Below are positions 1 through 34,032 of a stretch of 34,032 bases of DNA, in pieces. The stretch covers positions 1 to 34,032 of the forward strand of contig JABIUG010000525.1 in the NCBI GenBank assembly GCA_018700655.1. The letters run 5' to 3'. Both the position numbers and the translations under genes were made by a program. The stretch comes from Rhodospirillaceae bacterium. GTDB lineage: Bacteria > Pseudomonadota > Alphaproteobacteria > SP197. The notes beneath the pieces were generated by a model. That model was not told where the DNA came from, did not search any database, and saw only the letters and a program-made list of their open reading frames with translations. Numbering within the stretch: position 1 is the first letter of the stretch; every line of letters begins with the position of its first letter.

Positions 1-1
1 A

Positions 2-1507
2 GTAGGATGTCGAGACCGAGACCCTGATGCGATGGCCCGCAGGGAATGACCACGCCATGTCATTGAGCAACACCTCGACGTCGACCGGCTGATCAACCGG
101 CATGTCGGTAATGTCTTCATGGTCGTCGCGATGGGTGAGATTATAAATCTGGTAGGTAACCCTCGCGGCAGTTTCATCGGGCGCGACATCAACCAGGCGA
201 ACGGCAATAAAGCCCTGAGGTTTGTCGATCGAGAGTTTCAGTTTGACAACCGGCTGGCCCATGAACTCGAACCGCTCGTCGAGCGGCTCTGTCTCGAAGA
301 CAAGAGAACGGCCGTCATCCTCACTCTGGTCGATCGCCAGGTCGGGGCTGGACCCGCCCAGGCCGTAAGGGCACCAATTGCCTGCCGCGACCCCAACCGA
401 CTGCCGTGGCTTGACGGTACGTGGCGCATTGCCATCCGACATCAGGGCCCAGGACCGCGAACCAACGTTGGGCGAGGGCCAGATCGCCTCGTCGACCCAA
501 CGTCCTTGCGTCATCTTGAGCATCGCGTCAGGCACGGTGGGTTCGCGCATCCAGACCCGGTACATCGGGTCATCCATGATCCCGTTGTCGACGCCTTTGA
601 GCCAGTGGTCCCACCAACGCAGGCTCTCCTGTAGCCAGCCGATCGCCGGGCCGGGAATTCCGATATGCGGGTACTTGTGGCCCCAGGGGCCGACCAGTCC
701 CTTGCGCGGGCCCTTCAGATGCTTGAGCAGACGCGGCACCGCGTTGGAATAACCGTCCTCCCAGCCGCCAACCGCGAAAACCGCGCAATCGATGTCGTCG
801 TAATTCTCGCAGACCGAGCCGTGCCTCCAATAGTCATCGCGCCGCTGGTGCTGAAGCCAGATGGTCGAGGCAACAGGTTCCCAGCCTTCCATCCGTTCCA
901 TCCACTGCTTGCGCCAGCCATCACCCTGGATCTCGGGATCACCGGGGCGGGCCATGAACTGGAAGAAACCTCCGCCCCAGAACCAGTTGTCGAGCGGAAT
1001 TGCGCCACCCATGAAATGCACGTCATCGGCATAACGGTCATCGGTCGAACAATGGGTGATGATCGCCTTGAGTGCCGGCGGTCGAAGCGCACCAACCTGC
1101 AGCCCGTTGAAACCGCCCCAGGAAATGCCGGTCATCCCGACGGTCCCCGAACACCAGCTCTGTTCTGCGAACCAGGCGATCGCGTCAAACCCGTCCTGCA
1201 GTTCCTGCCGGGTGTATTCGTCGGTGATCTGGCCTTCGGATTCGCCGGTGCCGCGAATATCGAGCCGGATGCATGCATAGCCATGGCCAGCCCACCAGCC
1301 GTGCATCGAATCGTCGCGCATGCGCGTGCCATCGCGCTTTCGGTAGGGAATGTATTCCAGGATCACCGGCACCGGATCATCTTCGGCGTCTTCGGGCATC
1401 CAGATCCGGGCCGACAGCCGCGTTCCATCAGGCATCGGAACCCAGAGATGTTCGATCTCGTGCACTTTGCGCGGGACGTCCGTCACGATTTTGAGTTCGT
1501 CTGCCAT
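2..1507 (-). CDS. CocE/NonD family hydrolase (S15 X-Pro dipeptidyl-peptidase-like), partial; C-terminus runs off the left edge
   Basis: Not in the ORF track because no stop lies in the window. My reverse-strand translation from the ATG at 1507 gives MADELKIVTDVPRKVHEIEHLWVPMPDGTRLSARIWMPEDAEDDPVPVILEYIPYRKRDGTR...GISWGGFNGLQ. This aligns residue by residue with the 672-aa ORF at 25085..27103. The frame is still open at position 2, where it reads ...AGHRIRVSVSTSY (paralogue: AGHRIAVSVSSTY). A GAAGGAAGG RBS lies upstream of the ATG. Confidence 0.85.
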   Translation of the reverse strand, partial: MADELKIVTDVPRKVHEIEHLWVPMPDGTRLSARIWMPEDAEDDPVPVILEYIPYRKRDGTRMRDDSMHGWWAGHGYACIRLDIRGTGESEGQITDEYTRQELQDGFDAIAWFAEQSWCSGTVGMTGISWGGFNGLQVGALRPPALKAIITHCSTDDRYADDVHFMGGAIPLDNWFWGGGFFQFMARPGDPEIQGDGWRKQWMERMEGWEPVASTIWLQHQRRDDYWRHGSVCENYDDIDCAVFAVGGWEDGYSNAVPRLLKHLKGPRKGLVGPWGHKYPHIGIPGPAIGWLQESLRWWDHWLKGVDNGIMDDPMYRVWMREPTVPDAMLKMTQGRWVDEAIWPSPNVGSRSWALMSDGNAPRTVKPRQSVGVAAGNWCPYGLGGSSPDLAIDQSEDDGRSLVFETEPLDERFEFMGQPVVKLKLSIDKPQGFIAVRLVDVAPDETAARVTYQIYNLTHRDDHEDITDMPVDQPVDVEVLLNDMAWSFPAGHRIRVSVSTSY

Positions 1508-1566
1508 CGCCGCTTCGCCTTCCTTCGTTAAAGGTCATCCCGATAGCCCAGGGCAGGAGCCAACCC

Positions 1567-2139
1567 TCAGATTCTCCGGGCACCCTGCTCGGTGACGACC
1601 CAGTCCAGGCGCGCATCATGGTCGTCATGCGGCACGTGGTCGACCTCAAGCCCCGCAAAACAGACTCCAACCGCCATTGTATCGGGATTTCGTTTGCGCA
1701 GCGCGGCAAGCGTCCGATCATAGAACCCGCCACCATAGCCCAACCTGAAGCCGTCACTGTCGTACGCCATCATCGGCACCAGCAACAATTCCGGCTCAAC
1801 CTTCGCGGCATCCAGCGGTGGTGTCGGAATACCCATGGCGCCTTCGACCATGGCGCATTCGGGCGTCCACTCGAGAAAGGTCAACGCTGTCGCCTTGGCC
1901 GTAACCAGCGGCATGCCCACAATGTGGCCCAGCAGATCGGCGACCTCGGCAAACGGCAGCACGTCGAACTCGTCCTTCACCGGCAGATAGGCCGAGATGA
2001 CGGCATCGTCGGGGAATCCGATGGCGTTGAGAAAATGATCGCAGGCCAGTTCACCGGCCTGCGGCAGGGCGGCGTGAAGCGCCTTGCGTTTATTCAGGCA
2101 TTCAGCGCGCAGCTCTGCCTTGTCGTTGTCGATCGTCAT
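1567..2139 (-). CDS. ygfA: 5-formyltetrahydrofolate cyclo-ligase
   Basis: 190 aa. The C-terminal LLLVPMMAYDSDGFRLGYGGGFYDRTL motif is typical of the MTHFS family. It sits downstream of zapA and a 6S-like RNA, as in the E. coli zapA-ssrS-ygfA arrangement. Confidence 0.85.
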   Translation of the reverse strand: MTIDNDKAELRAECLNKRKALHAALPQAGELACDHFLNAIGFPDDAVISAYLPVKDEFDVLPFAEVADLLGHIVGMPLVTAKATALTFLEWTPECAMVEGAMGIPTPPLDAAKVEPELLLVPMMAYDSDGFRLGYGGGFYDRTLAALRKRNPDTMAVGVCFAGLEVDHVPHDDHDARLDWVVTEQGARRI

Positions 2140-2149
2140 GGGAAGAGTT

Positions 2150-2322
2150 GTGGGGCGGCACCGCCATGGCCGTCAACCATTACGCATTCCACCGTGACCT
2201 GCTTTTGCAGGTGGGCGCCGTAATAACGAGGGCACACCCCCGCCAGGGACAGCTCCCGGGTAATATGCATTGGCCCCAGGGAATTAGTAGATCAACGCAC
2301 CGGGCAGACGACCGCCCCGGAG
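2150..2322 (-). ncRNA. ssrS: putative 6S RNA
   Basis: Non-coding gap of 264 nt between the zapA stop (2404) and the ygfA start (2139), on the same strand as both. The minus-strand 5' CCGGGGCGGUCGUC pairs with the 3' GACGGC...CCGCCCC to form a long closing stem. An internal perfect hairpin ACCUGC-AAAA-GCAGGU lies at 2197-2212. A TAATAG -10-like hexamer (2328-2333) sits about 7 nt upstream of the proposed 5' end. The ends are approximate. Confidence 0.6.
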
Positions 2323-2403
2323 ACTTTCTATTACAGATTTCAGGAGAACGATATCGCTAGAGCAGATTGACAGCAGATTCGGGCCGGTCAGACGCAGGGG
2401 TAG

Positions 2404-2727
2404 TCAGGAGGCCTCAAGCCGTTCTGCCAGCTTGTCGAGCCGTTCCGCCAGGGCTTCGATCGACGACGCTCGCTTGCCGCTGCCGTTATCGGCCTTGGGT
2501 CCGCCGGCTTTCGGCGTTCCGCCTTCGCGCTGTTCCCAGAGCTCATCGGCCAGCAGCAGGCTCACCATCACCAGCAGCCGCTGATCACCGACATTGCCCA
2601 AAGCGCCGACCAGTTCCTGAACCTTGCTGTCGACATAGGAAGCAAGCCCGGCGATGCGTTCCTCTTCGCCATCGCCGCATGCCACCTGATAGCTGCGCCC
2701 GTGAATCTGGACATTGACCTGGGCCAT
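2404..2727 (-). CDS. zapA: cell division protein ZapA
   Basis: 107 aa. The N-terminus VNVQIHGRSYQVACGDGEEERIAGLASYVDSKVQEL and the following LLVMVSLLLADEL match the ZapA fold pattern. A GGGGAG RBS is present. The gene lies upstream of the 6S RNA and ygfA. Confidence 0.85.
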   Translation of the reverse strand: MAQVNVQIHGRSYQVACGDGEEERIAGLASYVDSKVQELVGALGNVGDQRLLVMVSLLLADELWEQREGGTPKAGGPKADNGSGKRASSIEALAERLDKLAERLEAS

Positions 2728-2730
2728 CGC

Positions 2731-2979
2731 CTAACTCCCCAGCACGGATTTGAGTTCGCCAATCACACCGTCGAGTCGCCCGCTGACGTCGATCACGCGC
2801 CCTTCAAGGTCCTTGTGGTCCTTTTTGGCGCTGTCGAGTGCGGTGCTCAAACGGCGATTCTCGCCTTCCAGTTCCTGCAAAGCTTCTCCGTCCGTCCCAT
2901 TGGACAAACGAGTCAGTGCCGCCTCCAGACGTGTGATCGCCTGGTCGAGCTTCGCGATGGCTTTATCCTCGGTGCTCAT
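2731..2979 (-). CDS. small coiled-coil protein (DUF4164-like), upstream partner of zapA
   Basis: The track ORF 2731..3324 is over-extended. The ATG at 2979 gives an 82-aa heptad-rich protein (MSTEDKAIAKLDQAITRLEAALTRL...). Its stop is 3 nt before the zapA start. The family name comes from memory of alphaproteobacterial zapA neighbourhoods. Confidence 0.6.
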   Translation of the reverse strand: MSTEDKAIAKLDQAITRLEAALTRLSNGTDGEALQELEGENRRLSTALDSAKKDHKDLEGRVIDVSGRLDGVIGELKSVLGS

Positions 2980-3178
2980 TGTCTGCCTTGGATCAATACC
3001 TTGCCGCCGGTTCCAAAGATAACGGCTTATCGACCTTGGATAAAGCGACTCTGGACAACTGTCGAATCGGAACGTTCTTGGGCCAACATGCCGGTTGACG
3101 CTCTGGGACGGCAAAGCCAAGGTGCGCCGGGATCGGATCAGGCCTTCTGGGGGCCTCCATTTGCCGGAGAAAACGGAC

Positions 3179-5170
3179 GTGAACGACAGCGCGACGGGCC
3201 AGGTTTCGGAACGTGCGATGGCCAACGCCATTCGCACCCTTGCAATGGATGCCGTACAGGCAGCCAAAAGCGGACACCCCGGCATGCCCATGGGCATGGC
3301 CGATGTCGCTACGGTTCTGTTCACCCGATATCTGAAATACGACCCGGCAGATCCCGCCTGGCCGGACCGCGACCGCTTCGTTCTCTCGGCAGGTCACGGC
3401 TCCATGCTGATCTATGCCCTGCTCCATCTCACCGGCTATGCCGACATGACGATGGACGAGATCCGCAATTTCCGTCAGCTCGGCAGCAAAACCGCCGGTC
3501 ATCCCGAATACGGCCATGCGGCAGGCATCGAGATGACCACCGGGCCATTGGGTCAGGGCGTCGCGACAGCCGTCGGCATGGCGCTGGCCGAACGCATACT
3601 CGCCGCCCGATTCGGTGACATCGTCGATCACGACACCTATGTCATCGCAGGTGACGGCTGCCTGATGGAAGGCGTCAGTCACGAAGCGGCCTCGCTCGCG
3701 GGTCATCTCAAGCTCAATCGCCTGATCGTGCTGTTTGACAACAATCAGATCTCGATCGACGGTCCGACCTCCCTTTCGGAGTCCGACGACACGCTGAAAC
3801 GTTTCGATGCGTATGGTTGGGCGACCGAGCGGGTCGACGGCCACGATCACGACGCCGTTGGCGCCGCCATCGAGCGCGCCAAGACAAGCGACAAACCAAG
3901 CCTGATCGCCTGCCGCACCGTGATCGGTTACGGCGCACCGACCAAGGAAGGCACCTCGGCAACCCACGGCGCGCCCCTGGGCGACGAAGAAATCGCCGGG
4001 ACCCGCGCCAAACTTGACTGGCCCTGGGAACCGTTTGTGATTCCCAACGATATTCTTTCGGCCTGGCGCGCTGCCGGTGGCCGGGGCGCCGCAACCCGCG
4101 CTTCCTGGGAGACCGCGCTGGCCGCACTTGACGCCGGCACCCGCGATGAGTTCACCCGCCGCATGGCAGGCGATGTCTCCGCATCGGCCCGCAAGGCGAC
4201 CGCCGACCACATTGCCGCCCTGATCGCCGAACCCAAGACAGTCGCAACACGCAAGGCCAGCGAACTGGCCCTTGAGGCGCTCACTGCCACCCTGCCCGAG
4301 ATGGTCGGCGGCTCGGCCGACCTCACCGGTTCCAACAACACACGCACCAAACCGATGAAAGACGTGGCTCCGGGTGACTATGACGGCTCCTACATCCGCT
4401 ACGGAGTGCGCGAACACGGTATGGCCGCCGCCATGTCTGGCATGGCGCTCCACGGCGGCATCATTCCCTTCGGCGGCACCTTCCTGGTGTTCACCGATTA
4501 CTGCCGCCCCTCGATTCGCCTGGCGGCACTCATGGGCCTGCGGGTTATCTATGTCATGACCCATGACTCGATCGGTCTGGGCGAAGATGGCCCGACCCAC
4601 CAACCGGTCGAACATCTCGCCAGCCTGCGTGTCATTCCCAACCTCAACGTCTTCCGTCCCGCCGATGTCGTCGAAACGGCAGAGTGCTGGGAGCTCGCCC
4701 TAGATGCCCGCAGCACGCCTTCGGTCATCGCACTGACGCGCCAGAACCTGCCGCAGGTCCGCACGGAAGCGGTCGACGGCAACCTCTGCGCCAAGGGTGC
4801 TTATGTCCTGCGTGACGCCGACGGGGACCATCAAGCCACAATCCTCGCCAGCGGCTCGGAAATCGAAATCGCCCTGGCCGCGCGCGACACCCTGCAGGCC
4901 GATAGTGTCGGCACCCGGGTAGTCTCCGTGCCCAGTTGGGAACTTTTCGCCCAACAGGATGACGCCTACCGCGCTGAGGTCGTCGACACTTCCAAGGCCC
5001 TGGTTGCGGTCGAGGCTGCTTCGACATTTGGCTGGTCACAACTGGTCGGTGACAAGGGCGGCGTCGTCGGCATGACCGGCTTTGGCGCTTCGGCACCGAT
5101 CAAGGCGCTTTATGAGAGCTTTGGCATCACACCCCAGGCGGTCGTCGCAGCAGTGCGCGAACGCCTCTAG
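3179..5170 (+). CDS. tkt: transketolase
   Basis: [35 protein letters not shown]; ThDP motif [13 protein letters not shown]; about 660 aa. I prefer the GTG at 3179, which is preceded by GGAGA with 8-nt spacing. The longest ORF starts at the TTG at 3095, in the same frame. Confidence 0.95.
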
Positions 5171-5265
5171 ATCCGCCAGGGCCAAGCCGACAAGACGACA
5201 TCGCGTGATCTGGAATAGGATCGAGCCATCAGGTTGGAGACCGCCACAATAGTTGCCTCAGGATT

Positions 5266-5984
5266 TTGCTGCCCGCTCTCCTCGTCCTCGCCTCGGCCCG
5301 CGCGGTGCTGGCCGATACGCTGGAGCCATTAACGGTAGCAGTTGGCCTTTCGCTTCCGCCCTATGTCATCGCCGAGGAACGGCGAGGCATGGAATACGAC
5401 ATTGTCCGTGAAGCTCTCGAGGCGGCCAGTTTCAAGATGGTCCCGATTTTCATGGCCTTCGGCGCCGTGCCCGAGGCAATCGCCGCCGGAGAGGTGGAGG
5501 CGGCCATGACCTTTGGCGCCGATACCGAGTTCGACGTCGCGCTTTCGGCGGTCCACATCGTTTACCACAATCAGGCCATGACGCTGGCGAGCAGCGGCCT
5601 TGCGATCGACCGGATCGGCGACCTCGAGGGCAAATCGATCCTCGCCTTTCAGAACGCCACGCTTTACCTGCCGGCCCTTACCGCGATGCCGTCGCCGATA
5701 ACCCGGACTATGCCGAAGTTGCCGAGCAATACCGCCAGAACCTCGCGCTCTTCACCGGCGAGGTTGAAGTCGCAGTTGCCGACATCAACATTTTCAACTG
5801 GTTCAGCCATGACAGCCGCGTCACATCTGCTTACGACGCCGATCACGCAATCTTCCCGCCGACGCCCTACCATGTCGCCTTCATCTCCGATGGCGCCCGC
5901 GATGCCTTCGATCAGGCGCTCGAAGCCATGAAGGCATCGGGTCGCTACGACGAGATCATCGCTGCCTATGGCGGTGTGCAATAG
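5266..5984 (+). pseudogene. periplasmic solute-binding protein (family-3 SBP-like), frameshifted
   Basis: The frame from the TTG at 5266 gives a signal-like N-terminus and SBP-like sequence up to ...GKSILAFQNATLYL. It then degenerates into S/P/T/R-rich text. The adjacent frame continues sensibly as AGPYRDAVADNPDYAEVAEQYRQNLALFTGEVEVAVADINIFNWF...ASGRYDEIIAAYGGVQ, ending at the stop at 5982-5984. This implies a single 1-nt indel near 5665-5672. Confidence 0.7.
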
Positions 5985-6087
5985 CGGGCCATCCCCAACG
6001 CAGTTTGACCCCCGTGCGCGCCGTCGTTAGGAAGGCCGCAATCATTCACCAGCCCGCTGCACCAAAGGCGCAGCCCGGAGGTTCAGC

Positions 6088-7095
6088 ATGACCATTCGTG
6101 TCGGTATCAATGGATTCGGTCGTATTGGCCGCCTTGTGTTTCGCGCCGCCATGGAGGCTAAACGCAAGGATATTGAGTTTGTTGCGATCAACGATCTGGG
6201 ATCGGCTGAGGCCAATGCCAGACTGTTGAAGTACGACTCGGTGCACGGTGCCTATCCCGGCAAGATCAGCTCGACCAAGAATACCATCCGGGTCGACGGC
6301 AAGAGCGTGCGCGTTCTGGCCGAGCGCAATCCGGCCGATCTGCCCTGGGGCGATCTCGGCGTCGATATCGTGTTCGAATGCACCGGCATCTTTGCTTCGA
6401 AGGAAAAGGCCTCGGCCCATCTCGCCGCCGGCGCAAAGAAGGTCCTGGTTTCGGCCCCGGCATCGGGTGCCGACATCACCGTGGTCTACGGCATCAACCA
6501 CAACAAGATGCGCAAGAGCCACACGGTCATCTCCAACGCTTCGTGCACGACCAACTGCCTGGCTCCGGTTGCCGCGATCCTCGACGAAACCGTCGGCATC
6601 AAACACGGCTTCATGACGACCATCCACGCCTTCACCGGTGATCAGCGCACGGTCGACACCCTGCACGCCGATCCCCATCGCGCACGCGCCGCCTCGGTTT
6701 CGATGATCCCGACCTCGACCGGTGCCGCCAAGGCCGTCGGCCTGGTCCTGCCCCAGCTCGACGGCAAGCTTGATGGCACCTCGATCCGTGTGCCCACGCC
6801 CAATGTCAGCCTGATCGATTTCAAGATCGAGGCGAAGAAGGACACCACGCCCGAAGCGATCAACGCCGCCATGGTCAAGGCGTCCAAAGGCAAGCTCAAA
6901 GGTGTTCTGGCAATCAACGACGAGCCGCTGGTCTCGATCGACTTCAACCACAATCCCGCCAGCTCGACCTTCGATGTCGGGCAGACCAAGGTGATCGACA
7001 AACGTCTTGTCCGTGTCCTTGCCTGGTATGACAACGAGTGGGGTTTCTCGAACCGCATGAGCGACACCGCCGTCGCCCTCGGCAAGCTGCTCTAA
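6088..7095 (+). CDS. gap: type I glyceraldehyde-3-phosphate dehydrogenase
   Basis: INGFGRIGR Rossmann motif and catalytic [12 protein letters not shown]; 335 aa. A GGAGG RBS lies 6 nt upstream of the ATG. Confidence 0.97.
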
Positions 7096-7105
7096 GGCGG
7101 TATCC

Positions 7106-8305
7106 GTGAGCGCTTTCCGCACGCTGGATGATCTCGCGGTCGCCGGCAAGAAGGTCCTTGTTCGTCTCGACCTCAATGTTCCCATGAAGGACGGCAGGGT
7201 CACCGACAGCACGCGCATCGAACGTGCCATGCCGACCGTGTGCGAACTCACACAGGCCGGTGCGCGCGTCGTGATCCTGTGCCACTTCGGTCGACCGAAG
7301 GGTCAGATTGTCCCGGAATTGTCGCTCGCTCCTGTGGCAGAAGCGGCATCGGTCGCCCTTGGACAACCGGTTGCCTTTGCGACCGATTGCACAGGCCCGG
7401 CGTCACACACGGTCGTGGCGGCGATGGCAGATGGTGATGTCGCCATGCTCGAAAACCTGCGATTCGAGGCTGGCGAGGAAGGCAACGATGCCGGCTTTGC
7501 CGATGCACTGGCGGCACATGGCGACATCTTCGTGAACGAAGCCTTTTCTGCCGCGCACCGCGCCCACGCTTCGGTCGTCGGGCTGCCGGCACGTCTGCCG
7601 TCGGCTGCCGGGCGTCTGATGCAGCAGGAACTCGAAGCCCTCGGCAGCGCTCTTGGAAAACCAGCGCGCCCGCTTGCCGCGGTGGTCGGCGGCGCCAAGG
7701 TTTCGACCAAACTCGACCTGCTCGGCAACCTCGTGGCTAAGGTCGATCTGCTCGCGATCGGCGGCGGCATGGCCAACACCTTCCTTGCCGCACAGGGCAT
7801 CGAGGTCGGGGCTTCGCTGTGCGAACACGAGATGACCGGTACCGCGCGCGAGATCATGGCAAAAGCAAACGAAGCGGGATGCACGATCGTACTCCCGACC
7901 GATGCGATCGTTGCGGAACGGTTCGAATCGGGGGCACCTGCCGATGTGGTCCCGGTCGATGCCGTACCCGCCGGAAGCATGATCCTCGATGTCGGCCCCG
8001 CCAGCGCGAACGATCTGGCAACCCGTCTGGCCGATTGCCGCACCCTGGTCTGGAACGGCCCGATGGGCGCGTTCGAGCTCGAAGGATTTGACGGCGGCAC
8101 CAACACCGTGGCCCGGGCAGCTGCCGCACTGACGGCTGATGGCAAGCTGCTCTCGGTCGCCGGTGGCGGCGACACGGTTGCCGCGCTGGCTCATGCCGGA
8201 GCGCTCGAACGGTTTTCTTATGTCTCGACCGCCGGCGGCGCTTTTCTCGAGTGGCTCGAAGGCAAGGCCCTGCCCGGTGTCGCTGCCTTGGAATCAGCCG
8301 GCTGA
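7106..8305 (+). CDS. pgk: phosphoglycerate kinase
   Basis: 399 aa with a GTG start. [28 protein letters not shown] and the C-terminal [19 protein letters not shown] are canonical PGK motifs. Confidence 0.97.
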
Positions 8306-8322
8306 TCGTTTCCGGCTTTCGC

Positions 8323-9672
8323 TTACGACAACCTCTGCCGCACCCGATCCAGCACATTCTGTGGCGGGCTTGCCTTGGTCCAGTCCGCGCGATCGCCATG
8401 ATGGATCGTCGCATCGATGCCAAGCTTGGAAATGACACCGTCTTTTTCCATCGGCTCGGCCCGATCGGCCTGCACGCCCGGCACCACGATCAGATCGCGT
8501 GCCGGGTCCATGCGATTTGCGACGGCATGTTCGACCGCAACCGGATCCCAGGGGTCGACATCGCCATCGACCACGGTGACCTGCTTGATCAGGTTGACCG
8601 CACCCCAGATCGCAAAGATCGCCTTGCGCGCAGCACCGGGCCGGGGCTGATCCAGACTGACCACCGCATGCAATCGCCCGGCACCACCTGCCGTCACGGC
8701 AACCTCGCGCAGAGATGAAACCGGGCCCCTCAGGCTGCGCGCCAGCCCGGCCGCAATCGCTTCAGCGCCCAGCAGAATGTGTTCAGCGCCATATCCCGGC
8801 AGGACACACTGGAAGATTGCATCGCTCCGCCGGGTCATGGATGAGAAGGTCACGACATAACCCGCGCCATAACGTTCATACATGCCGTGAAACTCGCTGA
8901 CAGGCCCCTCCTCGACGGTCTCGTCGGGGTCGAGCACACCTTCCAGGACGATCTCGCAATGGGCCGGCACCGCCAGATCAACCCCATGACACCGCACGGT
9001 CTCGAGCGGCTCTCCCAACAGCGCGCCGGCGACCTCCATCTCGTCATCGCCGAGACCAAGGTAAAAACACGCCGCCAGCATCACGGCGGGATGATTGCCC
9101 AGCGTCACGGCAATCTCCAACCGCTCGCCACGTTCCTTTGCTGCCCGTGCCAGAACAGCCAGATGGTGGTTGGGAGCAATGCCGATAAAAGCACGGTTGC
9201 CGCCAAGCGGCTTCAGCCGTGCAATCGAAAGATTGCCCCGGCCCGTCGCAGTATCCCTGGCGACGATCGCTCCGGCTGAAATATACGGTCCGGTTTCATG
9301 CTCAAAAAAAGTCGGGATCGGAAGCAGTTTCAGATCAGGATTCTCGATCACCACTTCCTGACAGGGCGCCTGTTCAACCCGGAACGGAGCTAACGGATAT
9401 CTCACCGCATCAATCAGCTTGCCCTGGAGGTCGTCCACTGACACGCCCAGTGCAGCCGCAGCTCTGGCACGAGTCGTCAGATGGTTTCCCGTCACCGGCT
9501 CTTCATGTCTGGCAACAGCCTCGAAGAGCAACGGCGATCCACCATCCTGTTCAATCAGATAGGCCGCAATCTCGTGAACCGGGTCTACCGATTCGCCGAC
9601 GCGAACGAGGTCACCTTCGGCTTCACGATCGGCAATCCAGGCGCGCATGGATTGGCGGTGATGTTTGGTCAA
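8323..9672 (-). CDS. UbiD-family (prFMN-dependent) decarboxylase homologue
   Basis: 449 aa. The N-terminal MRAWIADREAEGDLVRVGESVDPVHEIAA, then NLSIARLKP, and EEGPVSEFHGMY (compare the UbiD EGPFGE-x-x-G-x-Y motif). The TTG start is preceded by AGGAGA and overlaps the upstream stop (TTGA). Confidence 0.85.
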   Translation of the reverse strand: MTKHHRQSMRAWIADREAEGDLVRVGESVDPVHEIAAYLIEQDGGSPLLFEAVARHEEPVTGNHLTTRARAAAALGVSVDDLQGKLIDAVRYPLAPFRVEQAPCQEVVIENPDLKLLPIPTFFEHETGPYISAGAIVARDTATGRGNLSIARLKPLGGNRAFIGIAPNHHLAVLARAAKERGERLEIAVTLGNHPAVMLAACFYLGLGDDEMEVAGALLGEPLETVRCHGVDLAVPAHCEIVLEGVLDPDETVEEGPVSEFHGMYERYGAGYVVTFSSMTRRSDAIFQCVLPGYGAEHILLGAEAIAAGLARSLRGPVSSLREVAVTAGGAGRLHAVVSLDQPRPGAARKAIFAIWGAVNLIKQVTVVDGDVDPWDPVAVEHAVANRMDPARDLIVVPGVQADRAEPMEKDGVISKLGIDATIHHGDRADWTKASPPQNVLDRVRQRLS

Positions 9673-11153
9673 GGAACCTCTCCTGCCGACACCAGGTCGT
9701 CGGCCATGATCCGAACGGTCAGATGATCGGCCAAGTTATGCAGCTCTCCACCCAGCGGCCGATCTGCTTCGACCGGCTTCACACACCCACGTACTTCGCT
9801 GAGCAACACACCAAGCTGCGGCGGCAAACGCTCTCGCCCGGTCACCGCCAGCGCCTGGGATGACGCTGTGGCCAGCACCGCAAGGCAGCGATCCAGCGCC
9901 ACGCCCGCCCGGATCGCCTTGGGCCAGGCAAGAAATGCCGGGGCAGTGACGTCGTCCTGGCCGAACACGCTGGCGTCGGCTGCGGGAATGAAGGTTCGCG
10001 AAGCCGCATCCCTCGCCTCTTCCATGAACCCGACAATCGCCATAGGCAGGTAACCCACTGCTCCGTGGCCATCGGACCCTCCTGCCTGACGCCCGGTCAG
10101 CAGGAAATCTGGATAGCCAGAAGCGCGTCCGTTCAGAAGGCCCACGACCAGACGCAGACAGACAAGACACAGATCAGCCCAGGCGCCGGCCAGGCCATCG
10201 ATCGCGGGCGCCGCGACCGCGTTGTGATAACCGCCCGTGCTGGCGCACCAGCCATGGGGATGGTCACCGTCCGCAGGCAGATAGACCGGATTGTGCGTCA
10301 CCGCCGACAGGCTCTGCCCGGCAAGCTCTCGTGCATGGTTAAGCGCAGCATGGGCCTGACCCAGGACGTGCGGTGCAATGCGATAACCGACCGGGGCCTG
10401 GTGTGTTCGCGCCTCGACGCCATCGGTCATGCCATCGAGCAACCGGACGAGATTGTCGAACGCCGTGGTGTTGTAAGTGCCACCCAAAAGGGTGCCCAAC
10501 ACGGGTTCGTAATGTTCCGACGGCGCGTTGAAGGCGACGATCGCCAGCGCCATAACCTCCTCGGCCATGGCCAGACGCCGCTCGGCGACCAGCACCGCAT
10601 CGGCAAGCACGGCCGCAGCAGCGGGCGATCCGTTGATCAGGGCGCCGCGTTCGCCGGCTTCGAGTTCGAGACGCTGTGTCAGTTCCGCGAAAAGCGAATA
10701 AAGCACCAGGATCTCGCCTGGTCCGCCCTGGCCCTGTTGGGCGACCCGCGGGACTGAACCGGAATTGAGCATCGCGACCAGTTCCTCGGCCAGGCGCGGC
10801 GTTGCCATGCCATGGCCCTCGAGCAGATTGGCAAAACGCGCCAGCACCATCGCGCGCGTGACCCGCACGGGATACGGTTCGCCGAACGGCACCGCCGCAG
10901 CGAGCGGTTTCAGCCGTGCCAGGCGATCACGGTCGGCCTGTGTCATCGCTTCGCCGATCATCTCGCCCTGGCCCTGATTGACGCCATAGACCGAAGCGTT
11001 GGGATCCTTGGTTACATATTCAATAAAGGACGCATGGGACGCGGCAATGCAATCCAGCGCCTTGCCGGAGAGCGCAACGTCCTCTCCACCCCATGCAACA
11101 TCGCGCATCGCATCCAGCGACAGATCAAACCGTGTTTCCAGAACTCTTGTCAT
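9669..11153 (-). CDS. aromatic amino acid ammonia-lyase/aminomutase family (HAL/PAL/TAL) homologue lacking the Ala-Ser-Gly MIO triad
   Basis: Family motifs are present: SVYGVNQGQG (HAL: VYGINTGFG), HNPV (NPL), STGGYHNA (GNFHA) and QAPVGYRIAPHVLG (QDPYSLRCQPQVMG). The MIO position reads GQGGPGEILVL instead of GSVGASGDLAPL. I prefer the ATG at 11153; the longest ORF begins at the TTG at 11180. Confidence 0.85.
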   Translation of the reverse strand: MTRVLETRFDLSLDAMRDVAWGGEDVALSGKALDCIAASHASFIEYVTKDPNASVYGVNQGQGEMIGEAMTQADRDRLARLKPLAAAVPFGEPYPVRVTRAMVLARFANLLEGHGMATPRLAEELVAMLNSGSVPRVAQQGQGGPGEILVLYSLFAELTQRLELEAGERGALINGSPAAAAVLADAVLVAERRLAMAEEVMALAIVAFNAPSEHYEPVLGTLLGGTYNTTAFDNLVRLLDGMTDGVEARTHQAPVGYRIAPHVLGQAHAALNHARELAGQSLSAVTHNPVYLPADGDHPHGWCASTGGYHNAVAAPAIDGLAGAWADLCLVCLRLVVGLLNGRASGYPDFLLTGRQAGGSDGHGAVGYLPMAIVGFMEEARDAASRTFIPAADASVFGQDDVTAPAFLAWPKAIRAGVALDRCLAVLATASSQALAVTGRERLPPQLGVLLSEVRGCVKPVEADRPLGGELHNLADHLTVRIMADDLVSAGEVP

Positions 11154-11200
11154 CGCCCACCCGTCATCGTGCGAAAACAACGCTACAGGAAGGCACGGGC

Positions 11201-12226
11201 TCAGGACATCACGTCGTAGGGATCCCAGGCGGGCTCGCCATCACGCATTACTGTTGTGATCACCTCGAGCAACTGGTCATGGGGTATGGCGGTCGTCCCG
11301 ATTTCTGTCCGGAGTTTCGGGACGATCTCTTCGACGCCATCGAAACTCCAACGTCCCTCTCCGCCTTCGATTTCGTTCAGGGTCTCGGCAAGAGGATGGA
11401 AATCCACTCGCAGCGGTGGCTTGCGGCTCACCATCTGCACCCAGCTTTCATAACGAAACTCGAAATCGGCCCGCTCGCCGCTCAGCGTCAGGACCCGGTT
11501 GCACAGGGTCCGGTTGTGCACCGCCATGGGATGGATCACGACATCGCGGTGCTGGGTAACCCGGTGCGCCGCCTGTTCCGGCCAGTCCGCAGGGACGCGC
11601 ACGACAGCAAGGTCGATATCTCCGATCTCCTCGATCATGGCGACACCCTCCTCAAGCGCGGCTTCGCTGATCTCCAGCAAGGCGTCTTCATCAGCCCACA
11701 AGTCCCGATAGTCTTCGGGCTCAAGGATGATGTTCTTCAACTCGTCCAGCAGTCGCGCATAGATCGCCCCGCAATAACCCGGGTAGTCGGCAAAGGCGTT
11801 TTCAGAGATCACCGACCCGACCCAGGGTGAGGTTGCGGGATCAGCCAGACGAGAGATCGTGAAGGCGATGCGCGCGGCGCGCCGGTCGCTGTAAAAACCG
11901 AAGTCACCAGCCTGTGCGGAATCGATCAGAAGTTTACGATTGGCCAGCGCAAACTCCGGCTCGATCATGCAGAACAGCCCGATCAAACCATCCTCGTCGA
12001 AATGATCGTTGGTGACGGTCGCGACATCACAGTGCCATTCCGGCATATCCAGATACTTGAACACCACAGCAACCGAGGTATCGGCCTTCAGCGGCCACGG
12101 CGTTCCGCTCTTGGGCCAATGCGATAAATTGATCACCGTGTTGTCGTTGCGTTGACCGTCGATCACGATGTTGGGGCCCTTGGCCGCATCGGCGTAGGGC
12201 ATGAAACTGTGGCGGCATGGCAGCAT
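11201..12226 (-). CDS. conserved-looking hypothetical protein, no family recognised
   Basis: 341-aa ORF with coding-like composition and a GGGGAAAG RBS before the ATG at 12226 (alternative ATG at 12202). It ends 20-47 nt upstream of the lyase homologue on the same strand, so it is probably the first gene of that operon. Confidence 0.65.
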   Translation of the reverse strand: MLPCRHSFMPYADAAKGPNIVIDGQRNDNTVINLSHWPKSGTPWPLKADTSVAVVFKYLDMPEWHCDVATVTNDHFDEDGLIGLFCMIEPEFALANRKLLIDSAQAGDFGFYSDRRAARIAFTISRLADPATSPWVGSVISENAFADYPGYCGAIYARLLDELKNIILEPEDYRDLWADEDALLEISEAALEEGVAMIEEIGDIDLAVVRVPADWPEQAAHRVTQHRDVVIHPMAVHNRTLCNRVLTLSGERADFEFRYESWVQMVSRKPPLRVDFHPLAETLNEIEGGEGRWSFDGVEEIVPKLRTEIGTTAIPHDQLLEVITTVMRDGEPAWDPYDVMS

Positions 12227-12263
12227 GATGTCTTTCCCCGTTCAGGACACCAGTTTGACGCAC

Positions 12264-12701
12264 ATGAATAGAAAAGCGCAAGCTTTACAAAAAGACATTC
12301 CCGCCGTCCTCGTGTGCGACCTGGCAGAAGTCCGTCATGTCACTGTCATGGTGAAACGCATCGCAAAGCCGGTCCTTCTTGTCACCGAAACCGAGGCCTG
12401 CGCCAGGCTTGGGCCGGGCTTTCTGCTCGCCATGACCGGCGGGGATGGCCAGCGACCCGATCTTGTCCGCGCCCTGATCGACTGCGGCAGCGATGCTGGT
12501 TACGCCATGCTTGCGCTGCGCCTTGGCTGGCGCGAGATTCATGTTACCGGCGCACCCGAATCTGTGGTCCGCATTGGTGAAATGACCGAAGCTGCCGGTG
12601 GCCGATTCCACGCCATTCTTCCCGTGACATTCAATTTCGCGGAGTCCGGCCCTGTGGATCAACGGCTCGAAGACTGGTTGATCGGTGACGCATCCAATTG
12701 A
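12264..12701 (+). CDS. hypothetical protein (145 aa)
   Basis: The ATG at 12264 avoids overlapping the divergent gene; the track ORF starts at 12201. It shows G/C-rich third codon positions but I recognise no motif. It competes with a 125-aa antisense ORF. Confidence 0.45.
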   Translation: MNRKAQALQKDIPAVLVCDLAEVRHVTVMVKRIAKPVLLVTETEACARLGPGFLLAMTGGDGQRPDLVRALIDCGSDAGYAMLALRLGWREIHVTGAPESVVRIGEMTEAAGGRFHAILPVTFNFAESGPVDQRLEDWLIGDASN

Positions 12702-12768
12702 TCACGGCTCCCGATCAAGATAAGCAAACCGGAACATCAAGCATGCAAGACACGGGAAACCTCCGGCC

Positions 12769-13689
12769 ATGAAGATCACCCGCCGCGTGAAGCAGATATT
12801 GTCCTGTTACGAGGGCGAGACGCCCGGGGTTAAAGCCAACCTTGCGCGCATACTCATGCATGGCCGACTGGGCGGCAGCGGCCACGTTGTTATTCTGCCG
12901 GTCGATCAGGGTTGGGAACACGGGCCGGCCAGGAGCTTCGCCAAGAACGCTCCGGCCTATGATCCCCATTACCACTTTCAGCTGGCGATCGATGCCGGCC
13001 TCAATGCCTATGCCGCACCTCTCGGGTTTCTCGAAGCCGGCGCCGATACCTTTGCCGGCGCCATGCCGTTGATTCTCAAGGCCAACAGCTCCAACAGCCT
13101 CGCGACCGAAAAAGACCAGGCGATCACGGCATCGGTTCAGGACGCCCTGCGTCTTGGCTGCTCGGCGATCGGATTTACGATCTATCCGGGCTCGGTGTAC
13201 CAGTTCGAAATGGTCGAGGAAGTCCGCGAGATGTCGCTTGAGGCGAAATCCTGCGGTATCGCAACGGTCGTATGGTCCTATCCACGCGGCGGCAATATCT
13301 CCAAGCAGGGCGAGACAGCAGTCGACGTCACCGCCTATGCCGCCCACCTGGCCGCACAGATTGGCGCCAACATCATCAAGGTCAAGCCGCCCACGGACTT
13401 CATCGAGCAGGACGAGGCGCGCAAGGTCTACGAGAGCGAGGGCATCGATATCTCGACGCTCAAGGCGCGGATCGAACATGTCATGCAGTCGACTTTCAAT
13501 GGCCGGCGGATCGTTGTGTTCTCGGGCGGTGCCGCCAAGGATCTCGACGGTGTCTTCTCCGAAATCCGCGAAATCGCAGCCGGTGGCGCATCGGGCTCGA
13601 TCATCGGGCGCAACACCTTCCAGCGTCAGCCCGAAGACGCCCACGCCATGCTCGACCACATCATCAAGATCTACCAGGGCAAGGAATAA
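12769..13689 (+). CDS. fba: class I fructose-bisphosphate aldolase (DhnA/FbaB-type)
   Basis: 306 aa. VVILPVDQGWEHGP, AAQIGANIIKVKPP (Schiff-base lysine context) and GASGSIIGRN. Its position after tkt-gap-pgk fits the call. Confidence 0.9.
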   Translation: MKITRRVKQILSCYEGETPGVKANLARILMHGRLGGSGHVVILPVDQGWEHGPARSFAKNAPAYDPHYHFQLAIDAGLNAYAAPLGFLEAGADTFAGAMPLILKANSSNSLATEKDQAITASVQDALRLGCSAIGFTIYPGSVYQFEMVEEVREMSLEAKSCGIATVVWSYPRGGNISKQGETAVDVTAYAAHLAAQIGANIIKVKPPTDFIEQDEARKVYESEGIDISTLKARIEHVMQSTFNGRRIVVFSGGAAKDLDGVFSEIREIAAGGASGSIIGRNTFQRQPEDAHAMLDHIIKIYQGKE

Positions 13690-13692
13690 CCC

Positions 13693-14307
13693 CTGCCCGC
13701 CGGTCATCAGGCGGCGGAAAACCGCCTCTACCTCGTTTCACCTCCGGCGTTCGAGCCCGACGTCTTTGTCGACTCCCTTGCCGCGGCACTCGACGCCGGC
13801 GAAGTCGCATGCTTCCTGTTGGCGCTGGAAACCGCCGACGAGGATGTTTGGCGATGCGCCTGTGAGCATCTCGTTCCGCTCGTCCAGTCCCGCGATGTCG
13901 CCTTCCTCTTGAACGAACGCTCCGGGCTGGTTTGCGAATGTGGCGCCGATGGCGTTCATGTCGAGCGCCCGGCCAAGGCCCTTCGCAAGAACCTGCCGAC
14001 CGGTGCCATCCTTGGTGCGGGCTGTGTCCTGTCGCGCCACGATGCCATGCTGGCCGGAGAAGCAGGCGCCGATTATGTCGCCTTCGGGCCCTGGGATGAC
14101 GCTGCCAGAGAGCAACTCGCATGGTGGCAGGCGGTGATGGAACTTCCCTGCGTTGCCCTGGGCGGTCTGACGCTTGACGATGTTGCTGCTGCCGCAGTTG
14201 GAGCCGATTTCATCGCCTTGCAGGAGGCAGTCTGGAACCATGCCGAAGGTCCGGCAGCAGCAATTCGCGCGGCAATCGCTGCCGTGGACAACCCAGCGCC
14301 CCACTGA
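13693..14307 (+). CDS. thiamine-phosphate synthase (ThiE)-like protein; start codon non-canonical or unresolved
   Basis: The in-frame translation upstream of the first canonical start (TTG at 13819) reads ...AENRLYLVSPPAFEPDVFVDSLAAALDAGEVACF, which is a typical ThiE N-terminus. Downstream motifs are GADGVHV, ADYVAFGP and PCVALGG. The only start-like codon after the fba TAA is the CTG at 13693, preceded by AAGGAA. The conservative call is 13819..14307. Confidence 0.65.
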   Translation: MPAGHQAAENRLYLVSPPAFEPDVFVDSLAAALDAGEVACFLLALETADEDVWRCACEHLVPLVQSRDVAFLLNERSGLVCECGADGVHVERPAKALRKNLPTGAILGAGCVLSRHDAMLAGEAGADYVAFGPWDDAAREQLAWWQAVMELPCVALGGLTLDDVAAAAVGADFIALQEAVWNHAEGPAAAIRAAIAAVDNPAPH

Positions 14308-14351
14308 TAGCTTCCGCCGCCCAAACAACCCCGTATTTTCAGGTCAAAAGC

Positions 14352-14918
14352 ATGAAGATCGACGGAAACGCGATCCGGCCGGGCATGGTGATCGAACACA
14401 AGGATCGCCTCCTGGTCGCGACCAAGATCCAGCACACGCAGCCCGGCAAGGGTGGCGCGTATCTGCAGGTCGAACTGAAGGACATTCGCGACGGCGCGAA
14501 ACTCAACGAGCGATTCCGCTCGTCCGAGACCGTTGAACGCGTGCGCCTCTACGATAAGGAATACCAGTTCCTGTTCGCCGACGATCACAACTTCACATTC
14601 ATGGACACCGAGACCTTCGAGCAGATCGCGATCAGCCGCGACATGATCGGTGACAAGGCTGCCTTCATGCAGGATGGCATGATGGTGACGGTCCAGTCCC
14701 ATGAAGACGAGCCGCTCGGCGTTGCCCTGCCCGAAACGGTGATCCAGACGATCGAGGAAACCGAGGCGGTGGTGAAGGGGCAAACTGCGGCGTCTTCCTA
14801 CAAGCCCGCCATTCTCGACAACGGTTTGCGCGTCATGGTTCCACCCCATATCGAGGCTGGCACGCGCATCGTCGTCAACACCGAGGACGCCACCTACCGC
14901 GAACGCGCGAAAGACTGA
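14352..14918 (+). CDS. efp: elongation factor P
   Basis: 188 aa. IRPGMVIEHKDRLL...QPGKGGAYLQVELKD and the C-terminal KPAILDNGLRVMVPPHIEAGTRIVVNTEDATY. Confidence 0.97.
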   Translation: MKIDGNAIRPGMVIEHKDRLLVATKIQHTQPGKGGAYLQVELKDIRDGAKLNERFRSSETVERVRLYDKEYQFLFADDHNFTFMDTETFEQIAISRDMIGDKAAFMQDGMMVTVQSHEDEPLGVALPETVIQTIEETEAVVKGQTAASSYKPAILDNGLRVMVPPHIEAGTRIVVNTEDATYRERAKD

Positions 14919-14925
14919 TCAACCC

Positions 14926-15720
14926 GTGTCACGCCGTTCCCCCCTCGTCACCGTGATGTCCGCGGCCGCCGACAAGGCCGCCAAATCGCTTTTGCGCGAC
15001 TTCAACGAAGTCGAGCACCTTCAGGTCTCCAAGAAGGGGACCAACGATTTTGTCACCGCCGCTGATCTCAGGGCCGAAAAGACCCTGATCGAAGAGCTGT
15101 CACATGCACGGCCGGGCTTTGGTTTCCTCTCCGAGGAATCCAAACCCATCCCCGCCAAGGACGGCCGATCGCGCTGGATTATCGATCCGCTCGACGGCAC
15201 GCTCAACTTCATGCATTCGGTGCCGCAGGCGTGCATTTCGATCGCTGCCGAGCAGGATGGAGAGCTGGTCGCCGCGATCGTTTTCGATCCCCTGCGCGAC
15301 GAACTGTTCTGGGCCGACAAGGGCGAAGGCGCTTACGTCAATCAGAAGCGCCTGCGTGCCAGCAAACGCGAACGCATTGCAGATTGCATGATTGCCCATG
15401 GCCGGGCTGCCGGCGAAAAACCCGAACATCAGGAGCGCTTCCTCCAGCAGATGGGCCATGTCATGCGTCACACGCGTGATCTCAGGCGCATGGGTTCGGC
15501 CGCGCTCGATCTGGCCTATGTCGCCGGTGGACGATTTGATGGTTTCTGGGAAGAAGGCCTGAAGCCCTGGGATATTGCCGCCGGCGTGCTTCTGGTCCAG
15601 GAAGCGGGCGGTTACGTTACGCAGACCAATGGCAGCCCTTTTGAACTTGAGAAAGGCTCGGTTCTGGCGGGCAACAGGCATATTCACGGACAGCTACACA
15701 AAGCTCTGGCAGGGCGTTAA
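14926..15720 (+). CDS. suhB: inositol monophosphatase family protein (SuhB-like)
   Basis: 264 aa. FLSEES, WIIDPLDGTLNF and WDIAAGVLLVQEAGG are the IMPase metal-binding motifs. GTG start. Confidence 0.9.
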   Translation: MSRRSPLVTVMSAAADKAAKSLLRDFNEVEHLQVSKKGTNDFVTAADLRAEKTLIEELSHARPGFGFLSEESKPIPAKDGRSRWIIDPLDGTLNFMHSVPQACISIAAEQDGELVAAIVFDPLRDELFWADKGEGAYVNQKRLRASKRERIADCMIAHGRAAGEKPEHQERFLQQMGHVMRHTRDLRRMGSAALDLAYVAGGRFDGFWEEGLKPWDIAAGVLLVQEAGGYVTQTNGSPFELEKGSVLAGNRHIHGQLHKALAGR

Positions 15721-15800
15721 CACGGGTTGTTACCTGCCGCAGGCACATTGTTTGCAAGGTTGGGGTTGTCTATGGTGCGCAGAATCGTGCGGGGAAAGAC

Positions 15801-16898
15801 ATGACGCGTCACAACAACGCCGTGAACCACAACGAACCACGGGTCAGCCCGCTGGCCATGGTGGGTGTATGTCTGCTCGTCGCAGGCCTGATCCTGACGC
15901 CCCTCCAGGTGCATGCCCAGACCACGAGCCAAACGCTTCAGCCCTCGGTCGAGGTCAATCTCGACGTGCTTGATGCACTTGGCCCGCTACCGGCAACATC
16001 CGGGATCGACCTCTACGGCAGCACGCCGAGTGTAACCCAGCCCAACCTCTACGGCTCTTCGAGTCAAATTCCCGGCGCCGTTTCGGAAGACAGTGTCCTG
16101 CTTCTGCCCATTCCTAAGGGCGTGAACGCCGATACCGGCTCGGTCCTCCTGCTCGATGCACCCGCGACCACGGGCGACAGCGACTTCCAGATGCCCGAGC
16201 CCGAGGTTGCCGCCGCAACCCAGACAACCGCCGAGCCGGAGACAGACGTTTTCGATCCGGATGCCGCTCTCGATCCCGTCGCCATCGTCGTGCCCGAACC
16301 ACAGCCTGAGCCTGAGGTCATGGCTGAGACTGAAGTCTCCATCGAGCCGGAAGTTATTGCCGTTCCGGAGCCCGAACCCGAACCTGAAGTCATCGTGACG
16401 ACCACAGAGACAGAGGTCGCGGCGGCTTCTTTGGCGACCGACGACTCGAGCGACGATGCCTTCAACGAGATCGAGGAACTCCTCAGCGAGCCGGTCGACC
16501 CCGAAACGATTGATGTGCCCGAGCCGGCCATGACCATGGACGGCACCGACATCGCCGTGGTCAGCGCTGTCGACGCCGCAATGACCAGCGATGACATGCG
16601 GATTCTGTTCGATGGCGATAGTGATGAATTGAGCGATGCAGATCGCACCCTGCTTCTGGCTCTTGCCGGGCAGCTTGATGCCGAGCCCGACCAGCGGGTT
16701 CAGTTGCGCGCCTATGCTTCCAGCGAAGATGCCTCGCCCAGCGATGCCAGGCGCCTTGCGCTGTCACGCGCTCTGGCCGTTCGTGCCTTCCTGATCGAAA
16801 ACGATCTCCGCTCGACCCGCATCGACGTCAGGGCGCTGGGCGACAAGGCCGAAGACGGCCCGCTCGATCGCATCGATATCGTACTGATCGAGCGCTAG
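15801..16898 (+). CDS. OmpA-domain protein with N-terminal signal/anchor and a long acidic Pro/Glu-rich linker
   Basis: Hydrophobic N-terminus (LAMVGVCLLVAGLILTPLQVHAQ). About 200 aa are rich in D/E/P/T/V. The C-terminus LRAYASSEDASPSDARRLALSRALAVRAFLIENDLRSTRIDVRALGD matches the OmpA_C peptidoglycan-binding pattern. A GGGGAAAG RBS is present. Confidence 0.8.
   Translation: MTRHNNAVNHNEPRVSPLAMVGVCLLVAGLILTPLQVHAQTTSQTLQPSVEVNLDVLDALGPLPATSGIDLYGSTPSVTQPNLYGSSSQIPGAVSEDSVLLLPIPKGVNADTGSVLLLDAPATTGDSDFQMPEPEVAAATQTTAEPETDVFDPDAALDPVAIVVPEPQPEPEVMAETEVSIEPEVIAVPEPEPEPEVIVTTTETEVAAASLATDDSSDDAFNEIEELLSEPVDPETIDVPEPAMTMDGTDIAVVSAVDAAMTSDDMRILFDGDSDELSDADRTLLLALAGQLDAEPDQRVQLRAYASSEDASPSDARRLALSRALAVRAFLIENDLRSTRIDVRALGDKAEDGPLDRIDIVLIER
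16293..16395 (+). repeat. low-complexity CCNGAR (Pro-Glu) repeat tract inside the OmpA-domain gene
   Basis: Encodes PEPQPEPEVMAETEVSIEPEVIAVPEPEPEPEVIV. It consists of imperfect reiterations of GAGCC/GAACC/GAAGT units. Confidence 0.45.
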
Positions 16899-16914
16899 GA
16901 GTTCGTCAGCCCAC

Positions 16915-18066
16915 ATGACACGCCCCCACCCCTACCTGATCCGCATGGCGCTGTTTCTTGTCGCGGTCGGCGCGGTGGCCGTTGTTCTGCTCAGCACGCT
17001 GCTTGAGGCCTTTCGGGCCAATCCCGCACTCAATGGCCTAATCCTTGGCGTCCTGCTGCTTGGAATCCTCTATATCTTTCGTCAGGTTCAGCAACTCTAC
17101 CGCGAAGTGACCTGGATCGAGAGTTATCGTGCCGCCCTGCCCGGCGCGCCTGTTCCACCGCCACCGCACCTGCTGGCACCCATGGCCACGATGCTGGGTG
17201 AACGCCAGTCGCAGGGGCATCTCAGCTTATCGACCGCGTCGACCCGCTCGATGCTCGACACCATCGGCTCACGCCTCGATGAAGCCCGCGACATTTCGCG
17301 CTATCTGATCGGCCTGCTCATCTTTTTGGGGCTGCTCGGCACCTTCTGGGGCCTGATCAAGACGATTGGCGCCGTGAACGGCACGCTCCAGGGCCTGGAT
17401 GTCAGTGGCGGCCAGGATATTGCGACTCTGTTCGATACCCTGAAAGACGGGCTTGCCGCGCCGCTTTCAGGCATGGGCACGGCCTTCAGCTCGTCGCTCT
17501 TTGGCCTTTCGGGCTCGCTCGTCCTGGGTTTCCTCGATCTCCAGTCGGGCCAGGCGCAGAACCGTTTCTACAATGAGCTCGAAGAATGGTTGTCTTCCGT
17601 CACGCGCCTGCATTCGGGTTCCGGCCTGTCGCTCGAAGGCGAACAGTCGGTCCCGGCCTATGTCAGCGCCTTGCTTGAACAGACCGCCGACAGTCTCGAT
17701 CGCCTGCAACGCACCCTCTCGCGCGGCGAGGATACCCGCCGCGGCGCCGATCAGCAGATGGCCGCGCTGACTGACCGGCTCTCGACCCTGACTGACCAGA
17801 TGCATGCCGAGCAACAGCTCCTGATCAAACTGGTTGAAGGCCAATCGGACCTCAAACCCGTGATCGAGCGCCTTTCGGCCCTTCAGGGTGCCAGCAGCAT
17901 GGATGAAGCCAGCCGCGCACATCTTCGCAATCTCGATGTCGTGATGACCCGGCTGCTCGAAGAGACCGTTGCCGGGCGCGGCCAGCTTGCCGATGAAATC
18001 CGCTCGGAGATCAAACTTCTGGCACGCACTATTGCCGCCACCCGTGGGGCGGGTTCAGGGAACTGA
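16915..18066 (+). CDS. MotA/TolQ/ExbB-family proton-channel protein with about 170-aa C-terminal helical tail
   Basis: Four predicted TM segments. The channel-family signatures are FLGLLGTFWGLIKTIG and LSGMGTAFSSSLFGLSGSLVLGF. The tail is heptad-rich (LDRLQRTLSRGED...LTDRLSTLTDQMHAEQQLLIKLVE). Confidence 0.8.
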   Translation: MTRPHPYLIRMALFLVAVGAVAVVLLSTLLEAFRANPALNGLILGVLLLGILYIFRQVQQLYREVTWIESYRAALPGAPVPPPPHLLAPMATMLGERQSQGHLSLSTASTRSMLDTIGSRLDEARDISRYLIGLLIFLGLLGTFWGLIKTIGAVNGTLQGLDVSGGQDIATLFDTLKDGLAAPLSGMGTAFSSSLFGLSGSLVLGFLDLQSGQAQNRFYNELEEWLSSVTRLHSGSGLSLEGEQSVPAYVSALLEQTADSLDRLQRTLSRGEDTRRGADQQMAALTDRLSTLTDQMHAEQQLLIKLVEGQSDLKPVIERLSALQGASSMDEASRAHLRNLDVVMTRLLEETVAGRGQLADEIRSEIKLLARTIAATRGAGSGN

Positions 18067-18069
18067 TCG

Positions 18070-19599
18070 ATGGCCATTCGCACCCGGCGTCAGGTCTCCG
18101 GTGCCGACACCTGGGCCGGCTTTGTCGATGCCCTTTCGACCCTTCTGGTCGTTCTCATCTTCGCACTGGTCGTTTTCATGCTCGCCCAGTTCTTTCAGGG
18201 CATCGCACTTTCGGGCCGTGACGAGGCGCTCGCACGCCTCGAAACACAGGTCGCCGAGCTCGCTGACATGCTCGCTCTGGAACGCGACAGCAATGCCAGC
18301 ATGCGCCTGGAATTGACGCAGCTTTCGGCGGAGCTGCAACGCTCCACCGGCGCGCGCGACGATGCCGAACAGGCACTTGCCCTGCTTTCGGCCGAACGCG
18401 ACGGCCTTCTTGCCCGCCTGACGGCAACCGAGAACTACGCCGCCGACACCGGGTCCGCTCTCGATGCCGCCCAGACACGCCTCGACCTGCTGCAGGCCGA
18501 CCTCGACCGTGCCCTGGAAGATGTCACCGTCACCAAGGATACGCTTTCGCTAAAGCTGGCCGAAATCGCCAGCCTGCAGCGCGACATCGATGCCTTGGGC
18601 AACGTGCGTGACAATCTGGAAACCGAGATCGCGCGCATGGTGTTGATTCTCGAGCGGGCCCGCGCCCTGCAGGAATCCCTGGAGCTCGATCTCGAAACCT
18701 CGCTCACGGCAGAGGCTGATCTGGAAGAGTCACTTTCGGCCGGCCAGGAAGAGCTCGAGGCCGACCGTGCCAGGATAGAGGTCCTGCTTGCCGATCTGGG
18801 TGCCGAACGCGACCGCAGCATGGAACTGGTCGAGGAACTCTCGAGCGAAAACGAACGCACCCTGCTGGCACAGCGCGAGATCGAGGAACGTGACATCCGC
18901 CTCACCGAACTGGCGGAACTCGTGACCATGACGCAAGAGGAACGCGAGGCGGCCGAAGCGATTTCAGACCGGCGGCTGAACCAGATTGCCGTACTCAGCC
19001 AGCAACTCAGCGCATTACGCGACCAGATCGCAGCTCTGAACGAGGTACTCGATGCCTCCGAAGCGCAGGCCGAAGCCGACCAGGTCCAGATCGCCGATCT
19101 TGGATCACGGCTCAACGCCGCACTCGCCGCCAAAGTCCAGGAGCTTTCGCGCTACCGCAGCGAGTTCTTCGAGAAGCTGGTCGAGGTACTGGGCGAACGC
19201 AGCGACATCAAGGTCGTGGGCGACCGATTCGTCCTGCAATCCGAGCTGCTGTTCGAAAGTGGCAGCGCCGAAATATCCGATGAAGGCAAGACTGAACTGG
19301 TCAAGATCGCCGACCTCATCGTGGAACTGACACAGGAGATTCCCGCAGAGGTCAACTGGATCCTTCGGGTCGACGGCCACACCGACGCCGTTCCGATCTC
19401 GACTTTCCAGTTTCCGAGCAACTGGGAGCTTTCGACAGCGCGGGCGACTGCCGTCGTGCGTTACCTGATCGCCGGAGGTGTACCTGAAAACAGGTTGGCC
19501 GCAGCAGGCTTTGGCGAGCACCAGCCGCTCGACACGTCTGACGATGAAGGCGCCCTGCGGCGCAACCGCCGGATCGAGTTCAAGCTGACCGAGCAATAG
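18070..19599 (+). CDS. MotB-like protein: N-terminal TM with conserved Asp, about 330-aa coiled coil, C-terminal OmpA/MotB peptidoglycan-binding domain
   Basis: WAGFVDALSTLLVVLIFALVVF resembles the MotB YADFMTAMMAFFL plug/TM region, with the Asp codon at 18127-18129. A long E/L/A/R-rich heptad region follows. The C-terminus is VDGHTDAVPI...NWELSTARATAVVRYLIAGGVPENRLAAAGFGEHQPL...NRRIEFKL. The gene starts 3 nt after the MotA-like stop. Confidence 0.85.
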   Translation: MAIRTRRQVSGADTWAGFVDALSTLLVVLIFALVVFMLAQFFQGIALSGRDEALARLETQVAELADMLALERDSNASMRLELTQLSAELQRSTGARDDAEQALALLSAERDGLLARLTATENYAADTGSALDAAQTRLDLLQADLDRALEDVTVTKDTLSLKLAEIASLQRDIDALGNVRDNLETEIARMVLILERARALQESLELDLETSLTAEADLEESLSAGQEELEADRARIEVLLADLGAERDRSMELVEELSSENERTLLAQREIEERDIRLTELAELVTMTQEEREAAEAISDRRLNQIAVLSQQLSALRDQIAALNEVLDASEAQAEADQVQIADLGSRLNAALAAKVQELSRYRSEFFEKLVEVLGERSDIKVVGDRFVLQSELLFESGSAEISDEGKTELVKIADLIVELTQEIPAEVNWILRVDGHTDAVPISTFQFPSNWELSTARATAVVRYLIAGGVPENRLAAAGFGEHQPLDTSDDEGALRRNRRIEFKLTEQ

Positions 19600-19613
19600 G
19601 AGCGCGCCGCGCC

Positions 19614-20096
19614 ATGACGGACCTTTCCTTCCGCACCGCCACAGCCAACGACGCAGCCACGATTCGCGATTTCGTCGCAGGCCTGGAAGAAGCCGTCGGC
19701 GTACGCGAAGTATTTCCTGTATCGCTTGATATCATTCGAAACGACATGGCGGCGGACGAGCCGGATTTTCGCTGCGAATTGCTGGAACGAGATGGAACAC
19801 CGATCGCCCTCGTGACCTGGTATCCGATCTATTCAACCTGGCTGTGGCGTCGCGGCATCTATGCACTGGATGTCTTCGTCGCCGAACACGAACGCGGAAA
19901 CGGCCATGCACGGCGTCTGCTCACGCACCTGGCAGCGCTTGCCAGGAAGCGTGGCGGTGCCTTTCTCAAGCTCGATGTCGACGATAACAACGACCATGCC
20001 GCAGCCGCCTACATCAAGCTTGGTTTCAAGGGCTCTAACGGAGGCCCTTACCTGCTGATCGGCGACGCCTTCGAAGCACTTGCCGACCAGGTCTGA
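19614..20096 (+). CDS. GNAT family N-acetyltransferase
   Basis: 160 aa. The acetyl-CoA motif context is VFVAEHERGNGHARRLLTHLAALARKRG...AAAAYIKLGF. Confidence 0.8.
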   Translation: MTDLSFRTATANDAATIRDFVAGLEEAVGVREVFPVSLDIIRNDMAADEPDFRCELLERDGTPIALVTWYPIYSTWLWRRGIYALDVFVAEHERGNGHARRLLTHLAALARKRGGAFLKLDVDDNNDHAAAAYIKLGFKGSNGGPYLLIGDAFEALADQV

Positions 20097-20141
20097 AGCC
20101 TAGAGCAGATCCCGTTGCGTCTGCATCGCTTGCGATCCGAT

Positions 20142-21026
20142 CTAGGCGCGCGCCGTCACGATCCACATTGCGGCCTTAAGAGCGACACCTTTGCCGTCAT
20201 GGCGCGGCGCAATCGCTTCGCGGACTTCGTTCTCGACGGCTTTCTTGGTCGCGTCGTCCGCATCTGCAATCAGCCTTGAGGCAGGGCCGAAATAGGTCAG
20301 GAAATTCGTGACCTCATCCAGCGTCCCCGGATTGCTCATGAACGGTTCATGGCTATCGATGGCAATGTCTTGAAAACCCGCTTCGCCCAGGATGCCACGG
20401 ACCCGATCGGGGTCAGAAAAGGCGAAGGGCCCCGGCGCAAGCGGATCCATCGGCTCAGGCGCGGGAACATGGCGCAGGGCGACATCGCGTGGCAGCAGCA
20501 CCCATTCGTTCTTGTCGAGCGGCTGCCAACAGATGAAACCCAGTCTCCCGTCATCCTTCAGACCTTTCCGGATGTTGGCAAAAGCCTCGACACGGTTGGT
20601 GAAAAACATCACGCCATAACGCGAAAACACCAGATCGGCGGCACCTGCCTCGAAGCGATAGTTTGACGCATCTGCATTGATGAAGGCTGTGTGAGCCAAG
20701 CCAAGCGCAGCGGCGCGTTCTCCGGCACGGCGCAGCATCGGTATCGAGATATCCACGCCCAGAAGACGGCCCATGGGACCAACCCGCTGCGCCAGTTCCA
20801 GCGAGGTCGCACCGCAACCACAGCCGATGTCGATCACGGTTTCGCCCGGGCGGACCCCGACCTTATCCATCACCACTAGACCGGCAGGTTCCAGCACGGG
20901 ATCAAGTTTTTCCTGGGCATCGACCCATTTGTCACCGGTGTCGCCGTTCCAGTATTCGATCTGGTCGCTGTTGGGGCCGTCGGCCTTGAGGTCGCTCATG
21001 TCATCATCCGTGTTGTGTTCGCCCAT
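20142..21026 (-). CDS. class I SAM-dependent methyltransferase
   Basis: 294 aa. Motif I is VIDIGCGCGATSLELA, followed by LLGVDIS and DLVFSRYGVMFF. Confidence 0.85.
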   Translation of the reverse strand: MGEHNTDDDMSDLKADGPNSDQIEYWNGDTGDKWVDAQEKLDPVLEPAGLVVMDKVGVRPGETVIDIGCGCGATSLELAQRVGPMGRLLGVDISIPMLRRAGERAAALGLAHTAFINADASNYRFEAGAADLVFSRYGVMFFTNRVEAFANIRKGLKDDGRLGFICWQPLDKNEWVLLPRDVALRHVPAPEPMDPLAPGPFAFSDPDRVRGILGEAGFQDIAIDSHEPFMSNPGTLDEVTNFLTYFGPASRLIADADDATKKAVENEVREAIAPRHDGKGVALKAAMWIVTARA

Positions 21027-21080
21027 GTCTTATCACGTCGCAAACCGCCGCTGCAGTTCGTTCACGCGGGGTTGTCTGGT

Positions 21081-23372
21081 TCATGCATCAATCACATAGA
21101 CCGGACTGCTCCAGGCCTGATGGCCGTCCTCAGTTGTCACGCAGACCCATAGCGGGTTGTCGCGTGTTTCGTCGAGCGACACAGCACACTCGGTCTGGAA
21201 TGAAAGATGTGGATTGGTCTCGGGCAAGCGCAGAATACGCAACTGGCGTTTGAGCCCACCCATATCGAATATCTGTTCGTCATAACCCACACCCGCCAGC
21301 GCAAGATCGAGCTTGCCGTTGCCGGTTTCAATTTTCAGACGCGCATCCGGACCTTCATCAACCAACAGGTCAAAGCCCATCATGTTCCCGGCCGTGCGTG
21401 CTTCAAATGCCACGGTGTGATCATCGACTGCTTCGCAGGGGAGTTCGGAATTCCAGGCCGAGATCGGTGCAAAGGCCAGAATGGAGGCGCCGTTCAACCT
21501 CGCTTCACCTTTCCAGCGGGCGCGCGAGCCCTTGCCCCGCCTTTCGGCGCCACTCATCAGCACCCGTATCCGATTGCCGACCTCCTCGGCGCCATAGGGC
21601 CGCAGGGTCGCGACAACCGCGCTGCCATTGCGTATCTCGATCTTCTCGATCGGCGATGACGCCTCGACCGAAACTGAAAGTGTGGCCGCGGAGGAATCAC
21701 AAGACACGATATCGCCCATCTCGGCCTCGACGACCTCGCTCTTCACAGCTTCATCGTAAACCGCGGGATCTCGTGACCAGCGCGACATCTTACCCTCACT
21801 CCTGACCGCGACATCGAGCTGGAGACGGTTGCCCGTGGTTGCGAAATGCCGGCGCTTGCGCAGGCAGTCAAAGATCGCGTCACGCGTCAGTTCCCCGGCA
21901 AGCAGGCAGGTCAGGCCGCCATAGGCTGCAAATTCGGACCCGCCGGGATGGCTGGCACCGGGTCTGCCCTTGTGGCCGTCGCTGTTGGCCACGACACCGA
22001 CGCGGAAACCCAGACCGAAGGCATCGTCCATGAGCCACTCGAAACTACCCCAGGCGGAATGGATCTCCATCGCGGTTTCCAGGCGCCCGTCATGGCCTCG
22101 CGTGAGATCGGCCCAGCGCCCGCCGATATGGGCAAAGACGACGGCATCCTCGTCCTTTAGTGCCTCGAACAAGGCCGGGGCATCGTTGGCATCGGTATCA
22201 ATGTCGGAACGGTCCGGCAGCAGGGCATGGGAGGAACGGTGAATCTGGCGACCCTCATGGCGGAAGTAGACATTCCGGTCACCGCCCAGATGCGTGTTCG
22301 CCGACCACTCGTAACCGGGATAGGTCACGAACCGTCCATCCTCGTTGCAGGCCGCAGTCAGGTCGTTGAGATGGGCCCAGAACGCCTTGTTGATCTGGAA
22401 ATCATTGGCCTGGTGGCCACTGGCATCAAGAAATGCGATCTCGCGGGCAAACTCGAAATAGTGCCGGGCCGTGTTGATGCCGACGGACTCACCGCTCTGT
22501 CCGTGCAGATCCGCCCACCAGCCGGCCTGCTCACATGCACGCACAACCAGAGGCGTTGATAGGGCAAGAACCTCGCCTGGATCATCACGCACGGTGACGC
22601 GCAGGACACCTTCTTCAAGCACCCGCAGATCATCAAACACATAGGCCAGCATCCCGGCCTCGTAGGAAAACCGTTCCGGCAGGCCTTCCACGACAAGGCT
22701 CGCCTCAAGGACCAGATCGGCCCTGGCCAGATGGGTCGGGTTACCCCAGCGGTCCTCTGCTCTCACGCCAAGCCGGAAGGCCTCACCCGGTCGCCGCAGG
22801 CTGGGCAGCACTGCATGCCAGGCCGCGGGCTCGCCCGCAATGACCGGTACGACCGGGCTGTGCGCCACGGGGATATGGAGCGAGGTTGCAGCGACGTCGA
22901 CCAGGGTCGTGAAACGAAAATCCTGTTCAGCACAGGATTGCACCTTCAGGCCCGGCGAGCCGCCGCTGGTATCGCCCAGAACGACGGTGATCGTGTCGCT
23001 CTCATCGAGATGTCCTACCGGCATGACAACCTGGAGCACCTGGTACCAGGGACGGGTGTGCCCGCTATCGTTGAAGCTGACGATCATCGGCAGATCGCGG
23101 CAGTTGCTCGCGCTGACATAATTGACCCCGCCAGGGTCATCAGTCTGGAGAAATCCCCAGTCGGCCGTGAACCGGAACACCAGCTTGAGCCCGCCACCAC
23201 CATCCATGCCGAAGCGGCCACAGGTATAGGTCAGGGTAAAACACTGCAGGCTGCGCGCCTCGACCGGGACGTCTGGCGTAACCGAGACATGGCCATAGAG
23301 GACACGGTCCCCGGCAGGCTCTGCTGAGGCCCATACGTCGCCCCTGTGTTCGTCAGGTACCGGTTCGTCCAT
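21081..23372 (-). CDS. large (763 aa) protein with central DUF3604/PHP-like metallohydrolase-type core and extra N- and C-terminal domains
   Basis: The central motifs WWADLHGQSGES, YPGYEWSANTHLGGDRNVYF, VVFAHIGG, EIHSAWGSFEW and VVANSDGHKGRPG resemble the DUF3604 / PHP-superfamily metal-site pattern. No signal peptide is seen. The family assignment is from memory and was not searched. Confidence 0.65.
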   Translation of the reverse strand: MDEPVPDEHRGDVWASAEPAGDRVLYGHVSVTPDVPVEARSLQCFTLTYTCGRFGMDGGGGLKLVFRFTADWGFLQTDDPGGVNYVSASNCRDLPMIVSFNDSGHTRPWYQVLQVVMPVGHLDESDTITVVLGDTSGGSPGLKVQSCAEQDFRFTTLVDVAATSLHIPVAHSPVVPVIAGEPAAWHAVLPSLRRPGEAFRLGVRAEDRWGNPTHLARADLVLEASLVVEGLPERFSYEAGMLAYVFDDLRVLEEGVLRVTVRDDPGEVLALSTPLVVRACEQAGWWADLHGQSGESVGINTARHYFEFAREIAFLDASGHQANDFQINKAFWAHLNDLTAACNEDGRFVTYPGYEWSANTHLGGDRNVYFRHEGRQIHRSSHALLPDRSDIDTDANDAPALFEALKDEDAVVFAHIGGRWADLTRGHDGRLETAMEIHSAWGSFEWLMDDAFGLGFRVGVVANSDGHKGRPGASHPGGSEFAAYGGLTCLLAGELTRDAIFDCLRKRRHFATTGNRLQLDVAVRSEGKMSRWSRDPAVYDEAVKSEVVEAEMGDIVSCDSSAATLSVSVEASSPIEKIEIRNGSAVVATLRPYGAEEVGNRIRVLMSGAERRGKGSRARWKGEARLNGASILAFAPISAWNSELPCEAVDDHTVAFEARTAGNMMGFDLLVDEGPDARLKIETGNGKLDLALAGVGYDEQIFDMGGLKRQLRILRLPETNPHLSFQTECAVSLDETRDNPLWVCVTTEDGHQAWSSPVYVIDA

Positions 23373-23539
23373 GGCGTTGGCTCTTTTCCTTGTGTTCCCG
23401 GAAGTCTCACGGCCATGCCCCCAACAGTCCAGAGCATTGCAGAAATTCGGCCCTCTTGGTTTCTGGTCTCGTCACCGACTCGACCAACGTCCACCCACAA
23501 GGCAAGCTCTCCCCACCTCTCCTTCAGGAACAGACCATC

Positions 23540-25012
23540 ATGCGTATCTTCGTCGCCGGGCTCGGGACCGAAACCAACACCTTCGCGCCGTTTCCGACCG
23601 CCGAGCGCGGTTTTCACGAAACCGAGTACTTTGCTGCCGGCACCCACCCCGATACGCCGACCTTTGCCGGTGCGCCCCTGATCGCAGCCCGCCGGTTGGC
23701 CGCAGCGGGCAATCATGAAGTGGTTGAGGGCCTGTGCACCTTCGCCGAGCCTTCCGGCATCACGACGCGTCAGGCCTATGAGAGCCTGCGTGATGAAATC
23801 CTCGATCAGTTGCGCGCCGCCATGCCGGTCGATGTCGTCGCATTTTCCATGCATGGCGCGATGGTGGCCGACGGTTATGATGATTGTGAAGGCGACCTGC
23901 TCGCGCGCGCCCGCGAGATCACCGGCCCCGGCGTTGCTCTGGGCGCGGAGCTCGATCTCCACTGTCACTTCACGACCACCATGATCGAGGCGGCCGACGC
24001 GCTCGTCGCCTACAAGGAATACCCCCATGTCGACATCATGGAGCGGGCAGAGGAATTGATGGACCTGCTCACCGCCACCGCCCGTGGTGACATTCGCCCG
24101 GTGATGACGCTCGCCGACACCGGCATCCTCGACATGATTCACACGACCAGGGAACCGGCCCGCGGCCTGGTCGACCGGCTCAGCGCCATGGAGGGCAAGG
24201 ACGGTGTGTTGTCGGTCTCTCTGGGCCACGGTTTTCCCTGGGGCGACGTCGCCGATCTGGGGACCCGCGTCCTGGTTGTCACCGACGACCACCCGGAAAA
24301 AGGCAAGGAACTGGCACTTTCGATCGCAACCGAGGTCACCGCCCTGCGCGGCACCATGGATTCCGGCTCCCTGACCATCGATGAGGCTTATGACCGGGCC
24401 CTTGGCGCCGATGCCAGGCCCATCGTCATGGCCGACAAATCCGACAATGCCGGGGGTGGCGCACCTGGCGATTCCACATGGATGCTGCGCCGCGCCCTGG
24501 AACGGGAAATCACTTCCGTCGCGATCGGGCCTCTGTGGGATCCGATCGCGGTCGGCACCTGCCTGGACGCGGGATTGGGCGCGACACTCGACCTGCGCAT
24601 CGGCGGCAAGATGTGCCCGCTGTCGGGCGAGCCGGTCGATATGCGGGTCACCGTCACCGGGATCTGCCATGACGCCCATCAGCCCTTCGGCCCGGCTCTT
24701 TCTCCGCTCGGCAACTGTGTCGCGGTCAGCGGCGCAGGCGTCGATATCGTGCTCAACACCTTGCGCACCCAGGCCTACGCGCCCGAACTGTTCCGCAATG
24801 TCGGGATCGAACCCACCGAACGGAAAATCGTCATCGTCAAATCAACCCAGCATTTCCATGCCGAATTTGCCCCTATCGCTGCCGATATCGTCCACGTCGG
24901 CGCGCCTGGTGTGGTTGCACCCGACTTCGAGAAACTCGAATTTCAGAAGATCATGCGACCGAAATGGCCGTTCGATGAGGGCGAACCGGAAATCAGATTG
25001 ATCGTCGGCTGA
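23540..25012 (+). CDS. M81 family metallopeptidase (MlrC-like)
   Basis: The ATG at 23540 has an AGGAA RBS and gives MRIFVAGLGTETNTFAPFPT, the characteristic MlrC N-terminus. The protein is 490 aa, with the later motifs FSMHGAMVADGYDDCEGDLL and MADKSDNAGGGAPGDST. The track ORF (23390) is over-extended. Confidence 0.8.
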   Translation: MRIFVAGLGTETNTFAPFPTAERGFHETEYFAAGTHPDTPTFAGAPLIAARRLAAAGNHEVVEGLCTFAEPSGITTRQAYESLRDEILDQLRAAMPVDVVAFSMHGAMVADGYDDCEGDLLARAREITGPGVALGAELDLHCHFTTTMIEAADALVAYKEYPHVDIMERAEELMDLLTATARGDIRPVMTLADTGILDMIHTTREPARGLVDRLSAMEGKDGVLSVSLGHGFPWGDVADLGTRVLVVTDDHPEKGKELALSIATEVTALRGTMDSGSLTIDEAYDRALGADARPIVMADKSDNAGGGAPGDSTWMLRRALEREITSVAIGPLWDPIAVGTCLDAGLGATLDLRIGGKMCPLSGEPVDMRVTVTGICHDAHQPFGPALSPLGNCVAVSGAGVDIVLNTLRTQAYAPELFRNVGIEPTERKIVIVKSTQHFHAEFAPIAADIVHVGAPGVVAPDFEKLEFQKIMRPKWPFDEGEPEIRLIVG

Positions 25013-25023
25013 CCGCGCCCGAT

Positions 25024-25063
25024 CCCTTCACGCTAAATCCGTTCACGCCCTACCCGTTCACGA
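25024..25063 (+). promoter_or_regulatory. three direct CC[C/G]TTCACG repeats at exact 15-bp spacing, candidate operator/regulatory site
   Basis: TTCACG begins at 25027, 25042 and 25057, inside the 72-nt gap between the M81 peptidase stop and the CocE/NonD start. Function is unknown. Confidence 0.3.
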
Positions 25064-25084
25064 GATTCCCTCAGGAAATCCAGC

Positions 25085-27103
25085 ATGACCCACAGCTTTG
25101 CCGCCAATCCCCGCGCCATTCATGAGATCGAGCACAGCTGGATCCCCATGCCCGACGGCACAAGACTGGCGGCCAAGATCTGGATTCCGATCGATGCCGA
25201 AGAAGAGCCGGTTCCCGCGATCCTGGAATACCTGCCCTATCGCAAGCGTGACGGCACGCGCGGCCGCGACCGCACCAACCATCCCCCCGTCGCCAAATGC
25301 GGCTATGCCTGTGTCCGGGTCGACATTCGTGGCACCGGCGACAGCGAAGGCATCTACCGGGATGAATACACACCCCAGGAACAGGAAGACGGCTGCGCCA
25401 TCATTGCCTGGCTTGCCGAACAGTCCTGGTGCACGGGCTCGGTTGGGATCATCGGGATCAGCTGGGGTGGCTTCAACGGCCTGCAGATCGCAGCACGCCG
25501 CCCACCGGCACTCAAGGCGATCGTCACGATCGGCTCGACCGACGACCGTTACGCCACTGATGTCCACTACTACGGCGGCTGCCTGATCAAGGACAACATC
25601 GACTGGGCCGCGGTGATGTTCGGCTACAACGCCCTGCCGCCCGACCCAGAACTGGTCGGCGAAAACTGGCGCGAGATGTGGAATGCGCGCCTGGAAGCCA
25701 ACGTGCCCTGGACGCTGGAATGGCTGCGCCATCAGCGGCGCGACGATTACTGGCGTCAGGGCAGCGTGTGCGAAGACTTCTCCAAGATCACATGTGCCGT
25801 CTATGCCGTTTCGGGCTGGGGAGACAATTACAACGAAGCCGTGCCGCGCCTGCTTGCCGGGCTTGATGCTCCGGCAAAGGGCCTTTCCGGCCCCTGGTGC
25901 CACCAGTATCCCAACAAGGGTTATCCCGGCCCGGCCATCGGGTTTCTGCAGGAGACCGTGCGCTGGTGGGATCACTGGCTGAAGGGGATCGATACCGGAA
26001 TCATGGAAGAACCGGCCTGGCGCGCATGGGTCCAGGACAGCGCGCCGCCCGTGACCGCCTATGACGAGCGTCCGGGCCACTGGGTCGGCGAAGAGAGCTG
26101 GCCCAGCGCCACGATCGACTGGCAACGCTGGAACATGAACCCGGGTCGGCTGGAACGCGATGCCGGTGCGGCCACGCCCCTCGTCTTGAAATCACTCCAG
26201 ACCACCGGCCTCACCCAGGCACAACTTTGCCATCACGGCGAGCCCGGCTGTTTCTCGTCAGACCAGCGCGAGGACGATGCCGGCAGCCTCGTCTTTGTCT
26301 CCGAACCGCTTTCGCAGTCACTGGAAATCCTCGGCGCGCCGATCGTCGAACTCACCCTTTCGTCGGACAGACCCACGGCCTTTGTCGCCGTCCGCCTCAA
26401 CGACGTCGCCGCGGACGGTGCCTCGACTCGTGTTCATCACGGCATCCTCAACCTGACCCGCCCGACGGATTGCTCAACGACCACACCGCTGATGCCGGGC
26501 GAGCCTCTCACGGTCCGCGTCGAGATCGACGACATCGGTCACGCCTTTGCCGCCGGACACCGCATCGCGGTCTCGGTTTCATCGACCTATTGGCCGCTGG
26601 TCTGGCCTTCGCCGGAACCTGTGACGCTCACGCTGGTCGCTGGTCAGTGCCATCTGGAACTCCCGGTTCGTCCGACTAATCCAACCGATGCCGCCCTACG
26701 ACCCTTCCAGGAAGCGGTGAACGGCCCGGGAGAAGAGACCACCGCGATCAACGAGGCCGCCGTGACCCGCACCATCACGCGCAACATGCTCGATGGCACC
26801 GTTACCGAACACACCATCTTCGATGACGGCCTCACCTTTCATAACGAACTCGCGCTAACAGATGGCGCCCACGGGCAATCCTGGCACAGCGTGCGCGAAG
26901 GTGATCCGCTCTCGGCGGAATCCCGCACCGAACGGGTCGATCACTGGAAGAAGAACGGCCTCGAGATCGAACTTCACACCCGCCAGCACCTCACCGCCGA
27001 TGGCACCGACTTTCATTTCACGGCCAAAATGGAAGCCTTCGAAAACGGCCAGAAGGTCTTTTCGCGCACATGGGAGGAAGCGATTCCCAGAGACGGAAAC
27101 TGA
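25085..27103 (+). CDS. CocE/NonD family hydrolase (S15 X-Pro dipeptidyl-peptidase-like)
   Basis: 672 aa. PAILEYLPYRKRDGTR, nucleophile elbow GISWGG, and a C-terminal beta-rich domain (GHRIAVSVSSTYWP). It is paralogous to the gene at 2..1507. Confidence 0.9.
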   Translation: MTHSFAANPRAIHEIEHSWIPMPDGTRLAAKIWIPIDAEEEPVPAILEYLPYRKRDGTRGRDRTNHPPVAKCGYACVRVDIRGTGDSEGIYRDEYTPQEQEDGCAIIAWLAEQSWCTGSVGIIGISWGGFNGLQIAARRPPALKAIVTIGSTDDRYATDVHYYGGCLIKDNIDWAAVMFGYNALPPDPELVGENWREMWNARLEANVPWTLEWLRHQRRDDYWRQGSVCEDFSKITCAVYAVSGWGDNYNEAVPRLLAGLDAPAKGLSGPWCHQYPNKGYPGPAIGFLQETVRWWDHWLKGIDTGIMEEPAWRAWVQDSAPPVTAYDERPGHWVGEESWPSATIDWQRWNMNPGRLERDAGAATPLVLKSLQTTGLTQAQLCHHGEPGCFSSDQREDDAGSLVFVSEPLSQSLEILGAPIVELTLSSDRPTAFVAVRLNDVAADGASTRVHHGILNLTRPTDCSTTTPLMPGEPLTVRVEIDDIGHAFAAGHRIAVSVSSTYWPLVWPSPEPVTLTLVAGQCHLELPVRPTNPTDAALRPFQEAVNGPGEETTAINEAAVTRTITRNMLDGTVTEHTIFDDGLTFHNELALTDGAHGQSWHSVREGDPLSAESRTERVDHWKKNGLEIELHTRQHLTADGTDFHFTAKMEAFENGQKVFSRTWEEAIPRDGN

Positions 27104-27118
27104 TAGCGCCGAGTTGCC

Positions 27119-27877
27119 TCAGTTGCCGCGCCGCGAAAGAACCTCATGCAGCTTGGTCGACGGTTCATCCGTCCCGTGGGCTTCGCGGAACGCATCGACA
27201 CCGGCTTCGATCGCCTCGTCAACAAACGAGCTCTCCCAACGGCGCATCAGTGTCTTCTGCGCACGGATCGCGCGAGGCCCGGCCTTCAGGATCGCGGCAG
27301 TCCACACCATTACGGCATCGTCAAGCCTGGCTGATGACGTAACCTTCTCGACGAGGCCCGCCTGCAGGGCTTCGTCGGCGGTCAGGCTCTTGCCTGTGTA
27401 AAGGAACTCACAGGCACGCCCCCATCCCATCAGGCGCGGCAGCAGCGCGGCCTCGATCACCGAGGGGATACCGATCTGGACTTCCGGCATGGCAAAACTC
27501 GAACGTTCCGATGCAGCGCGCATGTCGCAGCTTGCGGCCAGTTCGAGCGCGCCACCCAGACAGGGTCCATCAATTTTGGCGATCACCGGAACCGGACAAT
27601 CGCGCACTGCCTGACAGGCACCATGGAGCAGGCGGATAAATTCCTCGGCATTGTCCACGTTGAGGCCGTTCAACTCGGCAACATCGGCGCCGGCTGAAAA
27701 TGCGCGCCCTGCACCCGACAGCACAACGCACCGTGCGTCTTCATCGGCGGCAAGTTCGACGAAGGTTGCCGTCAGGTCCTCGATCAGATTTCGCGACAGG
27801 GCATTCAGCTTCTCAGGGCGTTGCAGCACGACATGCGCGACACCTCCGCTATTTTCTCGTTTTACTTGCGGCTCCAT
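27119..27877 (-). CDS. enoyl-CoA hydratase/isomerase (crotonase) family protein
   Basis: The ATG at 27877 is preceded by GGGAGGAAGG and gives 252 aa. Crotonase motifs are VVLSGAGRAFSAGADV and GPCLGGALELAASCDMR. The track ORF extends to 28048 with no support. Confidence 0.88.
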   Translation of the reverse strand: MEPQVKRENSGGVAHVVLQRPEKLNALSRNLIEDLTATFVELAADEDARCVVLSGAGRAFSAGADVAELNGLNVDNAEEFIRLLHGACQAVRDCPVPVIAKIDGPCLGGALELAASCDMRAASERSSFAMPEVQIGIPSVIEAALLPRLMGWGRACEFLYTGKSLTADEALQAGLVEKVTSSARLDDAVMVWTAAILKAGPRAIRAQKTLMRRWESSFVDEAIEAGVDAFREAHGTDEPSTKLHEVLSRRGN

Positions 27878-27946
27878 GCCTTCCTCCCTGCTCCTGAATG
27901 CATAGAATGACCGGCGACAACACCAGACACCAGCGGAGAGAACATC

Positions 27947-28672
27947 ATGGGACGGGTTGCATTGGTTACAGGCGCATCGCGCGGCCTTGGGCGCGGCGTC
28001 GCCAAAGCCCTGGCCGAAGCCGGATATACGGTTGCCGCCAACTACCACAGCAACGATGAGGCAGCGGCCTTACTGACGGCCGAAACCGGCGTCAGAACCT
28101 ATAAATGGGATGTGGGCGACTATGAGGCCTCCAAGGCCGGCGTTGCTGAAGTCGTCGCCGAACTCGGGCCGGTCGAAGTGCTGGTCAACAATGCCGGGAT
28201 TTCACCCGACAAGTTCTTCCACAAGATGAGCCCTGAACTCTGGAATCAGGTGATCGACACCAACCTCAACTCGTTCTTCAACGTCACCCATCAGGTGATC
28301 GGGCCTATGCGCAATGCCGGCTTCGGGCGCATCGTCAACATGGCCTCGCTCTCGGCCTTTGCTCCCAACTACGGCGAAACCTCCTATGGCGCGGCCAAGG
28401 GCGCGATGGTTTCGCTCACCAAGGCGCTCGCCAAGGAGAGCATTGCCAAGGGCATCACGGTCAATGCCGTGGCGCCGGGTTACTGCGACACCGATATGGT
28501 TCGTGTCGCGCCCCAGGACTGGCTCGACAACCTCGCCGCCAACGTCATTCCCGCCGGCCGTCTGGGCACGGTCGAGGAGGTCGCCCGTTGTGTGATGTTC
28601 CTTGTCGCTGAGGAATCCGGCTTCATCACCGGTGCGACCCTTGACGTCAACGGCGGCCAACTGATGCGCTGA
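27947..28672 (+). CDS. SDR oxidoreductase, acetoacetyl-CoA reductase (PhaB)-like
   Basis: 241 aa. TGASRGLG, NNAG and S...YGAAK catalytic set. The PhaB-like stretch is FHKMSPELWNQVIDTNLNSFFNVT. It is divergent from the crotonase gene. Confidence 0.85.
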   Translation: MGRVALVTGASRGLGRGVAKALAEAGYTVAANYHSNDEAAALLTAETGVRTYKWDVGDYEASKAGVAEVVAELGPVEVLVNNAGISPDKFFHKMSPELWNQVIDTNLNSFFNVTHQVIGPMRNAGFGRIVNMASLSAFAPNYGETSYGAAKGAMVSLTKALAKESIAKGITVNAVAPGYCDTDMVRVAPQDWLDNLAANVIPAGRLGTVEEVARCVMFLVAEESGFITGATLDVNGGQLMR

Positions 28673-28680
28673 TCGCAGCG

Positions 28681-30321
28681 ATGGAACCGCCGCGCCCGAT
28701 CATGGTGCTGGGCGCGACCGGTGTCTTTGGCAGCCGCGTGTGCCGCCTCCTGCTGATGGGTGGCGCTGCGGTCGTGGCCGTCGCGCGCGATGCCGAACGG
28801 CTTGATGCGTTGGCCGGTGATCTGGCGCCGCTCGGAGCCATGCAAGCAGCTCCCGCGGCCTTGCCCGAAGCTCTGCCCGGTTTGCTCCTGGAACATCGCC
28901 CACGCGTCGTGATCGATACTGCGGGTCCTTTCCAGGAGAGCGATCACGGCCACGCCCGGCTTTGTCTCGAGCATGGCATCGCTTATCTCGATCTCTCCGA
29001 TGGCCGCGCCCATGTTGCCTCGATCGGCGAGCTCGATGCCCTGGCGCGCAAGGCCGGCGTTCCCGTTCTCTCGGGCGTCAGCACCCTTTGTGCTCTTTCT
29101 TCAGCCGTGATTGCAGATTTCGGCAAAGCATTTACGAGTTTCGACGCCATCGAGATTGCCGTTGCACCGGGCAACGATGCCCCGCGCGGACCCGCTGTAA
29201 CACGCGCCGTACTCACCTGGGTCGGACGCCCTGTTCCTGTCTGGGACCACGACCGCCAGATCAATCTTCCCGGTTGGAGCGGTTTGTGCCGGCGAACAAT
29301 CGGTTCCCTGGGCAAACGATGGCTGGCGGTCTGTGACGTTCCTGATCACACGCTCCTCCCAGATCACACCGGGGCCCGGCATGTGCACGTTCGCGCAGGC
29401 ATGGAGCTTGGTCTGATCCATCTCGGACTCTGGCTGCTCTCCTGGTTGGTCCGCTGGCGATTGATGACCAGCCTGCTGTCCCTGGCACCCATGCTGCAAC
29501 ACCTGGCGGTGGTCCTGCGCCCCTTCGGCAGCGACACCGGCGGCATGGTCGTCGAGCTCACCGGTGCCGGCCTTGATGGTCGCCCCCTTCGACGCCGCTG
29601 GACCCTGGAAGCGCGGCAGGGCGACGGGCCGATGACTCCTGCAGCTCCTGCCGCAGCGCTGGCGCTTGCCATGCTCAAGGGCGAGACACCACCAGCCGGA
29701 GCGAGACCGTGCCTCAACGAGATCGGCCTTGATGCCATCCTTGGGGTTCTGTCGCCCTTTGCCATCACGACCCACACCACCGAAGAACGCCCTTTCCCAC
29801 TCTACCGCCACGCCATGGGTGCGGCTTTCGAGACCATGCCCGAACCGGTCCGGGCCATGCATGATCGCGTCACGTCCTATTCGGCATCGGGGCGCTCCAG
29901 CGTGGTAGTGGCAAAGAACCCCATTGCACGGTTGCTGTCGTTTCTCAGTGTCCTCCCGAAATCTGGCGAAAATGTCGCAACCACGGTGACCTTCACCCTC
30001 CAGGGCAGTCGCGAACGCTGGCACCGGCGCTTCGGAGATTTCGGCCGCAGTTCTGTTCTGGGCTGGCCTGCGGACGGCGATATATGGGAACGTTTAGGCC
30101 CCCTGTCCGGTCGCGCGCAACTGGTCGCCCGCGAAGACGGCCTCGACATGGTGATCACAGGCTTTCGTTTCCTCGGGCTGCCATTGCCGCGTTTCCTCTG
30201 GCTGAACGCCTGGGGCAGGGAACGGGTCGACGATGCCGGCCGCTTTGCCTTCGACGTCGGGATCGGCCTGCCGTTTGGCATCGGGCTTGTCACCTATCGT
30301 GGCTGGCTGTCGATCGACTGA
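28681..30321 (+). CDS. saccharopine-dehydrogenase-like NAD(P)-binding domain fused to a DUF4166-like C-terminal domain
   Basis: 546 aa. Rossmann VLGATGVFGSRV at the N-terminus, two hydrophobic segments mid-protein, and a C-terminal ...ERWHRRFGDF...LDMVITGFRFLGLPLPRF pattern. The family name is from memory. Confidence 0.65.
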   Translation: MEPPRPIMVLGATGVFGSRVCRLLLMGGAAVVAVARDAERLDALAGDLAPLGAMQAAPAALPEALPGLLLEHRPRVVIDTAGPFQESDHGHARLCLEHGIAYLDLSDGRAHVASIGELDALARKAGVPVLSGVSTLCALSSAVIADFGKAFTSFDAIEIAVAPGNDAPRGPAVTRAVLTWVGRPVPVWDHDRQINLPGWSGLCRRTIGSLGKRWLAVCDVPDHTLLPDHTGARHVHVRAGMELGLIHLGLWLLSWLVRWRLMTSLLSLAPMLQHLAVVLRPFGSDTGGMVVELTGAGLDGRPLRRRWTLEARQGDGPMTPAAPAAALALAMLKGETPPAGARPCLNEIGLDAILGVLSPFAITTHTTEERPFPLYRHAMGAAFETMPEPVRAMHDRVTSYSASGRSSVVVAKNPIARLLSFLSVLPKSGENVATTVTFTLQGSRERWHRRFGDFGRSSVLGWPADGDIWERLGPLSGRAQLVAREDGLDMVITGFRFLGLPLPRFLWLNAWGRERVDDAGRFAFDVGIGLPFGIGLVTYRGWLSID

Positions 30322-30324
30322 CCT

Positions 30325-31140
30325 TCACCACTGCTCTGCAACAAGCGGATCGGTCGCTTCAACCACCCAGCCCTCGCGTGCAACCAGCGCATCCAGGTTT
30401 GCCTGACGATCGTCGAGATCCGGGTGGTTCTGCATGAACGAGGGTAAATCATCAGAGCCAAGTGCAGCGGCGCGCAAGGTATCAAGCGCTTCGACGTAAC
30501 CGCCGGCGTGTCCATAGTGCGTAACCAGTGTTTTCAGACCGTCGGCATCGGCTTCACTCTCGCGTTCCCTGCTGAATTGCAGAACCACCAGGCCGCCCCC
30601 GCCCGCGATAACGGATTCGACCGAACCCGACTCACCCGAAAGGACGAACATCCCAAGGGCCAGCATCGCGCCACTCCCCATGGAACGCATGACGTCCCGA
30701 TTTTCGATATGGCCGACTTCGTGGCCCACGACCCATGCCAGAGCCTGTTCGCTGGGCAATGCTTCCAGCATTGCCCCGGGTCACGACCAGATAACCACCC
30801 GAGGTCGCGTAGGCATTGACGCCCCGTGCTCGAGCACAACGGCCTTGATCGTCATGTCATCGGGTAACCCGGCCGCATGGGAAAGGTCATCGACCAGTTC
30901 CTGCAGGCGCGCTGACCCTGAAACCTCGGCGCCGTGGATGACCGCCGCGAAGGGTCCTGCCATCGCACGTTCCCAGGAAAAGGGGATCAGCGGTGCAAGC
31001 AGGCCACCCAGAAGCATCAGCCCGCCGATGATCGCGATGCCCAGCGCGACCACGCTGGTGCCCAACATCACCAGATCGCGCAGCGGACGCCCACGTCCGC
31101 CGTTGATACCTTCCGGAATCTTCGGATTTCTGTAGGTCAC
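30325..31140 (-). pseudogene. M48 family zinc metallopeptidase, interrupted by a compensated double frameshift with an in-frame TGA
   Basis: The track ORFs 30781..31140 (TM N-terminus) and 30325..30771 (HEVGH zinc motif in VVGHEVGHIENRD) are in the same frame, separated by a TGA at 30781-30783. Between about 30777 and 30822 the conserved M48 segment VNAYATSGGYLVVTRG is readable only in a different frame. Both junctions lie at G/C runs. Confidence 0.75.
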
Positions 31141-31604
31141 TGACCCGGGTTCACGCCCCAGACCGCCGTGCCATAGGCCAGGACCTCAACCGATCCCGCA
31201 CGCCTGTCGTCGAAGAAGACCCGTGACGTCTCCAGCTTCACATTCACGATATGGCTGGCGCCAAGTTCTCTAGCCTGCTGCTTCATGCGCAACACCGCTT
31301 CACGACGTGAACGTTCGACCAGGGATTCATAAGCATCGATCTGGCCGCCCACGAGACCGCGCAGATAGGCCAGGAACCGCTTGAAGTAGTCGATCGAAAT
31401 CACGGCATTGCCGCTTACCAGTGACCCGCCTGCAGATGGGGGAGCATGACGCGTGGCAAAAACCAGGAGGCTGCGCAGTTCCTCTTCCCGACGCCGGATC
31501 GAGGCATAGTGCCTCTTCTCGTTGATCTGGCCGATAACGTAGCCAACGAGAAGCAGCAGCACGAAGAAGCCGAAGACGCCCAAGTCGGCAATCCACTCGA
31601 GCAT
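31137..31604 (-). CDS. membrane-anchored YbjQ/UPF0145-family protein
   Basis: 155 aa. N-terminal TM (LGVFGFFVLLLLVGYVIG) followed by YbjQ-like VSGNAVISIDYFKRFLAYLRGLVGGQI...GASHIVNVKLE...VEVLAYGTAV. Its stop overlaps the M48 GTG start (GTGA). Confidence 0.75.
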   Translation of the reverse strand: MLEWIADLGVFGFFVLLLLVGYVIGQINEKRHYASIRRREEELRSLLVFATRHAPPSAGGSLVSGNAVISIDYFKRFLAYLRGLVGGQIDAYESLVERSRREAVLRMKQQARELGASHIVNVKLETSRVFFDDRRAGSVEVLAYGTAVWGVNPGQ

Positions 31605-31607
31605 GAT

Positions 31608-31931
31608 CTAGGCCACGTCTTCAACGACCACGGCGGTACCATAGGCCATGAGTTCGGCCGACCCCTGAGAGATCGTGGAGGTCGAGAAGCGCACATTCAG
31701 AACTGCGTTGGCGCCGACGGCCTCGGCCTCCTTCACCATGCGCTGCACCGCAAGATCGCGCGACTCGGTCAGCAATTCGGTGTAGCCCACGAGCTCACCG
31801 CCAACGATGTTCTTCAGTCCGGCCATCAGATCGCGGCCGATATGTTTGGCGCGCACCGTGTTGCCGTTGACCAGCCCCAGATGGCTGACGACACGTTTGC
31901 CTGGAATGTCTTCGATGTTGCTCAGGATCAT
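31608..31931 (-). CDS. YbjQ/UPF0145-family protein (soluble)
   Basis: The ATG at 31931 has a GAGGAA RBS and gives 107 aa. The sequence is LGLVNGNTVRAKHIGRDLMAGLKNIVGGELVGYTELLTESRDLAVQRM...GANAVLNVRF...ELMAYGTAV. The track ORF (32003) is over-extended. Confidence 0.85.
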   Translation of the reverse strand: MILSNIEDIPGKRVVSHLGLVNGNTVRAKHIGRDLMAGLKNIVGGELVGYTELLTESRDLAVQRMVKEAEAVGANAVLNVRFSTSTISQGSAELMAYGTAVVVEDVA

Positions 31932-32018
31932 CGGCGGTTTCCTCGACCATTCGGTGGAACCGCAACTATACACCCTCGGTTGCGGTCGCCAATGCGACGG
32001 CAAGGACGCCCGCAGGCT

Positions 32019-33935
32019 TCAGGCAGGATCGGCAGATGCGGAATCGTCGGGAGCAGTTTCGGTCGGGCCGGTGTTGTCGGACATGCCGCCGTTCGATGCA
32101 TCGAACTGCAGTTCTGCCAATCTGGCGTAGAGGCCACCAGCCGATACCAGGTCGTCATGGCGTCCCTGTTCGACAATCCGGCCCTGTTCGAACACCAGAA
32201 TGCGGTCAGATTTCAGGATCGTCGCCAGACGATGGGCAATCACCAGCGTCGTGCGCCCTTCCATCAGACGTTCCAGCGCCCGTTGCACCATGTGTTCACT
32301 TTCGGCATCAAGCGCACTGGTCGCCTCATCAAGCAACAGGATCGGCGCGTCCTTGAGGATGGCGCGCGCAATCGCAACGCGCTGGCGTTGGCCGCCTGAA
32401 AGCCTGGCGCCGCGTTCACCGACAAAGGTCTCAAACCGTTCAGGCAGGCACTCGATGAATTCCGTGGCGAAGGCGGCATCCGCCGCAGCGCGAACCTCCC
32501 GGTCATTCGCACCCGGCCTGCCGTAGCGAATGTTGTCGGCAATCGAAGCACCAAAGATCACCGGCTCCTGGGGAACCAGCGCCATGCGCTCGCGCAACAT
32601 GTCGAGCGAGGCATTCCGGACGTTGACCCCGTCGATCGCGATCGTGCCTTCTTCGGGGTCATGGAAGCGCAACAACAGACGGAACAGGGTGCTCTTGCCA
32701 GCACCCGAGGGGCCGACAAGCGCCACCGTCTCACCAGCGGCAACCTCGAACGAGACACCATCGATTGTCGCCTCGTCGGGTCTTGCCGGGTAATGGAAGA
32801 TGACATCAGCGACCGATACCGTTCCAGGCGACGGCCTTGGCAGGCGTTCAGGCAGACGGGGGGAACGAATCTCGGGCTCACTTGCGAGCAGTTCGCTCAG
32901 CCTTTCAGCAGCACCGGCAGCGCGTTGCAGATCGCCATAGACTTCGCTGATGGCCCCGACCGATCCGGCGACCACAACGGCGTAAAACACGAAGGCCGCA
33001 AGGTCGCCGCCGCTGATGCGTCCCGAAAGCACATCGTGCCCGCCCATCCAGAGCACACCGCCGATGCCACCAAAGGCCAACAGGATGACCGATGCAGTCA
33101 GGAAGGCGCGTGCACGTATCCGCTCCACAGCGGTATCGAAGGCGTCTTCAACGGTTTCGGCGAATCGTTCACCTTCAAAGCCCTCGCGCACGAAGGCCTG
33201 AACCGTGGGGATGGCATTCAATGTCTCATCGACTCGGTGGCCGACATCGGCAATACGGTCTTGCGACAGGCGCGAGAGTTTGCGCACCTTGCGTCCGAAC
33301 ACCAGAATCGGCACCAGAACGACCGGCACCAGAAGAATCACGAACGCCGATAACTTGAAGCTGGTCACCATCAGCATGACCAGGCCACCGATCAGGAGCA
33401 GAACATTGCGCAGGGCCATCGAAAGGCTCGAACCCACGACAGTCTGGAGAACCGAAGTATCGGTCGTCAGGCGCGAGAGCACCTCGCCGGTCCTGGTGAT
33501 CTCGAAAAAGGACGGCGGCAGGGCGATGACGCGCTCAAACACATCACGCCTGAGATCGGCGACGACGCGCTCACCGATCCACGACACCAGATAAAACCGT
33601 GCAAAACTGGCACAAGCCAGCATCACGACGATCGCGATCAGGGCAAACAAGGCGCTATCGAGCAAATCGGTGTTGCCCCGCGACAGGCCGTAATCGATCA
33701 GGGTACGCAGCCCCGCACCCATCCCCAGCACGGTGAATGCCGCGATGAACAGGGCGACCAGGGCACCTGCAATCTGTTTCTTGTAGGGCAGTAGATAGGG
33801 CGCCAGGCGTCGCAGATGCGTAAAATCACGGCTGCGCGCACGTTCGCTCGCACCATCCTGGGGGCCGTTTTCCGGCGTCTTTCGTCTGGGCTTCAACACG
33901 GTCGCTGCTATATCAGTGGCTGGATGTGCCAACAA
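32019..33935 (-). CDS. ABC exporter, fused permease/ATPase (ABCB/MsbA-like half transporter)
   Basis: 638 aa. Six-TM N-terminal domain, then Walker A GPSGAGKST, signature LSGGQRQR and Walker B ILLLDEATSALD. The start (TTG at 33935) is uncertain. Confidence 0.92.
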   Translation of the reverse strand: MLAHPATDIAATVLKPRRKTPENGPQDGASERARSRDFTHLRRLAPYLLPYKKQIAGALVALFIAAFTVLGMGAGLRTLIDYGLSRGNTDLLDSALFALIAIVVMLACASFARFYLVSWIGERVVADLRRDVFERVIALPPSFFEITRTGEVLSRLTTDTSVLQTVVGSSLSMALRNVLLLIGGLVMLMVTSFKLSAFVILLVPVVLVPILVFGRKVRKLSRLSQDRIADVGHRVDETLNAIPTVQAFVREGFEGERFAETVEDAFDTAVERIRARAFLTASVILLAFGGIGGVLWMGGHDVLSGRISGGDLAAFVFYAVVVAGSVGAISEVYGDLQRAAGAAERLSELLASEPEIRSPRLPERLPRPSPGTVSVADVIFHYPARPDEATIDGVSFEVAAGETVALVGPSGAGKSTLFRLLLRFHDPEEGTIAIDGVNVRNASLDMLRERMALVPQEPVIFGASIADNIRYGRPGANDREVRAAADAAFATEFIECLPERFETFVGERGARLSGGQRQRVAIARAILKDAPILLLDEATSALDAESEHMVQRALERLMEGRTTLVIAHRLATILKSDRILVFEQGRIVEQGRHDDLVSAGGLYARLAELQFDASNGGMSDNTGPTETAPDDSASADPA

Positions 33936-34003
33936 GCAATGCGCGGGCTTGCGCCGGGCGCGGCGCTCGACTATAACGCGCGCCTCATTTCCGGAGCCGC
34001 GTC

Positions 34004-34032
34004 ATGAAAAGCGACATCCATCCCGACTATCA
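34004..34032 (+). CDS. rpmE: 50S ribosomal protein L31, 5' fragment (continues past the right edge)
   Basis: The ATG at 34004 is preceded by GGAG. MKSDIHPDY is the canonical L31 N-terminus. Confidence 0.8.

Follow-up and report, generated by a model that had tools for sequence, protein, structure and literature searches.

Do the genes that lie between pgk and fba form one functional unit, and which reactions could they catalyze? In the window, i.e. the whole 34,032-nt stretch of DNA that was analyzed, this gap holds three minus-strand ORFs and one divergent small plus-strand ORF (Table 1). The first-pass annotation had placed four ORFs there, and ORF calls found all of them at the same positions and indicated that all are real. 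That annotation had also raised the possibility that the three minus-strand genes constitute a single module. Our analysis indicates that the block places side by side a lyase-UbiD gene pair and unrelated resident genes.

Table 1. Features of the pgk-fba gap and of its flanks (positions in the window).
Feature	Position	Strand	Description
pgk, left flank	7106-8305	+	ORF; PF00162 in syntenic relative
UbiD-like ORF	8323-9672	-	449 aa, TTG start
Lyase/UbiD coupling junction	9666-9690	-	Lyase stop codon TGA overlaps UbiD start codon TTG (cTTGA)
Lyase-like ORF	9669-11180	-	503 aa; homologues start at M10, ATG 11153
DUF6687 ORF	11201-12226	-	341 aa; probable start at M9 (333 aa)
Small ORF	12201-12701	+	145 aa from ATG 12264; up to 166 aa from 12201
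fba, right flank	12769-13689	+	Class I fructose-bisphosphate aldolase, DeoC/LacD type; NF006704

The right-flanking aldolase scored 516 bits against NF006704 (cutoff of 277). On the left, the UbiD gene and pgk are convergent and separated by a 17-nt spacer. Direct reading of the lyase/UbiD junction upheld the annotated TTGA overlap and AGGAGA Shine-Dalgarno sequence, the latter 7 nt upstream from the UbiD start codon. The annotated spacing of 20 to 47 nt between the 341-aa ORF and the lyase gene was also found, the distance from the DUF6687 stop being 20 nt to the TTG start and 47 nt to the ATG start. The ATG at 11153 is the probable true start of the lyase, which would then comprise 494 residues. 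As first reported, UbiX was not encoded anywhere in the 34 kb (tblastn and Pfam survey), mobility genes were absent from the window, and meaningful repeats were not detected around the block. The block displayed neither a promoter or terminator signal exceeding those of shuffled sequences nor a compositional anomaly.

The lyase gene was directly upstream from the UbiD gene in all close genomic relatives (L004-L013), with a gap of 6 to 27 nt or an overlap, and in the nine evaluable metagenome loci encoding a UbiD at least 70% identical to that of the window. In five of these nine loci, pgk was convergent and located 12 to 42 nt past the UbiD gene. Lyase-UbiD pairs were found in at least five unrelated settings, including the pgk-fba gap and the vicinity of a Rieske oxygenase or a 2OG oxygenase, and the pair has, as previously noted, no link to glycolysis. 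Together, the lyase gene and the UbiD gene make up a mobile, translationally coupled, and evolutionarily conserved two-gene cassette. Additionally, 49 of 87 lyase loci harbored a solo lyase gene with none of the cluster partners within 10 kb.

Profile searches confirmed the two families named in the first-pass annotation, PF00221 for the lyase (E = 1.9e-48; Pfam) and PF01977 for UbiD. The lyase matched PF00221 in two stretches with a break at the MIO site, where GQGGPGEIL aligns with GTVGASGDL of TAL, G153-P154-G155 standing in place of Ala-Ser-Gly; the reported lack of the MIO triad was therefore correct. The MIO-less clade comprises 217 genome loci. The motif G-G-[P/A]-G-E is invariant across its 85 compared members, and residues Y65, N183, Q261, R267, N297, and D409 are also invariant in the clade. 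The protein is a conserved MIO-less enzyme, not the product of a decayed gene. The best Foldseek match of its AF2 model (pLDDT of 84) was ergothionase 6s7j (TM of 0.83), tied with HAL and TAL. In profile searches, the Treponema ergothionase gave an E value of 2.7e-20 versus approximately 1e-30 for MIO enzymes, and the clade was no nearer to ergothionase. Alignment by eye revealed no histidine in the clade at the position interacting with the imidazole N-tau in HAL and histidine-betaine lyase, which is occupied by the motif K91-[P/A]-[L/F]-[A/P]-A-A. The first-pass annotation had suggested that the lyase homologue might be a binding, scaffold, or non-MIO protein. An active lyase appears likelier, since the characterized MIO-less PF00221 enzymes are all trimethylammonia-lyases (bioRxiv 10.64898/2026.04.22.720169; 10.1101/2025.08.13.670108) and since the base Tyr and the carboxylate-binding Gln, Arg, and Asn are invariant. 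We propose that the protein is a putative trimethylamine-lyase for a 2-thiohistidine betaine of the ergothioneine or S-methyl-ergothioneine type.

The partner enzyme contains the three UbiD domains PF01977, PF20695, and PF20696 (E = 5e-59; Pfam) and scored 291 bits against TIGR00148 (cutoff of 245). Its closest PDB match was HmfF (6H6V; E = 7.5e-82; 41% identity), followed by the indole-3-carboxylate decarboxylase AnInD, whereas E values for Fdc1 were only about 1e-19 to 1e-22. Judged by its sequence, UbiD is HmfF-like, not Fdc1-like, so that the earlier Fdc1-type label does not hold and the analogy drawn with PAL/TAL and Fdc1 is weak. The catalytic and cofactor motifs are intact (N147..R152, H169/H170, D210-E211-x-E213, and E255-G-P-x-S-E260). 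Homologues from four genomic contexts, designated types A to D, formed a monophyletic clade separate from HmfF, in which type A, that of the window, was sister to types B and D. Identity was 47 to 78% within the clade and 36 to 41% with HmfF, and the clade signature VSEF[H/P]G differs from FGEYPR in HmfF. The name "2,5-furandicarboxylate decarboxylase 1" given by JGI to UbiD homologues is based on similarity and is probably wrong. The enzyme is predicted to be a (de)carboxylase related to HmfF yet belonging to a distinct clade, and its dependence on prFMN is presumed because UbiX is encoded in sister clusters.

The first-pass annotation had recognized no pathway in this gene combination, but relatives of the two genes are found in clusters containing ErtB, ErtC, ErtD, and ErtE genes, these neighbors and their S-methyl variants being assigned by NCBIfam equivalog cutoffs. 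Members of the lyase clade adjoin genes for UbiX, ErtD (779 bits; cutoff of 600), and ErtE (562 bits; cutoff of 520). Others adjoin genes for a hydantoinase, a hydantoin racemase, and a CN-hydrolase, and more distant relatives are also found with a carbamoylase gene. Locus L051 of Roseiarcus and locus L128 harbor an operon for UbiD, an ABC transporter, S-methyl-thiohydantoin desulfurase, GST, S-methyl-thiourocanate hydratase, UbiX, and, lastly, the lyase. At loci encoding a UbiD 57 to 65% identical to that of the window, a LIV-type ABC transporter gene was directly downstream in 41 of 55 cases and Ert genes were present in 47 of 68; ergothioneine or S-methyl-thiourocanate (Ert) genes were found at all 15 such loci with at least 5 kb of sequence on both sides. 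These clusters encode thiourocanate hydratase (1010 bits; cutoff of 930), thiohydantoin desulfurase (602 bits; cutoff of 440), S-methyl thiourocanate hydratase (947 to 957 bits; cutoff of 880), and S-methyl thiohydantoin desulfurase (540 bits; cutoff of 450).

In types B and C, which account for at least 17 loci, the lyase and UbiD are combined with a hydantoinase and a carbamoylase, and no urocanase-family hydratase or PF06032 desulfurase gene was present within 10 kb. In type-D operons, UbiD is encoded by the first gene, followed by genes for an importer and then for the hydratase and desulfurase, with no lyase gene within 8 to 9 kb. Type-A loci have no Ert neighbors: in the window and its closest relatives, Ert, transporter, and UbiX genes were absent within 10 to 20 kb. 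The link of the window pair to the Ert pathway is made through more distant relatives (50 to 57% identity for the lyase and 47 to 63% for UbiD). The missing UbiX, which the first-pass annotation had stressed, is not an anomaly: types C and D of the same cluster family encode this enzyme, and in types A and B a ubiX gene located elsewhere in the genome would presumably supply prFMN to UbiD.

On balance, we lean toward assigning the cassette to bacterial catabolism of 2-thiohistidine betaines of the ergothioneine and S-methyl-ergothioneine family. The analysis establishes how the genes are arranged, the families to which they belong, the conservation of catalytic residues, and the genomic associations, whereas the substrates, reaction order, and prFMN supply proposed below are inferred. 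In the first step, Tyr65 of the lyase would abstract the beta-proton while Gln261, Arg267, and Asn297 hold the carboxylate, and trimethylamine would be eliminated, a leaving group good enough for MIO to be unneeded. This elimination is probable in view of the behavior of the family and of the genomic context. The product would be an imidazolyl-acrylate of the (S-methyl)thiourocanate type. In the second step, prFMN-loaded UbiD might reversibly decarboxylate the thio-imidazole acrylic acid into 4-vinyl-2-thioimidazole and CO2. This exact reaction, modeled on the logic of the PAL/TAL and Fdc1/PAD routes, is put forward tentatively. It is hard to square with type D, where the operon also encodes hydratases whose substrate is the intact acrylate, and it does not explain the missing hydratase in types B and C.

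The main alternative for the second step is that UbiD acts before the hydratase, stripping a different carboxyl group (at ring C5 or otherwise sp2-bound) from a carboxylated thio-imidazole precursor to provide (S-methyl)thiourocanate or its betaine to the Ert pathway. The gene order of type D fits this scheme, as does the reaction of HmfF, the closest characterized relative, which removes a ring carboxyl from a five-membered heteroaromatic dicarboxylate (PMC8988006). We nevertheless consider it unlikely, as the minimal coupled cassette, lyase then UbiD, suggests consecutive steps on one metabolite and types B and C would still be devoid of a hydratase. In addition, carboxylated forms of ergothioneine or thiourocanate are not known to occur naturally.

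The substrate might instead be a non-imidazole aromatic betaine, such as hypaphorine or the betaine of tyrosine or phenylalanine, which the lyase would convert into trimethylamine and an arylacrylate and UbiD into a vinyl-arene, type A then being functionally apart from its Ert-linked relatives. The absence of Ert neighbors in type A, the lack of the imidazole-binding His, the abundance of solo lyases in legume symbionts (Mesorhizobium), and the rank of AnInD among the PDB matches are in keeping with this proposal. Type-A lyases also form a subtype (NQGQG loop, P154, and H296) that differs from most Ert-linked lyases. However, type-C clusters of Rhodobacterales, which encode ErtD, ErtE, and UbiX, contain the same subtype, the other active-site positions are invariant whatever the genomic context, and type-A UbiDs share a clade with Ert-embedded members. 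A non-imidazole substrate is therefore improbable.

It is more improbable still that UbiD is not a decarboxylase and employs the electrophilic prFMN iminium in the way that NAD+ serves urocanase. A covalent adduct with the thio-imidazole ring would then allow hydration, and possibly desulfuration, of the acrylate, and UbiD would replace ErtB and ErtC in types B and C. The absence of these enzymes from types B and C and the covalent adduct between prFMN C1' and imidazole C2 in HudA (PMC7976604) are consistent with such a role. All characterized UbiD members are (de)carboxylases, the residues of decarboxylase catalysis are all conserved here, and the coexistence of UbiD with bona fide hydratases and desulfurases in type D indicates that it is not simply their substitute.

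A new module made of all three genes, with a catabolic or modifying function and a binding or scaffold lyase, is scarcely credible and largely refuted by neighborhood data. In its favor are the tight packing of the three genes on one strand and the four-gene layout, which recurs in L009, L097, L102, and a relative showing 62% identity. Against it, L002 harbors the DUF6687 gene and the small ORF in the pgk-fba gap without lyase or UbiD, L005 harbors the pair in that gap without DUF6687, and the pair also occurs without DUF6687 in at least four further contexts. Only 3 of 81 lyase loci (window included), and 2 of the 6 close UbiD loci that could be evaluated, contain DUF6687. The lyase retains all catalytic residues, and the predicted fold of DUF6687 points to phosphoesterase chemistry. 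The coupled pair survives from the annotated trio and DUF6687 does not belong to it. Most pairs sit in other contexts without DUF6687, which in L003 also occurs in an unrelated context.

The 341-aa protein matched PF20392 (DUF6687; 1.9e-73; Pfam), and none of its 958 homologue clusters is named. The best Foldseek matches of its AF2 model (pLDDT of 87.8) were all of the DHH family but weak (E of 4e-3 to 3e-2; TM of 0.2 to 0.3), and the protein may have a DHH-type phosphoesterase fold. The small ORF had no Pfam or NCBIfam match. It is a genuine plus-strand gene directly upstream from fba, since its frame is better conserved in relatives than the antisense frame (70 to 145 versus 30 to 66 bits); it is kept in L001, L002, L005, L009, L011, and L016 and is called as a gene of 131 to 143 aa in relatives. 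The DUF6687 gene and the small ORF are residents of a variable pgk-fba gap in a Rhodospirillales-like lineage and have no functional tie to the lyase and UbiD.

With respect to known systems, the invariant H75-F-D77-E-D79-G80 of DUF6687 resembles motif I (H-x-D-x-D-G) of DHH/DHHA1 phosphoesterases (PPX1, NrnA/NrN, DhhP, and type II PPase), although scores are weak, no Pfam DHH match was obtained even at E = 10, and no further DHH motif was recognized. The lyase shares with ergothionase and the other trimethylammonia-lyases (Treponema denticola Td_ETL, 6S7J; Burkholderia ErtA; Shewanella SO_3057, SO_3299, and Swoo_3913) the PF00221 fold, the lack of Ala-Ser-Gly and MIO, the catalytic Tyr and carboxylate-binding Gln, Arg, and Asn, and, through its relatives, genomic linkage with ErtB-E-type genes. 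It differs by its separate clade (17 to 18% identity), the invariant K91 and G-G-[P/A]-G-E motif, and the missing N-tau His. The Shewanella enzymes are periplasmic with flavocytochrome reductase partners, whereas the window lyase is cytoplasmic with a UbiD partner. The latter has the three domains and the conserved metal/phosphate and Glu-Arg-Glu catalytic motifs of HmfF (6H6V/6H6X) and of the UbiD family, but its clade is found in the context of thio-imidazole catabolism rather than of hmf genes. As in the PAL/TAL and Fdc1/PAD routes from amino acid to arylacrylate and vinyl-aromatic, a lyase of the same superfamily precedes a UbiD-family decarboxylase; here, in contrast, the MIO-less lyase presumably acts on a betaine, not on a free amino acid, and UbiD is far from Fdc1, with relatives that co-occur with acrylate-consuming hydratases. 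The five-step Ert pathway (ErtA-E) described by Muramatsu and colleagues and by Beliaeva, Leisinger, and Seebeck in 2021 reportedly includes no UbiD or UbiX step. We found no literature on UbiD in ergothioneine-type breakdown, and a role of this enzyme in such a pathway appears undescribed. Although ErtB-E are all absent from the window, which has only the pair, relatives of both genes are embedded in Ert and S-methyl-thiourocanate clusters.

The four open reading frames (ORFs) that the first-pass annotation had placed between pgk and fba were recovered in an ORF map of the region. The stop codon of the lyase-like ORF overlaps the TTG start codon of the UbiD-like ORF (cTTGA), with AGGAGA located 7 nucleotides upstream, and the gap between the DUF6687 ORF and the lyase-like ORF is 20 or 47 nucleotides long, both as originally described. 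Searches with the PF00221 and PF01977 profiles, which had been recommended at that stage, each returned a match. The reported absence of UbiX applied to the whole 34 kb of the window in a sequence search. No signal of acquisition was detected in the window either, the repeat search, the promoter and terminator scans, and the composition analysis being all negative.

Features of the pgk–fba region of the window and of the gene clusters of types B, C, and D found in relatives
Locus	Feature	Coordinates	Strand	Description or model and score
Window	SBP_bac_3-type gene	5251-5981	+	between tkt and gap
Window	pgk	7106-8305		left flank of block
Window	UbiD-like ORF	8323-9672	-	449 aa; PF20695/PF01977/PF20696
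Window	lyase-like ORF	9669-11180	-	503 aa; PF00221, 1.9e-48
Window	DUF6687 ORF	11201-12226	-	341 aa; PF20392, 1.9e-73
Window	small ORF	12201-12701	+	divergent; no family by Pfam
Window	class I FBA	12769-13689		right flank; NF006704, 516 bits
Window	ThiE-like ORF	13819-14307 (in 13738-14328)	+	PF02581, 7.6e-21
Type B	lyase, UbiD, ErtD-like hydantoinase, Asp/Glu/hydantoin racemase, CN-hydrolase			in this order
Type C	UbiX			NF004685, 238 bits, cutoff 188
Type C	UbiD
Type C	ErtD hydantoin-5-propionate amidohydrolase			NF058538, 779, cutoff 600
Type C	ErtE N-carbamyl-L-glutamate amidohydrolase			NF058540, 562, cutoff 520
Type C	LysR regulator; often SBP_bac_5 ABC transporter
Type D operon	LysR			divergent
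Type D operon	UbiD, then LIV-type ABC transporter			5 transporter genes
Type D operon	S-methyl-thiohydantoin desulfurase			NF058532, 540 bits, cutoff 450
Type D operon	GST			some loci
Type D operon	S-methyl-thiourocanate hydratase			NF058531, 947-957, cutoff 880
Type D second operon	thiohydantoin desulfurase			602, cutoff 440
Type D second operon	thiourocanate hydratase			1010, cutoff 930

The SBP_bac_3-type gene is split over two frames (frame 1 to position 5673; frame 3 from position 5655), and its orthologues at two relative loci, L009 and L098, are intact at 251 residues. The split is a frameshift, reflecting a pseudogene or an assembly error, and it explains both the odd low-complexity tail of the 221-residue ORF and the absence of a Pfam match. 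The ThiE-like ORF (162 residues versus 147 to 201 in relatives) matches profile positions 40-179 only and is overlapped by an antisense ORF of higher GC3, so that its start and its being a coding sequence are less certain.

The DUF6687, lyase, and UbiD genes had been considered as a single three-gene module. The neighborhoods of relatives did not bear this out, as DUF6687 occurs without the lyase and UbiD, and the lyase-UbiD pair occurs without DUF6687. The window layout is kept in a 62%-identical relative (tkt-SBP-gap-pgk, followed by UbiD, lyase, and DUF6687, then the small ORF and fba). In a 54%-identical relative, from a 5.5-Mb genome, an MFS transporter gene and DUF6687 follow pgk and precede the small ORF and fba, the lyase and UbiD genes being missing. 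A 50%-identical relative is located between isocitrate-dehydrogenase-like and DAO genes. At locus L005, the lyase-UbiD pair and the small ORF lie between pgk and fba, and DUF6687 is absent. Among 80 lyase-selected genome loci, DUF6687 was present in two, and one more had a partial remnant; each of these loci had the pgk–fba setting. From this independence, we take DUF6687 and the small ORF to be residents of a variable pgk–fba gap, one that has repeatedly acquired accessory genes in this lineage.

The small ORF is a genuine plus-strand gene, its frame scoring 70 to 145 bits in relatives versus 30 to 66 bits for the antisense frame. Its homologues (131 to 166 residues) are always found directly upstream of fba in the lineage, regardless of whether DUF6687 or the lyase-UbiD pair is present, and matched no Pfam or NCBIfam family, a relaxed Pfam search included. 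The DUF6687 protein matches its profile over the full length (positions 3-338 of 339) and has homologues in 958 clusters, none with a functional name; a literature search for DUF6687 returned no papers. The top PDB fold matches of its AF2 model (pLDDT 87.8; Foldseek) were all DHH-family proteins, with weak scores (E values of 4e-3 to 3e-2), and included PPX1, DhhP, NrN, and type II PPase. An invariant H-F-D-E-D-G motif resembles DHH motif I, and no Pfam DHH match was obtained even with the threshold relaxed to E = 10. This likeness, weak and drawn from a predicted structure, provides a first structural and functional lead for DUF6687.

The unit is the lyase-UbiD pair rather than the trio. In all the close genomic relatives (L004-L013; lyase 67-72% identical), UbiD lies downstream of the lyase in the same orientation, after a gap of 6 to 27 nucleotides. 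In a metagenome scan seeded with UbiD only, and considering the best 80 of 356 relatives, the lyase was directly upstream of UbiD in 9 of 9 evaluable loci with UbiD at least 70% identical; pgk was convergent downstream in 5 of 9 and DUF6687 present in 2 of 6 of these loci. The cassette was found in at least five settings, including the pgk–fba gap, the vicinity of a Rieske/VanA-type oxygenase, and that of a 2OG-Fe(II) oxygenase, which have no other gene in common; the annotated neighbors of type A cassettes (window-like, without neighboring genes of ergothioneine catabolism) outside the pgk–fba gap displayed no common theme. Genes were called with a GC3-minus-GC2 frame score, since longest-ORF calling at 62% GC gave antisense artefacts, and all neighborhood counts were taken from tblastn. 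The counts depend on tblastn thresholds and contig ends, and each of the two samples, selected via the lyase or via UbiD, is biased towards its own seed.

The lyase is a full-length member of PF00221 (165.7 bits versus a cutoff of 27.3), the match falling in two stretches broken at the MIO site. The absence of the MIO triad there, first noticed on reading the sequence, is apparent from comparison with TAL (GQGGPGEIL versus GTVGASGDL). The MIO position is occupied by G153-P154-G155, without serine; most clade members have G-A-G, and G-G-[P/A]-G-E is found throughout 85 lyase sequences. Assignment as an MIO-dependent HAL, PAL, TAL, or TAM was rejected, since Ala/Thr/Cys-Ser-Gly is missing and the scores against the HAL, TAL, and PAL NCBIfam equivalogs are far below cutoffs. 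The AF2 model (pLDDT 84) adopts a fold similar to those of HAL, TAL, TAM, and ergothionase (TM 0.74-0.84), the top Foldseek match being ergothionase 6s7j (TM 0.83), with HAL and TAL tied.

All characterized PF00221 enzymes without MIO are trimethylammonia-lyases, as MIO is not required for trimethylamine to leave (bioRxiv 10.64898/2026.04.22.720169; 10.1101/2025.08.13.670108). The traits listed for these enzymes are absence of MIO and conservation of the β-proton acceptor Tyr and of carboxylate-binding Gln, Arg, and Asn residues (bioRxiv 10.1101/2025.08.13.670108). The clade displays this combination, the Y65 base and carboxylate-binding Q261, R267, N183, and N297 being invariant in the 85 sequences, and many residues are invariant in an alignment of 19 homologues (49-71% identity). 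The loop following the catalytic Tyr distinguishes two subtypes. The clade was detected in at least 217 species-representative genome loci from Rhodospirillales MAGs, Dongia, Rhodobacterales, Mesorhizobium, Inquilinus, Steroidobacteraceae, and others; cultured carriers include Mesorhizobium, Inquilinus, and Dongia. Loci L033 and L036 encode a second MIO-less paralogue, 42% identical and head-to-head with the first (lyase at about 10001), in which other residues occupy the positions of main-clade E73, K91, and Y161.

The clade is nonetheless separate from the characterized trimethylammonia-lyases. The imidazole N-tau and N-pi ligands are His and Glu (H83/E414 in HAL; H117/E467 in Swoo_3913). 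The acidic residue at the position of HAL E414 is kept (D409, invariant). In contrast, HAL and histidine-betaine lyase bind imidazole N-tau via a His that is missing from the K91-P-L-A-A-A segment of the window lyase, aligned by eye with the HAL/TAL His region from an HMMER pairwise alignment. In ergothionase, Lys384 (Td_ETL numbering) binds the substrate thiolate; residues 364-410 of the window lyase contain no Lys, and we speculate that invariant K91 might substitute for it. Ergothionase 6s7j ranked 17 among PDB entries with the lyase-clade profile (E = 2.7e-20) versus about 1e-30 for HAL and TAM.

The window UbiD carries the N-terminal, Rift-related, and C-terminal domains of the family and scored 291 bits with TIGR00148 (cutoff 244.85). 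The nearest solved relative is HmfF (6H6V/6H6X; 7.5e-82, 41% identity), the identity of 6H6V being confirmed (PMC8988006). The metal/phosphate and E(D)-R-E residues (N147, R152, H169/H170, E211/E213, E255, and E260) align with those of HmfF, and both motifs are kept throughout the UbiD clade, which is further marked by the signature VSEF[H/P]G. In a neighbor-joining tree, which has no support values, the UbiDs from all four architectures formed one clade apart from HmfF, type A of the window being sister to types B and D. Assignment as HmfF, a 2,5-furandicarboxylate decarboxylase, was rejected in view of the 41% identity and the separate clade. None of about 115 loci contained hmf genes; the context there was of the ergothioneine-catabolism (Ert) type. 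An Fdc1-type arylacrylate decarboxylase was also dismissed, Fdc1 structures matching only at 1e-17 to 1e-22 and over part of the protein.

The Ert-type contexts fell into the architectures listed in the table. Type C hosts are Rhodobacterales, Mesorhizobium-like, and Steroidobacteraceae genomes, and UbiX is encoded in type C and type D clusters (NF004685, 238-263 bits, cutoff 188). In type B, the ErtD-like hydantoinase scored 552 bits, below the cutoff of 600, and genes for a choline-dehydrogenase-like GMC oxidoreductase and an AKR are divergent from the operon. The type D operon is usually located beside a second operon containing ertD, ertE, and genes for thiohydantoin desulfurase (ErtC type) and thiourocanate hydratase (ErtB type); no PF00221 gene was found within 8-9 kb in the type D loci inspected. 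Seven UbiD relatives with 61-63% identity on long contigs comprised one type B and six type D loci. Among the best 80 of 356 relatives, UbiDs with 57-65% identity had a LIV-type transporter directly downstream in 41 of 55 loci and at least one Ert gene in 47 of 68. When at least 5 kb was available on both sides, these figures were 15/15 for Ert genes and 2/15 for the lyase. Both the lyase and a hydratase are present in Roseiarcus L051 and in L128, two loci at which UbiD, ABC transporter, desulfurase, GST, hydratase, UbiX, and lyase genes form one same-strand operon. A pattern of either lyase or hydratase is thus not absolute.

Linkage of the lyase clade to Ert genes was seen in types B and C, L051, and L128, but not in the window or its type A relatives. 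In a pooled scan, 49 of 87 lyase loci were devoid of UbiD, UbiX, or Ert-type partners within 10 kb; UbiD-linked lyases formed five subclades interleaved with these solo lyases (neighbor-joining tree, no support values). No methylamine or trimethylamine utilization genes were found beside the cassette within the window.

Several clusters contained additional genes. In Steroidobacteraceae type C clusters (L049, L064, and L083), a Puu-like set upstream of ErtE/ErtD encodes a glutamine-synthetase-like ligase, an FAD amine oxidase, and a γ-glutamyl-GABA-hydrolase-like amidase, all below NCBIfam cutoffs; it could handle an amine product via γ-glutamylation. In two type D clusters (L087, 13961-17434; L090, 14961-18767), the ABC transporter is followed by a set encoding an ORF of about 154 residues, UbiX, a DUF2390/TIGR02444 protein, another UbiD-like protein, which has no N-terminal domain and scores under the TIGR00148 cutoff (161 bits), and a 211-residue ORF; this set may be a module for prFMN supply or maturation. 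Loci L085 and L089 each encode three urocanase-family paralogues, one above the thiourocanate hydratase cutoff and one above the S-methyl-thiourocanate hydratase cutoff. The third (L089, 17701-19413) is below both and above the hutU cutoff, leaving a third substrate specificity possible.

The window thus encodes two intact, translationally coupled enzymes whose clades recur in catabolic clusters for thiohistidine betaines (ergothioneine and S-methyl-ergothioneine). Assignment of the window genes to a pathway rests on relatives with 47-63% (UbiD) and 50-57% (lyase) identity. The lyase probably eliminates trimethylamine from a thiohistidine betaine to form an acrylate of the (S-methyl)thiourocanate type. 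UbiD would draw its prFMN from a ubiX gene elsewhere in the genome, a supply made plausible by the UbiX genes of sister clusters and by the housekeeping ubiX of many Alphaproteobacteria. For the second step, we tentatively favor conversion of the acrylate to a vinyl-thioimidazole by decarboxylation, to which we give somewhat less than an even chance: a minimal, mobile cassette of lyase followed by UbiD argues for consecutive steps.

Co-expression, in type D operons, of UbiD with hydratases that need the acrylate argues against its decarboxylation. It favors either a carboxylated precursor from which UbiD would remove another carboxyl, an option that we consider unlikely, or carboxylation in vivo. 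Rather doubtful is a prFMN chemistry undescribed for the family, acting on 2-thio-imidazole acrylates. It might consist of urocanase-like hydration or desulfuration without decarboxylation, proceeding through a covalent adduct of prFMN with the imidazole and replacing ErtB/ErtC where they are missing, or of physiologically reversible carboxylation, some bacteria scavenging vinyl-thioimidazole released by cassette carriers. With either option, the MIO-less lyase clade would represent a new and widespread route by which bacteria form trimethylamine from thiohistidine betaines. The absence of any hydratase from types B and C is compatible with prFMN chemistry that resembles that of urocanase and involves no decarboxylation, with the covalent prFMN-imidazole adduct of HudA as a chemical precedent (PMC7976604); we regard this reading as very improbable. 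Plain replacement of ErtB/ErtC by UbiD, suggested by types B and C, is weakened by UbiD operons with bona fide hydratases and desulfurases.

If acrylate decarboxylation or another of these reactions were confirmed, a new enzyme step or branch would be added to thiohistidine catabolism, and the substrate range of prFMN enzymes, possibly their chemistry, would extend to thio-imidazoles. Widespread annotations as "histidine ammonia-lyase" and "2,5-furandicarboxylate decarboxylase" would also be corrected. Such names among the homologues, including "2,5-furandicarboxylate decarboxylase 1", are generic or probably wrong. NCBIfam has a specific model for neither clade. The window cassette offers a minimal two-gene system for testing the reaction.

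The thiohistidine betaines ergothioneine and S-methyl-ergothioneine abound in fungi and actinobacteria, and trimethylamine is released when microbes degrade them. The ErtA-E pathway and the S-methyl-thiourocanate enzymes have reportedly been described by Muramatsu and in work by Seebeck, and NCBIfam models exist for them. To our knowledge, the described ergothioneine catabolic pathways comprise five steps and no prFMN enzyme, and we know of no UbiD/UbiX step in the ErtA-E pathway or among the S-methyl-thiourocanate enzymes. A search of full-text literature, mostly outside subscription titles, retrieved no link of UbiD or prFMN to ergothioneine, thiourocanate, or urocanate metabolism. In Ert-type clusters of bacteria from soil, peat, and marine habitats, the distinct UbiD clade is almost always represented, and the MIO-less lyase clade is its frequent partner. 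In comparison with the described pathways, what is new is a conserved, unexplained prFMN enzyme and a new MIO-less lyase clade within a known pathway family.

Follow-up and report, generated by a model that had tools for sequence, protein, structure and literature searches.

The aromatic amino-acid lyases (PF00221) include a large clade that is so far uncharacterised. In the window analysed here (the whole stretch of 34,032 nucleotides) it is represented by a gene whose product carries Gly-Pro-Gly in place of the MIO triad Ala-Ser-Gly and which shares an operon with an HmfF-like UbiD gene, the two coding regions abutting or overlapping. We tentatively read this product as a MIO-independent Cα–N lyase that would act on an ergothioneine-like betaine in coupling with a prFMN-dependent decarboxylase. 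MIO has long been seen as the hallmark of PF00221 and the characterised members devoid of it are a handful (ergothionase and the histidine-betaine lyases), to which a much larger MIO-less clade with a signature of its own is now added. The repeated linkage of the clade lyases to UbiD and UbiX genes and to genes for ergothioneine and S-methyl-ergothioneine catabolism provides a testable way into a gap in our picture of how thiohistidines and betaines are turned over in soil and sea, a turnover that bears on trimethylamine production and sulfur cycling, and a new substrate class for prFMN enzymes may emerge from it.

Gene callers and homologues agree on the ATG at 11153 as the start of the lyase (Table 1), giving a protein of 494 aa that begins with MTRVLETR and is contained in a longer mechanical ORF, 9669..11180 on the minus strand, reaching a TTG at 11180. 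On these start-site calls the enzyme is predicted to be cytoplasmic and to have no signal peptide. The ORF matches PF00221 with 165.7 bits at a cut-off of 27.3 (Pfam), and the AF2 model of the protein (pLDDT 87, pTM 0.90) finds by Foldseek its top TM-scores with ergothionase 6s7j, the best structural match (0.84–0.86), and P. putida HAL (0.85), the range for HAL, TAL and TAM being 0.8–0.86. The NCBIfam scan assigned the lyase to no specific curated family, its HAL and TAM matches staying far below threshold (e.g. 150 for HAL at a cut-off of 524). Since a presumed canonical ergothionase-type lyase likewise returned sub-threshold HAL-family matches only, NCBIfam appears to hold no ergothionase model. 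No signal of horizontal transfer was found, GC3 of the lyase (0.69) and of the UbiD gene (0.66) being close to that of pgk. The description of the gene in the original prediction as intact and operon-embedded agrees with this conserved 494-aa PF00221 protein encoded beside UbiD.

Table 1. Features of the lyase locus, in coordinates of the window
Feature	Coordinates	Strand	Basis
MIO-less HAL/PAL-family (PF00221) gene	9669..11153	-	gene callers, homologues, AF2 model, Foldseek
Tyr56, retained catalytic base of the family, in the Tyr loop (VYGVNQGQGEMI)	10986..10988	-	alignments; 58/66 wider-clade representatives
Signature G-Q-G-G-P-G-E, residues 141-147	10713..10733	-	homologue conservation, AF2 model, MAFFT
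GGA CCA GGC, Gly144-Pro145-Gly146, place of the MIO triad Ala-Ser-Gly	10716..10724	-	translation and alignments
Q252-A-P-V255-G-Y-R258, clade form of QDxYSxR	10380..10400	-	alignments
UbiD-family (prFMN-dependent) decarboxylase gene	8323..9672	-	Pfam, NCBIfam, structure match
DUF6687 gene, directly upstream of the lyase	11201..12226	-	Pfam

Read on the minus strand, the segment 10650..10800 gives GTC GCC CAA CAG GGC CAG GGC GGA CCA GGC GAG ATC CTG (V-A-Q-Q-G-Q-G-G-P-G-E-I-L), so that GGA (10724–10722), CCA (10721–10719) and GGC (10718–10716) lie exactly where Gly-Pro-Gly had been predicted. The canonical counterpart, G-S-V-G-A-S-G-D, is one residue longer than G-Q-G-G-P-G-E, with eight residues instead of seven between the opening Gly and the acid that caps the helix, both included, and this capping role is played here by Glu147, at which the helix following the motif begins in the AF2 model, modelling of the loop having been suggested at the outset. 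Because of the shorter loop the aligners disagree by one position: HMMER, run against HAL, TAL and TAM structures both with the single sequence and with a 37-sequence profile, sets GQGG under the G-x-x-G ahead of Ala-Ser-Gly with no Ser-Gly next, and MAFFT pairs Pro with Ala142 and leaves Ser143 facing a gap; provided that Glu147 is matched to Asp145 of P. putida HAL, GPG falls under ASG, as originally aligned. The equivalence of the two tripeptides thus holds for the site, while the one-to-one “triad” mapping is only approximate. No (A/T/C/S)-S-G triad, which might have stood elsewhere in the loop in its (A/T/C)-S-G form, occurs for the lyase in any of the HMMER (single and profile) or MAFFT alignments.

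Gly141, Gly143, Gly144, Gly146 and Glu147 are invariant among homologues, and all 119 close homologues spanning the motif read G-[QH]-G-G-[A/P/G/S]-G-E, with Ala in 79, Pro in 38, and Gly and Ser in one each; ASG was met in none of the 119. Ala and Pro have been exchanged at least eight times in the family tree, and by these counts the family consensus is G-A-G and Pro is a variant of subclades only. The Pro codon appears as CCA, CCG, CCT and CCC across 17 orthologues; the use of four synonymous codons indicates that Pro at this site is under selection and is neither accidental nor a sequencing error. Formation of MIO needs a beta-hydroxyl to be eliminated, which neither Ala nor Pro possesses, so that no methylidene is formed. 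For this reason Ala at the central position rules out MIO as well, and the clade, judged by its residues, is predicted to be incapable of making it. The original prediction that Pro prevents MIO was right in that MIO is not expected, but Pro is not decisive, the consensus G-A-G being equally devoid of the beta-hydroxyl; its conclusion that the protein is probably not a conventional ammonia-lyase is supported, with MIO-forming residues appearing for the lyase in no alignment. Absence of MIO in PF00221 already has a precedent in trimethylammonia-lyases.

The wider clade comprises at least 382 clusters at 50% identity (E<=1e-30), most of them lacking the triad Ser, and tblastn places its members in at least 183 bacterial species. 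Among 66 full-length representatives the central residue is Ala in 27, Pro in 20 and Ser in 11, and ASG, GSG or SSG stands at the triad site in a few distant members; the gene context of distant P0128 and of P0129, the latter with true ASG, is uninformative, their contigs being shorter than 2 kb. The clade is recognised by the combination of GxGG[A/P]GE, QAPVSxR and deletion of a hairpin.

Outside the triad site the active centre is partly kept and partly dismantled. Tyr56 aligns with Tyr53 of HAL and is invariant in the close family; Gln252 and Arg258, engaged in carboxylate binding, are retained together with Asn174 and Asn288. Over the 66 representatives the same residue is found at Tyr56 in 58, Asn174 in 58, Gln252 in 60, Pro254 in 59, Val255 in 55 and Arg258 in 61. 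All landmarks that had been listed as retained (VYGVNQGQG, HNPV, GGYHNA and the Arg) are indeed present, although the retention does not extend to Tyr280, His83, Glu414 and a hairpin of ~22 residues after the motif; the clade has replaced the three residues and is devoid of the hairpin. The Tyr of QDxYSxR (Tyr280 of HAL, Tyr300 of TAL, Tyr351 of PAL) has its equivalent in Val255 of QAPVGYR, the His83 position is occupied by Ala (Ala86/Ala87) and the Glu414 position by Gln399. In trimethylammonia-lyases His83/117 and Glu414/467 bind the imidazole nitrogens, as His83 and Glu414 do in HAL, and Lys384 of TdETL, specific to ergothionase, binds the thiolate. MAFFT sets the Lys of the A. tumefaciens lyase (GKCTG), at the Lys384 position of TdETL, over Gly in the S-D-G-H-G loop of the clade, in a weakly aligned region with insertions.

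Trimethylamine, for which MIO is dispensable, is the leaving group of ergothionase and the histidine-betaine lyases, PF00221 members devoid of MIO. With ergothionase (T. denticola 6S7J, Burkholderia ErtA) the window lyase has in common the PF00221 fold without Ala-Ser-Gly, the base in the Tyr loop and the Gln, Arg and Asn of the carboxylate site, and its relatives occur in ergothioneine-type catabolic clusters. The lyase of the S-methyl-ergothioneine-type cluster of A. tumefaciens pAt15955 is also MIO-less and aliphatic at Tyr280 (Leu in QDPLSLR, Val in the window lyase), and it carries YLT for ASG, reading GSVG-YLT-H where the clade reads GQGG[A/P]GE. Ergothionase-type lyases keep the hairpin after the motif, His83 and Glu414, whereas the clade lacks the ~22 residues and has Ala-Ala and Gln instead; identity to ergothionases amounts to 16–25% and to the A. 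tumefaciens lyase to 25%, and the clade profile is closer to the MIO enzymes HAL and TAM (E-values of 1.8e-33 to 1e-28) than to 6s7j (E-value 2.4e-20). By these comparisons the clade is distinct from ergothionases and not specifically related to them, and the UbiD/UbiX linkage, found in no described ergothioneine pathway, is its own. Swoo_3913 and SO_3299, histidine-betaine and N(pi)-methyl-histidine-betaine trimethylammonia-lyases (bioRxiv 2025 and 2026), exemplify MIO-deficient PF00221 enzymes that require a trimethylammonium leaving group; they are periplasmic, accompanied by flavocytochrome urocanate reductases and keep the imidazole-binding His and Glu, unlike the window lyase, which is predicted to be cytoplasmic, is coupled to UbiD and has lost both residues. 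The MIO enzymes (P. putida HAL 1B8F, R. sphaeroides TAL 2O6Y, S. globisporus TAM 2OHY) agree with it in the fold, in the Tyr loop (YGVxxGxGEMI, nearest that of TAM), in the Asn residues of ALINGxP and DNP/HNP, in the Arg of QDxYSxR and in a QD motif resembling that of PAL/TAL, and differ by possessing Ala-Ser-Gly, the longer loop, the hairpin and the Tyr280 that is Val in the window lyase.

In the operon UbiD would overlap the lyase stop by 4 nt (TTGA) if it starts at a TTG, an alternative ATG start lying 24 nt further on. The UbiD protein matches PF20695, PF01977 and PF20696 (N-terminal, core and C-terminal domains) and scores 291 on TIGR00148 at a cut-off of 245; its nearest solved structure is HmfF (6h6v, E 7.5e-82, 41% identity). 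The UbiDs associated with clade lyases form one subfamily with conserved N-L-S-I-A-R-L and E-G-P-V-S-E-F, whose Arg and Glu-x4-Glu we take, by Fdc1, to be the catalytic residues. A PF00221 lyase paired with UbiD brings to mind the route from PAL or TAL to Fdc1/UbiD-type decarboxylation of the acrylic acid, but the window UbiD is HmfF-like (heteroaromatic-acid type) and not Fdc1-like, the lyase has no MIO, and a simple vinyl-forming route fails to explain the ergothioneine-catabolic hydrolases around the pair in relatives. The DUF6687 gene is probably co-transcribed with the lyase. Its role as a third component was rejected, given that it adjoins the lyase only in the closest relatives and fills the same fba-pgk gap without lyase or UbiD in an alphaproteobacterium (L091), being present elsewhere too (L092); its AF2 model, although confident, resembles nothing in the PDB at a significant level. 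Scanning of the lyase operon for promoters and terminators gave nothing above background.

The gene neighbourhoods of relatives extend this picture. UbiD lies directly downstream of the lyase in 10/10 GQGGPGE loci and is adjacent in 5/6 GHGGPGE loci, so that the constant neighbourhood of GPG variants and UbiD, raised as a question in the original prediction, is seen for the first form and has one exception in the second. For Ala-type loci UbiD is within 8 kb in only 10/64, and most of the 54 without it have no Ert gene within 8 kb either; in most Mesorhizobium, Dongia and Inquilinus the lyase stands alone in loci extending 8 kb to each side. In Roseiarcus (L044) one strand encodes an S-methyl thiohydantoin desulfurase (NF058532, 544 bits, cut-off 450), GST, an S-methyl thiourocanate hydratase (NF058531, 952 bits, cut-off 880), UbiX and the clade lyase, the last standing where canonical clusters have ergothionase, of which no canonical copy occurs within the locus; UbiX is directly upstream of the lyase, and the 8 kb on either side contain no UbiD. 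Mesorhizobium and R. jaguaris possess an ErtD-ErtE-UbiD-UbiX operon that diverges from the lyase, with ErtD at 779 bits on NF058538 (cut-off 600) and ErtE at 564 on NF058540 (cut-off 520); the megaplasmids of R. tropici and R. jaguaris were analysed by tblastn. The R. tropici CIAT 899 orthologue lies on pRtrCIAT899c at about 1,814,806-1,816,245. Rhodobacteraceae group together ErtE-ErtD, LysR, the lyase and UbiX-UbiD. Neighbours of betaine/ergothioneine catabolism are seen for the relatives L044, L018, L022-L024, L048, L053, L063 and R. jaguaris, and ErtD of relatives is 64–78% identical to that of canonical ergothioneine clusters. The window has UbiD only of this set, Ert genes and UbiX being absent from all its 34 kb; this, together with the 54/64 Ala-type loci devoid of UbiD within 8 kb, counts against the reading as a betaine lyase coupled to UbiD. 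Related clusters of A. vitis and Lichenihabitans harbour a MIO-containing HAL instead, from which it follows that such clusters are not restricted to betaines.

Since the residues for binding and base catalysis are kept and those serving the MIO adduct are lost, the enzyme is read as a cofactor-independent Cα–N lyase. The clade preserves the machinery that binds an alpha-substituted propanoate and abstracts its beta-proton (Tyr56, Arg258, Gln252, Asn174, Asn288), and everything tied to the MIO-amine adduct, the triad Ser and the Tyr280 equivalent, is gone. Tyr would take the beta-proton and a good leaving group would depart without electrophilic help, as in ergothionase and histidine-betaine lyase. 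The leaving group would most likely be trimethylamine, released from a histidine derivative that is trimethylated on its amino nitrogen and resembles ergothioneine or S-methyl-ergothioneine in type, and the product would be a (hetero)aryl-acrylic acid. In other bacteria the lyase-UbiD(-UbiX) pair is joined into ErtB/C/D/E ergothioneine-catabolic clusters. The change in the ring site (His83 to Ala, Glu414 to Gln, Gly at the Lys384 position) is a point against this substrate: ergothioneine may not be the one, or may bind differently.

A further and doubtful step would be to regard lyase and UbiD, with UbiX, as a two-enzyme entry module that replaces ergothionase in a not yet described catabolic branch for thiohistidine, ergothioneine or S-methyl-ergothioneine, where the UbiD step on a (thio)urocanate-type heteroaryl-acrylate would be new for the UbiD family. 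UbiD might here decarboxylate the acrylate and so supply a novel route or, alternatively, carry out a non-decarboxylative covalent catalysis analogous to that of NAD+-dependent (thio)urocanate hydratase. To our knowledge the five-step ergothioneine pathway contains no decarboxylase step, and decarboxylation of thiourocanate would not lead to hydantoin-5-propionate; known chemistry thus offers no link between lyase, UbiD and ErtD/E, a point against the betaine-lyase reading as well. Replacement of ErtB/ErtC by UbiD was considered and weakened, since an operon of T. marina has ErtB, ErtC and UbiD and the Roseiarcus locus has ErtB, ErtC and UbiX together.

Loss of the known imidazole contacts also opens the way to an unlikely but distinct possibility, a MIO-independent lyase that acts on no betaine but releases another leaving group (e.g. 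ureido or N-carbamoyl), or ammonia from a beta-proton-activated amino acid as in aspartase, UbiD then decarboxylating the alpha,beta-unsaturated di-acid product. Such an enzyme would fit ring residues unlike those of all known imidazole-binding lyases (His83 to Ala, Glu414 to Gln), tight coupling to a decarboxylase whose substrate must bear its carboxylate in conjugation with a double bond or heteroaromatic ring, and the repeated linkage to enzymes of hydantoinase/carbamoylase type: ErtD, ErtE, a hydantoin-racemase-like gene (so named by sequence, having no NCBIfam match) and a CN-hydrolase in L026. It would also suit the Dpp or opine-type ABC transporters flanking some lyase loci. PF00221, however, has no precedent for such leaving groups; ErtD and ErtE exceed the NCBIfam equivalog cut-offs for hydantoin-5-propionate and N-carbamoyl-L-glutamate, which along with the 64–78% identity of ErtD points to glutamate-forming chemistry; and the Roseiarcus neighbours are S-methyl-thiourocanate enzymes, acting on the product of a betaine or amine lyase.

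It is improbable that the protein is a pseudoenzyme, an inactive HAL-like partner giving UbiD structural, regulatory or substrate-delivering support, for a clade diverged to <50% identity has conserved its catalytic residues (Tyr, Arg, Gln and Asn), UbiD is not within 8 kb for most family members, the same UbiD subfamily exists without the lyase in Ensifer pT173d and T. marina, and known MIO-less relatives are active enzymes; what speaks for it is the loss of the prosthetic group and of the Tyr280 equivalent and the coding region abutting or overlapping UbiD in the window clade. Very unlikely is action on a primary amino acid, as ammonia-lyase or aminomutase, by means of another electrophile, for which a MIO-like ring made from Gly-Pro-Gly/Gly-Ala-Gly or a borrowed cofactor such as prFMN produced by the linked UbiX would be candidates. 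UbiX standing alone directly upstream of the Roseiarcus lyase and the few distant members with ASG, GSG or SSG would agree with it, but established MIO biogenesis yields no methylidene from Ala or Pro, the site tolerates A, P, G and S, unlike a cofactor-forming residue, and the MIO-assisting Tyr280 equivalent is lost. We also know of no precedent for prFMN outside UbiD-fold proteins.

A search of the literature on MIO with UbiD, ergothioneine with UbiD, DUF6687, ErtD and S-methyl thiourocanate found no description of this clade or of a UbiD step in ergothioneine catabolism. Public databases list proteins of the clade under “histidine ammonia-lyase” or “aromatic amino acid lyase”, names that are probably incorrect.

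Direct reading of the window bore out the original prediction of Gly-Pro-Gly codons in place of the Ala-Ser-Gly triad: within 10650..10800 the minus strand reads CAA CAG GGC CAG GGC GGA CCA GGC GAG ATC (Q-Q-G-Q-G-G-P-G-E-I), which in 494-aa numbering is G141-Q-G-G144-P145-G146-E147. The ORF unambiguously matches PF00221 “aromatic amino acid lyase” (165.7 bits, cut-off 27.3) and stays far under all NCBIfam equivalog cut-offs, e.g., 150 vs 524 for HAL. Members of the large MIO-less PF00221 branch around this protein (the clade) are labelled in public records as “histidine ammonia-lyase” or “aromatic amino acid lyase”, probably in error; neither a curated family nor a paper covering the clade was found.

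Coordinates of features in the window and gene order in the compared loci
Feature or locus	Position	Strand	Description
Lyase gene	9669..11153	-	494 aa from ATG 11153 (gene callers and all homologues); mechanical ORF 9669..11180
GGA CCA GGC codons	10724..10716	-	Gly-Pro-Gly
DUF6687 gene	11201-12226	-	First of minus-strand trio
UbiD-family decarboxylase gene	8323-9672	-	Third of minus-strand trio, after lyase
Two tandem YbjQ-like (PF01906) genes	31137-32003	-	Adjoin ABC exporter (32019-33935)
M81/MlrC-like metallopeptidase (DUF1485 + MlrC_C)	23390-27103	+	Followed by S15 X-Pro dipeptidyl-peptidase-like hydrolase (range covers both)
Mesorhizobium, R. jaguaris			ErtD-ErtE-UbiD-UbiX operon, divergent from lyase
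Rhodobacteraceae			ErtE-ErtD, LysR, lyase, UbiX-UbiD
R. tropici CIAT 899			LysR, UbiX-UbiD, lyase
Roseiarcus, L044		single strand	Liv-type ABC transporter, S-methyl thiohydantoin desulfurase, GST, S-methyl thiourocanate hydratase, UbiX, lyase
L026	9464-13879		Lyase, UbiD, ErtD-like amidohydrolase, Asp/Glu/hydantoin-racemase-like gene, CN-hydrolase (carbamoylase-like)
A. tumefaciens pAt15955 (canonical)			Desulfurase, GST, ErtE, hydratase, Mo-oxidoreductase, ErtD, betaine ABC transporter, MIO-less “hutH”
P. aminophilus (canonical)			ErtD, ErtE, desulfurase, hydratase
Ensifer canadensis pT173d, L090			MFS, ErtD-ErtE-UbiD-UbiX, LysR
Thalassospira marina pCSC3H3, L096			ErtD, unannotated gap fitting ErtE, ErtC, ErtB, UbiD, TRAP transporter
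A. vitis S4 pAtS4e, L097/L098			LysR, UbiD-UbiX, Dpp-type ABC transporter, ErtD, ErtE, HutH
A. tumefaciens pAt15955 lyase, L088	13227-14720		GSVG-YLT-H/QDPLSLR (MIO-less)
Lichenihabitans psoromatis plasmid lyase, L100	11709-13241		Genuine GSVGASGD/QDPYCIR (MIO)

Alignments to solved structures (phmmer with the single sequence against PDB chains, plus a 37-sequence family profile) place P-x-V-x-x-x-G-Q-G-G on P-x-V/I-P-x-x-G-S/T-V/L-G of HAL, TAL, and TAM, i.e., on the stretch immediately before Ala-Ser-Gly. All of them stop after the motif and restart about 19 query and 41 target residues further on, at KEGLALINGT/ERGALINGSP; the clade therefore lacks the ~22-residue hairpin that canonical enzymes have after the MIO helix. 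The first conserved Gly and the helix-capping acid span 7 residues (GQGGPGE) vs 8 in the canonical motif (GSVGASGD), and in the AF2 model the helix starts at Glu147. The predicted positioning of GPG under ASG would hold if this Glu is the counterpart of Asp145 in P. putida HAL. This register is supported by a few distant relatives with GQG-ASG-E at the same spot, whereas MAFFT shifts Pro under Ala142 and leaves a gap at Ser143. Whichever register is taken (phmmer, profile, MAFFT, or AF2-based), no Ser falls at the triad of the window protein. The methylidene of MIO arises by elimination of the β-hydroxyl of the central residue, which Pro or Ala at this place removes. Three distant members of the otherwise MIO-less clade (P0129, P0139, and P0144) carry G-x-G-A-S-G-E or similar and could in principle be MIO-capable; contigs of distant members are too short to show their gene context.

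All 120 best homologues from a collection of 5.8 billion proteins belong to PF00221, and the 119 spanning the motif invariably contain G-[QH]-G-G-x-G-E; position x holds Ala in 79, Pro in 38, and Gly and Ser in 1 each. The Pro codon varies between CCA, CCG, CCT, and CCC across 17 orthologous loci, and residue x switches at least 8 times on the neighbour-joining tree of 111 full-length members. The motif is a family trait under selection, and its central residue is a tolerated structural position rather than a cofactor-forming one. Profile search of 1.84 billion representatives returned, at E ≤ 1e-30, at least 382 clusters (50% identity). In 66 full-length representatives from beyond the close family, A occupies the central position in 27, P in 20, and S in 11, with Tyr56 (58), Asn174 (58), Gln252 (60), Pro254 (59), Val255 (55), Arg258 (61), Asn288 (59), and Glu147 (55) largely kept. 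The clade is distinguished by a sequence signature of its own: QAPVSxR instead of QDxYSxR, turning the Tyr280 equivalent into Val, Ala-Ala instead of Ser-His83, and Gln instead of Glu414.

The window protein thus lacks two hallmarks of MIO enzymes, the Ala-Ser-Gly triad as well as the Tyr280 equivalent; the latter is likewise lost in the MIO-less lyase of A. tumefaciens (QDPLSLR). The confident AF2 model (pLDDT 87.2, pTM 0.90) has the HAL fold: Foldseek matches HAL, TAL, and TAM, the top TM-scores being 0.84-0.86 for T. denticola ergothionase 6s7j (rmsd 3.4-3.6) and 0.85 for P. putida HAL. By family profile ergothionase is the more remote one (E-value 2.4e-20 vs 1e-28 to 1e-33 for HAL and TAM). 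Trimethylammonia-lyases share only 16-25% identity with the window protein and possess imidazole-binding His and Glu absent from it; it would resemble them in mode of action yet falls outside their sequence group.

In the window, the DUF6687-lyase-UbiD trio is inserted between fba/thiE/efp/suhB and pgk/gap/tkt. The UbiD start is ambiguous: a TTG overlaps the lyase stop (TTGA, 9669-9672), and the two genes are contiguous even with the alternative in-frame ATG 24 nt downstream (MRAWIA...). The Q-S-M-R residues around this ATG are kept in homologues. UbiD appears competent, having all three UbiD domains and the Arg and Glu-x4-Glu motifs; its nearest solved structure is HmfF, furan-2,5-dicarboxylate decarboxylase (6h6v, E 7.5e-82), and indole-3-carboxylate decarboxylase comes next. 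No UbiX or Ert (ergothioneine-catabolism) genes lie within the 34 kb. The closest relatives are marine Rhodospirillales-like MAGs, the sequence recurs in seawater metagenomes, and composition gives no sign of recent transfer. Contigs of two marine metatranscriptomes, 100% identical to parts 9668-9868 and 10799-10991 of the gene, are a weak sign of expression.

Scanning one genome per species revealed a relative in at least 183 species, and 80 loci were analysed (Mesorhizobium, Inquilinus, Dongia, Rhodobacteraceae, Steroidobacteraceae, and others). The question whether GPG-type variants always neighbour UbiD is answered positively for GQGGPGE loci (directly downstream in 10/10) and nearly so for GHGGPGE ones (convergent UbiX-UbiD in 5/6, the sixth being cut by the contig edge), while UbiD occurs within 8 kb of 10 of the 64 Ala-type genes. 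In Mesorhizobium and Dongia the lyase gene is mostly alone among unrelated genes. Where the neighbourhood is conserved, the hydrolases in it match hydantoin-5-propionate amidohydrolase ErtD (NF058538, 779 bits, cut-off 600) and, of M20 type, N-carbamyl-L-glutamate amidohydrolase ErtE (NF058540, 564 bits, cut-off 520); ErtD from Mesorhizobium and Rhodobacteraceae clusters shares 64-78% identity with that of Agrobacterium/Ensifer clusters and 62.8% with the Paracoccus aminophilus one. The Roseiarcus locus encodes desulfurase (NF058532, 544 bits, cut-off 450) and hydratase (NF058531, 952 bits, cut-off 880) and no canonical ergothionase; compared with the canonical clusters, the clade lyase therefore holds the ergothionase's place there. 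The family is thereby linked to ergothioneine and S-methyl-ergothioneine catabolic genes.

Locus L026 resembles a cassette for hydantoin utilisation that has another type of carbamoylase, its amidohydrolase (558 bits) being under the ErtD cut-off of 600 and its racemase-like gene, without NCBIfam match, being named from its sequence. In Steroidobacteraceae and gammaproteobacterial MAGs (L029 and L064), PuuD-like and DAO-type genes (in L029 a PuuA-like gene as well) lie before the lyase, and a Dpp/nickel/opine-type substrate-binding protein with ABC genes lies after it, hinting that a peptide- or opine-like conjugate is taken up.

UbiDs adjoining clade lyases or Ert genes share 42-78% identity with each other and 36-41% with HmfF, and in the plasmid collection 11/11 records with this type adjoin Ert genes and/or a PF00221 lyase. 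The Ensifer canadensis locus is without a lyase, and the plasmids of this species in the collection carry no clade member; HutH of A. vitis S4 is a genuine GSVGASGD + QDQYSFR enzyme. In these two loci and that of T. marina, UbiD is part of operons with Ert genes although the MIO-less clade is not represented nearby; the UbiD link is independent of lyase type. Judging by these plasmid loci, prFMN decarboxylases recur in clusters for ergothioneine-like catabolism. The known five-step ergothioneine route requires no decarboxylation, and decarboxylation of thiourocanate would not yield hydantoin-5-propionate. We found no paper on a UbiD step in ergothioneine catabolism, and a prFMN enzyme in this type of pathway appears undescribed so far.

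MIO-less PF00221 enzymes (ergothionase, histidine-betaine lyase, and SO_3299) expel trimethylamine, which leaves readily enough without the help of an electrophile, and depend strictly on the trimethylammonium group. Judged by sequence, the window protein retains Tyr56 as the β-proton base together with the residues of the carboxylate site (Arg258, Gln252, Asn174, and Asn288), and the gene is under purifying selection. Our favoured, still tentative reading, given somewhat less than even chances, is that it acts as a cofactor-independent Cα-N lyase of the same mechanism type, which would cleave an ergothioneine-like histidine betaine, possibly S-alkylated or otherwise modified, and pass the acrylate product to UbiD and/or Ert enzymes. 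None of the characterised members shares its ring pocket (Ala86/Ala87, Gln399, and, in place of Phe329, a clade-specific S-D-G-H-G loop), and a different leaving group or substrate class is an unlikely though sizeable alternative. That the protein is a pseudoenzyme partner of UbiD, with which it shares an operon, seems improbable; the catalytic base is kept. Recruitment of another electrophile is the most doubtful option.

Close homologues of the S-methyl-type hydratase and desulfurase occur in both the L. psoromatis (L100) and the A. tumefaciens (L088) cluster, the Lichenihabitans hydratase being 82% identical to that of A. tumefaciens, with NCBIfam assignment for the latter cluster only. Their lyases, with and without MIO, suggest that some of these clusters take a primary amine (S-methyl-2-thiohistidine?) instead of a betaine.

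DUF6687 was rejected as a lyase partner, since it is not conserved beside the lyase and fills the fba-pgk gap of several alphaproteobacteria whether the lyase-UbiD pair is there or not. The confident AF2 model of this 341-aa protein (pLDDT 91.5) has no significant PDB match, DHH-type phosphoesterases (NrN, exopolyphosphatase) being the best (E 6e-3, TM 0.25-0.33); invariant D23, H36, H75-F-D77-x-D79, D108, and H232 hint at a metal site.

What the first reader, a model, noticed from the sequence alone, without database searches (positions are those of the whole stretch)
16915..19599. Orphan stator-like pair: MotA/ExbB channel with helical tail and MotB-like protein with about 330-aa coiled coil and OmpA domain, outside any flagellar, Tol or Ton context
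The two genes are separated by 3 nt. The first has the TM3/TM4 signatures of MotA/TolQ/ExbB proton channels plus a heptad-rich cytoplasmic tail of about 170 aa. The second has a MotB-type N-terminal TM helix with the conserved channel Asp (FVDALSTLL, GAT at 18127-18129). An unusually long coiled coil then separates that helix from a canonical OmpA/MotB peptidoglycan-binding domain. No flagellar, TolA/TolB/Pal, TonB or ExbD genes are in the window. The neighbours are efp, a suhB-like gene and a GNAT gene. Ion-driven 5:2-type motors with extended tails are known from flagella, Tol-Pal, Ton, gliding motors and the Zorya defence system (ZorAB). This pair does not fit any of these by context. The energised output, and what the coiled coil reaches, are unknown.
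Basis: partly seen in the sequence, partly recalled or inferred. Interest (0 to 1): 0.65.

Follow-up and report, generated by a model that had tools for sequence, protein, structure and literature searches.

The report
Uncharacterised alphaproteobacterial ion motor, long periplasmic shaft
These genes encode a widespread but unstudied alphaproteobacterial relative of the proton-driven flagellar, Tol/Ton and Zorya motors, and its cell-wall anchor sits at the end of a rigid rod whose length differs between species in whole seven-residue steps.

Summary
Two intact genes lie 3 nt apart. A (383 aa) has the MotA/ExbB/ZorA channel fold and a helical tail. B (509 aa) has a MotB-type helix with Asp20, a rod of about 320 aa, and a MotB-type peptidoglycan-binding domain.

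It is not an orphan pair.
- A third gene, U (15801-16898), ends 16 nt upstream. It encodes a secreted OmpA-domain protein, is conserved in about two thirds of related loci, and appears co-transcribed with A.
- A and B are adjacent in 84 of 84 loci. They usually follow efp and suhB across Rhodospirillales, Acetobacterales, Kiloniellales and Rhizobiaceae.
- B passes NCBIfam PRK09039. A belongs to a family of at least 875 clusters at 50% identity.
- It is not a flagellar stator, TolQR, ExbBD or Zorya. Sinorhizobium meliloti has a separate tolQ.
- I found no paper that characterises the system.

One new finding: the distance from the channel Asp motif to the wall-binding domain ranges from 169 to 584 aa. 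It is 4 mod 7 in 154 of 179 homologues, and most exceptions are +3 or +4. The rod is therefore one continuous coiled coil, 20-80 nm long if extended.

Best reading: a distinct, vertically inherited, wall-anchored 5:2-type motor with an envelope function. Its output is unknown.

The parts
15801..16898 (+). Gene U (365 aa): a secreted protein with an OmpA-like C-terminal domain. It is the first gene of the unit.
   Evidence: ORF. Pfam OmpA 4.6e-10, residues 269-349. Its stop TAG at 16896-16898 is 16 nt before the A start. A homologue lies directly upstream of A in about 57 of 84 related loci. A metatranscriptome contig at 16829-16991 spans the U-A junction.
15801..15920 (+). Sec-type signal peptide of U (residues 1-40; predicted cleavage VHA|Q).
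   Evidence: One hydrophobic segment at residues 15-33. Homologues end the segment in AxA|Q-type sites. This is read from the sequence; no signal-peptide predictor was run.
15948..15974 (+). Conserved short motif VEVNLDVLD near the mature N-terminus of U.
   Evidence: The pattern [VILF]x[VIL][DNE][LQE]x[VA][LI] occurs 5-15 residues after the signal peptide in at least 23 of 57 U homologues.
15975..16550 (+). Acidic, Pro/Glu/Ala/Thr-rich linker of U, probably disordered, including PEPEPEV runs.
   Evidence: Composition of residues 61-250: P 26, E 24, A 20, T 19, V 19, D 18 of 190. The linker varies in length and sequence between loci.
16551..16895 (+). OmpA-like domain of U. By eye it keeps the Asp and Arg of the usual peptidoglycan-binding motif.
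   Evidence: Pfam OmpA. NCBIfam gives weak matches to YiaD, Pal and YfiB-type anchors. The residue assignment is my own reading of the sequence.
16915..18066 (+). Gene A (383 aa): the channel or pentamer subunit of a MotA/ExbB/TolQ/ZorA-type motor.
   Evidence: PADLOC ZorA1 2.9e-14. Pfam MotA_ExbB 17.4 bits, below the gathering score of 22.9. The AF2 model (pLDDT 65.7) matches ExbB 5sv0 (E 4e-4, probability 1.0), TolQ and ZorA 8vvn in Foldseek.
16948..17079 (+). Two N-terminal transmembrane helices of A (residues 12-30 and 37-55).
   Evidence: Hydropathy 2.73 and 2.17. With TM3 and TM4 this gives a four-helix, N-in topology like MotA rather than the three helices of ExbB, TolQ or ZorA. The topology is inferred from charge distribution.
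17293..17364 (+). TM3 of A with the motif GLLGTFWG. Thr143 (17341-17343) corresponds to ExbB Thr148 and TolQ Thr145.
   Evidence: hhalign and pairwise alignments to E. coli ExbB and TolQ. Thr143 is invariant in 16 homologues. This block scores 0.8-0.89 in a family-wide conservation scan.
17467..17538 (+). TM4 of A (GMGTAFSSSLFGLSGSLVLGF), including Ser194 (17494-17496).
   Evidence: This block scores 0.74-0.90 family-wide. Ser192 and Ser194 are invariant. The equivalence of Ser194 to ExbB Thr181 and ZorA Ser184 is my own reading, not a tool alignment.
17539..18063 (+). Cytoplasmic helical tail of A (residues 209-383).
   Evidence: AF2 helices to 235, 246-326 and 331-380. Heptad score z = 3.1. 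The first 20 residues (AQNRFYxxLExWL) are conserved family-wide and the rest is not. The S. meliloti tail aligns only to residue 322.
18070..19599 (+). Gene B (509 aa): the axle or dimer subunit, a member of NCBIfam PRK09039.
   Evidence: NF006543 408.3 bits against a cut-off of 305. B lies directly downstream of A in 84 of 84 loci.
18112..18195 (+). Transmembrane helix of B with the motif W-[AP]-G-F-V-D-A-L. The channel Asp20 is at 18127-18129.
   Evidence: Asp20 is invariant and sits in the motif in every full-length B of the loci. It aligns with ExbD Asp25 (FIDVMLVLL).
18196..19164 (+). Periplasmic coiled-coil rod of B (residues about 43-365): a conserved N-proximal segment, a variable middle, and a conserved C-proximal segment.
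   Evidence: A single heptad frame with z = 9.5. AF2 gives helices 15-151, 156-259 and 264-374. Conservation map. The spacing between the WxGFVD and YRSEFF motifs is 4 mod 7 in 154 of 179 homologues, range 169-584 aa.
19165..19596 (+). MotB-type peptidoglycan-binding domain of B, with the motifs GHTD, NWELSxARA and NRRIE.
   Evidence: Pfam OmpA 3.6e-18. phmmer against PDB: MotS 3.6e-17 and MotB 1.1e-15. Foldseek: MotS 9ljm with TM-score 0.83 on the target, then H. pylori MotB and PomB.

Best explanation
U, A and B encode a distinct, vertically inherited alphaproteobacterial member of the ion-driven 5:2 motor superfamily, probably with a cell-envelope function.

Proposed mechanism:
- Five A subunits form a ring in the inner membrane around the two transmembrane helices of a B dimer.
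- Protons pass from the periplasm through Thr143 and Ser194 of A to Asp20 of B. This flow turns the A ring relative to B.
- B is held to the cell wall by two MotB-type peptidoglycan-binding domains. These sit at the far end of a two-stranded coiled-coil shaft that is continuous from the membrane to the binding domain.
- The shaft carries the reaction torque or tension between the motor and the wall. This would explain why its heptad register is kept while its length varies four-fold.
- The A ring carries a short helical bundle into the cytoplasm.
- U is a secreted, wall-binding accessory protein with a conserved N-terminal docking motif. It is present in many but not all lineages.

Shown here: the genes, their domains, the fold of A, the conserved channel residues, the type of wall-binding domain, the heptad continuity and quantised length of the rod, the conserved gene order, expression in the sea, and non-membership of the flagellar, Tol, Ton and Zorya systems.

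Inferred: the 5:2 stoichiometry, proton use, rotation, which part turns, the mechanical role of the shaft, and the envelope function.
For: Fold of A:
- Foldseek places the model with ExbB, TolQ and ZorA at probability 1.0.
- PADLOC gives ZorA 2.9e-14 for A and ZorB3 8.5e-23 for B.

Channel residues:
- A Thr143 aligns with ExbB Thr148 and TolQ Thr145.
- B Asp20 aligns with ExbD Asp25.
- Both are invariant, and TM3 and TM4 are the most conserved parts of A family-wide.

Wall-binding domain of B:
- It is MotS/MotB-like by sequence and fold and keeps the GHTD, NWELSxARA and NRRIE motifs.

Rod of B:
- One heptad frame over about 315 residues, z = 9.5.
- Spacing is 4 mod 7 in 154 of 179 sequences and in 35 of 54 distinct spacings (binomial 2.8e-17). 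Exceptions are almost all +3 or +4.

Family, context and expression:
- A-B adjacency in 84 of 84 loci and efp-suhB synteny.
- At least 597 species matches, all of the best 80 from Alphaproteobacteria.
- 875 clusters with E <= 1e-30.
- Only housekeeping neighbours and no defence genes.
- Metatranscriptome contigs cover U, the U-A junction and A.
Against: - No complex was predicted and no experiment exists, so stoichiometry, ion flow and rotation are carried over by homology.
- A scores below Pfam's gathering threshold. Profile searches against PDB sequences found no motor protein.
- The A model has only moderate confidence (pLDDT 65.7).
- A continuous rod of 20-80 nm is far longer than the roughly 9 nm from the inner membrane to the wall quoted for E. 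coli (PMC11946911). A simple perpendicular anchor therefore does not explain it.
- The AF2 monomer model of B folds the rod into three roughly equal helices. If that is real, it would give a bundle of about 16 nm instead.
- Heptad quantisation could come partly from slippage of 21-nt repeats, which are visible in some homologues, rather than from selection.
- U is absent from about a quarter of loci, and the distal A tail is not conserved. Neither can be a universal output.
Confidence: 0.6

Rival explanations
1. This would be a Tol/Ton-like force transducer in which the B dimer is the moving part. The A ring is held still and B turns or is pulled. The long shaft then works like TolA, TonB or GldM and delivers work to the wall or beyond. 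U would be the periplasmic partner that the shaft engages.
For: - The periplasmic parts are the conserved ones. Both ends of the B rod and its wall-binding domain are conserved family-wide, while the distal A tail is not.
- The rod is much longer than an anchor needs.
- The gene order U-A-B resembles tonB-exbB-exbD orders (from my own knowledge).
- U has Pro-Glu runs like TonB and a conserved N-terminal box.
- The TM3 motif of A is of the ExbB/TolQ type.
Against: - B ends in a peptidoglycan-binding domain of the stator (MotB/MotS) type. Such a domain normally fixes the axle.
- U has a cleavable signal peptide rather than a TonB/TolA-type membrane anchor.
- U is missing from about 25 of 84 loci.
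- Rod length is not constant, as a periplasm-spanning ruler would be.
Confidence: 0.2
2. This would be a passive inner-membrane-to-wall tether or periplasmic scaffold. The channel would be a relic and no work would be done.
For: - The rod and the wall-binding domain could on their own act as a spacer or scaffold.
- Conserved islands inside the rod, such as RDRSxELE...ERTxLAQ, could be binding sites.
Against: - Asp20 of B and Thr143 and Ser194 of A are invariant.
- TM3 and TM4 are the most conserved segments of A across a family of at least 875 clusters. A relic channel would not be expected to show this.
- A and B are never found apart in 84 loci.
Confidence: 0.1
3. This would be a Zorya-like anti-phage system, either a new subtype or one whose effectors lie elsewhere in the genome.
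For: - The best profile matches of A and B in any library are ZorA and ZorB models.
- NCBIfam gives weak ZorA_4 and ZorA_2 matches.
- A has a cytoplasmic helical tail, as ZorA does.
Against: - NCBIfam ZorA scores are 20.7 and 15.3 bits against cut-offs of 500 and 100.
- The PADLOC matches cover only the transmembrane core and part of the tail.
- The tail is about 175 aa, against about 500 aa in ZorA (PMC11946911).
- No ZorC, D, E, F or G gene and no other defence gene is nearby.
- The locus is fixed next to efp and suhB in hundreds of species. Defence islands are patchy by comparison.
- ZorB has no long rod.
Confidence: 0.06
4. This would be a diverged flagellar stator paralogue, as the public name 'flagellar motor protein MotA' implies.
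For: - Public records give A and B the names MotA and MotB.
- A appears to have four transmembrane helices, as MotA does.
- The wall-binding domain of B is closest to MotS and MotB.
Against: - A matches no NCBIfam MotA model.
- hhalign to E. coli MotA gives a probability of 8%.
- PomA is only a weak Foldseek match, at probability 0.63.
- The cytoplasmic loop between TM2 and TM3 is about 70 aa, too short for the torque-generating domain described in PMC12505986.
- No flagellar gene is in the window or in the conserved neighbourhood.
- A rod of 140-550 aa has no counterpart in MotB.
Confidence: 0.04

Closest known systems
ZorAB, the motor of the Zorya anti-phage system (PMC11946911; PDB 8qyd, 8vvn)
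   Same: - It gives the best sequence-profile match for the transmembrane core of A and for the C-terminal part of B.
- The ring subunit carries a cytoplasmic helical tail.
- The axle subunit has the conserved Asp and a dimeric peptidoglycan-binding domain.
- It has no MotB-type plug.
   Different: - ZorA has three transmembrane helices and a tail of about 500 aa (70 nm). A appears to have four helices and a tail of about 175 aa.
- ZorB has a short linker. B has a rod of 140-550 aa.
- Zorya needs ZorC/D, ZorE or ZorF/G and sits in defence islands. This unit has none of these and is a fixed part of the core genome.
- In effect the long coiled coil is on the opposite side of the membrane.
Flagellar stators MotAB, PomAB and MotPS
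   Same: - A four-helix topology for the ring subunit (inferred).
- The B helix motif around the Asp.
- The wall-binding domain of B is closest to MotS and MotB in sequence and fold.
- Gene order A then B, with a very short gap.
   Different: - A has no torque-generating cytoplasmic domain and matches no MotA model.
- There are no flagellar neighbours.
- A heptad-continuous rod replaces the plug and linker.
ExbBD-TonB and TolQR-TolA-Pal
   Same: - The fold of A is closest to ExbB and TolQ in Foldseek.
- The TM3 motif GL(L/F)GT(F/V)WG is shared.
- There is a long helical element in the periplasm, as in TolA.
- There is an OmpA-type wall-binding partner, as with Pal.
   Different: - In this system the axle protein itself carries the rod and the wall-binding domain.
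- There is no TonB/TolA-type membrane-anchored transducer, and no TolB, CpoB or YbgC.
- S. meliloti has its own tolQ elsewhere on the same replicon.
GldLM/PorLM, the type 9 secretion and gliding motor
   Same: The dimeric axle subunit extends a long rigid structure across the periplasm (from my own knowledge of the published structures).
   Different: - B has a coiled coil and an OmpA domain rather than GldM domains.
- Pfam gave no GldL or GldM match.
- GldLM is a Bacteroidota system.
NCBIfam PRK09039 (NF006542-NF006546), 'peptidoglycan -binding protein'
   Same: - B passes the curated cut-off of NF006543.
- The S. meliloti orthologue passes NF006544 over its full length with 692 bits.
- This is the family to which B belongs.
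   Different: - The family is a naming model only and no function is attached to it.
- Four of the five models are 342-350 aa long. The window protein has about 170 extra rod residues.

Membership tests
5:2 ion-driven motor superfamily (MotA/ExbB/TolQ/ZorA ring plus MotB/ExbD/TolR/ZorB axle) | The ring subunit has the fold of the two pore-lining helices extended into the cytoplasm. | tested here: met
   Foldseek matches ExbB, TolQ and ZorA at probability 1.0 and E down to 4e-4. The model has moderate confidence, pLDDT 65.7.
5:2 ion-driven motor superfamily | A conserved Asp in the single transmembrane helix of the axle subunit. | tested here: met
   Asp20 is invariant and aligns with ExbD Asp25.
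5:2 ion-driven motor superfamily | Conserved Thr or Ser in the pore-lining helices of the ring subunit. | tested here: met
   Thr143 aligns with ExbB Thr148 and TolQ Thr145. Ser194 is invariant, but its equivalence to ExbB Thr181 is by eye only.
5:2 ion-driven motor superfamily | The two genes are adjacent, ring subunit first. | tested here: met
   84 of 84 loci.
5:2 ion-driven motor superfamily | A5B2 stoichiometry and ion-driven rotation. | not testable with these tools
   No multimer prediction or experiment was available.
Pfam MotA_ExbB (PF01618) | Score at or above the gathering threshold of 22.9 bits. | tested here: not met
   17.4 bits for the window protein. The S. meliloti orthologue just passes with 23.9 bits.
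Flagellar stator MotAB/PomAB | MotA-type sequence, including the large cytoplasmic torque-generating domain. | tested here: not met
   No NCBIfam MotA model was matched. hhalign to E. coli MotA gives 8% probability. The loop between TM2 and TM3 is about 70 aa.
Flagellar stator MotAB/PomAB | MotB-type peptidoglycan-binding domain. | tested here: met
   MotS 3.6e-17. TM-score 0.8 to MotS, MotB and PomB.
Flagellar stator MotAB/PomAB | Flagellar or chemotaxis gene context. | tested here: not met
   None in the window or in the conserved neighbourhood.
Zorya (ZorAB with effectors) | ZorA family score above the curated cut-off. | tested here: not met
   NCBIfam ZorA_4 gives 20.7 bits against 500 and ZorA_2 gives 15.3 against 100. 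PADLOC matches are partial, covering model positions 107-255 of 683.
Zorya (ZorAB with effectors) | Adjacent ZorC/ZorD, ZorE or ZorF/ZorG genes. | tested here: not met
   No PADLOC match in the neighbours except a generic methyltransferase domain. Pfam finds only housekeeping neighbours.
Zorya (ZorAB with effectors) | A ZorA tail of several hundred residues. | tested here: not met
   The tail is about 175 aa, against residues 223-729 in E. coli ZorA (PMC11946911).
Tol-Pal (TolQRA, TolB, Pal) | TolR-type axle, TolA transducer, and tolB-pal-cpoB context. | tested here: not met
   B carries an OmpA domain. No Tol genes are in the window. A separate tolQ lies in the S. meliloti replicon that carries the orthologous pair.
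ExbBD-TonB | ExbD-type axle and a TonB partner with a membrane anchor. | tested here: not met
   No TonB or ExbD match. U has a cleavable signal peptide rather than an anchor.
NCBIfam PRK09039 'peptidoglycan -binding protein' | Score above the curated cut-off of one of NF006542-NF006546. | tested here: met
   NF006543 408.3 bits against 305, and NF006544 368.7 against 362.

The most novel reading that the evidence does not exclude
This would be a new functional class of proton-driven 5:2 motor, present in much of the Alphaproteobacteria. Its working element would be a rigid, register-locked periplasmic coiled-coil shaft of 20-80 nm between the motor and the cell wall. The machine would apply or sense torque or tension on the wall for envelope growth, integrity or division. 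It would be neither a flagellar stator, nor a Tol/Ton transducer, nor a defence sensor.
Probability: 0.3. Interest if true: 0.8.

Novelty: new variant of a known kind. Interest (0 to 1): 0.6.

Why it matters
Each known member of the 5:2 motor superfamily powers a different process: swimming, nutrient import, outer-membrane constriction, gliding, secretion or phage defence. Recent surveys state that more remain to be found (PMC12204202, PMC12505986).

This family is large and vertically inherited in a major bacterial class that includes rhizobia and Azospirillum. It is expressed in the ocean and, as far as I could find, unstudied.

Its architecture is the reverse of Zorya, with a short tail inside the cell and a long shaft outside. 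The heptad-quantised shaft offers a simple experiment: insertions of 7 residues against insertions of 3, 4 or 5. That would test whether torque or tension is carried through a periplasmic coiled coil.

Public records label the A subunit a flagellar motor protein, and that label is probably wrong.

Tried and rejected
Literature searches:
- Eight full-text searches covered ZorA/ZorB with Alphaproteobacteria, PRK09039, Rgs proteins, MotAB-like or stator-like terms, model-organism names, SMc0399x locus tags, MotA/TolQ/ExbB with Tn-seq, and rotary-motor surveys. Two further attempts failed on term syntax.
- I also searched within eleven papers.
- None of this found a description of the family.

The Rgs lead:
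- I suspected the S. meliloti Rgs polar-growth proteins included this pair. They do not.
- Only the neighbouring Sel1 protein matches the description of RgsF.
- No Sel1 homologue lies in the other 84 loci, so I treat that adjacency as local.

The SMc03993 lead:
- SMc03993 is listed once as a ChvI-bound fragment.
- I could not verify that it is the A orthologue.

Analyses that gave nothing useful:
- Sequence and profile searches of A against PDB sequences found no motor protein. Only the fold search did.
- The promoter and terminator scan was no better than chance.
- Tandem Repeats Finder found no repeat in the window's rod.

The folded model of B:
- The AF2 monomer folds the rod into three helices.
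- I rejected this as the preferred model because steps of a single heptad between homologues fit one continuous parallel coiled coil better. It is not excluded.

The P0323 lead:
- The Sel1-rod-OmpA fusion protein P0323 looked like a functional link.
- It is a single case on a mobile element with no A gene beside it.

Full report
**1. What is in the sequence**

A spans 16915-18066 (383 aa) and B spans 18070-19599 (509 aa). A ends with TGA at 18064-18066. A 3-nt spacer follows and B starts with ATG at 18070. Asp20 of B is GAT at 18127-18129.

It ends 16 nt before A and has a GGAG between the two genes. U carries an OmpA domain (Pfam 4.6e-10).

The window is identical to contigs of a marine metagenome-assembled genome (GCA_018665205.1). 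Its other genes are housekeeping:
- transketolase, GAPDH, PGK and class I aldolase;
- a thiE-like gene, efp and an inositol monophosphatase upstream;
- a GNAT acetyltransferase, a methyltransferase, a DUF3604 protein, MlrC, a peptidase and enoyl-CoA hydratase downstream.

No flagellar, Tol, Ton or defence gene is present.

**2. Protein A**

A has strongly hydrophobic segments at residues 12-30, 37-55 and 127-148. I read the Gly/Ser-rich stretch 185-208 as the fourth transmembrane helix. The charge distribution fits an N-in, four-helix topology with a cytoplasmic loop of about 70 aa and a cytoplasmic tail of about 175 aa.

Sequence matches are weak:
- Pfam MotA_ExbB scores 17.4 bits, below its threshold of 22.9.
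- No NCBIfam MotA, ExbB or TolQ model matches. Only ZorA subfamily models match, far below their cut-offs.
- The best profile matches are PADLOC ZorA models, at 2.9e-14.
- Sequence searches against PDB chains found nothing significant.

The fold is clearer. An AlphaFold2 model built on 16 homologues (pLDDT 65.7) matches ExbB, TolQ and ZorA in Foldseek with probability 1.0 (best E 4e-4). PomA is only a weak match.

Alignments to the E. coli proteins place the motif GLLGTFWG of A on GLFGTVWG of ExbB and TolQ. Thr143 therefore corresponds to ExbB Thr148 and TolQ Thr145.

I built a family-wide alignment of 115 representatives at no more than 50% mutual identity. In it TM3, TM4 (GMGTAFSSSLFGLxGSL) and the first 20 tail residues are the conserved parts. 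The rest of the tail is not conserved. The tail is predicted helical (246-326 and 331-380) and is modestly heptad-rich (z = 3.1).

**3. Protein B**

The N-terminus has the motif W-[AP]-G-[FWY]-V-D-A-L, which is present in every full-length homologue. Asp20 is invariant and aligns with ExbD Asp25.

The C-terminal 145 residues are a peptidoglycan-binding domain of the MotB type:
- phmmer against PDB gives MotS 3.6e-17 and MotB 1.1e-15.
- Foldseek gives a TM-score of about 0.8 to MotS, H. pylori MotB and PomB.
- The usual GHTD, NWELSxARA and NRRIE motifs are invariant.

B passes the curated cut-off of NCBIfam NF006543, PRK09039 'peptidoglycan -binding protein' (408 bits against 305).

Between the helix and the domain lie about 320 residues that AlphaFold2 predicts as helix. 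They keep one heptad frame from about residue 43 to about 357. The a/d hydrophobicity score in a single frame is 9.5 standard deviations above shuffles.

**4. The rod is quantised**

Homologues of B differ greatly in length, from 332 to 702 aa in the loci. I measured the distance from the WxGFVD motif to the YRSEFF motif that opens the wall-binding domain.
- The distance ranges from 169 to 584 residues.
- It is 4 mod 7 in 154 of 179 distinct sequences.
- Counting each distinct spacing once, 35 of 54 fall in that class, where about 8 are expected (binomial 2.8e-17).
- The exceptions fall almost entirely in classes 0 and 1, that is +3 and +4. These are the classical stammer and stutter of coiled coils. 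Only 5 of 179 lie elsewhere.
- The window protein has a spacing of 347 and S. meliloti has 179.

The length varies in the middle of the rod. About 55 residues next to the membrane and about 65 residues next to the wall-binding domain are conserved. Some long versions contain obvious tandem units of 7 or 14 aa.

The rod therefore behaves as one continuous coiled coil from the membrane to the wall-binding domain. If extended, it would be about 20-80 nm long, and about 47 nm here.

The AlphaFold2 monomer folds the rod into three helices of similar length. I regard that as less likely, because single-heptad steps would not keep a three-helix zigzag matched. I cannot exclude it.

**5. Protein U**

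U has four parts:
- a Sec-type signal peptide, with AxA|Q sites in U and its homologues;
- a short conserved motif (VxVDLSVLD) 5-15 residues after the cleavage site, in at least 23 of 57 homologues;
- a long acidic Pro/Glu-rich linker of variable length;
- an OmpA-like domain.

Metatranscriptome contigs identical to the window cover U, the U-A junction (16829-16991) and A. The genes are therefore expressed in the sea, and U and A appear to be co-transcribed. Such libraries can contain DNA, so this is not conclusive.

**6. Distribution and context**

- In a library of 1.84 billion representatives at 50% identity, 875 clusters match at E <= 1e-30 and 2263 at E <= 1e-10.
The best 80 are all Alphaproteobacteria: Rhodospirillales, Azospirillum, Acetobacterales, Kiloniellales, Defluviicoccus, Elsterales, Dongiaceae and some Hyphomicrobiales.
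- B follows A in 84 of 84 loci. efp and suhB lie upstream in most. U lies between suhB and A in about 57 loci. It is absent from about 25, and in many of these suhB directly precedes A.
- An S. meliloti chromosome filed as a plasmid carries suhB, then A (368 aa, 'MotA/TolQ/ExbB proton channel family protein'), then B (342 aa, 'peptidoglycan -binding protein', NF006544 at 692 bits).
- The same replicon has an annotated tolQ about 39 kb away. The pair is therefore not that organism's Tol motor.

**7. What it is not**

It is not a flagellar stator:
- A matches no MotA model, and hhalign to E. coli MotA gives 8% probability.
- The cytoplasmic loop is too short for a torque-generating domain.
- There is no flagellar context.

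It is not TolQR or ExbBD:
- B carries a MotB-type wall-binding domain.
- There is no TolA, TolB, Pal or TonB.
- A separate tolQ exists in S. meliloti.

It is not Zorya:
- Scores are far below the curated cut-offs.
- The tail is about 175 aa rather than about 500 aa.
- There are no effector genes.
- The locus has a core-genome position that is stable across orders (PMC11946911).

It shares features with several families. The pore motif is of the ExbB/TolQ/ZorA type. The helix count and the wall-binding domain are MotA/MotB-like. The tail is Zorya-like but short. The periplasmic rod has no counterpart in any of them.

**8. How it most likely works**

By homology, five A subunits surround two B helices. 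Protons pass by way of Thr143 and Ser194 of A and Asp20 of B, and the flow turns A relative to B. The invariance of these residues and the high conservation of TM3 and TM4 argue that the channel is functional.

B is fixed to peptidoglycan at the end of the shaft. I infer that the shaft transmits the reaction torque or tension between the motor and the wall. This would explain why its register is preserved while its length drifts.

Two points remain open:
- Which part moves is unknown. It could be the A ring with its cytoplasmic bundle, or the B shaft in the manner of TolA or GldM.
- What is acted on is unknown. The periplasmic parts are more conserved than the distal A tail. That leans towards a periplasmic, envelope-related output, but it is only a lean.

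The excess length of the rod over the membrane-to-wall distance is unexplained.

**9. Literature**

I found no paper that describes this family.
- Two recent surveys of MotAB relatives and of Tol/Ton transducers do not mention it. Both say uncharacterised 5:2 motors remain (PMC12505986, PMC12204202).
- The S. meliloti Rgs study does not include the pair.
- A ChvI-bound fragment inside 'SMc03993' lies at roughly the corresponding position on the chromosome. I could not confirm that it is the same gene.

**10. Verdict**

- It is a stator-like motor outside the known contexts, with an unknown output.
- It is not an orphan. It is a catalogued, widespread, three-gene (here) alphaproteobacterial system.
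- The heptad-quantised shaft is a new, testable feature.
- I rate it a new variant of a known kind, with interest 0.6.

Noticed in passing
window 13690-14307 (+): Homology of a thiE-like gene (thiamine phosphate synthase) begins at about 13722, directly after the aldolase stop and in the same frame. The first ATG, GTG or TTG in that frame is only at 13819. Public gene calls place a 167-aa gene on the opposite strand instead. This could be a non-canonical start, read-through or a mis-call.
   Followed up: partly
L089 8001-10670 (protein P0323): An 889-aa protein has six Sel1 repeats fused to a B-like rod and OmpA domain (60% identical to the window's B over the C-terminal 63%). It sits on a mobile element with a TrwC relaxase and IS66/IS240 transposases. 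No A gene lies beside it.
   Followed up: partly
L086 4430-9069 (Sinorhizobium meliloti): The orthologous A-B pair lies next to suhB and a periplasmic Sel1-repeat protein that fits the description of RgsF (SMc03995), an essential polar-growth factor (PMC7327166). No Sel1 homologue is present in the other 84 loci.
   Followed up: partly
alignment A2 (proteins P0314 and P0335): Long-rod homologues of B contain tandem 14-aa (TTLAERExELxxTR) or 7-aa (TALDETT) units. Rod length therefore grows at least partly by duplication of whole heptads.
   Followed up: no
window 20142-21026 (-): The class I SAM-dependent methyltransferase downstream gives a partial PADLOC match to 'mad2' (7.4e-22, methyltransferase domain only). 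NCBIfam shows only generic UbiE/ArsM-like similarity below the cut-offs. I regard it as not defence-related.
   Followed up: partly
window 119-634, 665-1531, 2701-3618, 5266-5931 (+): Several ORFs of 170-305 aa at the left end of the window have no Pfam match at E <= 1e-5. I did not examine whether they are real genes.
   Followed up: no
window 18145-18185: Tandem Repeats Finder reports two copies of a 21-nt unit (85% match) inside the transmembrane helix of B (LVVLIFALVVF). It probably reflects the repetitive hydrophobic sequence.
   Followed up: no
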